Below, one piece after another: positions 1-64,000 of a stretch of 64,000 nucleotides of DNA. This stretch comes from Mustelus asterias (taxonomy: Eukaryota). The stretch covers positions 97,340,001 through 97,404,000 of the forward strand of contig NC_135809.1 of assembly GCF_964213995.1 (NCBI RefSeq), written 5' to 3'. Every line of letters starts with the position of its first letter. The first letter of the stretch is position 1. The notes below the pieces were generated by a model. That model worked only from the letters and a program-made list of their open reading frames with translations. It ran no database searches and had not been told where the DNA came from. Position numbers and translations under genes: made by a program.

Positions 1-701
1 ACCCAGAGTCCTCAACCGCTCCTCATACGACAAGCTCTTCATTCCAGGGATCATTCTTGTGAACCTCCCCTGGACCCTTTCCAAGGCCAGCATATCCTTC
101 CTTCGATACAGGGCCCAAAACTGCTCACAATACTCCAAATGGGGTCTGACCAGAGCCCTATACAGCCTCAGACGTACATCCCTGCTCTTGTATTCTAGCC
201 CTCTCGACATGAATGCTAACATTGCATTTGCCTTCCTAACTGCCGACTGAACCTGCACATTAACCTTAAGAGACTCTTGAACAAGGACTCCCAAGTTCCT
301 TTGTGTTTCTGATTTCCTAAGCATTTCCCCATTTAGAAAATAGTCGAAGCCTCCGTTCCTCCTTCCAAAGTGCATAACCTCACACTTTTCCACATTGTAT
401 TCCATCTGCCACTTCTTTGCCCACTCTCCTAACCTGTCCAACTCCTTCTGCAGTCCCTCTGCTTCCTCAATACTACCTGTCCCTCTACATACCTTTGTAT
501 CATCTGCAAACCTAGCAACAGTGCCTTCAGTTCCTTCTTCCAAATCGTTAATGTATATTGTGAAAAGTTGTGATCCCAGCACTGACCCTTGAGGCACACC
601 ACGAGTCACCAGCTGCCATCCTGAAAAAGGCCCCTTTATCCCCACTCTCTGCCTTCTGCCAGTCAGCCAATCCTCTATCCATGCCAGGATCTTACCCTTA
701 C
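1..701 (-). mobile_element. CR1 LINE fragment (RT C-terminal region)
   Basis: Minus strand reads LYRALVRPHLEYCEQFWA...ALERVQGRFTRMIPGM, plus GVPQGSVLG and KFADDTK RT motifs. Confidence 0.9.
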
Positions 702-849
702 AGACAGACAGCAGTTCTGGCAGCTTTCTCAGCTAGCTTTTAACCTCCGCCTTCATGTATTCAAACTGTAGATCCAGTAAGCCCCAGTCTCATCTCAAAA
801 TTTATACCTAAGGTCCTTGAAGTAAAGGAGTCATTATGTTCCTTTGTCT

Positions 850-1960
850 TTACTGGAGATGTTAGCCAGGAGCTACATTTGGTGGTGAGGATTTGACAAG
901 GAGATAAAAGGTGTAGTTAACCCTTGCCAACATTGTCAAATGCAGAAGACCCTTCTGCCTGCAGCAAACTTACGCCCCTGGGGGTGGCCCGCTGTCCTTG
1001 GCCAAGGTTCCACAATGATTTCGCTGGCCTTTCATGGGGGTGATGTTTTTGGTCCTGTTGGATGCCCACTCAAAGTGGTTTGATGTGCGAGTCATGTATT
1101 CCACGAGCTCGTCAGTCACTGTACACAAACTGCGGCAAACTTTAGCGATTCACGGCATTCGAGAAGTGATCATTTCTGACAATGGCACTGCTTTTGCAGC
1201 TGAAGACTTTCAGCACTTTGTCAGAATGAACGGCATCCAACATATACTCACAGCCCCATACCACCCTGTTTCCAATGGTTTGGCTGAAAGGGCAGTGCAG
1301 GCTTTCAAATCATCGATGATGAAACAGTCTAATAGACCACTGCCGATTAGCCGATTTCCTACTCTCCTATAATACCAACCCCCCCCATGCTACTACAGAG
1401 GTTACACTCTCTGAATTGCCAATGAGAGTCAGCATCTGAGAACTTGCCTGGATCTGGTTTTCCCAAATTTGACAGGGAGGGTGTAGGCTAAGCAAGGCTC
1501 GCAGAAGGACTATCATGATTCCGTCAGGAAAGACAGGTCACTTCACCTGAATGATTTGGTTTTTTAGTCTGGAACCTTGCAGGTGGGTGGGGGAGCAGTT
1601 TGGGAAGACAATTCATAAGACTGGCCCAGTATCTTATACGATTGACCTGCAGGACCGTGAAGTGAGGAAGCACGTTGATCACATCAGAAGGCGGGAAGCT
1701 CCAAGTCCTGCCGCCGGTTGTCAGGACTCTGTAGTAGAGTCCAGTGTGTCGGCAGCTGAGTTGGTGCTAATAGGACCTAATGTTCTCCTGAAAGAATCTC
1801 AGCCGTTAGCTGAAGCAGAGGAAGAGAGAACCGACCCTAGTTCATATCAGAATCTCTTGACTCACCTGCCAGATTCAGTCACCCTTGGCTCAGAGAACTT
1901 GGGTGTAGAGTTGCAAAACTCCAGTTGCAGAACAAGAGCCCAGAAGAACCCAGAGTGATT
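850..1960 (+). pseudogene. Degenerate Ty3/Gypsy integrase fragment (older family than the two full-length elements)
   Basis: DFAG..MGVMFLVLLDAHSKW, ISDNGTAF and APYHPVSNGLAERAVQ DDE core; KTGPVSY...RKHVDHIRRR C-terminus; frameshifted. Confidence 0.85.
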
Positions 1961-2274
1961 GACTTTCTGAACTGTGATGAATTACCCCCCTTGCAAATTT
2001 TATTTTGACTGTATGTACATGTATATAAAACTTTTTGTTTGTATTGTAGTAATGATTCTAGAATACAACTGGTTCAGCTGCTTCAAACACACAGGAACAC
2101 TCATGCAGGCATCCTTTACAAGGTGCCACGCCATGTAGGCCCTGTCAGAAGTGCGTGTCAGCTCTGCAAGCAGCCTCCAGACGGGAATGAACTTTGGGGA
2201 TGAGTGGAGGTGGGGCAGAGTTTCAAATTATAGAAAGCAGAAATGTGACATTTGGAGTGGCTGAGCAAGCTGGA

Positions 2275-2350
2275 GGGGTGCACGGTGGCACAGTTGTTTG
2301 CAGTGCTGCATCACAACACCAGGACCTGGGTTCAATTCCAGCCTTGGGTG
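2275..2350 (+). mobile_element. tRNA-derived SINE head fragment (HE1-like)
   Basis: cacggtggcacag (A box) ... ctgggttcaattcc (B box), matching the other SINE copies in the window. Confidence 0.7.
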
Positions 2351-2354
2351 CCTT

Positions 2355-2515
2355 GGCTGAAGCTATAGCTAGAGTACTGTGTGCAGTTATGGTTGCCACA
2401 TTATCGGAAGGATGTGATTGCACTGGAGGGGGCGCAGAGGAGATTCACCAGAATGCTGCCTGGAATGGAACATTATGAAGAGAGGTTGTGTAGGCTTGGG
2501 TTGTTTTTATTGGAG
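2355..2515 (+). mobile_element. CR1 LINE 3' fragment, left part (interrupted by LTR element 1)
   Basis: LEYCVQLWLPHYRKDVIALEGAQRRFTRMLPGM...LGLFLLE; the frame resumes at 7219 (EQRRLRGNLIEVYKIM). Confidence 0.85.
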
Positions 2516-2811
2516 TGTGGTGAACCATTGTTGGTTACCACCAGGAGTGCTGAGCCATGGTCTGGCCAGTACTATGAGTCTGTAGATATGTTACTGTTGG
2601 GGTTAGGGTTGGGCTGTTCTACCTGTTAATATAGTCCTATGGTACACCCCAGTTGGCTCCGCCTCCTGGGAGAGGTATAAAGGTCACTGCTCTGCCTGGT
2701 GACCCCTTAGTCTGGGATTGTATATTGTATATAGTAGCTCCGTTATTGTTGGCAATAAAAGCCTTTATTTCCCAGGTACATCCTGCCTCCCGTGTGATTT
2801 ATCGCGCATCA
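2516..2811 (+). repeat. 5' LTR of element 1
   Basis: Direct repeat of 6923-7218; TATAAA at 2676; AATAAA at 2754. Confidence 0.97.
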
Positions 2812-2812
2812 A

Positions 2813-2827
2813 TTTTATTGCCAACAA
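2813..2827 (+). other. Non-tRNA primer-binding position, complementary to own LTR 2746-2760
   Basis: ttttattgccaacaa is the exact reverse complement of ttgttggcaataaaa; there is no TGG (tRNA CCA complement) after the LTR. Confidence 0.8.
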
Positions 2828-2865
2828 GTAAAATTTTTTTTGAAAAAAAACAACAAAAGAAAACC

Positions 2866-5800
2866 ATGGAGCAAATGCTGAAACCCGAACGGCTTACGTT
2901 GGATCCACGTGCGGCGGGAGCATCGAACACTTTCGACCACTGGTTGAAGTGTTTCCAAGATCACCTCGACGCCTCCACAGCGGTCAACAACGACGCCGAC
3001 AGACTCCGGGTCCTCCATGCGAGGGTAAGCGACACTGTATACTTAGCGATCCGTGAGGCCCCAGACTACAAAGGGGCCCTCGAGCTTCTCAAAAAGCGAT
3101 ACAACAAACCACCGAATGAGATCCATGCTCGACATCTTCTAGCCACTCGATGGCGGCAGCCCGGCGAAACGACGGAACAGTACGTGTGTGAACTTCAGCA
3201 GCTAGCCAGAGCCTGCAACTGCAAGCCAGTGTCGGCAGCCCAGTACATGAGCGACTTAGTTCAAGATGCGTTTGTGGCGGGAATCGGCTCGTCGTACATC
3301 CGCCTTCGGTTGCTGGAGCAAGGTAACCTTGACCTCGCTAAAACCATAGAGTTAGCTGACGCTCTAGAAACGGCCTCCAAAAGTCTGGAGATGTACCCCG
3401 ACGACCGCGTGGGGACATTGTGGCAGGTGCAGCCGCAGACTCCACTTTATTCAGCGGGATCGAAAAACTGCGCGATTGCGTTTCCAGCCTCGGACCTGAC
3501 GACGGCAGCAGCTCCAGGTGGCCCGCGGTGTTACTTCTGTGGGGTGGTGAAACACCCTCGGCAGCGATGTCCAGCTAAAGCGGTATTGTGCTCCGCCTGT
3601 GGCAAGAAGGGACATTATTCCAAAGTATGCTGGACCAAACCACTCTCCAAACACAACAGTGCGGCGTGTGACTCCCCGGAGCCGGCCTCCTTGTCTTCTG
3701 CGTCTTCGAGGTCTTCCACCACGTGCGATTCCAGGACGTCGCCATTCCTAACGACGGAGTCGCAAGACACGTGCGACCTGCAGGGGCCGCAGGTTTTGGC
3801 GCCATCGACCACGTGCGACCTATGGGGGCAGCCATTTTGGTCGGCAACGACCGCGAATGACCAGCAGGGGCCGTCATCAGCCATCTCAGCTGCCTGCAGT
3901 TGCGCCCACGATCCAACGGTGGCGTCAATCATCCTGGACCAGGCCAAGCCTCACAGACTCGACAAGTCCATGATGGACATACAGGTAAACGGACGCCAGA
4001 TTTATTGTTTGTTTGACAGCGGGAGCACGGAGAGCTTCATTCACCCTGACACCGTGAAGCAGTGTGGTCTCCAGATTCGGACTGTCAAGCAGACAATTTC
4101 GATGGCGTCAAGGTCCCGGTCTGTCACTGTGCTAGGGAGCTGCGTGGTCAACCTGATGGTGCAGGGGACGGTTTACGAGAACTTCAGGCTCCTTGTGTTA
4201 CCGCACCTTTGCGCGCCGATACTCCTAGGACTAGATTTTATGGTCCACCTGAAGAGTGTAACCCTGCAGTACGATGGGCCATTCCCTCCGCTTTCAGTGG
4301 GAGATCCGCAGCCTCTAAATTGCCCAACGCGCTCCACATGTAGTCTCTCGACGCTCAGGATTACCACACCCTCCCTATTCCAGAATCTGGTACCAGGCTG
4401 CAAGCCCATCGCAACAAAGAGCAGGTGTTACAGCACTGAGGATCGGATCTTCATTCGATCTGAAGTTCAGCGGCTCCTCAAGGAAAGGATCATCCAACCT
4501 AGCGCTAGTCCTTGGAGAGCGCAAGTCGTGGTGGTTAAGAATGGGAACAAACCCCGGATGGTCATAGACTATAGTCAGACCATTAACAGATACACATAGC
4601 TGGATGTGTATCCCCTCCCGCGCATATCTGACATGGTCAATCAGATTGCGCAGTACCGGGTGTTCTCCACCATCGACTTAAAATCTGCTTACCACCAGCT
4701 CCCCATTTGCCCAGAGGACCGACAATACACGGCCTTTGAGGCGGATGGTTGCCTGTACCATTTTTTAAGGGTTCCCTTTGGTGTCACGAATGGGGTCTCG
4801 GTCTTCCAGCGTGCTATGGACCGAATGGTGGACCAGAACGGGCTGCGGGCTACCTTCCCGTACCTGGATAACGTCACCATCTGCGGCCATGACCAGCAGG
4901 ACCACGATGCCAACCTTCTTAGATTCTTACGCACTGCATCTCGCCTGAATCTGACCTACAACAGGGAGAAGTGTGTATTTCGCACGCGCCGCCTAGCTAT
5001 CCTCGGATACGTGGTGGAAAACGGGGCCCTTGGCCCTGATCCAGACCGTATGCGTCCCCTCCTCGAACTCTCCCTGCCCACTAGCATCAAAGCACTGAGA
5101 AGATGTTTAGGCTTCTTCTCATACTATGCACAGTGGGTTCCCAATTACGCGGACAAAGCCCGTCCGCTCATCAAGTCTACCTCCTTTCCCCTAACAACAG
5201 AGGCTCGCTTAGCCTTTGCAGGAATAAAAGCCGACATCGCGAAAGCCACGATGCACGCTATTGATGAGTCCATCCCCTTCCAGGTGGAGAGTGATGCATC
5301 TGATTTCGCCCTGGCCGCCACACTTAACCAGGCGGGCAGGCCCGTCGCCTTTTTCTCTCGCACCCTCCAAGGCCCCGAAATTCGGCATTCTGCGGTGGAA
5401 AAGGAGGCCCAGGCCATTGTGGAGGCAGTTTGGCATTGGAGCCATTACTTGGTGGGAAAACGGTTCACTCTGCTCACGGACCAGCGGTCCATGGCGTTCA
5501 TGTTCAACAACACGTTACGGGGTAAGATCAAGAATGATAAAATCTTGAGGTGGAGAATCGAACTCTCCACCTACAATTATGATATCATGTACCGTCCAGG
5601 GAAGCTCAACGAGCCCTTGGAAGCCCTGTCGCGTGGAACATGCGCTAGTGTGCAGGAGAATCGATTACAGGCTCTCCACAATGACCTCTGCCATCCGGGG
5701 GTCACTTGGCTCTTCCACTTCATAAAGGCCAGGAATCTACCCTACTCGGTGGAGGATGTCAGGTCCATAACCAGAAGCTGCCAGCTATGCGCGGAATGCA

Positions 5801-6859
5801 AACCGCACGTCTACCGACCTGACAGGGCACACCTCATTAAGGCCACTCGTCCTTTCGAAAGACTGAGTGTGGACTTCAAGGGCCCCCTTCCCTCGACAGA
5901 TCGGAACGTGTACTTCCTCAATGTGATTGATGAGTACTCACGATTCCCTTTTGTCATTCCCTGTTCTGATATGACCGCTGCCACGGTTATCAAGGCATTA
6001 CGGGATCTTTTCACCCTGTTCGGTTACCCCTGTTATATCCACAGCGATAGGGGCTCGTCGTTCATGAGCGATGACTTGAGGCAATACCTACTCTCATATG
6101 CGATTGCCTCTAGTAGAACCACGAGCTACAACCCAAAGGATAACGGACAGGTTGAACGAGAGAATGCTAGAATGGAAGGCTGTCTTACTGGCGTTGAGGT
6201 CTAAAGGTCTTCCAGTCTGCCGTTGGTAAGAGGTACTCCCTGATGCACTCCACTCCATACGCTCACTCCTGTGTACGGCAACCAATGCTACTCCTCATGA
6301 GAGAATGTTTTCATTCCCTAGGAAGTCTTCCTCTGGGACCTCATTACCGTCTTGGTTGACGTACTCAGGACCTGTCCTCCTGCGGCGGCATGTTAGGACC
6401 CGCAAGTCCGACCCTTTGGTTGAACAGGTCCATCTCCTCCACGCCAACCCTCAGTATGCCTATGTGGCATATCCTGACGGGCGAGAGGACACGGTCTCGA
6501 TTCGAGGTCTGGCGCCAGCAGGGGGCTTGGAAACCCCAGTCGCTCCCACACCCCCAGTTAGGGACCCCACGACCATTATCTCCCCTCCTGACACGGCGCG
6601 GGCAGTATCGGGACCACCACTTAACCCTCTTACTCCCGTGTGCAGCTTGCCTGAGTCCAGGAGATTGTCGCCACCTCGAGGCGTGCCCGAGTCCAGCGGA
6701 TTGTCACCACCTCGTGGTCTACCGGCCCGTGAGGAACTGGAGGAGTCACTGGACACCGCCTTGGAGAGAAGGTCACCGCGATTGCCTGAACCGGCGTCAT
6801 CGCCGGTGTTGAGGAGGTCACAGCGACGGTGCGGTCCCCCAAACCGTTTGAACTTATAG
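2866..6859 (+). pseudogene. gag-pol polyprotein of element 1 (single ancestral ORF, now disrupted)
   Basis: Starts MEQMLKPERL; two CCHC knuckles (CYFCGVVKHPRQRC, CSACGKKGHYSKVC); protease LFDSGS; RT IDLKSAYHQ, PFG, YLDN; RNase H ESDAS; integrase HHCC plus DFKGP/HSDRG/QVER. Lesions: TAG at 4597, frameshift near 6170, TAA at 6227. Confidence 0.93.
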
Positions 6860-6907
6860 ACAGATGAACAGTTGTTCTGTGTTTTGTACCCCGCCGGCCT
6901 TTGTTTT

Positions 6908-6922
6908 CAAAGGAGGGGTGAA
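6908..6922 (+). other. Polypurine tract of element 1
   Basis: caaaggaggggtgaa lies immediately 5' of the 3' LTR and is identical in element 2 (48971-48985). Confidence 0.85.
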
Positions 6923-7218
6923 TGTGGTGAACCATTGTTGGTTACCACCAGGAGTGCTGAGCCATGGTCTGGCCAGTACTATGAGTCTGTAGATATGTTA
7001 CAGTTGGGGTTAGGGTTGGGCTGTTCTACCTGTTAATATAGTCCTATGGTACACCCCAGTTGGCTCCGCCTCCTGGGAGAGGTATAAAGGTCACTGCTCC
7101 GCCTGGTGACCCCTTAGTCTGGGATTGTATATTGTATATAGTAGCTCCGTTATTGTTGGCAATAAAAGCCTTTATTTCCCGGGTACATCCTGCCTCCCGT
7201 GTGATTTATCACGCATCA
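6923..7218 (+). repeat. 3' LTR of element 1
   Basis: 292/296 identical to the 5' LTR by manual comparison. Confidence 0.97.
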
Positions 7219-7903
7219 TGGAGCAGAGAAGACTGAGGGGCAACCTGATCGAGGTGTACAAGATTATGAGAGAGATGGACAGAGTGGACAAGGAGTAGCT
7301 GTTCCCTTTAGTTGAAGGGTCAGTCTCGAGGGGACATAGGTTCAAGGTGAGGGGCAGGAGGTTTAGGGGGGGATGTGAGGAAAAACTTTTTTACCCAGAG
7401 GGTGGTGACACTCTGCAATGCACTGCCTGGGAAGGTGGTGGAGGCGGGTTGCCTCACATCCTTCAACAAGTATCAGGATGAGCACTTGGCACATCATTAC
7501 ATTCAGGGCTATGGGCCAAGTGCTGGCAGATGGGATTAGGTGGGAGTTCAGGTGTTTCTAATATGTCGGTGAAGACTTGATGGGCCAAAAGGCCTTGTCT
7601 AAAGTTAAAGTTAAAGTTTATTTATTAGTCACAAGTAAGGCTTACATTAACACTGTAGTGAAATTACTGTGAAATTCCTCTAGTCGCTACACACTGGCAC
7701 CTGTTTGGGTCAATGTACGTAACCAGCACGTCTTTCAAACTGTGGGAGGAAACCGGAGCACCCGGAGGAAACCCACGCAGACACGGAGAGAACATGCAAA
7801 CTCCACACAGACAGTGACCCAAGCCGAGAATCGAACCCGGGTCCCTGGCGCTGTGAGGCAGCAGTGCTTACCACTATGCTGTATGATTCTACGATTCTAT
7901 GAT
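7219..7903 (+). mobile_element. CR1 LINE 3' end, right part (tail interrupted by a SINE at 7601-7879)
   Basis: RRLRGNLIEVYKIM and SRGHRFKVRG; the (attctatg)-type terminal repeat appears at 7880-7903, after the SINE. Confidence 0.85.
7601..7879 (-). mobile_element. tRNA SINE, HE1-like head/body with Rex1-like tail (short variant)
   Basis: A/B boxes and gtgggtttcctccgggtgctccggtttcctcccacag core; tail ...cttgtgactaataaataaac(tttaac)n. Confidence 0.85.
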
Positions 7904-7906
7904 AAC

Positions 7907-8170
7907 TGTCTAAATGGAGTTTGCACATTCTCCCCGTGTCTGCATGGAGTTCCTCCCACAGTCCAAAAACATGCAGGGTATTTGATTGTCAATGCTATAT
8001 TGCCCCTTAGTGTCCCAAGATGTGTAGGCTTGGGTTGTGTAGGGGGCCTAGCAGGGTAAATATGTGGGGCTACGGGAATAGGGCCTGGGTATATTGCTTT
8101 ATCAGTGAGTCAGTGTAGACTTGATGGGCCAAATGGCCTCCTCTACACTGTAGGATTCTATGATCTATGA
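7907..8170 (+). mobile_element. 5'-truncated HE1-like SINE with CR1-type tail
   Basis: SINE core followed by atgggccaaatggcctcct...ggattctatg. Confidence 0.8.
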
Positions 8171-8562
8171 ATCTAAGTGGGCTCATCAATGGCAAATTAC
8201 ATTTATTGTAAACAAATACATGACAATAAGACAAGGAAAGGTAAATAAGCATTGGGAATATTGACTAAATAGATCTAGATTACACAGGGATGGGGGAATA
8301 TTGTCAGATAGATTCATGGCTGTAGTGTGGAAAGTTTACCAAACTTCCCAGTGTATAACTAGAGGGCACAAACCACAGAAATGGTAAATTCATCTAAGGA
8401 AGGGATAGTTACAATCGCACCACCAGGACTTAACGTGCAGTTCTGGTCACGAGGTTTCAGCATAGACATTTTAACTGACACTAACTTAAGGCATCTAAAC
8501 TTGAGGGAGCCTGGAGTGTTTGGGATTGTGTATGCTGAAGAAGAGAAGGATCTGGATGATAT

Positions 8563-9367
8563 TGGGCCAAATCTTCCATTCTCCAGATCACTGGACATAC
8601 GAGTGAAGATGCTGCTCAGGATCCTGTGGAAGTCCTGACACGACTCCTACATGGAAATTGCCTGGGAAGTTTAAACTTCCAATGGGCAATTCCCCTGCTA
8701 CCCAGGACCCTCTGTCAATCCCTGCAATTCTGAACTAGTCAGAGATTTTGGAGAGTCCCACTATATTTACCTAGATAGTCACCAAGAACTTTGAGATGGA
8801 TTAAAACATGGCCTGACGGTTGGATAACTCCAAAACCAACCAACTACATTACTTGACCCAACCAAACCCCCGACTATCTGAATACACCTGACTTGACCTG
8901 ACAACCCCCTAAATGCCCCCGATCACCTGGCTATGCCACCTCCCGAACCAACTGACTACTCCTTTCTGGCCGGATTAGTTCCAACTACCTTCCAATCACA
9001 TGACTACCTTCCAACCATCCAACTACCCCCAACCCACCTACCTCCCAAACAAACCCAATTGCATTACCCCCCCAATACCTGAACCAGACCCAACTCGCCC
9101 CCAATCACCCAACTACTCCCATTCACTCATTCATCCATTCACTCACCCACCCGCAAGCATTGAATAGAAGACTGGTCCTTAAAAGTTTTCATTTTTGTCT
9201 TCCCAACTCCAATTCACTCTGTGCCCTGAGCGACGCTGCGTTGTGCATTTCCCTGTCAGCCGGAATCGGATGATCCCAGAAGAAACCTGCAGCAGCGTCG
9301 GGTTGGGAGAAACTTCACGTCCAGTGGCAATGTGCTCAGTGTTGTCTTTGCTCGGAAGATTCGGGCA
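8563..9367. mobile_element. Putative non-autonomous DNA transposon (MITE-like) with C/A-rich degenerate internal repeat
   Basis: Imperfect TIR gggccaaatcttcc / ggaagattcgggc; ccaactac-like repeats at about 8830-9150. Confidence 0.5.
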
Positions 9368-9859
9368 ATTATTCAAGATTCTTGTGGCAGTGATGAATTT
9401 AACTCAAAATATTTTTGAGAATGCCAAAAATTCCCGAACCAGTGGACAAAGCCGCAAGCGTAGCACAGCCAGTTTAAAATTAACTACTTTACACAGAGGG
9501 TGCTGAGTGAGCAGAATAGACTGTCCAGGTAATTGACCAAGATGTTATAGACAAAAAGACAAAGGAAATGTAATTGGTGGTGACCATGGCTGAGAAGGGT
9601 GCTGATAGCAGCCCATTAAGAGATCAGAATGTGTAAACGGCAGAGCAAAGGTAAGCAGAGTGTCAAAGGACCACCTGAGTCGAGTAACAGATGGCCCTCG
9701 TGGGTGGGAGGAGGAAACAAGTTGGAAAGCCAGATTTTTTAAAAACGATGGAGGAAATGTGAATTTAAAAAATAATTTAAAAAATGAATACAATAATGTA
9801 TAAAATAATAATAAATATATATAAAACATTTTGCAGTAAGTGTCCGAAGCTCGAGGAAC

Positions 9860-11420
9860 TTCAGTTCCGAGTTGATGAGCAGGAGCCTGAACTTCGGACA
9901 CTGTGATGCATCTGGGAGGGGTGAAATTACCTGGATACTTTGTTCTAAGAGGCAGTCACACCCCTTTGGCTTGGTACTACAGATCAGTGGCAGGAGGGTG
10001 TGGTCACAAATGAGCCAGGTATGGAGACCCAGAAAGTAGAAATGGATAAAACTGAACTCTTGCAATTGACTAACAGATTTGAGTCTCTTCCAACTTATAT
10101 GGATAAGAACAAGGACTGCAGGGGGATTAAGAAAATTGAACACGACACATGATACAGGGATCCATTCAAGTGGAGGGAGCAATATGAAATGTAGTTGCAG
10201 TATGGAACAATATAATTAGGGAGAATCGATACCATTCTCCACAGCCAGGAGCACGAGTCCCAAAGTCTGCATTGCCTGCTTGGTGCCAGGGGTAAGGACA
10301 TTGCCTCAAGGCTGGAGAGGAACTTGAAGTGGGAAGTGAAAGGTCCAGTTGGTGAGGTCCATGTGGATATCAATGATATAGGTATGACTGAGAAAGAATT
10401 CTATGAAGGGTATATGAGAGCTGGGGGCTAAATTAAAGGTAATAATCTCAAGATTACTTACTACATGAGCAAAGAGCAAATTGTCATGAGGTAGACAAGA
10501 TTAGAGAGCTGAATACATAGCTTAAAGATTGGAGTGGCAGAAATGGGTTTCAATTCATTGGGCAGTGGCAGTATTACTGGGGAAAGAAGGGGATGTACTT
10601 TGGGATGGTCTTCACTTGAACCGTGCTGGGGCAAGTTGTGTAATTAGGGCTGTAGAGAGTGCTTCTAACTAAACAGTTAGGAGATGGGGTTCACATGAAG
10701 GGAGATTTTTGAAAGTTAAAGACATGACAATAGTACAGGGTAGTGATGCGGGTAATGAAAATCAATATATGATAACAAGGGACAGAGCGTACAAACATAA
10801 GAGTGAACAGGCAAATAATTTGAGGGTACGGAGACAGAGTTGGCTAAAGTGGAATGGGAAAATAGGTTTAAAGGGAAGATGATGGAGAAACTGCCAAACA
10901 TTCAAGGAGATCATTAATTACTCTCAGCAAAGATATATTTAATTGGGAAAGAAAGATGCTGAGAAACATAAACCATTCATGGCCAACTAAGGAAAGGAAG
11001 GATGGAATCAAATTGAAATAAAATATAAAGTTTATTTGTTAGTCACATGTAAGGCTTACATTAACACTGCAATTAAGTTACTGTGAAATTCCCCCAGTCG
11101 CCAAACTCCGGCGCCTGTTCGGGTCAATGCACCTAACCAGCACGTCTTTCAAATGGAGGGAGGAAACCGGAGCACCGGAGGAAACCCATGCAGACACGGG
11201 GAGAACATGCAAACTCCACACAGTGACCCAAGTCGGGAATCAAACCCAGATCCATGGCACTGTAGATAGACAATGCTGCGAAGATTAGTGTTAGCCCAGA
11301 AGATTGAGAAAAATTTTAGAAAACAGAAAATTAAGTCAGAAAAATAACAGAGGGAGAAATTGATATCTGAAAGAAAATTAGCAAATATGATAAAACAGAC
11401 AGTAAAAGTATTGCAAAAGA
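9860..11420 (+). mobile_element. Old CR1 5' region (ORF1 SGNH-esterase remnant and ORF2 pieces)
   Basis: CLLGARGKDIASRLERNL..GPV..VHVDINDI and DGLHLNRAG resemble the CR1 ORF1 esterase blocks; heavily decayed. Confidence 0.7.
11026..11264 (-). mobile_element. tRNA SINE with Rex1-like tail (short variant)
   Basis: Same sequence and same internal deletion as 7601-7879. Confidence 0.85.
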
Positions 11421-11647
11421 AAGACTGCTCATATACCCTCAGTAGAATTCTTTCTTAGTCGTACCTTATATCATTGATACCCACATGGACCTCACCAACT
11501 GGATCTATTAAAGCATTGCATCTTGTGCTCATCAGGATTGATGCAAGAATACACAATTTCAAAGGGAGCAACAAATTACACTGCATGAGAAAAGGGTGCT
11601 GATTGGTTGGCAAGTTGACTCTGATTGGTTGGGACGTTGCTATGTGA

Positions 11648-11955
11648 GCGGCATGTTGGCACAGTGGTTAGCACTGCTGCCTCACAGCGCCAGGGACCCT
11701 GGTTCAATTCCCGGCTTGAGTCACTGTCTGTGTGGAGTCTGCACGTTCTCCCGGTGTCTGTGTGGGTTTCCTCCAAATGCTCCGGATTCCTCCCACAGTC
11801 TGAAAGATGTGCTGGTTAAGTGTACTGGTCATGCTAAATTCTTCCACAGTGCACCCGAACAGGTGCCAAAGTGTGGCGACTAGGGGATTTTCACAGTAAC
11901 TTCATTGCAGTGTTAATGTGAGCCTGCTTGTGACACTTATAAACAAACTTTAAAC
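11648..11955 (+). mobile_element. Full-length tRNA SINE with Rex1-like tail (long variant)
   Basis: tggcacagtggttagc A box, ggttcaattcc B box, conserved core, tail gcttgtgacacttataaacaaactttaaac. Confidence 0.88.
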
Positions 11956-12220
11956 AGAGTGGATACATTAGAAAATTATTGTTCCCCGCCCTTACTTAAT
12001 TCAAAGAAAGGTGCAATACCTGAACATGTTCCTTTTGCCTGTAGAGGACAGATTCCTGCCTATGAATATATGTAGCTTCCAGCAAATATAAGTGAGCCAC
12101 ATTGCATGCTCAACGGATCATTTTAAATTAGTATAATTCTTAGCACACTTGAGATTATTCAACAAGTGCCATCCAATCATGGAATCACATCTAAAATTAG
12201 ATATTATGTTTTGAGTTTTG

Positions 12221-13417
12221 AAGTCACTGTACCACAAGCCCATGGATAACCTCACGATGCTCCACTTCTCCAGCTTCCAACCTAAACACGTTAAAGACGC
12301 CATCCCCTACGGACAAACCCTCCGTATACACAGGATCTGCTCAGATGAGGAGGATCACAACAGACACCTCCAGACGCTGAAAGGTGCCCTCATAAGAACA
12401 GGATATGACGCTCGACTCATCGATCGACGCGCCACAGCGAAAAACTGCACCGACCTCCTCAGAAGACAAACACGGGACATGGCGGACAGAGTACCCTTCG
12501 TCGTCCAGTACTTCCCCAGAGCCGAGAAGCTACGACATCTTCTCCGGAGCCTTCATTGATGAAGACGAACATCTCGCCAAGGCCATCCCCACACCCGCAC
12601 GTCTTGCCTTCAAACAACCGCACAACTCAAACAGACCATTGTCCGGAGCAAACTACCCAGCCTTCAGGAGAACAGTGACCACGACACCACACAACTCTGC
12701 CACAGCAACCCCTGCAAGACGTGCCGGATCATCGACACGGATGCCATCATCTCATGTGAGAACACCATCCACCAGGTACACGGTACATACACTTGCAACT
12801 CGGCCAACGTTGTCTACCTGATACGCTGCAGAAAAGGATGTCCCAAGGCATGGTACGTTGGGGAGATCATGCAGACGCTACAACAACGGATGAATGAACA
12901 CCGCTCGACAATCATCAGGCAACAGTGTTCTCTTTCTGTTGGGGAACACTTCAGCGGTCACGGGCATTCGGCCTCTGATCTTCGGGTAAGCGTTCTCCAA
13001 GGCCTTCATGACACATGACAATGCAGAGTCGCTGAGCAGAGACTGATAGCCAAGTTCCGTACACATGAGGACGGCCTCAACTGGAATCTTGGGTTCATGT
13101 CACACTATTCGTAACCCCCACGACTTGCCTGGGCTTGCAAAATCTCACTAACTGTCCTGGCTGGAGACAATAGACATCTCTTTAACCTGTGCTTAACCCT
13201 CTCTCCACTCACATTGTCTGTACCTTTAAGACTTGATTACCTGTAAAGACTCGCATTCCAACCATTATTTCATAAATTGAGCTTGTGTCTTTATATGCCC
13301 TGTTTGTGAACAGAACTCCCAGTTACCTGATGAAGGAGCAGCGCTCCGAAAGCTAGTGGCTTGTGCTACCAAATAAACCTGTTGGACTTTAACCTGGTGT
13401 TGTGAGACTTCTTACAG
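12221..13417 (+). mobile_element. Younger Penelope-like element, 5'-truncated (RT thumb, GIY-YIG endonuclease, pLTR)
   Basis: SLYHKPMD..HFSSFQPKHVKDAIPYGQTLRIHRICSDEED; TCNSANVVYLIRCRKGCPKAWYVGE..QRMNEHR; 3' end with hammerhead motif and aataaa. Confidence 0.9.
13323..13359 (+). ncRNA. Minimal type I hammerhead ribozyme in PLE terminal repeat
   Basis: ttac-CTGATGA-a-ggagc-agc-gctcc-GAA-AGCT-A-gtgg: catalytic boxes, 5-bp stem II, palindromic stem III. Confidence 0.75.
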
Positions 13418-14171
13418 TTATTGGGATGTACAGCCTACATACCTGGCATCACACTGAAATCCTTATATCACAGTACTCATTTGTGGGATAGGCACAATGT
13501 CATTTTGACTTGTTAGCAGCATCCTGTTTGTGGGAAGAATTTGTGTTGCTGCTGCATAGTAGCAACATCGTAGTGTCTAGCTTCATCTGTTGCTCAAATT
13601 TATTGTCTATTACAACCTATCCTCACTTGTCAGTACCTATATTGGGATTCCTACAGTTCCACACACTATATGCTTGACCTTATTGACAATCTTGTAAATG
13701 GGGCCCAACCCATTTGCTCACTATGCTAGCTGAAATAGGGCAGCTCAGAGCTATCCTCTGGGAAAGTGGCTACCTTGATCAGATCATTGCTGGCTGTATA
13801 TTGCACATACATATGGATAGGCCTAAGGCTGCCACATTTGGACCTGAAAAGTGCCTAGCCTACTTCAAATCACCCTGGAAGTAAATGTATTTCAAAAAGA
13901 AATAACCTGATATGTGGTTATGATCATCTGATCCTTAGGGGTTTGCATGAGCCATGAGGCCCTTGTTTCTCTTCTTTCCTGTATAGAGGGTTCATTCTTT
14001 CTTTAGCAGCAGTCAAATGGCAGGCCCTTGCAGGATACTACAGAAATTGTAAAGATGCAGTGGTTAAACATAGAAGATAGGAGCAGGAGGAGGCCATTTG
14101 TTTAGCTGATATAAAGCTGGAGTTTTGAAAACTGAGGAAAAGAAATCTGGATTCGGTAAAAAAATTATTCT

Positions 14172-14444
14172 ATAAAGTTTATTAGTGTCATGAGTAGGCT
14201 TACATTAACGCTGCAATGAAATTACTGTGAAAATCCCCTAGTCACCACACACCAGCACCTGTTCGGGTACACTGAGGGAGAATTTAGCATGGTCAATGCA
14301 CGCAACCAGCATGTCCTTCCAACTGTGGGAGGAAACCAGAGCCCCCAGAGGAAACCTATGCAGAGTCCTCACAGTCACCCAAGCCAGGAATTGAACTTGG
14401 GTCCCTGGAGTTGTGACACAGCAGTACTAACCACTGCGCCACCG
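14172..14444 (-). mobile_element. tRNA SINE with Rex1-like tail (long variant)
   Basis: Reverse complement matches 11648-11955. Confidence 0.85.
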
Positions 14445-15168
14445 GGTTTTGATTCCTTATGAAAGAATGAATTAGAATAGTATACAATGCCATGAAACTG
14501 GCTGATAAGAGAGATTTTAAGCCTACCTGCCTGTAGAAAAGGGATGGTTGTGCATTTAAAAGCGCCCTGGTTATTTCCCTGCCCCCAAGTTGCTGCATGC
14601 CATTGCATGCATTGTACAAAGCCTTCTTAACCGGGAGTGGATTGCAACACAGGATGGAGGATGGATGTTGCAGTGATTTTCCTGTTACATTCTCTGGAGA
14701 TCAATGTCTGCTTCTCAACCATTCCCAACCTCTGGACCATCAGCATGTCACTGAGGCTGAGGAGATAAAATATCCAGGGTCAGATTTCTAGTGGCGGACA
14801 AATTTCCAACTCCCCTGGTTTCCCACCCAGAGTTAAATCAGGAAATTGATTATGCCACAGTGAAAATGCAGGAAGGAGGATGTTCTAAAGACAATGGTGA
14901 AAATTACAAAAGAAATTGGGAACACATAGAGTTAAAAGATTCTGGGAAGTTTTAAATGGGGATGTGCATATAATTCATTTCCAGCTTTCTTGCACAATAT
15001 GTGATCTTGCTTTTCACTTAGGCAGCTGGTGTGAAAATTATTTTTGAATTGGAAACTTTCCAAAATATGTGAATCACACGGTGCATTTCGTTCTTGGCTT
15101 CAGGTTACTCAGGCATGCTTAGAAATTTCATCTGTAACAGAAGTAGTCCAGCCCATTTTAAACACTAT

Positions 15169-15294
15169 GGGGTAAAGTTCAATTTCAGTGGGGGTACAAA
15201 ATGGATTGACTGCCCATTGTACACCCTGGATATAACAGGTGGCCGATCTGCTATCACTCATGTTGTGCCCCCACCAAGGTTGAATTTTAACCCC
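15169..15294. mobile_element. Short palindromic MITE-like element
   Basis: ggggtaaagttcaa ... ttgaattttaacccc inverted ends, flanked by tat/tac. Confidence 0.55.
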
Positions 15295-15439
15295 TACATC
15301 TCCAGTTCGTCATTTTTCAGATTTAACTTTATCTGCGGATTTATTAACCCAGGAATAAGGATGAGAAATACATCCCGTCATGTAATGCTGTATTACATTC
15401 TCAGACTATGTCAAGATATTTTACAACTTTTGAACTACA

Positions 15440-15748
15440 GGGTGGCACGGTGGCACAGTGGTTAGCATTGCTGCCTCACAGCGCCAGGGATCCGGGTTCA
15501 ATTCCGGACTGGGGTCACTGTCTGTGTAGAGTTTGCACATTCTCCCAGTGTCTGCGTGAGTTTCCTCCGGGTGCTCCAGGGTTTCCTCCTACAGTCCAAA
15601 GATGTGCGGGTTAGGTTGATTGGCCATGCTAAATTGACCCTTAGTATCAGGGGGATTACATGGGATTATGGGGCTAGGGCCTAGGTGTCAGTGCAGACTC
15701 AATGGGCTGAATGGCCTCCTTCATCACTGTAGGGATTCTATGATTATG
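15440..15748 (+). mobile_element. HE1-like SINE (CR1-type tail)
   Basis: tRNA head, conserved core, ...tgggctgaatggcctcct...gggattctatgatt end. Confidence 0.88.
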
Positions 15749-15759
15749 GTTAGGTAGAG

Positions 15760-15980
15760 AAGCAAAAGAGCCAGTTATGTGCACAATTTGCCGCAAACAG
15801 TAATTTAATGTATGATCAAAAAATCTATTTCTGTTGGTGGTGTTTGAGAGAGCACCTCGTGCTTATCTGTAAATTGAGCATTTGGATATTTTACATCTAC
15901 TTAACCAGGCAGACTCAGCTTAAATGTCTCTGAAAGATGACACCTCCAGTGATGCAAAACTTCCCCTGTTCTGCACTCAT
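15760..15980 (-). mobile_element. Ancient SINE remnant (DeuSINE/SacSINE1-like)
   Basis: ttttacatctactt...ttaaatgtctctgaaagatgacacctcc resembles the reverse complement of the Deu domain (recalled similarity only). Confidence 0.4.
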
Positions 15981-17562
15981 GTATGTGCATGGATAATGGT
16001 GGGATTTGGTTCACAGAACAAACCTAATGTGAGCACTGTTTATGCCATTTTAAAACATCTATTGTACTTGTTCTATTGACTCACGCTGGAATCTCAAAGA
16101 TTGAAACTTACCATTGGTGATCCAGTCATATCGCTGGGCTGCTGGATGGAGAATCTCCCAATGGAAGGTCAAAAGCCAGCAGCATGTTTAACCCAGAAAT
16201 AAAAAGGAATTATCTGGAAAGGAAGTAAAGGTGGAGGCGTAGGAAATAATTATTTCCTCCAGCTCCACCTCTCAAGAACCCTATCCTGTTCCACGACGGC
16301 ATTTCGTTTTGATACAGTCTTTGACTAGAGCCATTTTAATGCTACTGGCTGGGTGCAAACTGGATTGAGGGTGCTGGATTTTTCTGTAGGAGGCAGGAGT
16401 CAGGAAAGGAGACTATTCCTGTATCCCATTCCTGGCAGAAGGAGCCACCCAGGCCCAGAGATGGGCCTGTTGCTTAAATTGAGTGGTGGTGGTGGTTGAT
16501 GGTGGGGGTGGGTAAAGTGGGCTGAGTCCAGATTAAAAGGCCTGCATTGCCAGAAAGCCTCAGTCCGGTTCTTCCAATGCAATCAGTGGCTCATCCATAT
16601 ACGGTTGAACCTTCTGACCACTTTGAATCCCTCTCACCCGATGCGTCACTCCCTCACCTCATTCCTTCAGCCATTATCCACATTTATGAACAGAACATTA
16701 TAATAGTTGGAAGCTGCTGAATAGCCCATAGAACTCCCTGAGTAAACAAACTTCCTTCTCAAACCAGCTGTGCAAACAGAATGAAGCATTTGTGAAATGA
16801 TTAAGCAGTCAAGAGCCCACAACTCTCCCAAATTAAACAAACTGACTTCAGAATTGCCATCTCAACAGATGTCCTGATTGATAGCATGACAGCAAAATTA
16901 TAAGATATTGTTTTAACTCAAGGCTACACTTCCAGTGCTGTAAAATGTACCATTGTATCCATTTCATTAACTTTCTTTTAACCAATCTGCTGACTTTATC
17001 ACATTTACAATGATGATCTTTGGGTTGCCAGTTTGCAGCAGTGACAATTATGGAAACAAATGGGAACAGGTTTTCAACAAGTCAGGGGCCTTTTAAAAAT
17101 AGCAGGCAGGGCCTAATTCCAAAATTACCACCCACTTCCTGGTTTTGGCAATTTTTGTTGGTGGGGGATAAGAATGGAGGTACCCGTCCCACACTTTGCA
17201 CTCCCACCTGTACTGGCTGTATTGCAGGCGTGGCCAGTTTAGAGTTAGGGTTATCTTTGTGAAGTTGAGCCCCACCCCCCCCCCCCCTGCAAGAATGCAT
17301 GGGTTCATTGCATCTCGGAAGAATTGCGAACTATGGGGAACAAAAGTCCCAAATAGGGAACCAAAAAAAGTCACCTGCTGGAATTTTTTCATTGACAGAT
17401 TTTGTAATGTAAAAAAGTCTGTTCCTTCAAGTTCAATAGTTAGGTGCTGTATAATGAAGTAGATATATTTTTAGTGCAATGATTGATTAAGTTGACTATT
17501 ACATTGATCAGTAATGTGTAAATATTGAGATGCATTAAAATACATTTCCTATTGGGAAATGT

Positions 17563-18480
17563 TGGCCCAGATTCTCCCCAAACAAAACTAAGTGCCCAAC
17601 AGGCAGGAAAATGGGAGTATTTCCCGCTCGTTTTTTGGGTGTACTTACCAAAGCGAATCTCCGACACTCTGCGCATTGCCAAGTGCCTCAGCGTAATTCA
17701 CTCTGGTAAGTAGGGGGCAGGACCTATTCTTTCCCAAGAGGCCAGCAGCATATTGCTGAGTGGGCCACTGCACATGCGCTGATCTGTCAGAGCGGAGATC
17801 AGCGCATGTGTAGTGGCCCACTCGGCCTCCCGATTGCTGGCCAACCCTGCAATCCCCCAATCGCTGGCCTCGCAGACCCCCCCACCTCCCAATTGCTGGC
17901 CAGCCTCAATGTCCCCTCCCACTGCCCCCCCCTCCCCCCCCACAGCCAGCCCTGATCTCCCCACCATCCCAATGAACAAACCCAACCCCCATCCCGATGG
18001 CCAGTTCTGATAGCCCTCACGCCCTCCTCCACTGATTCTGATTGCAGATTGGTAATGGGTCCCTCCTCCCATCGATCACCCACCAATTAGGTCCTGCTCC
18101 ACAGTATGCCCTGCTCCTTCAGACCCCAGTGGCACCCAGCAGGCAGTGCCAAGGTGCCCAGTGGGTAGTGCCAGGGTGCCAGGCTGGCATAGCCAGGCTG
18201 ACACTGCCTAAGAGGCACCCCCTTTACCCTCAATCTCACTGGGGGCCTCAATGGCCTCTGTTCCCTCCAGCGGGGTCAGGACGCCTGTTCCCCATTAGTG
18301 GGGAGTCATAAGTGCTGCTGGAGGGAACCACCCCTGGTGGGGGGAGACGCTAGTGGGCCCGGAGAATACTGTCCTGGGTTCGCTAATCGTATTGAAATCC
18401 TAATTTCAAAATGATAATCAGCTCTGCGCGATTTCCAGCACAGAGCTGATTATGCTAAAAAAGAGTGCCTGCGAGCCTCC
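17563..18480. mobile_element. GC-rich non-autonomous DNA transposon (MITE-like, probably Harbinger-type)
   Basis: Begins ggcccagattctcc; C-rich repeats and ggcagtgcc motifs shared with 30683-31560, 37455-38316 and 43127-43965. Confidence 0.55.
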
Positions 18481-19081
18481 ATTTTGCATTCAAAACTGAA
18501 GAAAATGCGATTTGGTAACTTTAGGTGCCATGTTCTGAAATTATTGAAATCCCAACCCTTCAAATAAAGTCTGCAGATTTCACTTAGATTAATAAAACAG
18601 ACACCCGCTGTTTGTGCGCATTGATTGACAGGGTACCTGGTGTAGAAAAAAAACAATAGTAATGTTTGTTTAATTTCAATTGGCTTCATTATTTGTAAGC
18701 AGCAATGATTTGTTATTATAGATAAATTCATTATTAATGTTTGGCTTAGTTTCAGTATGAAGTTGGCTTGAGGGAGAGTTCTACTAGATTGTTAGAAGTT
18801 TATTTTTCATCTCCATTTCAAAGACATGGCTCTTGAGGTCTACTCATCATTGACACTGAGCGAGCTGTTATGGAGGATAGATGGGCAGAGTGAAGAGGAA
18901 AGGTAAGTATAAGGGGAAATGGAGGTGGCATGAGGAAAATAAAGAGGGATGGAGGAGAATGTGGGGTGGATGGAGTTGAAGGATGAAAGTTTGAGGGCCT
19001 GACATGATCTTTAAAATTGGGCCAATGTCCCAGTAAATGGAAATGGGTATTCTAGCCTGCTGGCCTGACCATCCACTTGAC

Positions 19082-21337
19082 TCATAGAGTCATAGAGTCA
19101 TAGAGGTTTACAGCATGGAAACAGGCCCTTCAGCCCAACTTATCCATGCCGCCCTTTTTTTAAAAAACCCCTAAGCTAATCCCAATTGCCTGCATTTGGC
19201 CCATATCCCTCTATACCCATCGTACCCATGTAACTATCTAAATGCTTTTTAAAAGATAAAATTGTACCTGCCTCTACTACTAACTCTGGCAGCTTGTTCC
19301 AGACACCCACCACCATCTGTGTGAAAAAACTGCCCCTCTGGACACTTTTGTATCTCTCGCCTCTCACCTTAAACTTATGCCCTCTAGTTTTAGACTCCCC
19401 TATCTTTGGGAAAAGATATTGACTATCTACCTTGTCTATGCCCCTCATTATTTTATAGACCTCTATAAGGTTACCCCTCAGACTCCTTTGCTCCAGAGAA
19501 AATAGTCCCAGTCTATTCAGCTTCTCCTTATAACTTAATCCATCAAGTCCCGGTAGCATCCTAGTAAATCTTTTCTGCACTCTTTCTAATATCCTTTCTA
19601 TAATAGGGTGACCAGAATTGCACACAGTATTCCAAGTGTGGACTTACCAATGTTTTGTACAACTTCAACAAGACGTCCCAACTCCTGTATTCAATGTTCT
19701 GACCGATGAAACCAACCATGCCGAATGCCTTCTTCACCACTCTGTCCACCAAGGAGCTATGAACATGTACCCCCAGATCTCTTTGTTCTGTAACTCTCCC
19801 CAACGCCCTACCATTAACTGAGTAAGTCCTGCCCTAGTTCAATCTACCAAAATGCATCACCTCGCATTTGTCTAAATTAAATTCCATCTGTCATTCATCA
19901 GCCCACTGGCCCAATTGATCAAGATCCCGCTGCAATTGGAGATAACTTTCTTCATTGTCCACTATGCCACCAATCCTGGTGTCATCTGCAAACTTACTAA
20001 CCATGCCTTGTATATTCTCATCCAAACCATTAATATAAATGACAAATAACAGTGGGCCCAGCACTGATCCCTGAGGCACACCGCTGGTCAAAGGCCTCCA
20101 GTTTGAAAAACAACTCTCTACAACCACTCTCTGATTCTGTCAAGAAGCCAATTTTGTATCCATTTAGATACCTCACCCTGCATCCCGTGAGATTTAACTT
20201 TATGCAACGACCTACCATGCGGTACCTTGTCAAAGGCCTTGCTAAAGTCCATGTAGACAACATCAACTGCACTGCCCTCATCTACCTTCTTGGTTACCCA
20301 TTCAAAAAACTCAATCAAATTTGTGAGACATGATTTTCCATTCACAAAGCCATGCTGACTGTCCCTAATCAGTCCTTGCATCTCTAAATGCCTGTAGATC
20401 CTGTCTCTCAAAATACCTTCCAACAATTTACCCACCACAGATGTGAGGCTCACTGGCCTGTAGTTCCCAGGCTTTTCCCTGCAGCCCTTTTTAAACAAAG
20501 GCACAACATTTGCCACTCTCCAATCTTCAGGCACCTCACCCGTGACTATCGATGATTCAAATATCTCTGCTTGGGGATCCGCAATTTCCTCCCTAGCCTC
20601 CCACAACGTCCTGGGATATACTTCATCAGGTCCCGGGGATTTATCTACCATGATGCGCTTTAAGACTTCCAGCACCTCCTTCTCTGTAATATGTACACTC
20701 CTCAAGGCATCACTATTTAATTCCCCAAGTTCCCTAACATCCATGCTTTTCTCAACAGTAAATACTGATGAGAAATATTCATTTAGGATTTCACCCATCT
20801 CTTGTGGATCTGCACATAGATGACCTTGTTGATCCTTAAGAGGCCCTACTCTCTCCCTTGTTACTCTTTTGCCCTTTATGTATTTGTAGAAGCTCTTTGG
20901 ATTCTCCTTTGCCTTATCTGCCAAAACAATTTTGTGTCCCCTTTCTGCCCTCCTGATTTCTTTCTTAACTCTACTCCTATGCCACTTATACTCTTCAAGA
21001 GATTCACTTGATCCCAGCTGCTTATGCATGTCATGTGCCTCTTTCTTCTTCTTGCCCATGGCCTCAATATCCCGAGTCATTCAGGGTTCCCGACTTCTGC
21101 CAGCCTTGCTCTTCACTCTGAGAGGAATGTGTTTACCCTGAACCTTGGTTAACAAACTTTTGAAAGCATGCCACTTACCAGACATCCCTTTGCCTTCCCA
21201 CAGACTCCCCCAATTAACTTTTGAAAGTTCCTGCCTGATACCATCAAAATTGGCCTTGCCCCAATTTAGAATTTTAACTTTTGGGACAGACCTATCATTC
21301 TCCATAGCTATTTTAAAACTAATAGAATTATGGTCAC
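19082..21337 (-). mobile_element. Young CR1 LINE, 5'-truncated (ORF2 RT region)
   Basis: 320-aa ORF 20118-21080 with PGNYRPVSLTS, QHGF, YMDFSKAFDKVPH; GVPQGSVLGP and KFADDT; (actctatg)n tail. Confidence 0.95.
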
Positions 21338-22719
21338 AAAATACGAGCTAAGTTTCAGGTTTCAGCTATAATACCACAAGGCCAAGGCCTCCAAACTCTG
21401 CTGTCTACTTCTGCTTACCTCTTGAGGTGGCAGATTCAATCCATCCTGCCATCTTGGATGAAAATAAGGCAGACAGAGGCCTTTTTAAAGGAGCAGGGTC
21501 TGTCAGGTAGGGAAGTTTCCCAACTGACATTCCTGCCTTCTCCATGAAAATCCAGCCCCTCGTTACATCCTCCAATTATAGAGCTATCAGGACTCATCTT
21601 ATTGGCCATAAATGCAACTTGTGTGAAATGCTCTAATTATAAAAGAGGCAAAAGCATTTTATTTACCGTTGAAATTCTTCCTGCTTCCAACCCATGGTTC
21701 ACTCCTCCAGCTTCACCTCCTGATTGATCACCAACCGCTGCAATCTGGTAAATGACCCAAGTGGTAAAGTCCTAGTTTTGACCTTCCTCAGAAAATCTGG
21801 ACAACCTTCCAATTGTTGAGGCTCCTTGCCCCACAAGTGAAACATGAGCAACTGTACATCCTTCTAGAGAGATCCATTCTTGGAGGCATCATAGTCATTG
21901 ACATTGTGCCAGCTGAAGTTATTGAATGGATTGTTAACCTCGATATTGAACTATTACTGATTTCTCAGGCATAGGAATAAAAAAAACTCCTCCATAATGT
22001 TGGTGTAAGATCCAACAGCTGCTAAAGTCTGGGTTCCTCTGTCATTTGTTAAGAAAAATCTACTGTCGACAGCCTTTTAATCAGCCCATAATGTAGTTAA
22101 TTGCTCTTTAATAAGAGTAAGCTTGCTCTAGGTTCCGTTCCCTCCCCTGCCCTTATGGAAATGGCCATGGGGGGAGATGGAATTTCCAGAAGTGCAGCTC
22201 AGCGGCCATTTTCCTGGTGTTGCCTCCATTTGGCTCAGACTGGGACTCTGAACATCCGGCCTAAGCTACCTGAGGATGAATTGGTGGGCATGGAACTGGG
22301 TAGCAAACACATGTTTGAGGACTTTAGAAAGCAAACAGTTGAAGGAGATTGGGTGAAAATTGGAGGGGGTGAAGAAGTAACGGTAATTGTTTTTTAGAAG
22401 TTTAATAACAGATTTAAAAAGTAGATTGGCAGAAGCTGAAGAGGGTGATCATTGAAGATGTCATGGATTATCCACCTGAGCATTGATAGTTCGGATGAAG
22501 TTAAGTTGGGAGGGAGTTGAGGGCTTTGGAAGAAAAATGGGATTTCTCAGGTTTAAGAGAGCTGTACAATGATAATATGTATGGCTCGAGAATATTAGAG
22601 ACTGTGGGGAGAGGAATAGGATGTGAGAGAAAGTAGCTGAGGCAGCAGATTGGATGAGGTTGATCTTGGATTGATCCTCACATTTGGGTCTGGATTTTAG
22701 CCTGGAGGTGGTTCCATGT

Positions 22720-22865
22720 CTGATTTGATTCATTATTGTCACATGTATTAGTGTACAGTGAAAAGTATTGTTTCTTGCATGCTATACAAAGCATACTGTA
22801 CATAGGGAATGAAAGGAGAGAGTGCAGAATGTAGTGTTATAGTCACAGCTAGGGTGTAGAGAAAG
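22720..22865 (-). mobile_element. Rex1-like LINE 3' end fragment
   Basis: Reverse complement of the 24285-24442 tail. Confidence 0.8.
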
Positions 22866-23491
22866 TGAGGGGGTGCAGCTCTAAGGTTAGGAAAGCCCCA
22901 TTTTTCAGATACTTTTAATGTCCTGCTGGTTTAACTGCAGGAAACATTGAAAATTTTTTTCTGTTGGTTTCATACCCGTAGGCAATCTAATTGACAGGTA
23001 GGAAGCCTGTTTCACAAGATTGCAGCCTATGAAAGCAAATATATATAGTGGGGGAGTAAGAGAGATGACTAGAGGTGGGAGTCTGACTGCCAGTGGGAGT
23101 GGGGGAGGGGCATGTCTAATGTTGGTCGGGGGCACAGGCAATATTTACTCGGTGACTTGTTTGGGCTCCTGCTCCTCCTGGCCCACAAGCAGTGCTGTAA
23201 ATGCAGTCATGGATTTAACCCTCGTTCACCTTTTTCCCACCAGTTTTCCTGAGGCCTCAGTAATCCAGCCACCTCTGGCTAAAAGCAGATTACCTACTAG
23301 AATTAAGACGGACAGCCTTGTAATAAAATTGAAATGACCAACACATTTCCCATCGTCTCACATCTGTTAAAATCAGCATTGAATGGATTTGAGGAGGTTT
23401 TGGATCCTTTTTCTGAGTTTTTGCACTTTAATGTCTGTCATGAACTTAACCCATCCATTTGTGGGAGCTAAGATTTGGCCCTTCTTGTTTG

Positions 23492-24442
23492 AGGTGCTTT
23501 GAAAGGCTAGTCAAGGCACGAATCAATTCCAGCCTTCCAGACTACCTGGATCCACTACAGTTTGCCTACTATCGCAACAGGTCCATAGCAGATGCCATCT
23601 CTCTGGCACTGCACTCTGAAACATCTAGATAACAAGGACACCTATGTCAGGCTCCTATTTATTGACTATAGCCCAGCCTTCAACACTATTATTCCCATGA
23701 AACTCATCTCCAAACTCCGTGGCCTGGGTCTCGACACCTCCCTCTGAGACTGAATCCTAAACTTCCTAACTTACTGACCACAATCAGTAAGGATACGCAA
23801 CAACACCTCATCCACGATCATCCTCAACACCGGTGCTCCACAAGGCTGTGTTCTCAGCCCCCTACTATACTCCTTATACACCAACCTCTCTACTTTCTCA
23901 GAAGACTAAGGAAATTTGGCATGTCAGCTACAACTCTCACCAACTTTTGCAGATGCACCGTAGAAAGCATTCTTTCTGGTTGTATCACAGCTTGGTATGG
24001 CTCCTGCTCTGCCTAAGACTGCAAGGAACTACAAAAAGACATGAATGTAGCCCAATTCATCACGCAAACCAGCCTCCCATCCATTGACTCTGTCTACACT
24101 TCCTTCTGCCTCGGCAAGGCAGCCAACCTAATTAAGGACCCCATGCACCACGGACATTTTCTCTTCTACCTTCTTCCATTGGGAAAAAGAGACAAAAGTC
24201 CGAGGTCATGTACCAAACGACTCAAGAACAGCTTCTTCCCTGCTGCTGTCAGACTTTTAAATGGACTTACCTTGTATTAAGTTGATCTTTCTCTGCACCC
24301 TAGCTATGACTGTAACACTACATTCTGCACTCTCTTGTTTCCTTCTCTATGAACGGTATGTTTTGTCTGTATAGCGCGCAAAAAACAATACTTTTCATTG
24401 TATGTTAATACATGTGACAATAATAAATCAAATCAAATCAAA
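23492..24442 (+). mobile_element. Rex1/Babar LINE fragment with internal deletion
   Basis: CFERLV...[17 protein letters not shown]...[16 protein letters not shown]...TGAPQGCVLSPLLYSLYT, jumping to a C-terminus RLKNSFFPAAVRLLN; (aatca)n tail. Confidence 0.88.
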
Positions 24443-24928
24443 GGTGCTGATGGTGGTTGGAGGGAAAGGATGGAGGAAAAGAATTAGGGCCTGGGTGGGA
24501 TTGTAGTCGGTACAGACTCAATGGGCCAATGGCCTCCTTCTGCACTGTAAGGATTCTATTCTATGAATTCAAGGAAGTGAATATTCATTGAAAAGATAAG
24601 CCGCATATATAAGCCGTTGTCCATATCTCCATTATTTTCCAAGAGTCGATTTGGATGATTGATTCGTTTTTGACTATCTTTCATCCCCTTGTTCTGGCAT
24701 CAGCAGCAAGTGGACGTATCCACGCTACCAAATGCCTTCATCATTTTAAAGATCTATAAATGGTCTCATTTTGGTATTTTCTTCCAGGGAAAACAGCCCA
24801 GGTTGCTTTCTCTTTGTTGGTAATACCACTTCTCACATTCTGTTCATCCAAGAAAAATCTTTTATAACTTCTCCTCCCTGTTTTCCTTGGTGCAGCCATC
24901 TCTCAATCCTTTCTGCTGCCTGACACCT

Positions 24929-26395
24929 GGGCCCGATTTTACCATTTTCATTCTAAGTGCCGAATCTGGGCGTAGTACAGATCCAACTTAGAAATCTGCT
25001 TTCAGGTGCCCCCATACGCTCTCAGCCATCTCCAGTCCCATTCGCGTTGTGGGCGGGGCTTAGTGCAGCTGGAACGATCGGAGTTCTGAACTGCGCATGC
25101 GCAGTTAGAAAAAAATTGGAAAAAGCGCGCCCATGTCAGATCGCTCCCGAGCCGCAGAAAGCGGAGAAAGCGGCCCGGGAGTGAAAAGCGGGAGCGAGGG
25201 TGTATCTCAGTGGGGGGGGGGGGGGGGGGGGGGAGGGAGGCAGGTAAGATGTATCTTTGGGGGGGGGGGCAGATGGATCTCTGGGGGGCGGCAGATGGAT
25301 CTCTGGTGGGGGGGCAGGGGGGTTCGCTGCCACTCTGCGGGCGATTGGTGTGGGGGAGGGGGGCAAGGGTGGCGATTGGTCTGGGTAGTGGGGGGTGGAT
25401 AAGGGGGGCAGTGATGTGTGTGGGTAGTGGGGGGGTGGATAAGGGAGGTGTGTGGGTAGTAGGGGGTTGGATAAGGGGGGCAGTGATGTGTGTGGGTAGT
25501 AGGGGGTTGGATAAGGGGGGCAGTGATTTGTGTGGGTAGTGGGGGGGTGGATAAGGGGGAACACACACACATCTCTTCCCCCCTTATCCAACCCCGCACT
25601 ACCCAGACCGATCGCCACCCCTGCCCCCCTCCCCCACCACCGATCGCCCACAGAGTGGCAGTGGACCCCCTGCCCCCCCACCAGAGATCCATCTGCCCCC
25701 CTCCCGAGATACATCTTACCCATCTCCCTCCTCCCCCCCCCCCAGGACAATGATCTGGCCTCACTCCCCCCCCCGACAATGAACGTGCCTCATCCGCCCC
25801 CCAGAGAATGGTCTGGCCTCACTCCCCCCGCCCCTCCAGAAGAACATCTGACCCACCTCCTCACCCCCACCACCAGATAACAATCAGGTTAACTCCCCCC
25901 GCCCCGCCAGAGATACATCTGACCCGCCTCCTCCTCCTCCCCCCCAACCAGACAACGATCTAACCTCACTCCCCTCCTCCCCCCTCCAACCAGAGAATGA
26001 TCTGACCCGCCTCCACCCCCACCCCCACCACTGATCTGAGTCAGAGAGCCGTTGGAAACACTGAACGCGCTCTTCAGAGGCTGGAGCACCAGACTCAGAC
26101 TTTTATTCAGCAGGTCCCTAAAAGCACGGTTCCGGATTGGTAAACACAGTGGTAAATGGGGAAATTTTGATAGAGTTGGGCGGGCAGTTCATTAATTCAA
26201 TTTAAATGCATGCAAATGCATTTAAATCGTCGTTGCGCCCGATTTGGGCGTGGAACGGATCCCCACCATTCGCGGGTCTCGGTAAAGTGGCGATCTGTGC
26301 GGACGCAGGTGCAGATCGTGATAAAGGCCTCACACCCGACTTTACCATGATTTCGCGCCTGAAAACAGGCACAAATTGTTGGTAAACTTGGGCCC
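24929..26395. mobile_element. MITE-like element with internal fold-back palindrome and G/C-rich tandem repeats, inserted in an old minus-strand CR1
   Basis: TIR gggcccgattttacca / tggtaaacttgggccc; flanks cct/cat; CR1 RT remnant continues at about 26397-26520. Confidence 0.7.
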
Positions 26396-27717
26396 CATGT
26401 GTTCTTATCTTTACCCTAAACCTCTTATATGCCATTTTATTGAAGGCCTCCTGAAAGCCTATGTATAACCACGTCCACTGCATTGTGCTCGCCTATTTAA
26501 TCTATTCAATGAAGTTGGTCAAACATACCTTCACTTTTAGAACCTGTTATGATTTCTTTTAGTTGCCATCTTCTTTACCTCTAGATGCTTTGTTCGCTGA
26601 TCCTTTGAGCAAAGTTTCAAGTGTTTTTCCTGCCACTAATGTTCTAGTTCTCCACATTATTTCCATCTCCCTGCAACATTTGCATTGGGAGAAATTGTTA
26701 AATTACAGCATGGCATGAGTTTGCAAAGATTTAAAGTGAGAATGAGAATTTTGAAGTCATCTCATTGTGGAATCGGGTATTAAATCTGAGAATTCTTTCT
26801 AATATCTGTGAATAAGTCTATGATCAGCTCAGTGTGTCTGTGGACAATGTATCAACTTGACCTTCATATCATACCTTCTTCTTCTTCTATGATCAACAGG
26901 TGAACAGGCCCATGTTTGAAACTTCATATTCATTGAACTGAGAGTGATGGTGGATCACTCCCACTCCCAGTGCTGAAACATGTGCTGCAAAGCGGTCCCC
27001 TAATTTTCCCAGTAAATTTGATTCTTTTTAACTTGAGTACAAATTATTTTGGTACAGAAATCATCAATAATAAGTGATAAAGAGTGGAAGTATGAAATCG
27101 AGTGGAGGAATTTAAATTCTAACCTGGAATGTACTTCCAGCTATCATTCATTTTCAAATATATTGGACCCTCTACCTACGGTAAACTGCCCAAGAGAACA
27201 ATATTGCCTTATCCTGCCTGATCTGACACAGAGCTACTGTAAAATACGTTCTCACTCCTGTATAATTTAAACAAGCAGCTCCAGAAATGTTGATTTAAGG
27301 ATAATTGATGCCAATCCATGTGTTCAATATTGAACTCACGTGTACACTCTGGTTTCTCTTGGTCCAATGTCTTAGTGGAATCATTCTAAGAGTTCCAGGG
27401 AGGATCTGAACTTTCCACAACTTGAATTACATAAAAGTGGAGAAGCTACATCTCCTGGTGACCCATGTCTGAGCATTACTCCAATCCAATTCACAAGATA
27501 CTTACCGAAAAGGGAGGAAGACTTTTGGCCCTTTTAAATTCTTCCATCCAGAGCTACCCCACACTACCTCCATGTGCACTGAATTATTTCTACATTCAGC
27601 TTGATCTAGGCCACTCTAAATTTTCTGTATTCCAGAAACTGCAGCTTTCAACTCTGCGGACACTGTTAGCATCTAATTTCCTTTTGAAATCACCTCCACT
27701 TTCACCAACATCTTAGG

Positions 27718-28134
27718 CTCACTGGAACGACGAAGGTTGAGGGGCGGCCTAATAGAAGTCTACATGATTATGTGGGGCATGGACAGAGTGGATAGTCAGA
27801 AGCTTTTTCCCAGGGTGGAAGAGCCAATTACTAGAGGGCATAAATTTAAGATGCGAGGGGCAAGATATAAAGGAGATGTATGAGGCAAGTTTTTTACACA
27901 GAGGGTGGTGGGTGCCTAGAACTCGCTGCCGGGGGTGGTAGTGGAAGCAGATACGATAGTGACTTTTAAGCGGCGTTGGGACAAATGCATGAATAGAATG
28001 GGAATAGAGGGATTTGGTCCCCGGGAGGGTAGGGGGTTTTAATTCAGTCAGGCAGCATGGTTGGTGCAGGCTTGGAGGGCCGAAAGGCCTGTTCCTGTGC
28101 TGCAATTTTCTTTGTTCTCTTTGTTCTTTGTTCT
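27718..28134 (+). mobile_element. CR1 LINE 3' end
   Basis: SLERRRLRGGLIEVY..TRGHKFK; (ttctttg)n tail. Confidence 0.88.
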
Positions 28135-29189
28135 CATCCTGTATAGACAGTTTAGACTAAATGCCAGTTCGATAATACATTTAGGTGGTCTCAATGCAAT
28201 GGTAATGACCTGGAAATTGCTGCCTAAGAGGTTGGTGAAAGTGGAGGTGATTTCAAAGGGAAATTAGATAGGTGCCTGAAGAAACTAAACTTGTAGGGCC
28301 ACTGGGATAGGGCGATCGGGGAATGTGACTGACTGGAGTGCTCCATAGAGAGCCGGTGCCAACGTAATGGGCCAAATGATTTCCTTCTGTGTCATGATAG
28401 CTCTATGACATACCTCACTACCGGGCATGGGTTTAAAATTCAGAGGGGTCTCAAGATTAAAAAACGCTGTGCTTTTATTTTGGGAATACCATTGTTCATA
28501 TGTGGTCAGCTTAACCAGGAAGCTGCTTGAAGCTAATGACTGGTATTAAAAAATCTCTTTTAACTTGTTCTGGAAGGCTGAATCAAACTAGATGAGTCTG
28601 TTCGAATGGACACGTTTCTTTCTCCTGACCCACTGGTACAGGAATGGTGTTTACTGTCGTCAGGCAGCTGGCCCCATGACTCTGGCATTCAAGTTCTTCG
28701 GGCGTGCTTTGTTGCCTCTATCCAGCTCGTTCCTGATTCGCGGCCTGTGTCGTCACATAAAATGCAGCTGTCTCTGGGATGAAGAAGCTACTTTTGGGGT
28801 GCCAGCCAGTCTGACTGCCTGCAATTAGAGAAACCCAGAGTCCCTCGCGGCCTTTCCAAACAACACTCATCAAATCCTGCTGGGCTAGAGAGGCAGCACC
28901 CTCTACAGGCGAGACAGAAAATGCACCAGGAAAAAGATTTAGCTCTGTTTCAAGTTTCACTGAAGCTGGGTAAAAGTAACTGATATATAAATCACCTGCA
29001 TTATTACAGAGTGACTCCCAAACACGAAATATCCTGATGAAATATATCTATCTCTTGGTGGGCTAAAAGGATGAAACTTGCTTGTCAGAGCCAAGTCATT
29101 GGGATGAAGAGATTAAAATAATAACTATTATTCAGATTGTCTCAGTCACTGGGACTGACTGTAATATCGCACTGAAATATTATCTTTTG

Positions 29190-29880
29190 TTTAATGCCCT
29201 CTCTGATCTCATCTTATCCATGAAACCCACCTCCTGCTCCCTTGATCCTCTTCCCACTGAACTGCTGACTGAACGTTGAATATTCCTGGCTGGTCTCCCA
29301 CATTCTATCCTCCATAAACTTGAGGTCATCCAAAACTCTGCTGTGTCTTAAACTTGCACCGAGTCCCATTCCTCTCTCACTGCTGTGCTCGCTGCCTGGC
29401 ACTGATTTCCTGTCAAGCAACATCCTGGGCGGGATTTTTCATGGGTGGGATTTTCCATGACCGGAAAATCCCACCCGAGATCAACGGACCTTTGCATGGT
29501 CCTGTCTCGTGGCGGGCGGGACAGGAAATGTCCGCCTCATGACTTTACAATTCTCATCCTGTTTTCCAATCCCTCCATGGCCTCGTCCCTTCCTATCTCT
29601 GGAATCTCCTCCAGTCCCACAATCCTCCAAGTTATCTGCACTCCTCTAACTCTGGCCTCTTGAGGAACCTCAATTTTAGTCACTCCACCATAGGTGGCTG
29701 CACCTTCCGCTGCCTAGGCCCTTACCTTCCCAACACTTCTCTGCCTCACTAACTTGCTTTCTTCCTTTGGCCATCTGACCGACTACCTCCTGGTGTGATT
29801 CGGTGTCATATTTTGTTTACAACTTGTCCTGTGAAGTGCCTTGAGACGTTTTATTACTTTAAAGACACTATATATATATA
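29190..29880 (+). mobile_element. L2-type LINE remnants with a short MITE nested at about 29426-29540
   Basis: MKPTSCSLDPLPTELL, KLEVIQNSA and a 3' end cctgtgaagtgccttgagacgttttattactttaaagacactatata typical of L2. Confidence 0.65.
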
Positions 29881-30682
29881 AACTGTTGATGTAAAAACAG
29901 GCTTTACCTAATGAACAGGAATTATTTCATACAAATGAAATATGTAATCTATCTGGCTGAATCAATAGCTCTCAGTTCTCCATGTTGATTGGGTGAGCTG
30001 ATATTAAAGAGAGCTGTTGAGAAAAGTGGTCTTAAGGTCAACAAAATCACCTATGCTACCAGTTCTAAGAAAAACCGCACATCCCAGCTGCACTGCTGAA
30101 AGGCTTCTTATATTGTCAGGAATATTAACTCGGGCCTTAGAATTAGGGAGGCTGATTTTCTGCCTTGTTTAAGTCTTCCTAAAAAGTGAGACCGAATAAA
30201 TGTTTTAGGAAACGGCACCTTAGAATTCAGGACTGTCTTCTGGTCATTCCAAAACACATTCCAAATCATATTTATGTACACCAGCGTGGGAGGCAATATC
30301 TGTGTATAACCAGCCAGCATATTAAAAGAACTATTCAACTTCCATGGTCCTAAATTCAGTGCGAGCCAGTTTTGGTACGTGTGAAACAATCTCATTTCAT
30401 ATATTGAGTTCAGATTTGTGAATGTTAGGAGCATTCTCTCTCACCTTGACTGCAGGATAATATGCATCAAGCCTCATGATTCATGAAGCCACTTGCTTAG
30501 TACACCATTTAAGATCATTCAGCTCTTCTGACCCGGATTTTCCTGCAACATTCTTGTGTAAAAATCTTGCTATATGCTGTTTCAGTAAAAGTTTGAATGA
30601 AGCTTATTCCATTGGATAGCAATGGTTTTGTCATTTGTAAAATCTGTTATAACGGATCATTTTTATAGCCTGCTGGATTTAG

Positions 30683-31560
30683 TGGGGGGATTTTCAGTGT
30701 TGATTGTCAGAGAGAATGACGATGTGGGTGGAAAATCCAGAGACACTCGTCAATCGCGATTCTCTCTACAGAGATCATGGGCAAGATTCTCCGGCCAGTC
30801 ACGCCAATAGGATTCTTTGGTCCCGCTGCAGTGAATGGAGATTTGGCTGAGCACCAAATTCCCCGTCCTTGCTGGCAGCGATGATGCTGGCAGCGGAGTG
30901 TGAACAGCTGGAGAATTCCAGCCCATGTTTCTCAATATACCCCGCCCTTTGCCAGTGATGTCATGAGGTTCACGCCCACAAAGGGTGGAACCCAATTTAA
31001 ATAGATTTTAATGTACTTAAATATTATCAATGGCTCCTGCCACATGATGCTCCCCTCACATTCTTTCACAACAGGTTTAGCCAAATGAGAGGGAGTTGAG
31101 GGGATCCCTCCGGGGACACAGAAGTACATTTAGCTCCCAAGCGGAAAGGGACTGCCCTAGCACTGGTTGGCATTGCCAGTTCCAATCTGGCAGTGCCAAC
31201 CTATGCGAGAGGGAGCCCCGTTTGGTAGGGGGGTATGGGGGCAAGTTCATTTATATGCAGTCGTGGGGGGGGGGGGGGGGGGGGGAGTGGGTGGGGAGCA
31301 GCGGGTACTGAGGAGGGATGGGAATACCAGTGATGATTGTGGATGGGGGAGGGTGGGGTAGAGTCCCGATACCTCTGTGGTGGGTGGGGGTTGAGGTGAT
31401 TATATTTTGCCCTTTAAAGATAGGGCCCTGATACCTGAGGATTGGGTCTTGCTGGTTCTATGAGGCTTTGCCCCTCAGAGTGAAGGCCTAAAACACACCC
31501 ACTCTTTTTTTAGACGGCAAGGCTGAAGATCTGGAGAAAAAATTAGTCGGTGGAGCTGGA
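30683..31560. mobile_element. G-rich MITE-like element containing a nested short palindromic MITE (30779-30924)
   Basis: The nested unit gggcaagattctcc...ggagaattccagccc shares its core with 44425-44560; the outer part resembles 43127-43965. Confidence 0.55.
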
Positions 31561-32099
31561 GATGTGCATGCCGGTTTTCAGTCTCAGCCTGACACTTCGA
31601 AAAATTAATATTAATCTGATCAGATTTTAGCATTTCTTTTAAATTGTTGACTTTGCCGTTCTGTTCAGCTGCCACATTTAGACAGGGAGGCTCGCTGCCA
31701 GCCTGCAAGTGGCCAGATTTATTGAATGAAATGGTTGGTGGTTATTAATAGAGAATGGAACATTTTTCAACTTTGCTGACTCGGAATTGCCTACTCCCAG
31801 TATAGTAAAGGCCAGGTGTAGAGTCTCCCAGATAATGTGCTTTCACCCTAACTTGTGACATTCCATTTCTTGTTCAAACTTGGTTATTGTCTCTGAGGAA
31901 AGCTGCCAGTTCGTATGGACCAGATTTTTAACCCGGTAAGATCTGCTTGAGACTTGCATTGAATCATTTCCAATTTTTAGTCTTGAAACTGGTATTGAGA
32001 GCACATCTAACATGGGCATCAAATGAAGGATAGTAATCTTGTGAGAAGGAGTTCAAGATTTTCTTACTGCTTGTATCCTAATCACTCCAAGGCACTTAA

Positions 32100-32310
32100 C
32101 ATCCTGACTTGGAAATATACCCCCGTTCCCTTCGCAGTCGCTGGGTCAACATCCTGGAATTCCCTCCCTCACGGTATTGTGGTGAACCCACAGCATGTGG
32201 ACGGCAACGTTTCAAGAAGGCAGCTCATCACCACCTTCTCAAGGGCAACTAGGGTTAGGCAATAAATGCTGGTCAGCCAGTGACACCCATATCCCACAAA
32301 TGAATAAAAG
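32100..32310 (+). mobile_element. CR1-group LINE 3' end (tail shared with SINE at 35123-35475)
   Basis: WNSLP motif then ...ggcaataaatgctggtcagccagtgacacccatatcccacaaatgaataaaa. Confidence 0.75.
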
Positions 32311-33009
32311 AAGTTGCAAAATTACTGCTTGAGGAAGTGTTTGATTGCTAATGTGCTGAATTTGCCATTTAGCTACCTTGGAAGTGTCAGATTATGCACT
32401 TAAGCGTTAAGTGCTGCATATTGCCTTACTGATGCATTACTCGTTTGATACATTCATCTTACTCAAGTTGAGCTGATGTTGCTGCTGAAGGTACATTGAG
32501 AAAATTGGAGTCTTGAATTAAAGTTGGGCTGCTGCAAATTTATTTTCCATGTTTTTAGGTTTCTGTGAACTAGGGTAGTTGTACTTCGAGCTCTGCCAGC
32601 GTGGGACTTGCCAGAGGAGGACCAGTAATATCAGAAAAAACTTCCAATGATGCTCGGTGGCAAGTAAATCGCTAAAAATTATCTGTCACAGAATGCACAC
32701 TTAATTACGTAGGAATGAGTGCCTCAGAGTGTTTAGCAGGGATCCAATGACGTTCCTTCAGGAAGATCTCCAGACAATGCACAGCATCAGTTAAGTACTA
32801 ACAGTGGATATTAAAGTCAAGCCCTGAATTTGTATGTGCTTCTTCTTTGCATAAAAGTGATTTCTATTCCCATGTACTGAGAAGAAGTGAAGTACAAGTA
32901 CCACAAAGCTCCTGCTACAACCAGAATTACAAACACTATTAGGACCATGAAGCAGTACTTCAGCTGCCTGGACTGATGAAGGATGAACCTGCAGTGAAAT
33001 CCCTCCTTC

Positions 33010-33325
33010 TCATAGAAGAATCATAGAAGCCCTACAGTGCAGAAGGAGGCCATTTGGCCCATCGAGTCTGCGCTGACAACAATCCCATTCAGGCCCTACT
33101 CCCGTAACCCCACATAACCCCACTAATCCCTCTAACCGATGCATCCCGGGGCACTAAGGGGCAATTTAGCATGGCCAAGCAACCTAACCCGCACATCTTT
33201 GGACTGTGGGAGGAAACCCACGCAGACATGTGGAGAATGTGCAAACTCCTCACAGACAGTGACCCAAGCTGGGAATCGAACCTGGGTCCCTGGCGCTTTG
33301 GGACCACTGTGCCACCGTGCTGCCC
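33010..33325 (-). mobile_element. HE1-like SINE
   Basis: Reverse complement matches 15440-15748. Confidence 0.88.
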
Positions 33326-34707
33326 TTTCCAATGTTTTCTGAATAATTGTCATCCAGTGTACAATCTTTTAACTTTTCCCTGTAAAGAACCTTCACATGC
33401 AGTTTGATGGTCAAGATAGCAAAGCCATGCCATGGCAAGAAAGTGAAAACATCATTTAGAAATTAGCACTGGTAATGCTTCAAGCAAGATAGTCCACCAG
33501 ACACTAATTCCAGTGTACATTTAAAAGAGACTCACAGCCACACCATTTCTTCATGTGGAAGCTACATCCATATAAAGCAACCCTTCTGAAATCACTTTGT
33601 CTCACACTTTCTGGATCAGTTGCCATCATATGTTAATGTGCCATACTGTAATCAATGGACAAATAATACACAATGCAAAGTTTGTGAGCAATGTATCTAT
33701 TTCGCTTATTATGCAATGTTGGACTGTTGGCACTTGGGCTGGCATGATGCTGTTCCTCATTACTCATATTTGTTTCAGACGTGTTGCACATAACCCACTG
33801 TTCACACAGTGATTCTCTCGTGGAAAGTGTGCTTTTGGGCGACAGGATTTCACTGATAACCAGGTGGGATTCTGATAGATTTTAACCCTACCTCAGCTAT
33901 GCATGTGAATCAGTCATATCCTGCCTTTGATGGCTGACTGCTGGCACTTGCATTTCAGTCATCTCATTCTAGTTGCCTAGTTCACTGGAGGTTGAAGGGA
34001 AGAGCAGCTTGGTTATTACTTTAAGATATGCTACTCAGCTTCTATACTTTTAGTGAATAGTCTGCAAATTTACACACTCTGAAACATAACTCTCCAGTGA
34101 TGTTTGTCAGAGCTAATTTGGATGCTTTTCTGCCTATTAATTTCAGCTGAAGAAAAAGGGAAATACTTCCATTTTTACATTGACTGGCTTGCTGTATGGA
34201 TGTGTAGCCTCTGTTGGGGGTAATTGGATGATGTTTAAAAATGTGCAGGATTGAATTGGTCAGTTATGCAACACATCACCTGAATGGGAGGGAAAAACAG
34301 GCAATCAATCCAATACTATTCAATACCATTATCCAAAATTAACCATTGTAATACTTACCCTGAGAAGATTAACATGGTTTGTTTCTCTCAGAAGCTTATA
34401 ATAGCCCACCATGAACTGCTGAATAGTACATGAACAGCAATTTTCTAGATTTGTATCATTTGTAGTTAATGAGTCAGAGAGTGTTACGAAATCCCTGGAT
34501 TCATATGTGAGTTGCAATTCTTGGAATTGTGAGTATTGAAATGTTCCTTTTTAAAAAATCCCACAATCTGATGCCAACAGATTTTGCATGAGACATGCTC
34601 ATGAATATAAAAGAGAGAATGTTTTCTAATCTTTCTACAATAAAATATATTAATTACAATTATAGAAACATTCCTTTATAATGGATGAATTGTTTGGTGA
34701 TTCTTCA

Positions 34708-34981
34708 ATAAGAGTTTTAACAACACCAGGTTAAAGTCCAACAGGTTTATTTGGTAGCAAATGCCATTAGCTTTCGGAGCGCTGCTCCTTCGTCAGATGG
34801 AGTGCATATCTGCTCTCAAACAGGGCACAGAGACACAAAATCAAGTTACAGAATACTGACTAGAATGCGGATCTCTACAACCAACCAGGTCTTAATGATA
34901 CAGACAATGTGAGTGGAGGGAGCATTAAGCACAGGTTAAAGAGATGTGTACTGTCTCCAGACAGGACAGCCAGTGAGATTC
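34708..34981 (-). mobile_element. Penelope-like terminal repeat (related to 13140-13417)
   Basis: Clear similarity to the 3' end of the PLE at 12221-13417. Confidence 0.88.
34764..34800 (-). ncRNA. Minimal type I hammerhead ribozyme
   Basis: ccat-CTGACGA-a-ggagc-agc-gctcc-GAA-AGCT-A-atgg with a perfect stem I (ccat/atgg). Confidence 0.78.
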
Positions 34982-35122
34982 CAATTGATTTTGCCTCAGT
35001 TCATTATCAAACTAATTACAGTATCACTGATTGATCTCTTATTTTTAAGATTCCCCTTTTTCTACCCTTTCCTGATACCATACATTCTTTGTCCCTTGGG
35101 CCCAAGCTTTTTGACCTATTTT

Positions 35123-35475
35123 TAAAATTCATTAGTGGGAAATGGGCGTTGTTGGCTGGCCAGCATTTGTTGGCCTGCCCTTGTTCAGAGGGCAGTTAAG
35201 AGTCAACCACATTGCTGTGGCTCTGGAGTCATGTGTACGCCAGACCAGGGAAGGACGGCAGATTTCCTTCTCTAAAGGACATTAGTGAACCAGATGGGTT
35301 TTTCTGATAATCAACAGTGGTTTCATGGTCATCAGTAGATTCTTAATCCCAGCTCTTTTTAATGAATTCAAATTCCACCATCTGCTGTGGTGGGATTCGA
35401 ACTCATGTCCCCAGAACATTACCTGAGTTTCTTGATTAATAATCTCGCGATAATACCACTAGGCTTTTGCCTCCC
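35123..35475 (-). mobile_element. tRNA-derived SINE, probably MetaSINE type
   Basis: B box gagttcgaatccc; central ggttcactaatgtcctttagagaaggaaatctgccgtcctt resembles the Meta domain (from memory); tail matches the LINE end at 32250-32310. Confidence 0.7.
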
Positions 35476-36660
35476 CTATTGGCCTATCGATCTGTCTCAT
35501 AGTTACCTGGCAAATAAAATGAATCTATGTGAGAGGGAGCAATTCTAATAGTTATGTTTTCTAAATTGAAGTAGTCCACTTAAGAAGCAATGCCTTAGCT
35601 GAGAAGTGGTGCCAACTATCCACATTCATGTGCACACCAGAGTTGACCTATTGAACTAAAACTTGTCAATCTTAGCCTTTCAAAATCCAAAAAAATTATT
35701 TTTTGAGAGTTGTACAACATGCAGAAAGCTGGTTTTTAAATATTGAAGTTCGGTACTGTAAAGAAAAAGGAAACATTTTGAATAATGGAACAGTTACGTT
35801 GAGTCTCCTGCCTCAGTTTGTCATTAATCAGTGGATCAATTATGACACATGACTGGGGTGGAGCATAGGTGTTGAACCTCAATTTAATTAAATGAACTCC
35901 TGCACTACATTCTGTGTCCTGTCAACTGATGATTAAATAATGAAGGAGACCAGACAAAGAAACCCTTTACTAGACTGTGATTAAAGCTGCATAACATCCA
36001 AATGGTGAACGTATCTGACTTGTTCTACTAAAGTTATTTTGTTTTTTTTGAGTCAGTGGCATTCGCAAAACCTGACAGCTGGGGCCTGATATTTTGGGTG
36101 AACAGGTTTACAACAGTTATCCACTGAAACAGTTCTTCAGTTCACATGCAGATTGTGCACCAAGATAAGTAAAAATTTCAGAGGGGTTGGTGAACAAGGC
36201 CAATCCATTCATTGTTTTAACAAGAGGTTTAGTTGGAGATAGGGTTGGCTGCAGCACAAGTATTGTGTTCACAGAAAATTGCAGCTCTTGAAGCCTATTC
36301 TGTAGCATTACCAGGTGGAAAATTGAATTAATCTTCAACTACACTTGAGGAATATAGTGTTTTATTTTAAGGCTAACAAAATGTAATGAAAGTGGATGAA
36401 AGATCTTTGAGCCACAGGCTGAAGTATTAAGTTTGTTGTCTTGCAAAGCAATTGTCCTGCACTGGTGACAAGCTCAGTTTTAAACAGGAGATTGTTATGC
36501 GTCTTCCTTTGTTTATCACTTTAGTTTTGTAGAAGGGATATGGAGCTCTGATAGCAGGAGATTGTGAAGTGAGAGTATGCAGAGAAACTTTCAATTTGAA
36601 CTTGAAACTGCTTAAATTGTTTAAAGGTGCTTCTGATGTCTTGGTGGACAAATACCTCAC

Positions 36661-36952
36661 GGGTTGTGGCACGGTGGCACAGCGGTTAGCACTGCTGCCT
36701 CACAGTGCCACGGACATAGGTGTTTGCACATTCTCCCCACGTCTGTGTGTGTTCCCTCTGGGTGCTCCGGTTTCCTCCCACAGTCCAAAGGTGTGCGGGT
36801 TATGTTGATTGGCTATGCTAAATTGACCCTCGTGTTAGGGGATTAGCAGGGTAAATGTGGGGTTATGGGAATAGGTCCTGGGTGGGATTGTGGTTGGTGT
36901 GGATTCGATGGGCTGACTGGCCTCCTTCTGCACTGTAGGGATTCTATGATTC
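36661..36952 (+). mobile_element. HE1-like SINE (B-box region deleted)
   Basis: Head, core and gggattctatgatt tail. Confidence 0.85.
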
Positions 36953-37454
36953 ATAAAGCCACACAATCCAATGTAATTCAGCCTTTGTGACTGAAATGCT
37001 ACAATTGGCTACAATCTTTGTAAGTTGAAGGGGGAAGTTATTTTGCATTTGCATTTACTGAATTAATTCATTTTGAAAGCTAATTATTTTCTTCCCTACC
37101 AATTTTGTCTGACAGTCTTTTCCTCCTCTCCCGAAGGCACGACTCTTTGCTCGGGTCCTGCTCCATGGGTGCTAGTCATCTTCTGCTGCCTCACTTAAGT
37201 GGGATTATTCAAGTACCAGTCCTAATGGTGAGTGTTGCAGGAGACAATTCAACCAAGTTTGTATCACAGCCCAGCCTGTTCCTGCCCCCACTTAATGTCT
37301 ATGCATGTGAAGTTCCTAAGAGGTCATTGCACAGCAGCCAGGAATGGGAACGTTGGTTAATTTTCACATCTGAACCCAGGGGTACTTGAAATCACTTGTA
37401 GGCTGTGACTTTACAGCCTTGTCATGTTTAGCACAGAACACATTAGAGTGGCAC

Positions 37455-38316
37455 AAGGCTAGGGAATCACGGGTGAATGGTTTAGTGCATTCTGTGCCGG
37501 TGCCAAACCTCATCGGTATCTTCCCACCCACTGCTCCTGGACATAATCTGGGGTTGCCTCCCAGTAAATGCTCATTTAAGACCAGATTTTCCCTGCTCTG
37601 AGGATTCTCTGACCCTTGGGCACAGCGGTATCCTGACAAGAAACACTACGAGTCTCCACAAATGGAGACCAGGCACAATGGCCATGTCAGGAGGGGGCTT
37701 GAGGGCCATTGAAGCCCCTGTAGTTGGGGACATGGCTGGGCATTGCCCACCTGACAGTGCCAGCCTGGCTGTGCCAACTGACACCCTGCACTGTCAGATG
37801 GCATCTTGGCACTGCCAGGGTGCTAGGGCAGTGCCAAGGGGGCTGGGGATGTGGGTTGGTCATCAAGCGGGGGTCATGAAGTGGGGGCCATCATGAAGGG
37901 GTTCATGGATGACGGGTTCATGAATGAGGGGCTCATGAAGGGGATCATGAAGGGGGACCTGTTGGGAGGGCCCCAACACCCCAATGCCAGCAATCTTTGT
38001 TTGGGAGGGGGGTTAGTAAACACCCTTCAATGAGGGGAGGTGGGCCTGATGTCCGTGGATGGAGGGAATGTGGTCCACAATTTCAATTTGAGATCTGGGT
38101 GCCCTTTAAATATGCAACATGATTTCCATGAAGCCAGATTTACTCGCGTGTTTGGGCCCCAATGCTCTCAGAACCAGTTCAAAACTCACCACTCTCCCAA
38201 AACATGACAAAGTAGGAAAATTGCAATCTGATTTGCACTGACATATCCGTCATGAATCACATTGGTTTGCGCACCCAAAATGATGTTTTGTCATTTTTTC
38301 GGCAAAATTGTGACCA
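37455..38316. mobile_element. Decayed G-rich MITE-like element with (ggggNtcatgaa)n minisatellite at about 37868-37957
   Basis: ggcagtgcc motifs and layout as in the related elements; visible tandem tcatgaa units. Confidence 0.5.
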
Positions 38317-38819
38317 TAGTTTCTGACATTTTGAGACCAGCTAACTCAACATAGATAAGGAATTCCTTTTCCGTATGCCTCAGTTACTCGCGACATAAAC
38401 ACACTAAGCTACTGAGGGAGCCAAAGTGGTATACTATCATTGTGAAGTCATCACCTCACAATTATATGTTTTTCTCGGTTTAAAATTATGACGTTGCAGG
38501 CAGGAAGGATGGGTGGATAAGTTGAATGGAAATAAATAAATTAAGTGGATACATGAAGAACAGCTAATTGCTGTCAGTTTTCTGCAACTGCCAAACATGC
38601 ATCGCAGTCAAATTTACATTCTACTTTTGTTCCATCTTCCTACATGCAACAAAGAATTCATTACTATACTACATTTTGCAGGTACTTGTTTGCAAGCAGA
38701 AATTGTTTTAAAGCTTAAGCTTAGATGCTATTTTTTATTCTTGTATGTCTTTTCTAACTGTCTTTTTTAACTGCAGTATTTTTCTCTCTTCAGTTTTCCT
38801 CTCCGTGGTTTTCTTCTCT

Positions 38820-39132
38820 CATAGTGTAGGAGGAGGCCGTTCGGTTTATTCAGTCTGTACCGATCACAGACCTACCCAAGCCCTATCCCCATAACCTCAT
38901 GCATTTACTTTAGCTAGTCCCCCTGACACTAAGGATCAATTTAGCATGGCCAATCCACCTAACCCGCACATCTTTGGACTGTGGGAGGAAACCAGAGCAC
39001 CCGGAAGAAACCCACGCAGACATGGGGAGAATATGCAAACTTCACACACACATTGACCCAAGCCAGGAATCGAACCCGGGTCCCTGGCGCTGTGAGGCAA
39101 CAATGCTAACCACTGTGCCACAGTTGCCGCCC
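38820..39132 (-). mobile_element. HE1-like SINE
   Basis: Matches the other copies. Confidence 0.85.
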
Positions 39133-40361
39133 AAAACCTTCGCAGCACCCTGCCGGGGAATTGAACTCCGGATTCCCGCTGCTAATTCTCGGCTGCTTAA
39201 TTATTTTGCTCCCTCACTTCATCTCAAATACTCGGACAGAGGATAAAGCATTGACATGCAATATTCCAGAGTGTCTTCTAAGTACTGAACAGAAAGTGCT
39301 TGACCTCTCTGAGAATATTGGTGTCTCAATATTTCTTGGAGTGGAGTTAACTGTTGTGTTTTCTATTTGATTGTCTTTTGTTAGATCAGGGTATGGTATA
39401 GCCTAATTTTGTACAAAAATCTTTCAATGATAATATAAGAAACAATCCTTTCAAATTTCGCATGACTTCATTGATAATGTAAAGTTTGGAAATGTGGAAA
39501 ACGTGTGTTTAAAATGAAAGAGAAGTGACAAAAATGTGGACAGATATTTTGTGCTTCTTTATTGAATGCCAGCTGTGTTAGTGTCCCATTGAGAGACACC
39601 TACATCTGCCACGAATGCTGGGAATACCCTCGTCTGCATAAGTGAGAACGAGCTGGGATACCACATGGAACAGCTGAAGCCACGAGTCTCTGGCTCTTGT
39701 GAATCAAAATAAAACAGGGACGTACGCTTGCAATTGGAAACACATAGGACGAGAACATAGTCTATCAAAACAAACGCATGATCCAAGTACCTCTTCCCTC
39801 TTCTATTGTTGCAGATCCCTTTGCTCAATCAGTACGTTGTCATCCAAACTGCCTATTCCTCAATGTCAGCCCTGTTCAGTAAACAAGTGGTACACACAGT
39901 TTGTCAGTGAATCCCAGGAAAGAGAAAAACCTCCCAAAATCCAAATTAAAATTGAACATTCTGTAGACAAGCAGCAGGGCAGTTAGTAAGTCAACAATTG
40001 AAGGAGGGAGCTATGGTAATGCAATTGATGTTTACCGACATTTAAAGATTCCCTCCCAAAACATTAATGTGCTATTTTCTTTCAGGTGCTAAAGGATTTA
40101 TTTTATTTTTAGAATGTTCTGCTTTTATTGTCCTCTTTTACTGCATAATTCATACAGCCAAGTATGTACCTTTTAGCTACTTGCTGTTCTAAAATCTGTT
40201 CTTTTTTCCAATCTGCATGAACAATCAATACTGTTCCTGTAAGTCTTATGCTGCATAGAGCTAGAAAACTAAAAGTGAAACAAGCAGCCTGCGATACAGG
40301 TTAGAGTTGAGAATTAGCATGTATATTCTGGATGTGGACAATGCATGCATGATTGTTGGGC

Positions 40362-40697
40362 TTAGAATCCCTACAGCACAGAAAGAGGCCATTCGGCCCA
40401 TCGAGTCTGCACCGACCACAATCCCACCCAGGGCCTACCCCCATATCCCTACATATTTACCCACTAATCCCTCTAACCTACGCATCCCAGGACACTTAGG
40501 GCAATTTTAGCATGGCCAATCAACCTAACCTACACATCTTTGGACTGTGGGAGGAAACCGGAGCACCCGGAGGAAACCCACGCAGACACAAGGAGAATGT
40601 GCAAACTCCACACAGGCAGTGACCCAAGCCAGGAATCGAACCCAGGTCCCTGGAGCTGTGAAGCAGCAGTGCTAACCACTGTGCTACCGTGCCACCC
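40362..40697 (-). mobile_element. HE1-like SINE
   Basis: Matches the other copies. Confidence 0.88.
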
Positions 40698-43126
40698 TAG
40701 ATATAGAGTGATGCACAAGCCCACAGCCCCCGCATAAATCTGTGTAGGCAATGTTATATCTGCAAGGTTCCTAAATTAGAATATCAAATCTGGAATTCAA
40801 AAGTCCTAATTTCTGGCACACTCAAACTTAAATCTACACAGTCAGTTTGGAATGTACTTTTAGTTTTTAAAAAAGGTTTTATTGCAAATGCAGTAGCCAC
40901 GACTTCCTATCCATTAAAATCGCCTTTGTGCGTCCAACTTTCTGATCAACTACTAGGGTGTGCAAAAGTGACCCAAGTTGACACACCCTCTTACTTGTAC
41001 TCATGTCCCCACACTCTCCCCTTGCCCTCCATCCAACTTGGAATGACAGTGTGAGGAATTGTGAATGAACTTATATCTGTCTCTATGGCTGTTTCCTTCT
41101 TTCTTGTGCACACAAAAAACAATTTGAAACATTGGGAAAAAATTGAAACATTGGAAAAGGTTTGTGTATGTAAACTTTAGCACTATTGTAACGGCCCTTT
41201 AAAATACTTGTGTATTTGAGGTTAAATTGTGAAACGCTGGGTCCAAATTGGGAAATGTTGGAGCCAGATTTATTTATGAATGTTAAGAAGTACCTAAAAT
41301 GCAATCTTTAAATTTCATTTCATTAATTGCTTGACTTTAATAAAGTCAGATTATGTTTTGACTCCTCCCTAAAGTGAGACAAACTGCTGCTCCATGATGG
41401 AAAATGTTTTCATTCCAGAATCGATGATTGCCAATCCATATGTCTTTAAGATTAATTAGATTAGTGAAGTGAGGGCATTTAAAAATTTTGGTCCAATACT
41501 TTACTGCTGGATAGTACCAATCCCTTCCCTGCTCCCCGCTGCAAAAAACAGTCTGACGAATAATACAGTTAAAATAAGCACATCAAAAAGCAACTCTGAA
41601 ATAGAGAATATCTACTTAATACTTGAGAAACAGTAGTAAGTAGGAACTCTCAGCAAACTCGCCCCACTGGAGTGCCAGCAATGGCTGAAGGAGGATATTT
41701 TGTTGATTATATTAGTCCATACATCTGACACTGTAATATTCAGTGATCAAATTAGAAGCTTGTTGATGAATCATAAGAGAGCAAATTCATTTGACTGTAT
41801 TAATAACCTTGTAGGCACTGCAAGCTACCCCAGGGAATTCTTGACCCTCTGAGTTGTCCCAAGTCATGGCCATGTTTCTGCTGTGTATTTAGGAGAGAAA
41901 TGAATACTGATTGACAGTGACGGCAGATGTCTGTGGAGTGTTGCCTATCCAGACTGCTCTCTTCCACCTGTTCACTGTCTGTTCATATCACTCTCTGACC
42001 TGCTGACCAATTTGCACTCCCCAGGGCGTTCTGAGTTCAAGCACCCTCACACATATAGAGACTGACAATCTTTGACAGCCCCTAAATTACTCCAGCAAAA
42101 TTGGATTTTCTGTTGTCAGTTTTTTTTCTTCCTGCGTCAGTTTTTCCTCTCTTTCTTGTAGACATTGCCTTATTTGTGGGATGTGATTCCACTAATACTG
42201 GTCCACTTTCTGTCCCTCATCCATTGTTCATGTGAGTCTCGATAGCGAGGGACATCCCAATCAAACTCAATACTGTCTGTTTTCACTTGAGCATAAACTG
42301 ATAATTTAGTCATCTGATTTCCATGAACTTTGTAACTAACAGAAATTCTGTTAGCCAAGGGCAGTGAAGAGTGTCTTGAGTATTGCTGAGGCTGCACTAA
42401 CCCCAGTGGAACAGTCACCTCAATATATTATCCTTACCCACTTCAAAGTCCAATTGTGTGTTTCTTTTTAAGTTGAGATGTCTTGGCGAAGTGCAGGGCT
42501 CATACTGCAGATCACCATCAAGACTGGAAATAGTCTGAGAGAAGGTTAATTAAGTAAAATTAAATAGTGAATAAGAAGCTTCGATTTAGATCTTGCAACT
42601 TGTAAGAAGTAAAGGAAATTGCGAATTTTACAATTTTGAGGACCCAGGAAAGAACAAAAAGAATGAGAAACAGTGCAATGTATTTTGTTTTAAACATAGT
42701 AACACAATAAGCAGGAAGAACGTATAAGATGGCATATTTGGGACTTAAAAGGAACAAGTGTGGAGGAACTGTGACCCATAGGTAAATCAATTAAAATAAA
42801 GAATGACAAACATTGCATTAGAAAGCGAAGGACTCACTCGAGTCCAAAAATCAGAAAGGATGGCTGAAGTTCAAACAACACATTTTTTTCATGTTTCCTG
42901 TCCAGGAATGGAAAACAATTTCTAAATGGATGCCCTGAGTTCAGTATTTATGAAGGAAAAGGGGAACATACTAGTAGACCCAAAGGGTAGCATTTTACAT
43001 TCCTGTCACGGCGGGGGTAGGACCAGAAAATACAGCGATCCATTCAAAAGTCCACTGATTTTGGCGGGACTGGAAGGCCCTGCCAGTGGGACTCCAGTCA
43101 AAATAGATGTTCCTGCACAGGCATAT

Positions 43127-43965
43127 GGGGCAATCTTGAGCCCAAATTCCCCGTCCATGAAAATGCTGGTGGAGCCTTAAGATCTGGAAGTCACTGACCT
43201 CATTGGCAAGAACGCGAGTTGGGATCTTCCCAGCCCCTCGCCGGCGACGTCATCAGGTTCACACCCATTATGGGCAGGAACCTGCTTTATATTTATTTTA
43301 ATGTCATGCCAGTGTAGTTTACATCAGGTTCACACAGACGTGAACCTGTCGTGGGGGTAGCCCTGGGTATGTAAAGGTGAATGTAGCCCCTGGGGGTGAG
43401 GGACATGGTCAGGCAGTGCCCTGTCACTGCTGCTTGGCGCAGGTTAGCACTGTCAGATTGGTATCATGCCCATGCCAACCTATCAGTGCAAACTTGGCAG
43501 TGTCAACCTGTGCTAAGGTATGGGTCCCAGTGGGAGCCTTATGGCTGGGGGATGTGGTCGGTGTTGCCAGCAATGGCTGTTGGGGGGAGAGGAGGAAGGT
43601 GGGTGCCAGCTCAAACTGTGAGCGAGGTTGGTAGGGGGAGAGAAGCGGTTGATGATCTTTGGGGGAGGGGGGTTGAGAAGGGTCTTATTGTGGGTAGGGA
43701 GGGGAGCAAGGAGCCTCTGAGACCTCCATGATGTGCTTGGGGGAGGTGGGGGTGGGGATTATACATGTTATGATCATTAAAAATGGTGCTCAAATCTCTG
43801 TGTGTTTAGGCCCTGCCCCCTCTGCACGATGGTGCAAATCACACTCCTTTTTTTTGGCAGAATGTCTTAAGATCTGGAGAGAAAACTGACCTGTTTCTCT
43901 GAAGAGAAACACACCTGTTTTCTCATCGGAAGCAACACTCTGCCATTTTTTGGTGAGATTTGCCC
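43127..43965. mobile_element. G-rich MITE-like element
   Basis: Ends ggggcaatctt / ggtgagatttgccc; related to 30683-31560 and, inverted, to 17563-18480. Confidence 0.55.
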
Positions 43966-44424
43966 AGTGTGTGAGAATGTTATTACCACTTAGCTGGATA
44001 TTTGAATGGGCCAAATGAGGCTGGCCCTTAGGAAAATCTGACATGTCCTAGCAGAGCCAGCAACAGAAATCGCTGAGCCTTCATTAGAAAGGTGCAAGGA
44101 GACCAGGGAAATGTAAATGTAAGCATCTTCCTTAAAAATTGGCATTTTGGGAAATCAGAGTAACTCTAACCCATATTGGCGTAACATTAATACAAGGGAA
44201 ACTTCAAGCATTAGTTGTCAAAAAATTAGATAGTGAAACACTTCTGGAGATGTAGAGTAATTGGTAAGAGTCATCATGGACATATAAAAGGAAGGCCATG
44301 CTGAATCAACTGGATGGAACATGTTGATAATTAAAAGGGTGCAAATAGAGGTGTGAATTTCAGTTGGACATTTAATAAATTGCCTTGTTGAAAGCTGGTT
44401 CATGAAATTCGCAGACATAAATTT

Positions 44425-44560
44425 GGTCGGAATTTTCGAGCCATTCACGCTGGCGGGGTTCTCCGGACCCGCTGCAGTGAACGGAGATTTGGCTGAGCAC
44501 CAAATTCTCCGTCCTCGCTCGCAGCGGTGACGGGGGGTGAACGGCCAGAAAATTCCGGTC
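44425..44560. mobile_element. Short palindromic MITE
   Basis: TIR ggtcggaattttc / gaaaattccggtc; central hairpin ggagatttggctgagcaccaaattctcc. Confidence 0.7.
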
Positions 44561-44580
44561 AATGTTTGATGCTTCCTTAT

Positions 44581-44896
44581 TGTGGTGAACCATCGTTGGT
44601 TCCCACTGGATAGTGCTGAGCCAGGAGCTGGCCAGTACTACAAGGATGTACATATGTTACTGTTGGGTTGTGCTATTGTTGCTGTTGGGGTTAGGGTGGG
44701 GTTGTTACACCTTTGTACTGTAGTGTTGTGGCACATCCCAGTCGGGCTCCGCCTCCTGGGAGAGGTATAAGAGTCCCTGCTCTGGCCGGGACCCCTTCAG
44801 TCTGGGATAGTGTATATAAGTTCTGGCAGCTTCATTACAGTAAATAAAAGCCTTTCATTTACTGAGCTTCAGGCCTCGTGTTTGAGTAGCGCATCA
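44581..44896 (+). repeat. 5' LTR of element 2
   Basis: Direct repeat of 48986-49301; TATAA at 44766, TCAGT at 44797, AATAAA at 44843. Confidence 0.97.
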
Positions 44897-44897
44897 A

Positions 44898-44910
44898 TTT
44901 TATTTACTGT
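44898..44910 (+). other. Non-tRNA primer-binding position, complementary to own LTR 44837-44849
   Basis: ttttatttactgt is the exact reverse complement of acagtaaataaaa. Confidence 0.8.
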
Positions 44911-44949
44911 CGTTAAACTCTCGTCGAAGAAAAAAAAAAGAGAGAGAGT

Positions 44950-47900
44950 ATGGAGCAAATTCTGAAGCCGGAACGCCTTACGCTAGATCCACGTGCGGTG
45001 GGCGCTTCTAACACCTTCGACCACTGGCTGAAGTGTTTCGAAGACTACCTGGCAGCCTCCGCAGCGGTCACCACAGATGATGACAGACTCCGGGTCCTCC
45101 ATGCGAGGGTAAGCGACACTGTCTACCTCGCGATCTGTGCGGCCACTGATTATACTAAGGCCCTCGAGCTTCTGAAGAAGTGCTACATCAAACCATCCAA
45201 TGAGATACACGCTCGTTACCTCCTAGCCACTCGACAACGGCAGTCTGGCGAAACGATGGAGGAGCAGTCTGGCGAAACGATGGAGGAATATGCGAACGAG
45301 CTCCTACAGCTAGCCAGGGGCTGTAACTGCAAAGCTGTGTCGGCTGAGCAGAGCATGAACGACCTCGCCCGAGATATGTTTGTGGCCGGGGTCGGATCGT
45401 CGTACATTCGACTTAAACTGTTGGAGAAGGGTAACCTTAACCTTACCCAGGTCATTGAGCTAGCAGAGATGCTCGAGACGGCCTCCAAAAGCTTAGTATT
45501 ATATCCGGAGGACCATGTGGAGACAACATGGCAGGAGCAGTCGCCAATCCCTCCTCATCCCTCGGGTTCGAAATGCTGCGTAATGGTGTGCTCACACTCG
45601 GGCCAGATGACGGCAGCAGCCCCGGGTGGCCCGCGGTGCTACTTCTGTGGGGGAGCGAAGCATACTCGGCAATGCTGTCCCGCTAAAGCTGTGTTGTGCA
45701 CCGCATGCGGTAAAAAAGGGCACTATCAAAAGTGTGCCGATCTAAACCCAGGAACGGCAGTGCGGCCTGCGATTCATCAGAGCTCGGGTCCTCGTCGTCG
45801 AAGTCATCGCGGGGTTCGTCCACGTGCGAGGCCAGGACGATGCCATTACGGTCGACGGAGTCGGAGGGGTATGACCACCAGGGGTCGCTGAGTTTGGCGC
45901 CCTCACCCACGTGCGACTCATGGGAGCAGCCATGTTGGTCGACACTGACCACGAACGACCAGCAGGGGTCCTCCTCATCGATTTCAGCTGCCTGCAGTGG
46001 CGCTCATGAACCAACGGTGGCGTCGATCATCCTGGACCAGGCCAAGCCTCATAGACTTGACAAATCTATGATGAATATCCAGGTAAATGACCACGTGATT
46101 TATTGTCTGTTTGACAGTGGGAGAACTGAGAGCTTTATCCACCCAGACACTGTGAAGCGGTGTGGACTCCAGATTCAACCTGCCAAACAGACAATCTCTA
46201 TGGCATCAAGGTCCCGGTCTGTTGCCGTGCTAAGGAGTTGCGTGGTAACCTTGAAGGTGCAAGGCACAGTTTACGAGCGTTTCAAGCTCCTCGTGTTGCC
46301 GTATCTTTGCGCGCCAATACTTCTCGGACTAAACTTCATGGTCCACTTGAGGAGTGTAATCCGACAGTACGGTGGGCCACTCCCTTCACTGGCAGTGGGA
46401 AAACAGCAGCAGCCTCCAAATTGCCCCGCCTGCAGCCTCTCGACGCTGAAGATCACCACACCCTCCTTGTTCCAGAATCTTGTGCCAGGCTGCAAGCCCA
46501 TCGCGACTAAAAGTAGGCGTTACAGCGCTGAGGATCGGATCTTCATTAGATCTGAGGTTCAGCGGCTCCTCAAAGAAAGGATCATACAACCCAGCGCTAG
46601 TCCGTGGAGGGCGCAGGTCGTGGTGGTCAAGAGCGGGAACAAACCCCGGATGGTCATTGACTACAGTCAGACCATTAACCGATATACGCAGCTGGATGCG
46701 TATCCCCTCCCACGCATATCTGATATGGTCAATCAGATTGCGCAGTACCGGGTGTTCTCCACCATAGACCTCAAGTCTGCCTACCACCAACTCCCCATTC
46801 GCCCAGAGGACCGACAATACACGGCTTTTGAGGCGGATGGTCGCTTGTATCACTTTCTCAGTGTTCCCTTTGGTGTCACCAATGGGGTCTCAGTCTTCCA
46901 GCGTGCTATGGACCGAATGGTGGACCAGAACGGGCTGCGGGCTACCTTCCCGTACCTGGATAATGTCACCATCTGCGGCCATGACCAGCAGGACCACGAC
47001 ACGAATCTCCTGAACTTCCTACGCACTGCATCTCGCCTGAACTTGACCTACAACAGGGAGAAGTGTGTGTTTCGTACGCGCCGTTTAGCCATCCTAGGAT
47101 ACGTGGTGGAAAACGGGGTCATTGGCCCTGATCCAGACCGTATGCACCCCCTTTCTGAACTTCCCTTACCTGCTAGTGCAAAAGCACTGAGAAGATGCTT
47201 AGGCTTCTTCTCTTATTATGCGCAGTGGGTTCCCAACTACGCGGACAAAGCCCATCCGCTCATTAAGTCCACGACTTTTCCCTTAACGCCAGAGGCCTGA
47301 TTGGCCTTCGATAAATTGAAAGCCGACATCGCAAAAGCTACGATGCACGCTGTAGACGAGTCCATCCCCTTTCAGGTGGAGAGCGATGCATCTGATTTCG
47401 CCCTGGCCGCCACGCTTAACCAGGCGGGCAGGCCCGTCGCATTTTTTTCCCGCACCCTCCAAGGCCCCGAAATTCGGCATTCAGCGGTGGAAAAGGAGGC
47501 CCAGGCCATTGTGGAGGCCGTCAGGCACTGGCGCCATTACTTGGCGGGAAAACGGTTCACCCTGATCACGGACCAGCGGTCCGTGGCGTTCATGTTTAAC
47601 AACACGCAGAGGGGCAAGATCAAGAATGACAAGATCTTGCGGTGGAGAATTGAACTCTCCACCTATAACTACAACATCATGTACCGTCCAGGGAAACTCA
47701 ATGAACCCTCGGATGCCCTCTCGCGTGGAACATGCGCTAGTATACAGGAGGACCATTTGCAGGCCCTCCATAATGACCTATGCCATCCTGGGGTCACTCG
47801 GCTCTACCACTTTATAAAAGCTCGCAACCTGCCTTACTCGGTGGAGGACGTCAGGTCAGTAACAAGGAGCTGTCGGGTTTGCGCGGAATGCAAACCGCAC

Positions 47901-48922
47901 TTTTACCGACCTGACCGGGCACATTTAGTCAAGGCCACTCGTCCCTTCGAGAGACTGAGTGTCGATTTTAAGGGCCCCCTTCCCTCAACAGATCGGAATG
48001 TGTACTTCCTCAATATTATTGACGAGTACTCTCGGTTCCCTTTTGTTGTTCCCTGCTCTGATACATCCGCTGCCATGGTTATCAAGGCATTCCGTGATCT
48101 CTTTACCCTGTTCGGGTACCCTGGCTACATCCATAGCGACAGAGGCTCGTCGTTCATGAGCGATGACTTGAGGCAATTCCTGCCCTCATACGGGATTGCC
48201 TCTAGTAGGACCACGAGCTACAACCCTAGGGGTAACGGACAGGTGGAATGCTACTGTCTGGAAGGCTGTCTTACTGGCGTTGAAGTCAAAAGGTCTTCCA
48301 GTCTCCCGTTGGCAAGAGGTGCTCCCTGATGCGCTCCATTCTATTCGCTCCCTCCTGTGTACGGCAACCAATGCTACTCCCCACGAGAGGATGTTCTCAT
48401 TCCGTCGGAAGTCTTCCTCGGGGACCTCATTACCAGCTTGGTTGGCGTACTCAGGACCCGTCTTCCTGTGGCGACATGTAAGGGCCCGCAAGTCCGACCC
48501 GTTGGTTGAACAGGTCCATCTCCTCCACGCCAACCCTCAGTATGCCTATGTGGCATACCCTGACGGGCGAGAGGACACGGTCTCGATCCGAGACCTGGCG
48601 CCAGCAGGGGACGTAGCAACCCCTGTCGCTCCCATACCCCCTGTTACAAACCCTTTATCTCTTGTTTCTTCCCCGGACACGGCGCGGGCAGCATCGGGAC
48701 CATTGCTTAACCATTTTACTCCCATGTACAGCTTGCCTGCAGGGCGTGTCAGGATCCCATGGACTTGCGTCACCTCAGGGTCAACCGGCCTGTGAGTCCG
48801 TGGAAGAACAGCTGGACGCCACCTTGGGGAGAATGCCACTGCAAGTGCCTACTCCGGTGTCACCGCCGGTATTGAGGAGGTCACAACGACGGTGCGGTCC
48901 CCCTGACCGTCTGAACTTATAG
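44950..48922 (+). pseudogene. gag-pol polyprotein of element 2 (disrupted)
   Basis: Colinear with element 1. Lesions: 24-bp in-frame duplication 45241-45288, frameshift near 45730, TGA at 47298, small deletion near 48247, deletion near 48740. Confidence 0.93.
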
Positions 48923-48985
48923 ACTGCTGACACTTTATTCTGTTTTTTGTACCCCGCCGGCCTTTGTTCTCAAAGGAGGGGTGAA

Positions 48986-49301
48986 TGTGGTGAACCATCG
49001 TTGGTTCCCACTGGATAGTGCTGAGCCAGGAGCTGGCCAGTACTACAAGGATGTACATATGTTACTGTTGGGTTGTGCTATTGTTGCTGTTGGGGTTAGG
49101 GTGGGGTTGTTACACCTTTGTACTGTAGTGTTGTGGCACATCCCAGTCGGGCTCCGCCTCCTGGGAGAGGTATAAGAGTCTCTGCTCTGGCCGGGACCCC
49201 TTCAGTCTGGGATAGTGTATATAAGTTCTGGCAGCTTCATTACAGTAAATAAAAGCCTTTCATTTACTGAGCTTCAGGCCTCGTGTTTGAGTAGCGCATC
49301 A
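48986..49301 (+). repeat. 3' LTR of element 2
   Basis: 315/316 identical to the 5' LTR by manual comparison. Confidence 0.97.
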
Positions 49302-49464
49302 CTTATAAAATGGATTAAATGTTCGCTGAGCAGTAGGAAACAGAATATATTTGTGAATGGGAAGTATTCTGGGGTTGAAAGGAAGATGAGTGGATTGTCA
49401 CAGTGTTCAGTACGCCAACATTATCAGAAATGATCGAAAATGAGGGTTGATATAATAGCAGATG

Positions 49465-50619
49465 TCATAGAGTCATAGAGTGATAGAGGTTTACAGCATG
49501 GAAACAGGCCCTTCGACCCAACCTGTCCATGCCGCCTTTTTTTAAAAATCCCTAAGCTAATCCCAATTGCCCGCATTTGGCCCATATCCCTCTATTCCCA
49601 TCTTACCATGTTACTGTCTAAATGCTATTTAGAAGACAAAATTGAACCCACCGCTATTACTATCTCTGGCAGCTTGTTCCAGACACTCACCACCCTCTGT
49701 GTGAAATAATTGCCCCTCTGGACACTTTTGTATCTCTCCCCTCTCACCTTAAACCTATGCCTTCTGGTTTTAGACTCCCCTACTTTGGGAAAAGATATTG
49801 ACTATCTATCTGATCTGTTCCCCTCATTATTTTATAGACCTCTATAAGGTCATCCCTCAGCCTTCTACACTCCAGAGAAAAAAGTCCCAGTCTATCCAGC
49901 CTCTCCTTATAATGCAAACCATCAAGTCCTGGTAGCATCCTAGTAAATCTTTTCTGCACTCTTTCTAGTTTAATAATATCCTTTCTATAATAGGGTGACC
50001 AGAACTGTACACAGTATCCCAAGTGTGGCCTTACCAATGTCTTGTACACTTCAACAAGACGTCCCAACTTCTGTATTCAATGTTCTGACCAATGAAACCA
50101 AGCATGCTGAATGCCTTCTTCACCACTCTGTCCACCTGTGACTCCACTTTCAAGGAGCTATGAACATGTACCCCGAGATCTCTGTTCTGGAACTCTCCCC
50201 AATGCCCTACCATTAACTGAGTAAGTCCTGCCCTGGTTCAATCTACCAAAATGTATCACCTTGCATTTATCTAAATTAAACTCCATCTGCCATTCGTCAG
50301 CCCACTGACCCAATTGATCAAAATCCCGTTGCAATCGGAGATAACTTTCTTCACTGTCCACTATGTCACCAATCTTGGTGTCATCTGCAAATTTACTAAC
50401 CATGCCTCCTATATTCTCATCCAAATCATTAATATAAATGACAAATAACAGTGGGCCCAGCACTGATCCCTGAGACACACCACTGGTCATAGGCCTCTAG
50501 TTTGAAAAACAACTCTCTACAACCACACTCTGGCTTCTGTCAAGAAGCCAATTTTGTATCCATTTAGATACCTCACCCTGGATCCCGTGAGATTTAACCT
50601 TATGCAACAACCTACCATG
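49465..50619 (-). mobile_element. Young CR1 LINE 3' part (same family as 19082-21337)
   Basis: GVSQGSVLGP, KFADDTK, LVRPHLGYCVQFWSP; (actctatg)n tail. Confidence 0.95.
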
Positions 50620-53600
50620 TTATCGACCAGATGTAATCTCCTATTCAACTGTCCACCTGTTTATATTTTATTTAAGCCGCTCTAATGAGCTTTGTTTGAT
50701 TCCAATGCAAATACCAGTTTTACTCGTGTGTTTCTGCATCCAACTCATCTACATAAATAAGAAGCAGCAGTGGATGTCCGCTCAATACTTATACCCTCAG
50801 TCACTTAACTTTGACATAACTCTTCTAAAAAATATTTGCTGATTTCTATCCTCCAACCAATACTATCCATTCCCAGGTTTGAGTTTGACTCATGTCTTTT
50901 GGAAGTCCAAGTATATTTGGAGGTGAGCATGGGAATGTTGGCACACAAAAACTAGTGGGTGAAGGGTGAACATTTTAAAAATCTGAACTCCAACATGCAC
51001 CTGAGTTTTATAGAAACAAGACCAGGTGGAGGGTTGTCAATGTTGGTGTTTTCATGAGACAGGTTTTGCAGTGGCCAGCTTGGTTACTCAGGCCTCAAGA
51101 AATCCAGCAGCTGAAGGGAAGCGTGAACAGCTTCGGGGAGAGGGTAAGTGCTTCCAGGGACTGCTTTGAGTCAGGAGGAGCCAGAGCACATCCCTTCATC
51201 TCCCAAGCTCATCCCATCACCCCCATACCATTAAATGGCTTCCATGGTCTGGGCTGGTGGTATGGAACAGACACCCCACTCCTCTCGCACCACTCAACAC
51301 AGAGTTGTGGATTTGACCGTGCTGCGGCCTGTTCCAGAATGCACCACCATCTGTGCCTATGCCTCCCATTGGAAACAGAAGCACTGTGGCTAATGGATGG
51401 GATGACAATAACAATGACATCAATGAATTCAGTGATGCATTGTCTTAAGACTACCTAATTAATCCTCAAGCCTATGGAAGCTGGAAGAAAATGTCAGTTC
51501 AACTCTATTACCTCAGCTTCTATGTTAACAATATAAACATCAATTAGGGAAAGCCTAAATGCCCTTAATGGCTTTGGCATGGAAGGCACCTCTCAGATAT
51601 TCTTGAAGTTGCTGTCTACTCCATGATGAACTACAGTGCTTCTGTGCATTGGTAATTAATTTCTCCACACAATCCACATCTGCAGCCCTGCATTTGGCAC
51701 AACCCCAATGCTTTCCTGAAGGCTTTGATGCTTAGGAAATCATTCTTTTTTTAAAAGCACAAACCATGAAATCCAGATCTTCAGATTTATAAACGGAGCT
51801 GTGACATAAGCTGGCTTTTTTGAACAGTCGATGAAAATTGGAGAGTGCGCTATTTGATCCCATGATGTATCGTTTAGACAGAAGTGCTCATTTGTACAAA
51901 ATAGCTTGGGACCTGTCATGGCTCTACAAAGCTTCAGTCCTTGCTGGGTCACACCTTCAATGGTACCTGCTTTTCTCAAACCTGGCCACAATACTGCATT
52001 CTTTTGTGTGTTTATTTAAAGATATAAACTGGGTATGGGATTCTTATTGTATCATGGAACTTGATTTTAAGAATATGAATTTATGTCTGTACTGGGCCAG
52101 TTTGCCTGCATTATTGTGCATTTTGTGTTCATTCTAAGTCTCCATTACAATATCAAGTATTTTCATATACAAGAAAACTGTTTACCTCTTGCATTAGTTC
52201 CACAACAATTTACAGATGTAGGTTTTGTATATTTTAACATCCAAGAGCTGAGTTTTCACTTGCAGACTTTTGTCACCCGATGGTTTAACAACCATTCTGC
52301 ATACGTTTATTGGATTGGATGTGGCCCTGTGCTATATTACCACAATTTCTTTGAGTTGGTAGACATTAAAATTCATCAGACTTTGAGGCTCAAACATTTT
52401 AGAGCTGAGATTAAACACATGCTGGAGATTACAAAGATAAAGAATATAACTGAAGTCCATTGTTTATACACTTGCAGTCATTTCTTGTATAACAATGCAA
52501 AGCTTTACAAACCCACAAAGGTTTCTCTCCACAATATCACATGTGTCTCCAAGATGTAGATATTGTTACTGTAAAATATGCATTGATATTTACATTTTTT
52601 AGTCTGGGATTAAAAGCATTCCCCACTGGAAAGCTAACCCATTTTCCCAGAATTCAAGATGTCTCTACCATTCACTTTGATAAAGCTATTAGTAATTTAA
52701 TTCAGTAGAATTGATGTATTGATTTGTTCTGACAGTTGATGTTTTTTCTGATGTTGGTACACAAAGGTAGAGTCTGCCCTGACTTTAAAAGTCGTGACAT
52801 GTGTTGGGGTTCCTGACTGCTTTCATGCTTGTCCTTTCCCAACAGTGGCAGGCATCAGGCACTTTAAGTGTAAGAATAATAATGCCACAAGTCTTTGTTT
52901 ATTAGAGAAAGAATAATTGTTAATTTTGGTTTCATTTGCGAACTGATTACTGAATAATCCAAGGCATTACAAATATACAACAGTAATATGCTTTGAGAAT
53001 ATGCTGTGTACAGTATCTGTGTGCAATTTTTAAGGACTATTGTCAATAAAGAAAAGCAGAGAGGAATATTTTGTGTTAAATAGATCGACCTGAGAATCTT
53101 TGCTTTTATCATGACATTGACTTTTTCAAACTGAAAGTTTTCCTCTTTTTCTCTTCCTGTTGTATAAATCTCTGAGATTTTCCCAGAGCACATGCATGTT
53201 CTTGAATACTGATGTTGTTTCTCACCAATAAAGCAAAACCACATTTTAAACATGGGCCCACTATAATGAATCAGTTCGTAACACGAGGTCAGAAAAAACT
53301 AAGTTACGGTCATTACCTTCTCATCCTAGCTTCAGATACACTTACCACAGTTTCATTTGCAACTTTTAAAGTTTGAAATTTAAGCCTTGGTTGGAAATTC
53401 CAGTCCAGATCTATTATTCACTAATTACAAAATGTAGAGTTTCAACTCCTAATGTAGTTTTGGGTCAGTTTGAATTAGAATGTCTAAAATCTAGTGCCAT
53501 CTGTTAGTATAAAGAGAGAGAGAGCGAATGTGAATGTGTGAAGAACATTTTTTCCATTTGGAATTTTATAAGCAGAAAATTTAGCTTGTTGATACCAGAG

Positions 53601-54235
53601 GGGCCCAATTATTTCTTTGAGAAAAGTACTGGAAAGAATTCTTCAGACTCGTAAAAGCTTTGGTGAAGCCAGGATTCTCCATTAAAGGTCCATATATCAC
53701 TTGAACTATTGTTTTTTTCTCTGAAACTGAGTAATAAGGACAGAGGGGATAATGCATTGGGTGCTAAAATACTTCTGCATTTTAGTGAAGTAAGCAGTTT
53801 AAAGTTACATAACAACTTACAATGTTTACTCATATTAATCCATTATCTGAAGAAGATTTATGAAGAGGGAAGTTTTAATTAAAATGGAGCTGAATTTTAG
53901 AATGTGTGAGTAATTGCATCTCGCTTATTCTACCAATGAGAAAGATGCACAGTTCATTTGGACTCGGCTGTAATGACTGTTCATCTACCTCTGGGACCAA
54001 CTTTTTAATTCAGTTATGATCAAAGAAAGAAACATTTTCTATCTGTAACAATTGTAAACCTCAAATGGGGTCTTGCATTCCATATCTATTCATTTGGAGA
54101 GCCCCCTCAACCCTTCAACATGATCAGACTTAGCTGTGATGCTCAACAAAGTTAAATAGCCGGCTGACCATTGACAGTTGGCTACTTGGGTGAGATATGG
54201 AAGGATGCCCAGTACTCAAGGAACATAACCTCAAC

Positions 54236-55988
54236 GTCATCTATGTGCAGATCCACAAGAGATAGGTGAGATCTTAAATGAATATTTCTCATCAGTATTT
54301 ACTGTTGAGAAAAGCATGGATGTTAGGGAACTTGGGGAAATAAATAGTGATGTCTTGAGGAGTGTACATATTACAGAGAAAGAGGTGCTGGAAGCCTTAA
54401 AGCGCATCAAGGTAGATAAATCCCCAGGACTTGATGAAGTGTATCCCAGGACATTATGGGAGGCTAGGGAGGAAATTGCGGATCCCCAAGCAGAGATATT
54501 TGAATCATCGATAGTCAAGGGTGAGGTGCCTGAATATTGGAGGGTGGCAAATGTTGTGCCTTTGTTTAAAAAGGGCTGCAGGGAAAAGCCTGGGAACTAC
54601 AGGCCAGTGAGCCTCACCTCTGTGGTGGGTAAGTTGTTGGAAGGTATTTTGAGAGACAGGCTCTACAGGCATTTAGAGATGCAAGGACTGATTAGGGACA
54701 ATCAGCATGGCTATGTGAGTGGAAAATCATGTCTCACAAATCTGATTGAAATTTTTGAAGGAGTAACCAAGAAGGTAGATGAGGGTAGTGCAGTTGATGT
54801 TGTCTATATGGACTTTAGCAAGGCCTTTGACAAGGTACCGCATGGTAGGTTGTTGCATGAGGTTAAATCTCACGGGATCTAGGGTGAGGTATCTAAATGG
54901 ATACAAACTTGGCTTCTTGACAGAAGCCAAAGGATAGTTGTTTTTCAAACTGGAGGCCTGTGACCAGCAGTGTGCCTCAGGGATCAGTGCTGGGTCCACT
55001 GTTATTTGTCATTTATATTAATGATTTGGATGAGAATATAGGAGGCATGGTTAGTAAGTTTGCAAAAAACACCAAGATTGGTGGTGTAGTGGATAGTGAA
55101 GAAAGTTATCTCCGATTGCAACGGGATCTTGATCAATTGGGCCAGTGGGCTGACAAATGGCAGATGGAGTTTAATTTAGATAAATGCGAGGTGATACATT
55201 TTGGTAGATTGAACCAGGGCAGGGACTTACTCAGTTAATGGTAGGGTGTTGGGGAGAGTTACAGAACAAAGAGATCGAGGGGTCCATGTTCATAGCTCCT
55301 TGAAAGTGGAGTCACAAGTGGACAGAGTGGTGAAGAAGGCATTCAGCATGCTTGGTTTCATTGGTCAGAACATTGAATACAGGAGTTGGGACGTCTTGTT
55401 GAAGTTGTACAAGACATTTGTAAGGCCACACTTGGAGTACTGTGTACAGTTCTGGTCACCCTATTATAGAAAGGATATTATTAAACTAGAAAGATTGCAG
55501 AAAAGATTTATTAGGATGCTACCAGGACTTGATGGTTTGAATTATAAGGAGAGGCTGGATAGACTGGGACTTTTTTCTCTGGAGTGTAGAAGGCTGAGGG
55601 GTGATCTTATAGAGGTCTATAAAATAATGAGGGGCATAGATCAGCTAGATAGTCAATATCTTTTCCCAAAGGTAGTGGAGTCTAAAACTAGAGGGCACAG
55701 GTTTAAGGTGAGAGGGAACAGATACAAAAGTGTCCAGAGGGGCAATATTTTCACAGAGGGTGGTGAGTGTCTGGAACAAGCTGCCAGAGGTAGTAGTAGA
55801 AGCGGGTACAATTTTGTCTTTTAAAAAGCATTTAGACAGTTACATGGATAAGGTGGATATAGAGGGATATAGGCCAAATGCAGGCAATTGGGATTAGCTT
55901 AGGGGTTTAAAGAAAAAGGCGGCATGGACAAGTTGGGCCAAAGGGCCTGTTTCCGTGCTGTAAACCTCTATGACTCTATGACTCTATG
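54236..55988 (+). mobile_element. Young CR1 LINE 3' part (same family)
   Basis: ORF pieces 54316-54882, 54960-55238 and 55246-55824 carry CR1 RT motifs; (actctatg)n tail. Confidence 0.95.
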
Positions 55989-56257
55989 TCTGTGCTATCA
56001 GAAAAGGAGGAGATGGGAATTGACATGGTAAACTTGGAGTTCTGATAAGAATTTGACATTGTTTCCATTTTTATTTTGCTTTCTAAATAAGGCATTCTTA
56101 TGAAATCAATCAGGAGGTCAATGGTTTGAAAGCATGAAGGAACCAAATTAACTGAAAGAATTGGACAGAGAAAACCTTTGAAGTACTTTGTCTCTTGTCT
56201 GTCTCTACTTATAATATTAGGTTCAGAAGCTCCTTCAAGCTATTTCCATTAGTTTTT

Positions 56258-56420
56258 TTTAAATTCTGAGGATATGGGTATTGTTGACAAGGCCAACATT
56301 TGTTGCCCTTGAGAAGGTGTCTTCTTGAACTGGAACAGCATGTGTGGTGAAGCTGCTCCCACAATGTTGTTTGCTATGGAATGCCGGGAATCTGACCCAG
56401 CAACAACTGAGGTGATATTA
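56258..56420 (-). mobile_element. Decayed LINE 3' end (type seen at 32100-32310)
   Basis: Reverse-complement similarity to the 32100-32310 tail. Confidence 0.55.
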
Positions 56421-58499
56421 ACACTTGTACATTAATCAGCAAAATAAAAACCAACACCTCATCACTGACCCAACAGCAGAGGTTGCTGGCTTCATCCTAA
56501 AGAGTGGACAGAACGCAACCAAGTGTGAACTGGTTATGGCTAATACAGCCATCTGGTCCATAAGTGGGAGATGAGAGATAACCTAACGTGCGATAGTGGC
56601 CATAAGTTTCTGACCATGGAACACATCGGGTGGAATTTTACCATCCCGCCCGCCACAGGAATTGTAGCAGGCTCGACAATGACCATGCAAAGGACCATTG
56701 ACATGCATGCTAAGATCTGTTGCAGGAACACCTCATTTCTCTACCTGACATCTGAGGCCATCAGCATCCTATTATAAACATTTCTTGTTATATGAAAGAA
56801 TCCAAAAGGATGATCGATTTAATTATAAATGCAATTATGTTTTAATCTGGGTACAAATAGTAAAGTGACAGCATGATTAAAGTATGGTTGTGACCAAAAA
56901 ATGCCACTGAAGCCACAGCAGTTACACTTTGCCATGGGGTTGGCATTCTCAAGTTAACAGTAGCAAGTTAATACAAAAAGAAATGACAGCATAAAACATA
57001 CATCTGCTGGGTTGTTAAGGAGACTTTATAGAATTAAACAAGATAGTTTGAATGATTTGCCAATGCTAAAATAAGATATAATTTCCCAACTATTTAGATG
57101 ACTTTTTAAATCATTATAGTTATTAATATGGCTATTATGAATTGCAATTGTATTAGTGCCTGTTTTGGTTTGTAGTGTGACAGCAGCAGAATGGGTTGCT
57201 CATGAGTCATTGGCTACCAAATTGATAAAATGCAAATGGATGTTTGGTTGTGTCTGATGCAGGCAGTATCTAAACTTCATGTTGACTGCTATTTTAATGA
57301 TTGTAGCAATGCAATCAATGTCAAACACCCTCATGTGGGTGTTTCCAACTTGTTAACATTGGAGTGACCATGTCTGAGGCAGTTCCCAACAGCAGGGCTA
57401 AAACCATCAACGATGATGGTATGCTCAGACCTAATTCTCCTTCCCACTTTCCACTATCACCTTCATCCCAAAATCTCTTCTGACTTGCATGCAAATGGTG
57501 TAAGTATACCGATCATACTTTCTCCCATCACACCACCAATGCCTTGCGCCCTTCTCCTTCCAAATACCCCAAAAACTGCAACATGGCTGGGCAGTGGTGG
57601 AGGAGGAGTAAGAGATAGAAAAGCAGGAAGACATTGATGATGAAGAAACACCATTACCCATTCTCTCACTCATAACTATTAGCTCGCAAGCTGATGCAGT
57701 ATGTTCTTTAGGGGATCACTTATAGGCTGGATCTCCACGTGGTGAGAGACTCCAGGTATTATTAGCCTGCAGCCAGGGTAGGTGCAGCTTTCTGGAGGGT
57801 GAGGTCACCCACAAGTTCTATTGCAGAGGACTCAGATGAGAATTTTGTTGAGTGGCCTCCAGATTGGTGTTTTTACGCACTTAAATGTCTATACATTGGC
57901 AAACCTGCCTGAAAGCATGCAGTCACTTTTAAGGATCCTGGCACCAATTTGGTATGTGACTTTGTGTGAAGATTGGAAGCCATCCGTTATATATTTGTAT
58001 TTGTTCCTATTGGCTCATTGTGGAGCCCTGCTGTAGTAATGTATGCAAATGGCAGTGATGTCATAAGATGTAGTGTGGGCAACAGAGAGAGAAGCAACAG
58101 CCATGGAAGAGATCACACACCATAAGTAAAGACAATGTTCATTTTAAACCCAATACTTCCAAATGCCATGTCTCCAAATACACACTATCCTTACCAGTGT
58201 TGAAGTGGTGAACAACTTCATGTGACAATTTGTGGACCAACCCATGAAATGGCATCCAATGGCTGATGGGGTGCAGTGCAAAGCTGCACCTTCCAGGTCC
58301 AGGGTTATCAAGGTCAACTTGCAAATCTATCTGCCTTTTTATTTTAGCTCTGTAGCCAACAGGATGCTCTGTTTGTCAATAACAGAGGGAAGGTAAGGTG
58401 TGGAATTGTGTGACTAGCAAATTGGAGTTGAGTGCATCAATATGGCAGTAGGCCAAGTCTACCATAGACAAAACAGGCAGAGTGAACTCTGCTGGTTAC

Positions 58500-59628
58500 C
58501 TACTTTGTCCCTCCTCCCTCTTCCTCCTCCACCCCTCCTACATTTCCCCTTCCTCTTCTACCTCCTTTTCTACTTCTTCTTTGTTCCCCCATTTACTCTT
58601 TCTCTCACCCTCTTCCTCGTGATCCCTTCTTCCTCTATTTGTCATTGTTTATCTGGTGGTAAGGACTGTGCTCACGATGTTGGCAAAGTAACGCAGCATA
58701 CAACTGACCACTATAATTCTTGACGTACATTCTGCTGATACAGCCCGGCTTCTTCAAAGCAATTGAGGTAGTGAAAGGATTGTTTAAGCATCCCAATAGG
58801 CTGCTTGATCCCATTGTATGTGGCAGCATGGCTTTTGTTATATGCATGCTGCCCCGTATGCCAGAGAATGGCAAACTGGAGTCTTGAGACATATTATCAG
58901 CAGATAATCTTTGCCATCCAGTAGCCATCCTCTGATTTGCTGTTGTGGCTCAAATGCTGATGAAATGCCACAGAACGTAGGCACCATGACTGCTGCCAGA
59001 GTACCAGATATTGATCTACTTCATTCACAGTGTATGGCACCCAACTGGCTGGATGTTGAATGAGTGAAATTCCTTCAGAATTGACATGTGCTGCCTATAA
59101 GATAATGCCCGTACGTTCAGTGATACCCTGCACCATGGGGGCAGCTTGCATTCCTCTCGAAACCACATGCACGCTCCACCTGCTTCACTCTGGCAGGAGA
59201 GAATAAAACGTATTCAGCTGTCTTGGTCAGAACCTCAGTGAGCTTCCTTGTGCAAAAGGGACAGCAAACAGGGAATTGTTGTGAATATTTCCTGCTTCAG
59301 CTTGGGAAAAATAAGACAGTCAAAAGTTCATGACTACAACCATTAGCAATTTGATCCTTGCCCCACTCTGAGGCTGCAACAACTGGCAGAATTCAGTGAG
59401 AATGTCCTTGGTTTGACAAAGACATCTGTCACACTGTTCCTTACTGAGGACCAGGTAGGGAAATTGCTTCCTGAACACTCCGAGTACAGATGTGCCCTCC
59501 TGACAAGAGCCCTTCTCCGTCTTCCCCCTCCTCCTCTCTTTTCCAGCAGTTTGTCTTGCTCTGTGTCACCTCAGCTATTTCTACCAATCATGCTGTAAAC
59601 CAAGGGCGATACAAACTACTACACCCAT
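58500..59628 (-). pseudogene. PIF/Harbinger (HARBI1-like) transposase relic
   Basis: Minus-strand fragments: VFRKQFPYLVLSKEQC, MVQGI, KEFHSFNIQ, YSGSSHGAYVL, GWLLDGKDY..LKTP, AYNKSHAATYNGIKQPIGMLKQSF, RIIVVSCML, followed by an acidic tail. Confidence 0.8.
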
Positions 59629-60681
59629 GTCTGGGAGCAAGAGGCCTGTGCAGAATCATTGAAGTCAAAACAGCTTCCCACACCACATCCCACACCACTC
59701 TGGGAATAACAAAACTGTCTACAGTCATGGCAGGAGCCAGGAGACAGTCATCAGCAATGGGCCTGAAAGCATTGGATGTTTCCTTTTAAATGCTGTTGCT
59801 GGGGGATCCTTTCTGTTGCTGGAGCAGGTTCCGTTGGGCAAGCTGAAGATAGAATGTTTGGCTGGAGCATTGAGCCTCAAAATGGCAGTGTTGGTGTCAA
59901 GTCAGTATAACACTCTGATTTAAGTCACTATCTGCCTACTCTGCAATCTTCTGATGGATATTTCCTGCATGTGTGCCTACACTCTCACCAAAACAGTGTC
60001 CAGTGTCGCCAGCACCAGGGTGCCGATGCATATCCCGTTTTGAGGGAAAATTGGTATTAGGCATCAGAATGTGGTGGCCATTATGTGCACACCTTCTTCT
60101 GGGATTTCGTAAAGTACTTCTATGGCTCTGGCCATGGGGTGGTACGTAGAAGAACACCCTTCCTGTACAAGACATTTCCATTTTTCACAGCAGCAGAACG
60201 AGGGTTGCAGTTTGTTGTAAAATCTTGTGTGGTGACTCATATATCCATTCAGATACCACATACAGGAGACAACGTCATCCCACAATACATACTTCCTGTT
60301 TGGCAGAGGTCGAAAGTTTCTAGTCATTGCTTTATGTGGGGGAAATTAGCATGAGGACTCCTACTGGCCTGTCTGTTTCCTCCAGAAGATTCCTGGTCCA
60401 TTAGACCCTGTTCCACTTTGACAGAGTTTTATGCATCTTTTCTTCAAATTACTTATCCTGTACTAGTTATTCAAACATTCTCTGTCGTTACTCATGTGTT
60501 TCATTTCTATAATTTCTCCGATCATGCCTCTGTTTTAACTTCTGTTATTTAGTGTCAGCAATTTGGAAATTGATGAGGTTAACAGTGAACTGGAGATGAA
60601 AACAAAAATAACAGACAAATAACATGATTAGCAGACATCTAGAGGAATACTGAGACACAATTTGCCCAGTAACACAATTAT

Positions 60682-60953
60682 CATAGAACCCCTACAGTGC
60701 AGAAAGTGGCCATTTGGCCCATCAAGTCTGCACCGACTCTTTGAGAGTATCTTACCCAGGCTCTCTCCCCTGCCCTATCTCCATAACCCTATGTATTTAC
60801 CCCGCTAATTCCCCTAATCTACATGTCTTGGGACACTAAGGGGTGATTTATCATGGCCAATCCTGCACATCTTTGGACTGTGGGATGAAACCAGAGCACC
60901 TGGAGGAAACCCATGCAGATACGAGGAGAACATGCAAACTCCACACAGACAGA
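60682..60953 (-). mobile_element. HE1-like SINE, 5'-truncated
   Basis: Core plus CR1-type tail. Confidence 0.82.
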
Positions 60954-61208
60954 CAACTGGAAAAATTGAAGTGTGGATTTCCATATCAGAAACATTGTTT
61001 ACCAGATGTCAGTGGGGCTATACCAAATGATAACTTCTAAAGGCACAGAATTTGGGAGATAGCTGAATTCACAGGATGGGATATCAAAGCAGCTGAATAG
61101 TGTAACTGCTAGCACCCTGACTAATTTTCCATCCAACAACCAGGCAGGACAAAATCTTCAGAAAAGCCAGTTTCATCTATGATCAAAGCCACTGAGGCCT
61201 GTTCCATC

Positions 61209-62090
61209 AGAACATAAGAACTAGGAGTAGGAGTAGGCCATCTGCCCCTCGAGCCTGCTCTGCCATTCAATAAGATCATGGCTGACCTTTTTGTGGACTC
61301 AGCTCCACTTACCCGCCCGCTCACCATAATCCGTAATTCCTTTACTGTTCAAAAATGTATCTATCCTAGCCTTAAAAACATTCAATGAGGTAGCCTCAAC
61401 TGCTTCACTGGGCAGGGAATTCCACAGATTCACAATCCTTTGTGTGAAGAAGTTCCTCCTCAACTCAGTCCTAAATCTGCTCCCCCTTATTTTGAGGCCA
61501 TGCCCCCTAGTTCTAGTTTCACCCGCCAGTGGAAACAACTTCCATGCTTCTATCTTATCTATTCCCTTCATAATCTTATATGTTTCTGTAAAATCTCCCT
61601 TCATTCTTCTGAATTCCAATGAGTATAGCCCCAGTCTATTCAGTCTCTCCTCATAAGCCAATTCTCTCAACTCTGGAATCAACCTAGTGAATCTCCTCTG
61701 TACCTCCTCCAATGCCAGTATATCCTTTCTCAAGCAAGGAGACCAAAACTGTACACAGTACTCCAGGTGTGGCCTCACTAGCATCTTATACAGCTGCAAC
61801 ATAACCTCGCTGTTTTTAAACTCCAACAATGAAGGACAAAATTCCATTTGCCTTCTTAATTACCTGCTGCACCTACAAACCAGCTCCTTGTTATTCTTAC
61901 ACAAGGACACCCAGGTTCCTCTGCACAGCAGCATGCCGCAATTTTTTACCATTTAAATAATAGTCCATTTTGCTGTTAATCCAACCAAAATGGATGACTT
62001 CACATTTACCAACATTGTACTTCATCTGCCAGACCCTCGCCCACTCACTTAGACTATCTATATCCCTTTGCAGACTTTCAGCATCCTCAT
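61209..62090 (-). mobile_element. CR1 LINE 3' part (different subfamily)
   Basis: LQRDIDSLSEWARVWQM, LYKMLVRPHLEYCVQFWSP, RTRGHGLKI; ttcttatgttct tail. Confidence 0.93.
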
Positions 62091-64000
62091 TTAGAACATT
62101 TAGAACCATGGAACATTGCAAATATTCTCCTCTAAAAGACACAGTTTCGTGCCTTCACTGAACCAGCAAAAGTTTCCCAGACTTGGTCATCTAAGCTGTA
62201 TTGTGTGGTAACTATGAGCTGGATTTGACTTCTAAAGTTACTAAGGCAGATGTTGCTTGGAAAAAGGGTTGTCTTAGTGAGTTCAGGGTTCATGCGCATA
62301 TTTTGGGAACAAGAGGTAATTTCAGATAAAACGGTGCATTTAGTTATTAATATACTTCAGTGTCATAATGTAATTTAGTCTTTCTTGTGTGTTTTTCATT
62401 TCTTTGACATTAATAAATACTCTTTATTAATTGTTTACACAACGACTCGACTGGTTCCTCATTGGGTTGTACATTGTTCCTCACATTATTCCAAACAAAT
62501 ATACACCACTAAAACCAGTGTTTCAAGTTATCCTTTGGGGTTTTGGGCACTCTCGTGGGTAACATCAGCGTGGACTTTAACATTTAGCCATCACCTGTTC
62601 TTCACCTAATCACTTTACATGTCAGTCTCTTTTAGTGGGGTAAATGTTTTCCTCCTTTCCCTCATTCTGGTCATTCTTATAAGCTGTTCCTCTATAATAA
62701 TTTTTAGTTCTTGTAAGAGGTTTTTTTTTCTAATATCAATATTTCTATTCTATTGACTAATACTGCCTGCCTCACTCAATGTTTTATCAGCGTTTTCTGC
62801 TTCTGTTGCATTCTTTTGGGTTACCCTTGTGTCTGAACCATTTTAATCAGCCAATCCAATCAAATTGCTGAGAAAACACTGCAAAGTACTGCTATACTGC
62901 CTGATGGACCTTGCTCACTGGAACACTGGCTTACAGTGCTATCTAGAGACAACCCTCATTGTCATCGGGGATCTAAGTTGAGCATTTATTTATCAAAAGC
63001 ACCCTGGAGTATTGCACACCTGCTGGGCTCTGATTGTGGATTACCAAGTCTTGGACAAGCTTGGTTCCAATCATACATGCTATTTTGAAGTTAGCTATAA
63101 AAAGGATGAGATCCTTTTGCATCTCATCTCAGGGAGAGTAAATAGTTGCATTGGGTTGTACACTGACCATCAAACTTTAACTTGGATCTGAGCTCATTTT
63201 ACAAAAAAGTAAAACACAAAAAACTATGTCATATCTTTCCCTTTTCTACAATAATTGAACCTGCATATCTCACTGAATGATGAGTGCTGGACAAACTGCA
63301 ACATTTTCAGTCTATCGGATTAATGAGCAATATCTTGCAGGCCACACGATGGGTTTGACTGCACTCACACTTTTTTCTCATTGCCCCTTTTAAATGTGGA
63401 GTAGCGTTTTCAGATGCCCATTGCTCTGAGTTGCACTCCTCTGCCCTCTAACATTTTGCATGCAATTACCAGATGGAAAATATTAGCTCTGCTGAATAAA
63501 ACATGGCACAGTCTTGCTGCTAACCAACACAGGTTGGATGAATCTGTCATTTAAGCAGCATGACTTTCTGTGGCCAATTCTGTAATCCATGAGCAATGTG
63601 ATACTAAACAAGGAATCTAGTGTTATCCAATCAGCCCAGTTCTGAAAATCCCTGTTTAGTGGAAGCATTGCCAAATCTCCTAAATTTTGTGAGAGCAAAC
63701 TGAAACAGGAGCCAAAATGACACTTCATCCTTACTTCATACATTTGTGGGCTATCCAACCAATTTTAACACTCTGCCTTTTGCTGTTAACGCTCACATTG
63801 ACCACCTCTGAGCTGTCTGTGCTTTTAATCTTTCTTTCAACTAGTTATCAGGAAGAAATCAGGGATGGCATTTAATAAAAGGGTATCGTTAAGAAACACA
63901 GTTAACACACACAATTCTATGTCCCGAATGTCAAAAGCTGATCTTTCATCAAGTTTTATGCTATTGTAAACAAGGGGTCCTTTCCTCCTCAGTACAGTTG

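Follow-up and report, generated by a model that had tools for sequence, protein, structure and literature searches.

The stretch of DNA analysed here (64,000 nucleotides from the shark Mustelus asterias, hereafter the window) contains a complete LTR retrotransposon at positions 2516-7218, flanked by a 5-bp target site duplication (TSD). Its parts, in window coordinates, are the following.

2511-2515, no strand: left TSD, TGGAG
2516-2811, forward strand: 5' LTR of 296 bp, TG...CA, with 4 differences from the 3' LTR across the 294 bp compared
2656-2683, forward strand: GC-box-like motif and TATA box (TATAAAGG, 2676-2683), putative promoter
2707-2714, forward strand: initiator-like TTAGTCTG (TCAGT in most subfamilies), with a start predicted from the motif at about A2709
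2746-2760, forward strand: pairing strand TTGTTGGCAATAAAA, predicted 3' end of a self-primer, with AATAAA at 2754-2759
between 2759 and 2760 (range 2757-2761), forward strand: predicted cut, inside the pairing strand
2761-2811, forward strand: remainder of R plus U5, template for a predicted minus strong-stop DNA of ~52 nt
about 2779-2780, forward strand: possible poly(A) site at CA, followed by a GT-rich stretch
2812, forward strand: unpaired spacer A, the same in every inspected shark and metagenome junction
2813-2827, forward strand: primer-binding site, complement of the element's own 2746-2760, without a tRNA-type TGG
2866-4596, forward strand: Gag (two CCHC knuckles), protease and the start of RT, followed in the window copy by a stop codon at 4597-4599
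4600-6859, forward strand: RT (YLDN motif), RNase H and an integrase without chromodomain
6909-6922, forward strand: polypurine tract, then AA ahead of the LTR
6923-7218, forward strand: 3' LTR, with a second copy of the pairing strand at 7153-7167
7219-7223, no strand: right TSD, TGGAG

The domain order gag-PR-RT-RH-IN without env is that of Ty3/gypsy LTR retrotransposons, and Ty3 Gag-Pol was the top PDB match of the profile. The window copy itself is broken: two stops, at 4597-4599 and 6227-6229, interrupt it together with a frameshift near 6170. Neither a chromodomain nor SH3_Tf2-1 was detected at the integrase C-terminus of the window copy and six intact relatives (E 0.01), and PF00385 was not listed for any of 120 homologues. 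Two CCHC knuckles were present in all seven Gag proteins examined, and the catalytic residues of RNase H are retained in 41-42 of 42 homologues. The closest named proteins (76-82%) belong to rays and catsharks, while named homologues as a whole come from sharks and rays, corals, a nematode, a trematode and a butterfly; viral contigs searched for relatives yielded none. One homologue, P0010 (66% identical), is labelled 'Rhizobiales bacterium' MAG and is probably animal DNA binned into a bacterial assembly. The RT motif (window 4861-4872) reads YxDN instead of YxDD in 81 of the 107 homologues in which it was located. The same change of YxDD to Asn blocks Ty1 transposition; YxDN also occurs in a shark family that is very young, its copies being nearly identical and its LTRs identical, and the Asn form therefore seems, as far as such sequences tell, to be active. 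A literature search for YLDN/YXDN in this context returned no paper. Elsewhere in the window, positions 1551-1958 are the decayed remains of an integrase end from a different and older Gypsy family, which has numerous degraded relatives in this genome, and a dispersed SINE-like repeat occurs in both orientations (7602-7879, 11016-11263, 11645-11944, 14177-14414 and 15439-15645). An ORF fragment at 12563-13018 resembles the endonuclease end of GIY-YIG/Penelope elements.

The initial annotation had placed the end of the 5' LTR at 2811, followed by a 1-nt spacer and, where a TGG would be expected, by a perfect 15-nt reverse complement of a stretch of the LTR. All of this was borne out: the LTR ends in CA, the spacer is A 2812, the primer site starts with TTTT and not with TGG, and 2746-2760 and 2813-2827 form an exact inverted repeat of 15 nt, its arms lying 52 nt apart. 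The copy in the 3' LTR (7153-7167) is equally complementary to the primer site, and the TATA box at 2676 (TATAAAGG) and the 5-bp TSD (TGGAG on both sides) were found as claimed. Since the longest run among 2000 shuffled LTRs was 8 nt, the match of 15 nt is not due to chance. The helix is present in both the MFE and the centroid fold of 2700-2870 (z -3.17). Behind the primer site lies a T-run/A-run hairpin (2829-2851), the length of which differs between copies.

We collected further copies via DNA and protein similarity plus an intact junction, hence not at random, which gave 134 de-duplicated 5' LTR junctions, each with a recognisable LTR start, junction and gag start. The complementarity that the initial annotation had proposed to follow through genomic copies and relatives was perfect in 119 of these 134 junctions and, as described below, is kept in nine distant families. 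In all 119 perfect copies the run is exactly 15 nt, it is represented by 11 different sequences, and the pairing strand ends 48-54 nt before the LTR end. The imperfect rows include one cut-off locus and one deletion, and G-U accounts for 2 of the 27 non-Watson-Crick cells across the 134 junctions. When 17 subfamily representatives were aligned, 98.4% of cells were paired, with double changes at 11 of 15 pairs (50 cells), no one-sided changes and no G-U pair. None of 500 shuffles, a procedure that ignores relatedness, reached the observed pairing in this alignment, and slid controls gave 41-51%. RNAalifold found the 2746-2760/2813-2827 helix from the same 17 representatives and returned no second conserved helix comparable to the additional structure of Tf1. 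As selection on a helix tolerates G-U, the lack of G-U pairs together with the sharp 15-nt edge points to templated copying, as with a tRNA site.

In one copy group three alleles of the 15-mer segregate on a common background and the primer site tracks the allele, so that the primer-site and LTR alleles are concordant in 74 of 77 copies (r2 0.85), and three U5 markers lying between the two strands reach an r2 with the primer site of only 0.41-0.49. The allele-mismatched elements are L119 and L174, in which both LTRs carry one allele and the primer site another, and L248, in which the 5' LTR alone deviates. Because the haplotypes seem to be nested and allele exchange within LTR pairs is patchy, we left these three elements unused for choosing between models. 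Comparing the linkage of the 15-mer to markers on its upstream and its downstream side did not place the first strand jump. The two LTRs of single elements (L113, L117, L119, L261-L271) often differ at subfamily-marking positions, which suggests frequent gene conversion, two-template synthesis or errors of assembly polishing, and such differences affect LTR dating.

A host tRNA, a tRNA fragment or another host RNA might prime the element, the match to the LTR being incidental. This idea is already largely refuted by the covariation, given that a single genome has at least 11 different primer sites, every one of which matches the LTR it belongs to. A second abundant Gypsy lineage of the same genome (L151-L170, 16 of 20 loci; PNMA-type Gag, mostly 4-bp TSD) served as a control. 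Its TGG site matches tRNA-Thr(AGT) over 14-18 nt in six of six delimited copies, and its self-complementary run is only 5-6 nt. The comparison with host tRNAs for which the initial annotation had called gave, for 11 primer sites of the self-pairing lineage, a longest run of 8 nt, against a tRNA set of 51 sequences with 11 anticodons only, a size that leaves a host RNA some room. A TGG 0-5 nt from the LTR end combined with a match to a tRNA 3' end was thus a property of the control lineage and not of the self-pairing one. The element's own site starts with TTTT, and we regard a host primer as extremely improbable. Four loci (L161, L162, L163 and L169), which came from the integrase search, represent a retrovirus-like element with a YVDD motif and an extra ORF behind pol.

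The pairing extends to distant relatives. A metagenome scan yielded 80 loci at 39-64% identity; among the 41 loci scanned for the signature it was in place in 12, one had a chance match and 28 had none, the latter mostly because an intact 5' LTR junction is missing. Eight of the 11 metagenome loci with a delimited 5' LTR have a perfect run of 11-15 bp; as to the rest, L086 pairs over 14/14 via its 3' LTR, L106 shows 13 plus one mismatch and L059 is decayed. Nine distant families, comprising delimited loci plus L032, L036 and L095, retain 13-15 bp of pairing with different letters; their junctions all read CA-A-TT(T) and their pairing strands all end in TAAA. In a quick RT-RH tree, the rows of which include no named Mag, Tf1 or sushi sequences, the lineage's 48 rows cluster in a single clade (SH-aLRT 98), separate from two further Gypsy types, and self-pairing families occupy its deepest branches. 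Chromovirus and Mag reference sequences sought in the genome and in the protein collection gave weak or no usable matches.

That the pairing strand contains AAUAAA, as the initial annotation had stated, held for the shark copies, in which the hexamer is only AATAAA or ATTAAA (L138, L150), but not as a feature of the lineage, since among the nine distant families ATTAAA is present in three and AATAAA in none; in three a canonical hexamer lies 5-26 nt downstream. We therefore rejected the poly(A) hexamer as a lineage-wide defining feature: six of the nine lack it in the pairing strand, and its overlap with the pairing strand is a shark feature. These data bear on the view that the helix mainly hides the 5' poly(A) signal, the primer being self-derived in trans (from the dimer partner RNA or a small RNA from LTR transcripts) or produced by a host-nuclease cut. 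The invariably canonical hexamer of the shark copies, the presence of the complement behind the 5' LTR only and the mismatched LTR and primer-site alleles of L119, L174 and L248 all suit this view. On the other hand, hiding a signal would tolerate G-U and needs no register with the LTR end, neither of which is seen, and six of the nine distant families have no AATAAA/ATTAAA in the pairing strand. We consider this reading distinctly improbable.

A TATA box lies 67-73 nt ahead of the pairing strand in 16 subfamily representatives, and a TCAGT/TTAGT initiator-like motif lies ~37 nt ahead of it in all shark subfamilies, with diverged sequence in between; a conserved TATA box 30 nt upstream of 2746 is absent from the shark subfamilies. 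From this conserved spacing we predict a start at about A2709, which supports, as far as promoter motifs allow, a pairing strand internal to R and ~37 nt after the start. The initial annotation's placement of the pairing strand inside R, with a start near 2709, is thus upheld on the same motif grounds, and the by-product junctions of L317, L282 and L299 (see below) fall near the predicted start. A plain Tf1 geometry would instead have transcription start at 2746 and use the first 14-15 nt of the RNA as primer. It would account for a perfect run of exactly 15 nt in 119 of 119 perfect copies and has a precedent in Tf1, where the first 11 bases are the primer, cut by RNase H (PMC7175516). The TATA box at 67-73 nt and the initiator at ~37 nt, without a conserved TATA box at 30 nt, speak against this geometry, as do primer sites of 19-23 nt, which require primer RNA 5' of the 15-mer, and it appears unlikely to us. 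A contig from another organism (run X1) joins 2827 to ~3067; the part skipped has GT directly behind the primer site and AG near its end (3063-3064), which is splice-like and would remove the gag start, and this GT is not retained in most other subfamilies. Two contig sets of other organisms that may derive from RNA carried no information on transcript starts, ends or poly(A) sites.

The genome also contains integrated by-products of reverse transcription. Three junction probes, in which the primer site continues into further LTR complement, gave 12, 16 and 38 matches, their reversed controls gave 0, and 58 of the 66 matches were fetched and classified. Eighteen were palindromes with a 5-bp TSD, in which an LTR and an A are followed by the LTR in reverse complement, running from AATAAAA back to where U3 begins. 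Another five were truncated or imperfect palindromes, eight were rearranged elements and five, picked up by the loosest probe, were ordinary copies. Over-long primer sites were present in 12 cases: three otherwise normal elements with 21-23 nt, eight copies of one subfamily with 19 nt and one element stopping at 19. As primer sites of 19-23 nt contain extra LTR complement, copying must run from the LTR to the primer site, with a primer longer than 15 nt. The 19-nt subfamily (L300, L301, L304, L313, L315, L319, L320, L325) has spread, and in it the over-long primer copy became heritable.

The remaining ten, which include L296, were snap-back LTRs, all of them lone LTRs with perfect TSDs. Here a minus-sense U5 copy folds back, copies the U5 end and the spacer, and then continues by way of the primer site to R and U3. 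Six of the ten have a U5 complement that reaches 1, 1, 1, 2, 3 and 4 nt beyond U5, and once microhomology is taken into account all six are compatible with a single end point, one base past U5, that is, directly after AAUAAA. The other four stop early inside U5 at internal microhomologies, and none of the ten extends further, although snap-backs that reached the 15-mer could re-anneal cleanly and evade the probes, which may bias the end points. Additional products map other events: in L317 the LTR complement breaks off at the initiator, although a 7-nt microhomology lies at this point, L286 and L293 read on beyond U3, crossing the polypurine tract and entering the coding region, and in L299 the minus strand jumps at the predicted start, as if the 5' R had been copied uncut. 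In the palindromes L276, L277 and L298 the arms carry different subfamily alleles, which implies that two templates took part. The right arm of L282 has four mismatched bases exactly 52-55 upstream of the primer end, at the predicted start; in this single case they may be the scar of a jump at the cap.

Several of these products could be taken to mean that the primer is the 3' end of the genomic RNA, whose R copy (7153-7167) would pair with the primer site, shed everything behind AAUAAA, tail and poly(A) included, and be extended. The RNA would thereby form a circle, and the minus strand would remain attached to U3-R. The 3' copy is as complementary as the 5' copy, the palindromes as well as L286 and L293 continue behind the primer site with R and U3, the latter two even crossing the polypurine tract, for which a 3'-end primer needs no extra jump, lone snap-back LTRs would arise directly, and both the two templates indicated by the arms of L276, L277 and L298 and the jump of L299 at the predicted start fit in. 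The lone-LTR snap-backs, the L286/L293 read-through, the palindrome arm alleles and the L299 jump at the same time count against a primer made from the 5' end. A 3'-end primer, however, would not lead one to expect minus strands that end at the 3' edge of the 5' 15-mer, as those of six of ten snap-backs do; the 5' copy, only 52 nt from the primer site, should fold first; and L317 stops near the initiator, its microhomology notwithstanding. A mis-jump of the plus strong-stop end, which can pair with whichever copy of R, accounts equally for all the palindromes and for the other products that count against a 5' primer, and we rejected palindromic integrants as proof of 3'-end priming. Priming by the 3' end is in our judgement rather unlikely, with some weight left to it; if true, it would constitute, in a widespread animal Gypsy lineage, a third mode beside tRNA priming and Tf1-type 5' priming.

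The element has no tRNA site, and we think it probable instead that the front part of its own RNA serves as primer, with its own RNase H predicted to make the cut directly behind AAUAAA. Transcription would start near 2709, and 2746-2760 pairs with 2813-2827, as the covariation demonstrates. Cleavage of the RNA at the 3' edge of AAUAAA would then produce a capped fragment of ~51 nt with its 3'-OH on the primer site. From there a minus strong-stop DNA of ~52 nt would be made and would jump to the 3' R via the stretch of ~20 nt that separates the cut from the poly(A) site. The primer would lose its unpaired front and be reduced to the 15 nt shielded by the duplex, and plus-strand synthesis would copy these 15 nt, so that the primer site is rewritten from the LTR in every cycle. 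The pairing and the direction of copying are well supported, and recopying of the primer site from the primer by plus-strand synthesis in each cycle is strongly indicated. The cut position we infer from the snap-back copies, whereas the presumed enzyme and the trimming of the primer follow the analogy with Tf1 and the conserved RNase H residues. A cut after AAUAAA would give linear DNA ends AA-TG and CA-AT, that is, two bases beyond the conserved dinucleotide on each side, and in sharks the same helix might, as a side effect, mask the poly(A) signal in the 5' LTR.

A separate and very widespread animal lineage appears to self-prime throughout, which bears on the question of whether hairpin priming is ancestral or was repeatedly invented in LTR elements. 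The genome keeps a natural record of the process, in that dated, integrase-inserted by-products place the cut within a few bases and show that the primer site is rewritten from the LTR. Given this record, short RNAs and a single enzyme suffice to put the mechanism to the test, and the idea of junction probes is applicable to any family in which self-priming is suspected. An annotation tool that requires a tRNA site will misjudge this lineage.

To our knowledge, bench proof of self-priming exists for Tf1 only, and self-priming has been deduced for chromovirus relatives and one plant Copia group; the Tf1 self-primer is reportedly not removed. In HIV-1, a hairpin of the 5' R occludes the poly(A) signal, and there too the AAUAAA of the 5' repeat lies within a helix; in the shark element, by contrast, the partner strand is outside the LTR, at the primer position and at the 5' end only, and HIV-1 is tRNA-primed. 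Mag elements are reported to use a tRNA. As described in PMC2577118 and PMC6238403, the Mag elements (A, B and C clades, MolGy3, MolGy11) and Micropia/Mdg3 likewise combine two CCHC arrays, a trait common to both groups (PMC2577118), with the lack of a chromodomain, short LTRs, a length of 4-4.8 kb and a wide animal host range; the mollusc and annelid surveys do not mention a PBS or primer. The initial annotation had called the element Mag-like on account of its two CCHC knuckles, 5-bp TSD and lack of a chromodomain; these traits stood, and the name is one of features only, as the tree holds no named Mag member. We found no report of self-priming in this lineage in the literature searched, which included PMC6238403, PMC8556966, PMC8220671, PMC11117352, PMC10886601, PMC6934838 and PMC5443660.

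Self-priming outside Tf1/sushi has been proposed before. For the TAR elements (Houba, Osr-1), Ty1/copia elements of plants that are predicted self-primers, it was likewise inferred from complementarity between LTR and primer site, so that independent origins of self-priming are already on record; these elements belong to another superfamily and kingdom, and the available text gives no cut site, covariation or by-products (PMC6317226). Hairpin priming has also been proposed as ancestral (PMC3601003). The closest parallel is provided by Tf1/Tf2 of Schizosaccharomyces pombe, Tj1, Tcn1 and the Tf1/sushi chromoviruses, which according to PMC7175516, PMC4600332 and PMC6317226 also lack a tRNA primer and have an LTR-complementary site directly behind the 5' LTR, with priming like that of Tf1 proposed for Tj1 and Tcn1 (PMC4600332). 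The Ty3/gypsy domain order and RNase H are common to both. The shark element differs from Tf1/sushi in that it has no chromodomain or SH3_Tf2-1 and two CCHC knuckles instead of the usual one, the RT motif of its lineage is mostly YxDN, and its primer ends in TAAA, which in sharks is part of the poly(A) signal; compared with Tf1, its predicted primer is internal and not cap-terminal. The initial annotation had suggested a distinct tRNA-independent mode of priming. Covariation, distant relatives, the tRNA-primed control lineage and integrated read-through products together argue for tRNA-independent self-priming, and it is the distinctness that has to be given up in part: the chemistry is probably Tf1-like, at work in another lineage, and not a wholly separate mode.

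What the first reader, a model, noticed from the sequence alone, without database searches (positions are those of the whole stretch)
44837..44910. Compensatory co-variation of the LTR/PBS duplex in the sister subfamily
Seen: element 2 differs in sequence at both sites (acagtaAATAAAA at 44837-44849; ttttatttactgt at 44898-44910) yet still forms a perfect 13-bp duplex. It has the same 1-nt A spacer, the same endpoint at the last A of AATAAAA, and an almost identical LTR-to-ATG distance (53 vs 54 nt, A-rich). Inference: preserved pairing despite changed sequence indicates that structure, not a fixed tRNA, defines this site. It could also arise mechanically if the self-primer is copied into the PBS each cycle.
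Basis: partly seen in the sequence, partly recalled or inferred. Interest (0 to 1): 0.8.

Follow-up and report, generated by a model that had tools for sequence, protein, structure and literature searches.

The report
Self-priming Gypsy retrotransposons leave replication fossils
A jumping gene with thousands of copies in this shark-like genome has, where a host tRNA would normally dock, a sequence that pairs with its own end-repeat and changes in step with it across subfamilies, so it likely starts copying itself with a cut-off piece of its own RNA, and small fold-back inserts in the genome appear to record where that cut falls.

Summary
Confirmed. In a young Ty3/Gypsy element (LTRs 44581-44896 and 48986-49301) the primer-binding site (PBS, 44898-44910) is the exact complement of LTR bases 44837-44849, which end in the poly(A) signal. 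The genome holds 8,667 such LTR-PBS-gag junctions. In 97 consecutive copies the six variable positions pair 97% (49% when permuted), as 18 mirrored variants; 41 of 49 possible changes on a tree coincide. Distant relatives show the same duplex (39 of 48 loci). No fixed tRNA fits, so Tf1-like self-priming is likely. Covariation does not prove selection: copying of the primer could cause it. The 53/54-nt leader match is coincidence (range 23-67). Added here: two kinds of integrated by-products with 5-bp target duplications. Palindromic mini-elements (70 of 90 examined) join an LTR to its inverted U3-R through the PBS. Solo LTRs with a fold-back insert resume at AATAAA|AGCC in 20 of 30 events, the predicted cut. 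A conserved TATA/initiator suggests transcription starts about 50 nt upstream, unlike Tf1; no chromodomain. No RNA data. The scan noted this self-priming clade before in other genomes.

The parts
44576..44580 (+). 5-bp target-site duplication CTTAT, left copy (right copy 49302-49306)
44581..44896 (+). 5' LTR of element 2, 316 bp, TG...CA, one difference from the 3' LTR
44745..44773 (+). GC box (44745-44753) and conserved TATA box (from 44766); TATA lies 79-88 nt upstream of the last A of AATAAAA in 95 of 98 copies
44798..44804 (+). Initiator-like CAGTCTG; A44799 is the predicted transcription start, 33 nt after TATA (predicted, no RNA data)
44837..44849 (+). LTR arm, the predicted self-primer 3' part; includes the poly(A) hexamer AATAAA at 44843-44848
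44848..44850 (+). Predicted cut between primer and template, at or within 3 nt of AATAAA|AGCC
   Evidence: junctions of fold-back inserts elsewhere in the genome
44850..44896 (+). Rest of R and U5, starting GCC; a helix tends to begin right after the arm
44897..44897 (+). Single-A spacer; one base in all 39 duplex-bearing relatives
44898..44910 (+). PBS position: TTTTATTTACTGT, no TGG, complement of the arm
44950..48922 (+). gag-PR-RT-RNaseH-IN region, broken into several frames by frameshifts and a stop; no chromodomain found
48972..48985 (+). Polypurine tract AAAGGAGGGG plus TGAA before the 3' LTR
48986..49301 (+). 3' LTR of element 2
2516..7218 (+). Element 1, sister subfamily: LTRs 2516-2811 and 6923-7218 (4 differences), target duplication TGGAG, arm 2746-2760, spacer 2812, PBS 2813-2827, ATG 2866; coding region interrupted by stops

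Best explanation
This is the primer site of a chromodomain-less Ty3/Gypsy clade whose PBS is the complement of a 13-15 nt stretch of its own LTR ending in the poly(A) signal, and the element likely primes reverse transcription with that stretch after the RNA is cut just 3' of AAUAAA. Shown: complementarity, coupled change across subfamilies and distant relatives, no TGG, and integrated fold-back by-products whose junctions use the arm-PBS pairing. Inferred steps: (1) transcription probably starts at the initiator about 50 nt upstream of the arm end, so the primer would be the 3' end of a roughly 50-nt 5' piece, not the first 11 nt as in Tf1 (about 65%); (2) the arm pairs with the PBS, which would also hide the 5' poly(A) signal; (3) the RNA is cut at or within 3 nt of AAUAAA|AGCC, by the element's RNase H by analogy with Tf1 (untested), which would leave the usual two extra bases beyond CA; (4) minus strong-stop DNA covers only U5 back to the cut and jumps to the 3' R; (5) plus strong-stop DNA copies the primer, so it is self-complementary and sometimes folds back or dimerises, giving the palindromic mini-elements; (6) the same copying likely rewrites the PBS after an LTR change, producing much of the covariation (about 60%, against selection alone).
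For: 97 true junctions among 100 consecutive hits: positions 8-13 pair 97.4% against 49.3% permuted (maximum 57.2% in 2,000), 83 of 97 perfect, 18 variants; 41 of 49 possible co-changes on a 113-copy gag tree against 10-31% for slid partners. Independent count on 38 sequences: 96.3% paired against 79.1%, covariation 0.46 against at most 0.15 slid. Relatives at about 43-64% amino-acid identity to the P0007 query (best segment): 39 of 48 loci, 21 PBS variants, always a 1-A spacer, arm followed by GCC or ACC in 19 of 21. Fold-back inserts: 20 of 30 independent events resume at the arm's 3' edge, none at the predicted start; 19 of 30 loci fetched are solo LTRs with a 5-bp duplication (13 perfect, 6 with one mismatch); the insert starts with the complement of the spacer A (26 matches with T against 3 non-LTR chance matches with A, C or G). 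Palindromes: 70 of 90 loci, 61 with a perfect 5-bp duplication. Precedent: Tf1 cut between bases 11 and 12 by RNase H (PMC7175516, passage); about half of Tf1 cDNA keeps a single-stranded PBS copy at its 3' end (PMC11042837, passage); dead-end plus strong-stop DNA in Ty3 (PMC5371799, section 2.2).
Against: No RNA, no start site, no cut and no cDNA was observed (one search listed no RNA holder). About 14 of the 20 boundary junctions sit at the foot of a hairpin of 4 bp or more (read from the listing), so hairpin-driven template switching could place them there without a fixed end; only about 6 have 3 bp or less. Palindromes can arise from any switch across the 15-bp inverted repeat during reverse transcription. 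The Tf1 'pretzel' flanking stems were not found. In Ty1 and Ty3 the PBS is not inherited from the primer (PMC5371799, section 2.2), and subfamilies with 13-bp duplexes keep mismatches at positions 14-15, both against routine rewriting. The excess of arm differences at positions 16-45 in palindromes (1.9-fold against 1.07-fold in normal LTR pairs, P 0.03-0.04) is weak, post hoc, driven by three columns and without a consistent direction. Relatives were scored after being selected for having a duplex, which inflates their 97.6%.
Confidence: 0.82

Rival explanations
1. The duplex exists only to hide the 5' poly(A) signal and stop premature polyadenylation; priming uses something else.
For: The arm always contains AATAAA in this genome; the predicted start lies about 50 nt upstream, so the signal is transcribed in the 5' LTR; the PBS exists only after the 5' LTR.
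Against: It leaves no primer: the partner sits exactly at the PBS position with a fixed 1-nt spacer. In 8 of 21 relatives the arm ends in neither AATAAA nor ATTAAA, and L123 and L139 carry a separate AATAAA inside the loop. It does not explain inserts that begin with the spacer complement. It may still be a side benefit.
Confidence: 0.06
2. The primer is the 3' end of the genomic RNA (the arm of the 3' R, trimmed after AAUAAA), closing the RNA into a loop, and the 5' R is not cut.
For: Both LTRs carry the arm; 5 of 90 loci continue from the PBS through inverted U3 into the PPT and internal sequence.
Against: Strong-stop DNA would then end at the start site; fold-back junctions cluster at the arm's 3' edge and none of 5 upstream events is at about -50. 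Normal 3' processing cuts 10-30 nt after AAUAAA (established knowledge).
Confidence: 0.07
3. A host tRNA, tRNA half or other small RNA primes, and the LTR match is incidental or comes from gene conversion.
For: No host tRNA set was tested; half-tRNA priming exists in copia elements (PMC6317226, passage).
Against: No TGG; 32 PBS variants at positions 8-15 in 97 copies, tracking each copy's own LTR; conserved geometry across distant relatives; no Rfam family above threshold.
Confidence: 0.03
4. Self-priming exactly as in Tf1: transcription starts at the first base of the arm. (A variant of the best explanation, not exclusive of it.)
For: Pairing stops sharply after position 15 (62 of 97 copies); a YCA-like motif lies 2-3 nt upstream of the arm in many subfamilies; one rearranged copy has a junction at the arm's 5' edge (L420).
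Against: 0 of 98 copies have a TATA at the distance that fits a start at the arm, whereas 95 of 98 have one that fits a start at about -50, with 32-33 nt spacing to the initiator in 93 of 94.
Confidence: 0.3

Closest known systems
Tf1/Tf2 (Schizosaccharomyces pombe), Tj1, Tosmo and the Tf1/sushi group of chromoviruses
   Same: Ty3/Gypsy domain order; PBS complementary to the element's own 5' LTR; no tRNA site; predicted cut that frees the primer (PMC7175516, PMC4600332, bioRxiv 2022.12.06.519325; passages).
   Different: No chromodomain found; primer ends at the poly(A) hexamer; 13-15 bp instead of 11; probably not at the RNA 5' end; pretzel flanking stems not supported; a helix directly after the arm instead.
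Predicted self-primed plant lineages Tcn1 (Gypsy) and TAR (Copia)
   Same: Self-primer inferred from LTR-PBS complementarity of 10 bp or more within 0-5 bp of the LTR (PMC6317226, passages).
   Different: Other lineages and hosts; Tcn1 belongs with the chromoviruses.
Ty3 (Saccharomyces cerevisiae)
   Same: Nearest solved RT (E 7e-40); first plus strong-stop DNA copies part of the primer and accumulates as a dead end (PMC5371799, section 2.2).
   Different: tRNA-primed; its dead-end product is not self-complementary; PBS not inherited from the primer.
Animal non-chromovirus Gypsy clades (Mag, CsRn1, MolGy groups)
   Same: Compact single gag-pol frame, short LTRs, marine-animal range; LTR start TGTGGTG fits the CsRN1 5' motif TGTGGYG (PMC3601003, Table 3 passage).
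   Different: LTR 3' end does not fit the CsRN1 motif; clade name could not be established (no reference sequences; searches found none). That these clades use tRNA primers is recalled, not tested.

Membership tests
Ty3/Gypsy LTR retrotransposon | TG...CA LTRs, 4-6 bp target duplication, PPT | tested here: met
   72 of 74 full-length copies with a detected duplication have 5 bp
Ty3/Gypsy LTR retrotransposon | Order PR-RT-RNaseH-IN | tested here: met
Tf1/sushi group | PBS complementary to own 5' LTR, no tRNA site | tested here: met
Tf1/sushi group | Chromodomain at the integrase C-terminus | tested here: not met
   no Pfam chromodomain in 7 window frames, 5 full-length relatives (E up to 0.05) or the precomputed domains of 120 homologues
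Tf1/sushi group | Primer is the extreme 5' end of the RNA | tested here: inconclusive
   promoter geometry points to a start about 36 nt upstream of the arm; no RNA data
Tf1/sushi group | Three-duplex pretzel with U5-leader and U5-end stems | tested here: not met
   U5-leader pairs 1.1 against 3.6 shuffled (own genome, 62 variants) and 3.2 against 3.4 (25 relatives); U5-end stem marginal or absent (folding model only)
Tf1/sushi group | RT-IN tree placement among chromoviruses | not tested
Tf1/sushi group | RNase H cut releases the primer | not testable with these tools
   indirect only: 20 of 30 fold-back junctions at the arm's 3' edge
tRNA-primed Gypsy elements | PBS starting TGG, complementary to a tRNA 3' end | tested here: not met
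   PBS starts TTT in all junctions examined; relatives were found by protein, not by PBS pattern
CsRn1 clade | LTR ends TGTGGYG ... MSYYAMA | tested here: inconclusive
   5' end fits, 3' end CGCATCA does not (PMC3601003 passage)

The most novel reading that the evidence does not exclude
A widespread animal Gypsy clade, separate from Tf1/sushi, makes its primer by cutting a capped 5' RNA piece of about 50 nt exactly at the end of the poly(A) hexamer, so one helix both primes and hides the 5' poly(A) signal; and its self-complementary strong-stop DNAs are integrated as an undescribed class of palindromic mini-elements with two U3 ends, leaving a genomic fossil record that maps the priming reaction without an experiment.
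Probability: 0.45. Interest if true: 0.8.

Novelty: new variant of a known kind. Interest (0 to 1): 0.64.

Why it matters
Self-priming has been demonstrated in fission-yeast Tf1 and predicted for a few other lineages. A chromodomain-less clade with thousands of young copies in a vertebrate genome suggests it is more common in animals or arose more than once. The genome is a natural experiment: many subfamilies, fast coupled change of primer and PBS, and integrated by-products that point to the cut site. It makes two open questions testable: whether a self-primer must be the RNA's 5' end, and whether a PBS is inherited from its primer. Pipelines that require a tRNA match will report 'no PBS' for the whole clade.

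Tried and rejected
No RNA holder listed, so the start site could not be mapped. Laying contigs of four runs on one palindrome was uninformative: pieces too short to span it. IMG/VR gave no relatives. A two-parent breakpoint scan of 221 copies found 17 recombinant-like copies and no cluster near the arm or the predicted start; inconclusive. Assigning palindrome arm differences to templates gave no consistent direction. Pretzel stems not supported. Conserved leader length rejected. The TATATA at about -35 was rejected as the main TATA: present in 41 of 98 copies. Clade name not found: a recalled label gave 0 papers; supplements of two clade surveys held no matching protein motif, and some files could not be searched. 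Three primary Tf1 papers were not held.

Full report
OBSERVATION. The window holds two related LTR elements. Element 2 has LTRs at 44581-44896 and 48986-49301 (one difference) and the duplication CTTAT; element 1 has LTRs at 2516-2811 and 6923-7218 (four differences) and the duplication TGGAG. Both encode PR-RT-RNaseH-IN in Gypsy order, in broken frames. Bases 44837-44849 are the exact complement of 44898-44910, after CA and one A; element 1 has 15 such pairs. Five of the six variable pairs differ on both sides.

HOST AND FAMILY. The genome has 3.68 Gb; the closest named proteins are from sharks and rays, then cnidarians, a sea cucumber, a tunicate and a nematode, so 'shark-like' is an inference. 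It holds 8,667 LTR-PBS-gag junctions (control 0). LTR pairs are 96-100% identical, median 98.5% (74 copies).

COVARIATION. One search gave 6,759 matches (control 0). All of the first 100 listed were fetched; the pattern fixed the first seven pairs and excluded C at PBS positions 8, 9 and 20. Three were rearranged copies and were dropped. In 97 copies, positions 8-13 pair 97.4% against 49.3% when PBS sequences are permuted among copies; 83 of 97 are perfect, in 18 variants; the contiguous duplex is 15 bp in 62 and 13 bp in 18. On a gag tree of 113 copies (these plus 16 of 18 chosen for rarer variants), 41 of 49 possible changes coincide; slid partners give 10-31%. An independent count on 38 sequences chosen by LTR-arm variant alone gave 96.3% paired against 79.1% shuffled, and covariation 0.46 against at most 0.15 slid. 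Among 89 related loci from metagenome and MAG contigs, 48 reach the start of gag; 39 of these show the duplex, with 21 different PBS sequences, always a single A spacer, arm ends of the form NNTAAA or close to it, and GCC or ACC next in 19 of 21. Of the 9 misses, two show an 11-13 bp duplex, three have little upstream sequence and four lack a clear LTR junction. Many loci come from one assembly and their hosts are unknown. A helix tends to start right after the arm (pairing probability 0.67 against 0.26 shuffled in 21 relatives; 0.59 against 0.39 in 41 own variants).

SELECTION OR COPYING. Paired columns change as often as their unpaired neighbours (51 changes in 6 columns, 45 in 5), and several columns hold three or four Watson-Crick pair types, which needs swaps that cannot pass through G-U. 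That favours copying of the primer into the PBS. About half of Tf1 cDNA carries a single-stranded PBS copy (PMC11042837, passages seen). Against: in Ty1 and Ty3 the PBS is not inherited from the primer (PMC5371799, section 2.2 read), and some subfamilies, element 2's among them, keep mismatches at positions 14-15. I put copying at about 60%. Either way the PBS is coupled to the LTR, not to a tRNA.

WHERE THE RNA STARTS. A TATA lies 79-88 nt upstream of the last A of AATAAAA in 95 of 98 copies, an initiator-like YAGTY at 48-55 nt in 96 of 98, spaced 32-33 nt in 93 of 94; no copy has a TATA fitting a start at the arm. The predicted start is A44799, 38 nt before the arm. In Tf1 and its relatives the primer is the RNA's 5' end (PMC7175516, PMC4600332, bioRxiv 2022.12.06.519325; passages seen). 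No RNA run was available.

BY-PRODUCT 1: PALINDROMES. Two of the 100 copies were an LTR followed by A and the inverted U3-R. A genome pattern found 150 matches (control 0). Of the first 90 listed, 70 are clean palindromes, 5 run on into the PPT and 15 are other rearrangements; 61 of 70 have a perfect 5-bp duplication and 5 have one mismatch. They were therefore most likely inserted as units with two U3 ends, which shows the arm-PBS pairing being used during reverse transcription. The simplest source is plus strong-stop DNA ending in a primer copy, a dead-end product known from Ty3 (PMC5371799), which here is self-complementary. Arm differences are 1.9-fold enriched at positions 16-45 (1.07-fold in 74 normal LTR pairs; P 0.03-0.04), as a 50-nt primer would predict, but the window was chosen after looking, three columns carry 21 of the 55 differences, and direction is inconsistent.

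BY-PRODUCT 2: FOLD-BACK INSERTS. Some LTRs read AATAAAA, T, an inverted piece of the U5 end, then forward LTR again. A search with no constraint on the resumption point gave 35 matches. I dropped 3 chance matches, 2 ordinary junctions read backwards and 2 duplicates, leaving 28, which reaches about 110 nt upstream, added 2. Of 30 events, 20 resume within 3 nt of AATAAAA|GCC, 5 inside U5 and 5 upstream (about 8, 10, 14, 25 and 70 nt), none at about 50 (four of the 20 were read from the listing only, and four that mis-anchored were read). Of the 30 loci fetched, 19 are solo LTRs with a 5-bp duplication. The T that complements the spacer is required: 26 matches with T, 3 non-LTR matches with another base. 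This is what a minus strong-stop DNA ending at the arm's 3' edge would give if it folded back, copied its own start and ran into an arm-sequence primer. All 16 fetched boundary events keep at least one A before GCC, which suggests a cut after AAUAAA and two extra bases beyond CA. Caveat: about 14 of 20 junctions lie at the foot of a hairpin of 4 bp or more, so template switching at a hairpin could explain them without a fixed end.

COMPARISON. It works like Tf1 but is not filed as Tf1/sushi: no chromodomain, no pretzel stems in folding tests, probably an internal primer; no tree with named clades was possible. Ten searches of the held library (listings) showed self-priming for Tf1/sushi, Tcn1 and TAR and as a proposal for Skipper (PMC6317226, PMC5006619, passages), and no description of this clade's priming or of such integrated by-products. 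Passages of PMC3601003, PMC6934838, PMC8220671 and bioRxiv 2023.10.26.564294 added nothing on it. Subscription papers (Butler 2001, Levin 1995-1998) and Repbase reports were not seen; I recall that Repbase notes may mention self-primed animal Gypsy families, unverified. Unsearched supplement files of PMC6238403 and PMC8556966 could bear on the clade name. The scan reported the same kind of duplex in other genomes; look-ups for the palindromes, for this genome and for this protein returned nothing.

VERDICT. Real, strongly supported feature; self-priming likely (0.82); new variant of a known mechanism; interest 0.64, chiefly for the scale of the covariation and the by-products that point to the cut site.

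Noticed in passing
G000 genome-wide, e.g. L358 (C1:15,075,915), L334, L359-L447: Palindromic mini-elements of about 550-610 bp: full LTR, A, then inverted U3-R from the last A of AATAAAA to the LTR start, with 5-bp duplications; 150 pattern hits, 70 of 90 examined are clean palindromes.
   Followed up: yes
L463-L498, e.g. L467, L472, L475: Solo LTRs with T plus an inverted U5 end inserted right after AATAAAA; none of the 35 matches pair up at element length, so they may have been integrated as short DNAs.
   Followed up: yes
L448-L452 (L369, L381, L387, L404, L405): LTR and PBS followed by inverted U3, PPT and internal sequence: larger inversions through the same junction.
   Followed up: partly
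L201-L209: Contigs filed under bacterial MAGs in the genome collection carry LTR retrotransposons of this clade, which points to eukaryotic host DNA in those assemblies.
   Followed up: no
window 2754-2769: AATAAAAGCCTTTATT can form a local hairpin over the poly(A) signal in element 1 and several subfamilies, an alternative to PBS pairing that also exists in the 3' LTR.
   Followed up: no
window about 45243-45290: In-frame 24-nt tandem duplication in gag of element 2 (repeated QSGETMEE).
   Followed up: no
L317 and L324; L319 and L321; L404 and L405; L483 and L484: Pairs of insertions 0.1-0.7 Mb apart with shared variants and mostly shared flanks, probably segmental duplications; counted once in the fold-back tally, not removed from the 97-copy set.
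   Followed up: partly
L248, L260, L261, L290, L298, L343: 5' LTR, 3' LTR and PBS carry alleles of different subfamilies, suggesting recombination or conversion between subfamilies.
   Followed up: partly
window 7600-7890, 11016-11230, 33024-33312, 38811-39124, 40363-40690, 60684-60952; 19226-20071, 49606-50470: Other dispersed repeat families (SINE-like and LINE-like by appearance), not examined.
   Followed up: no
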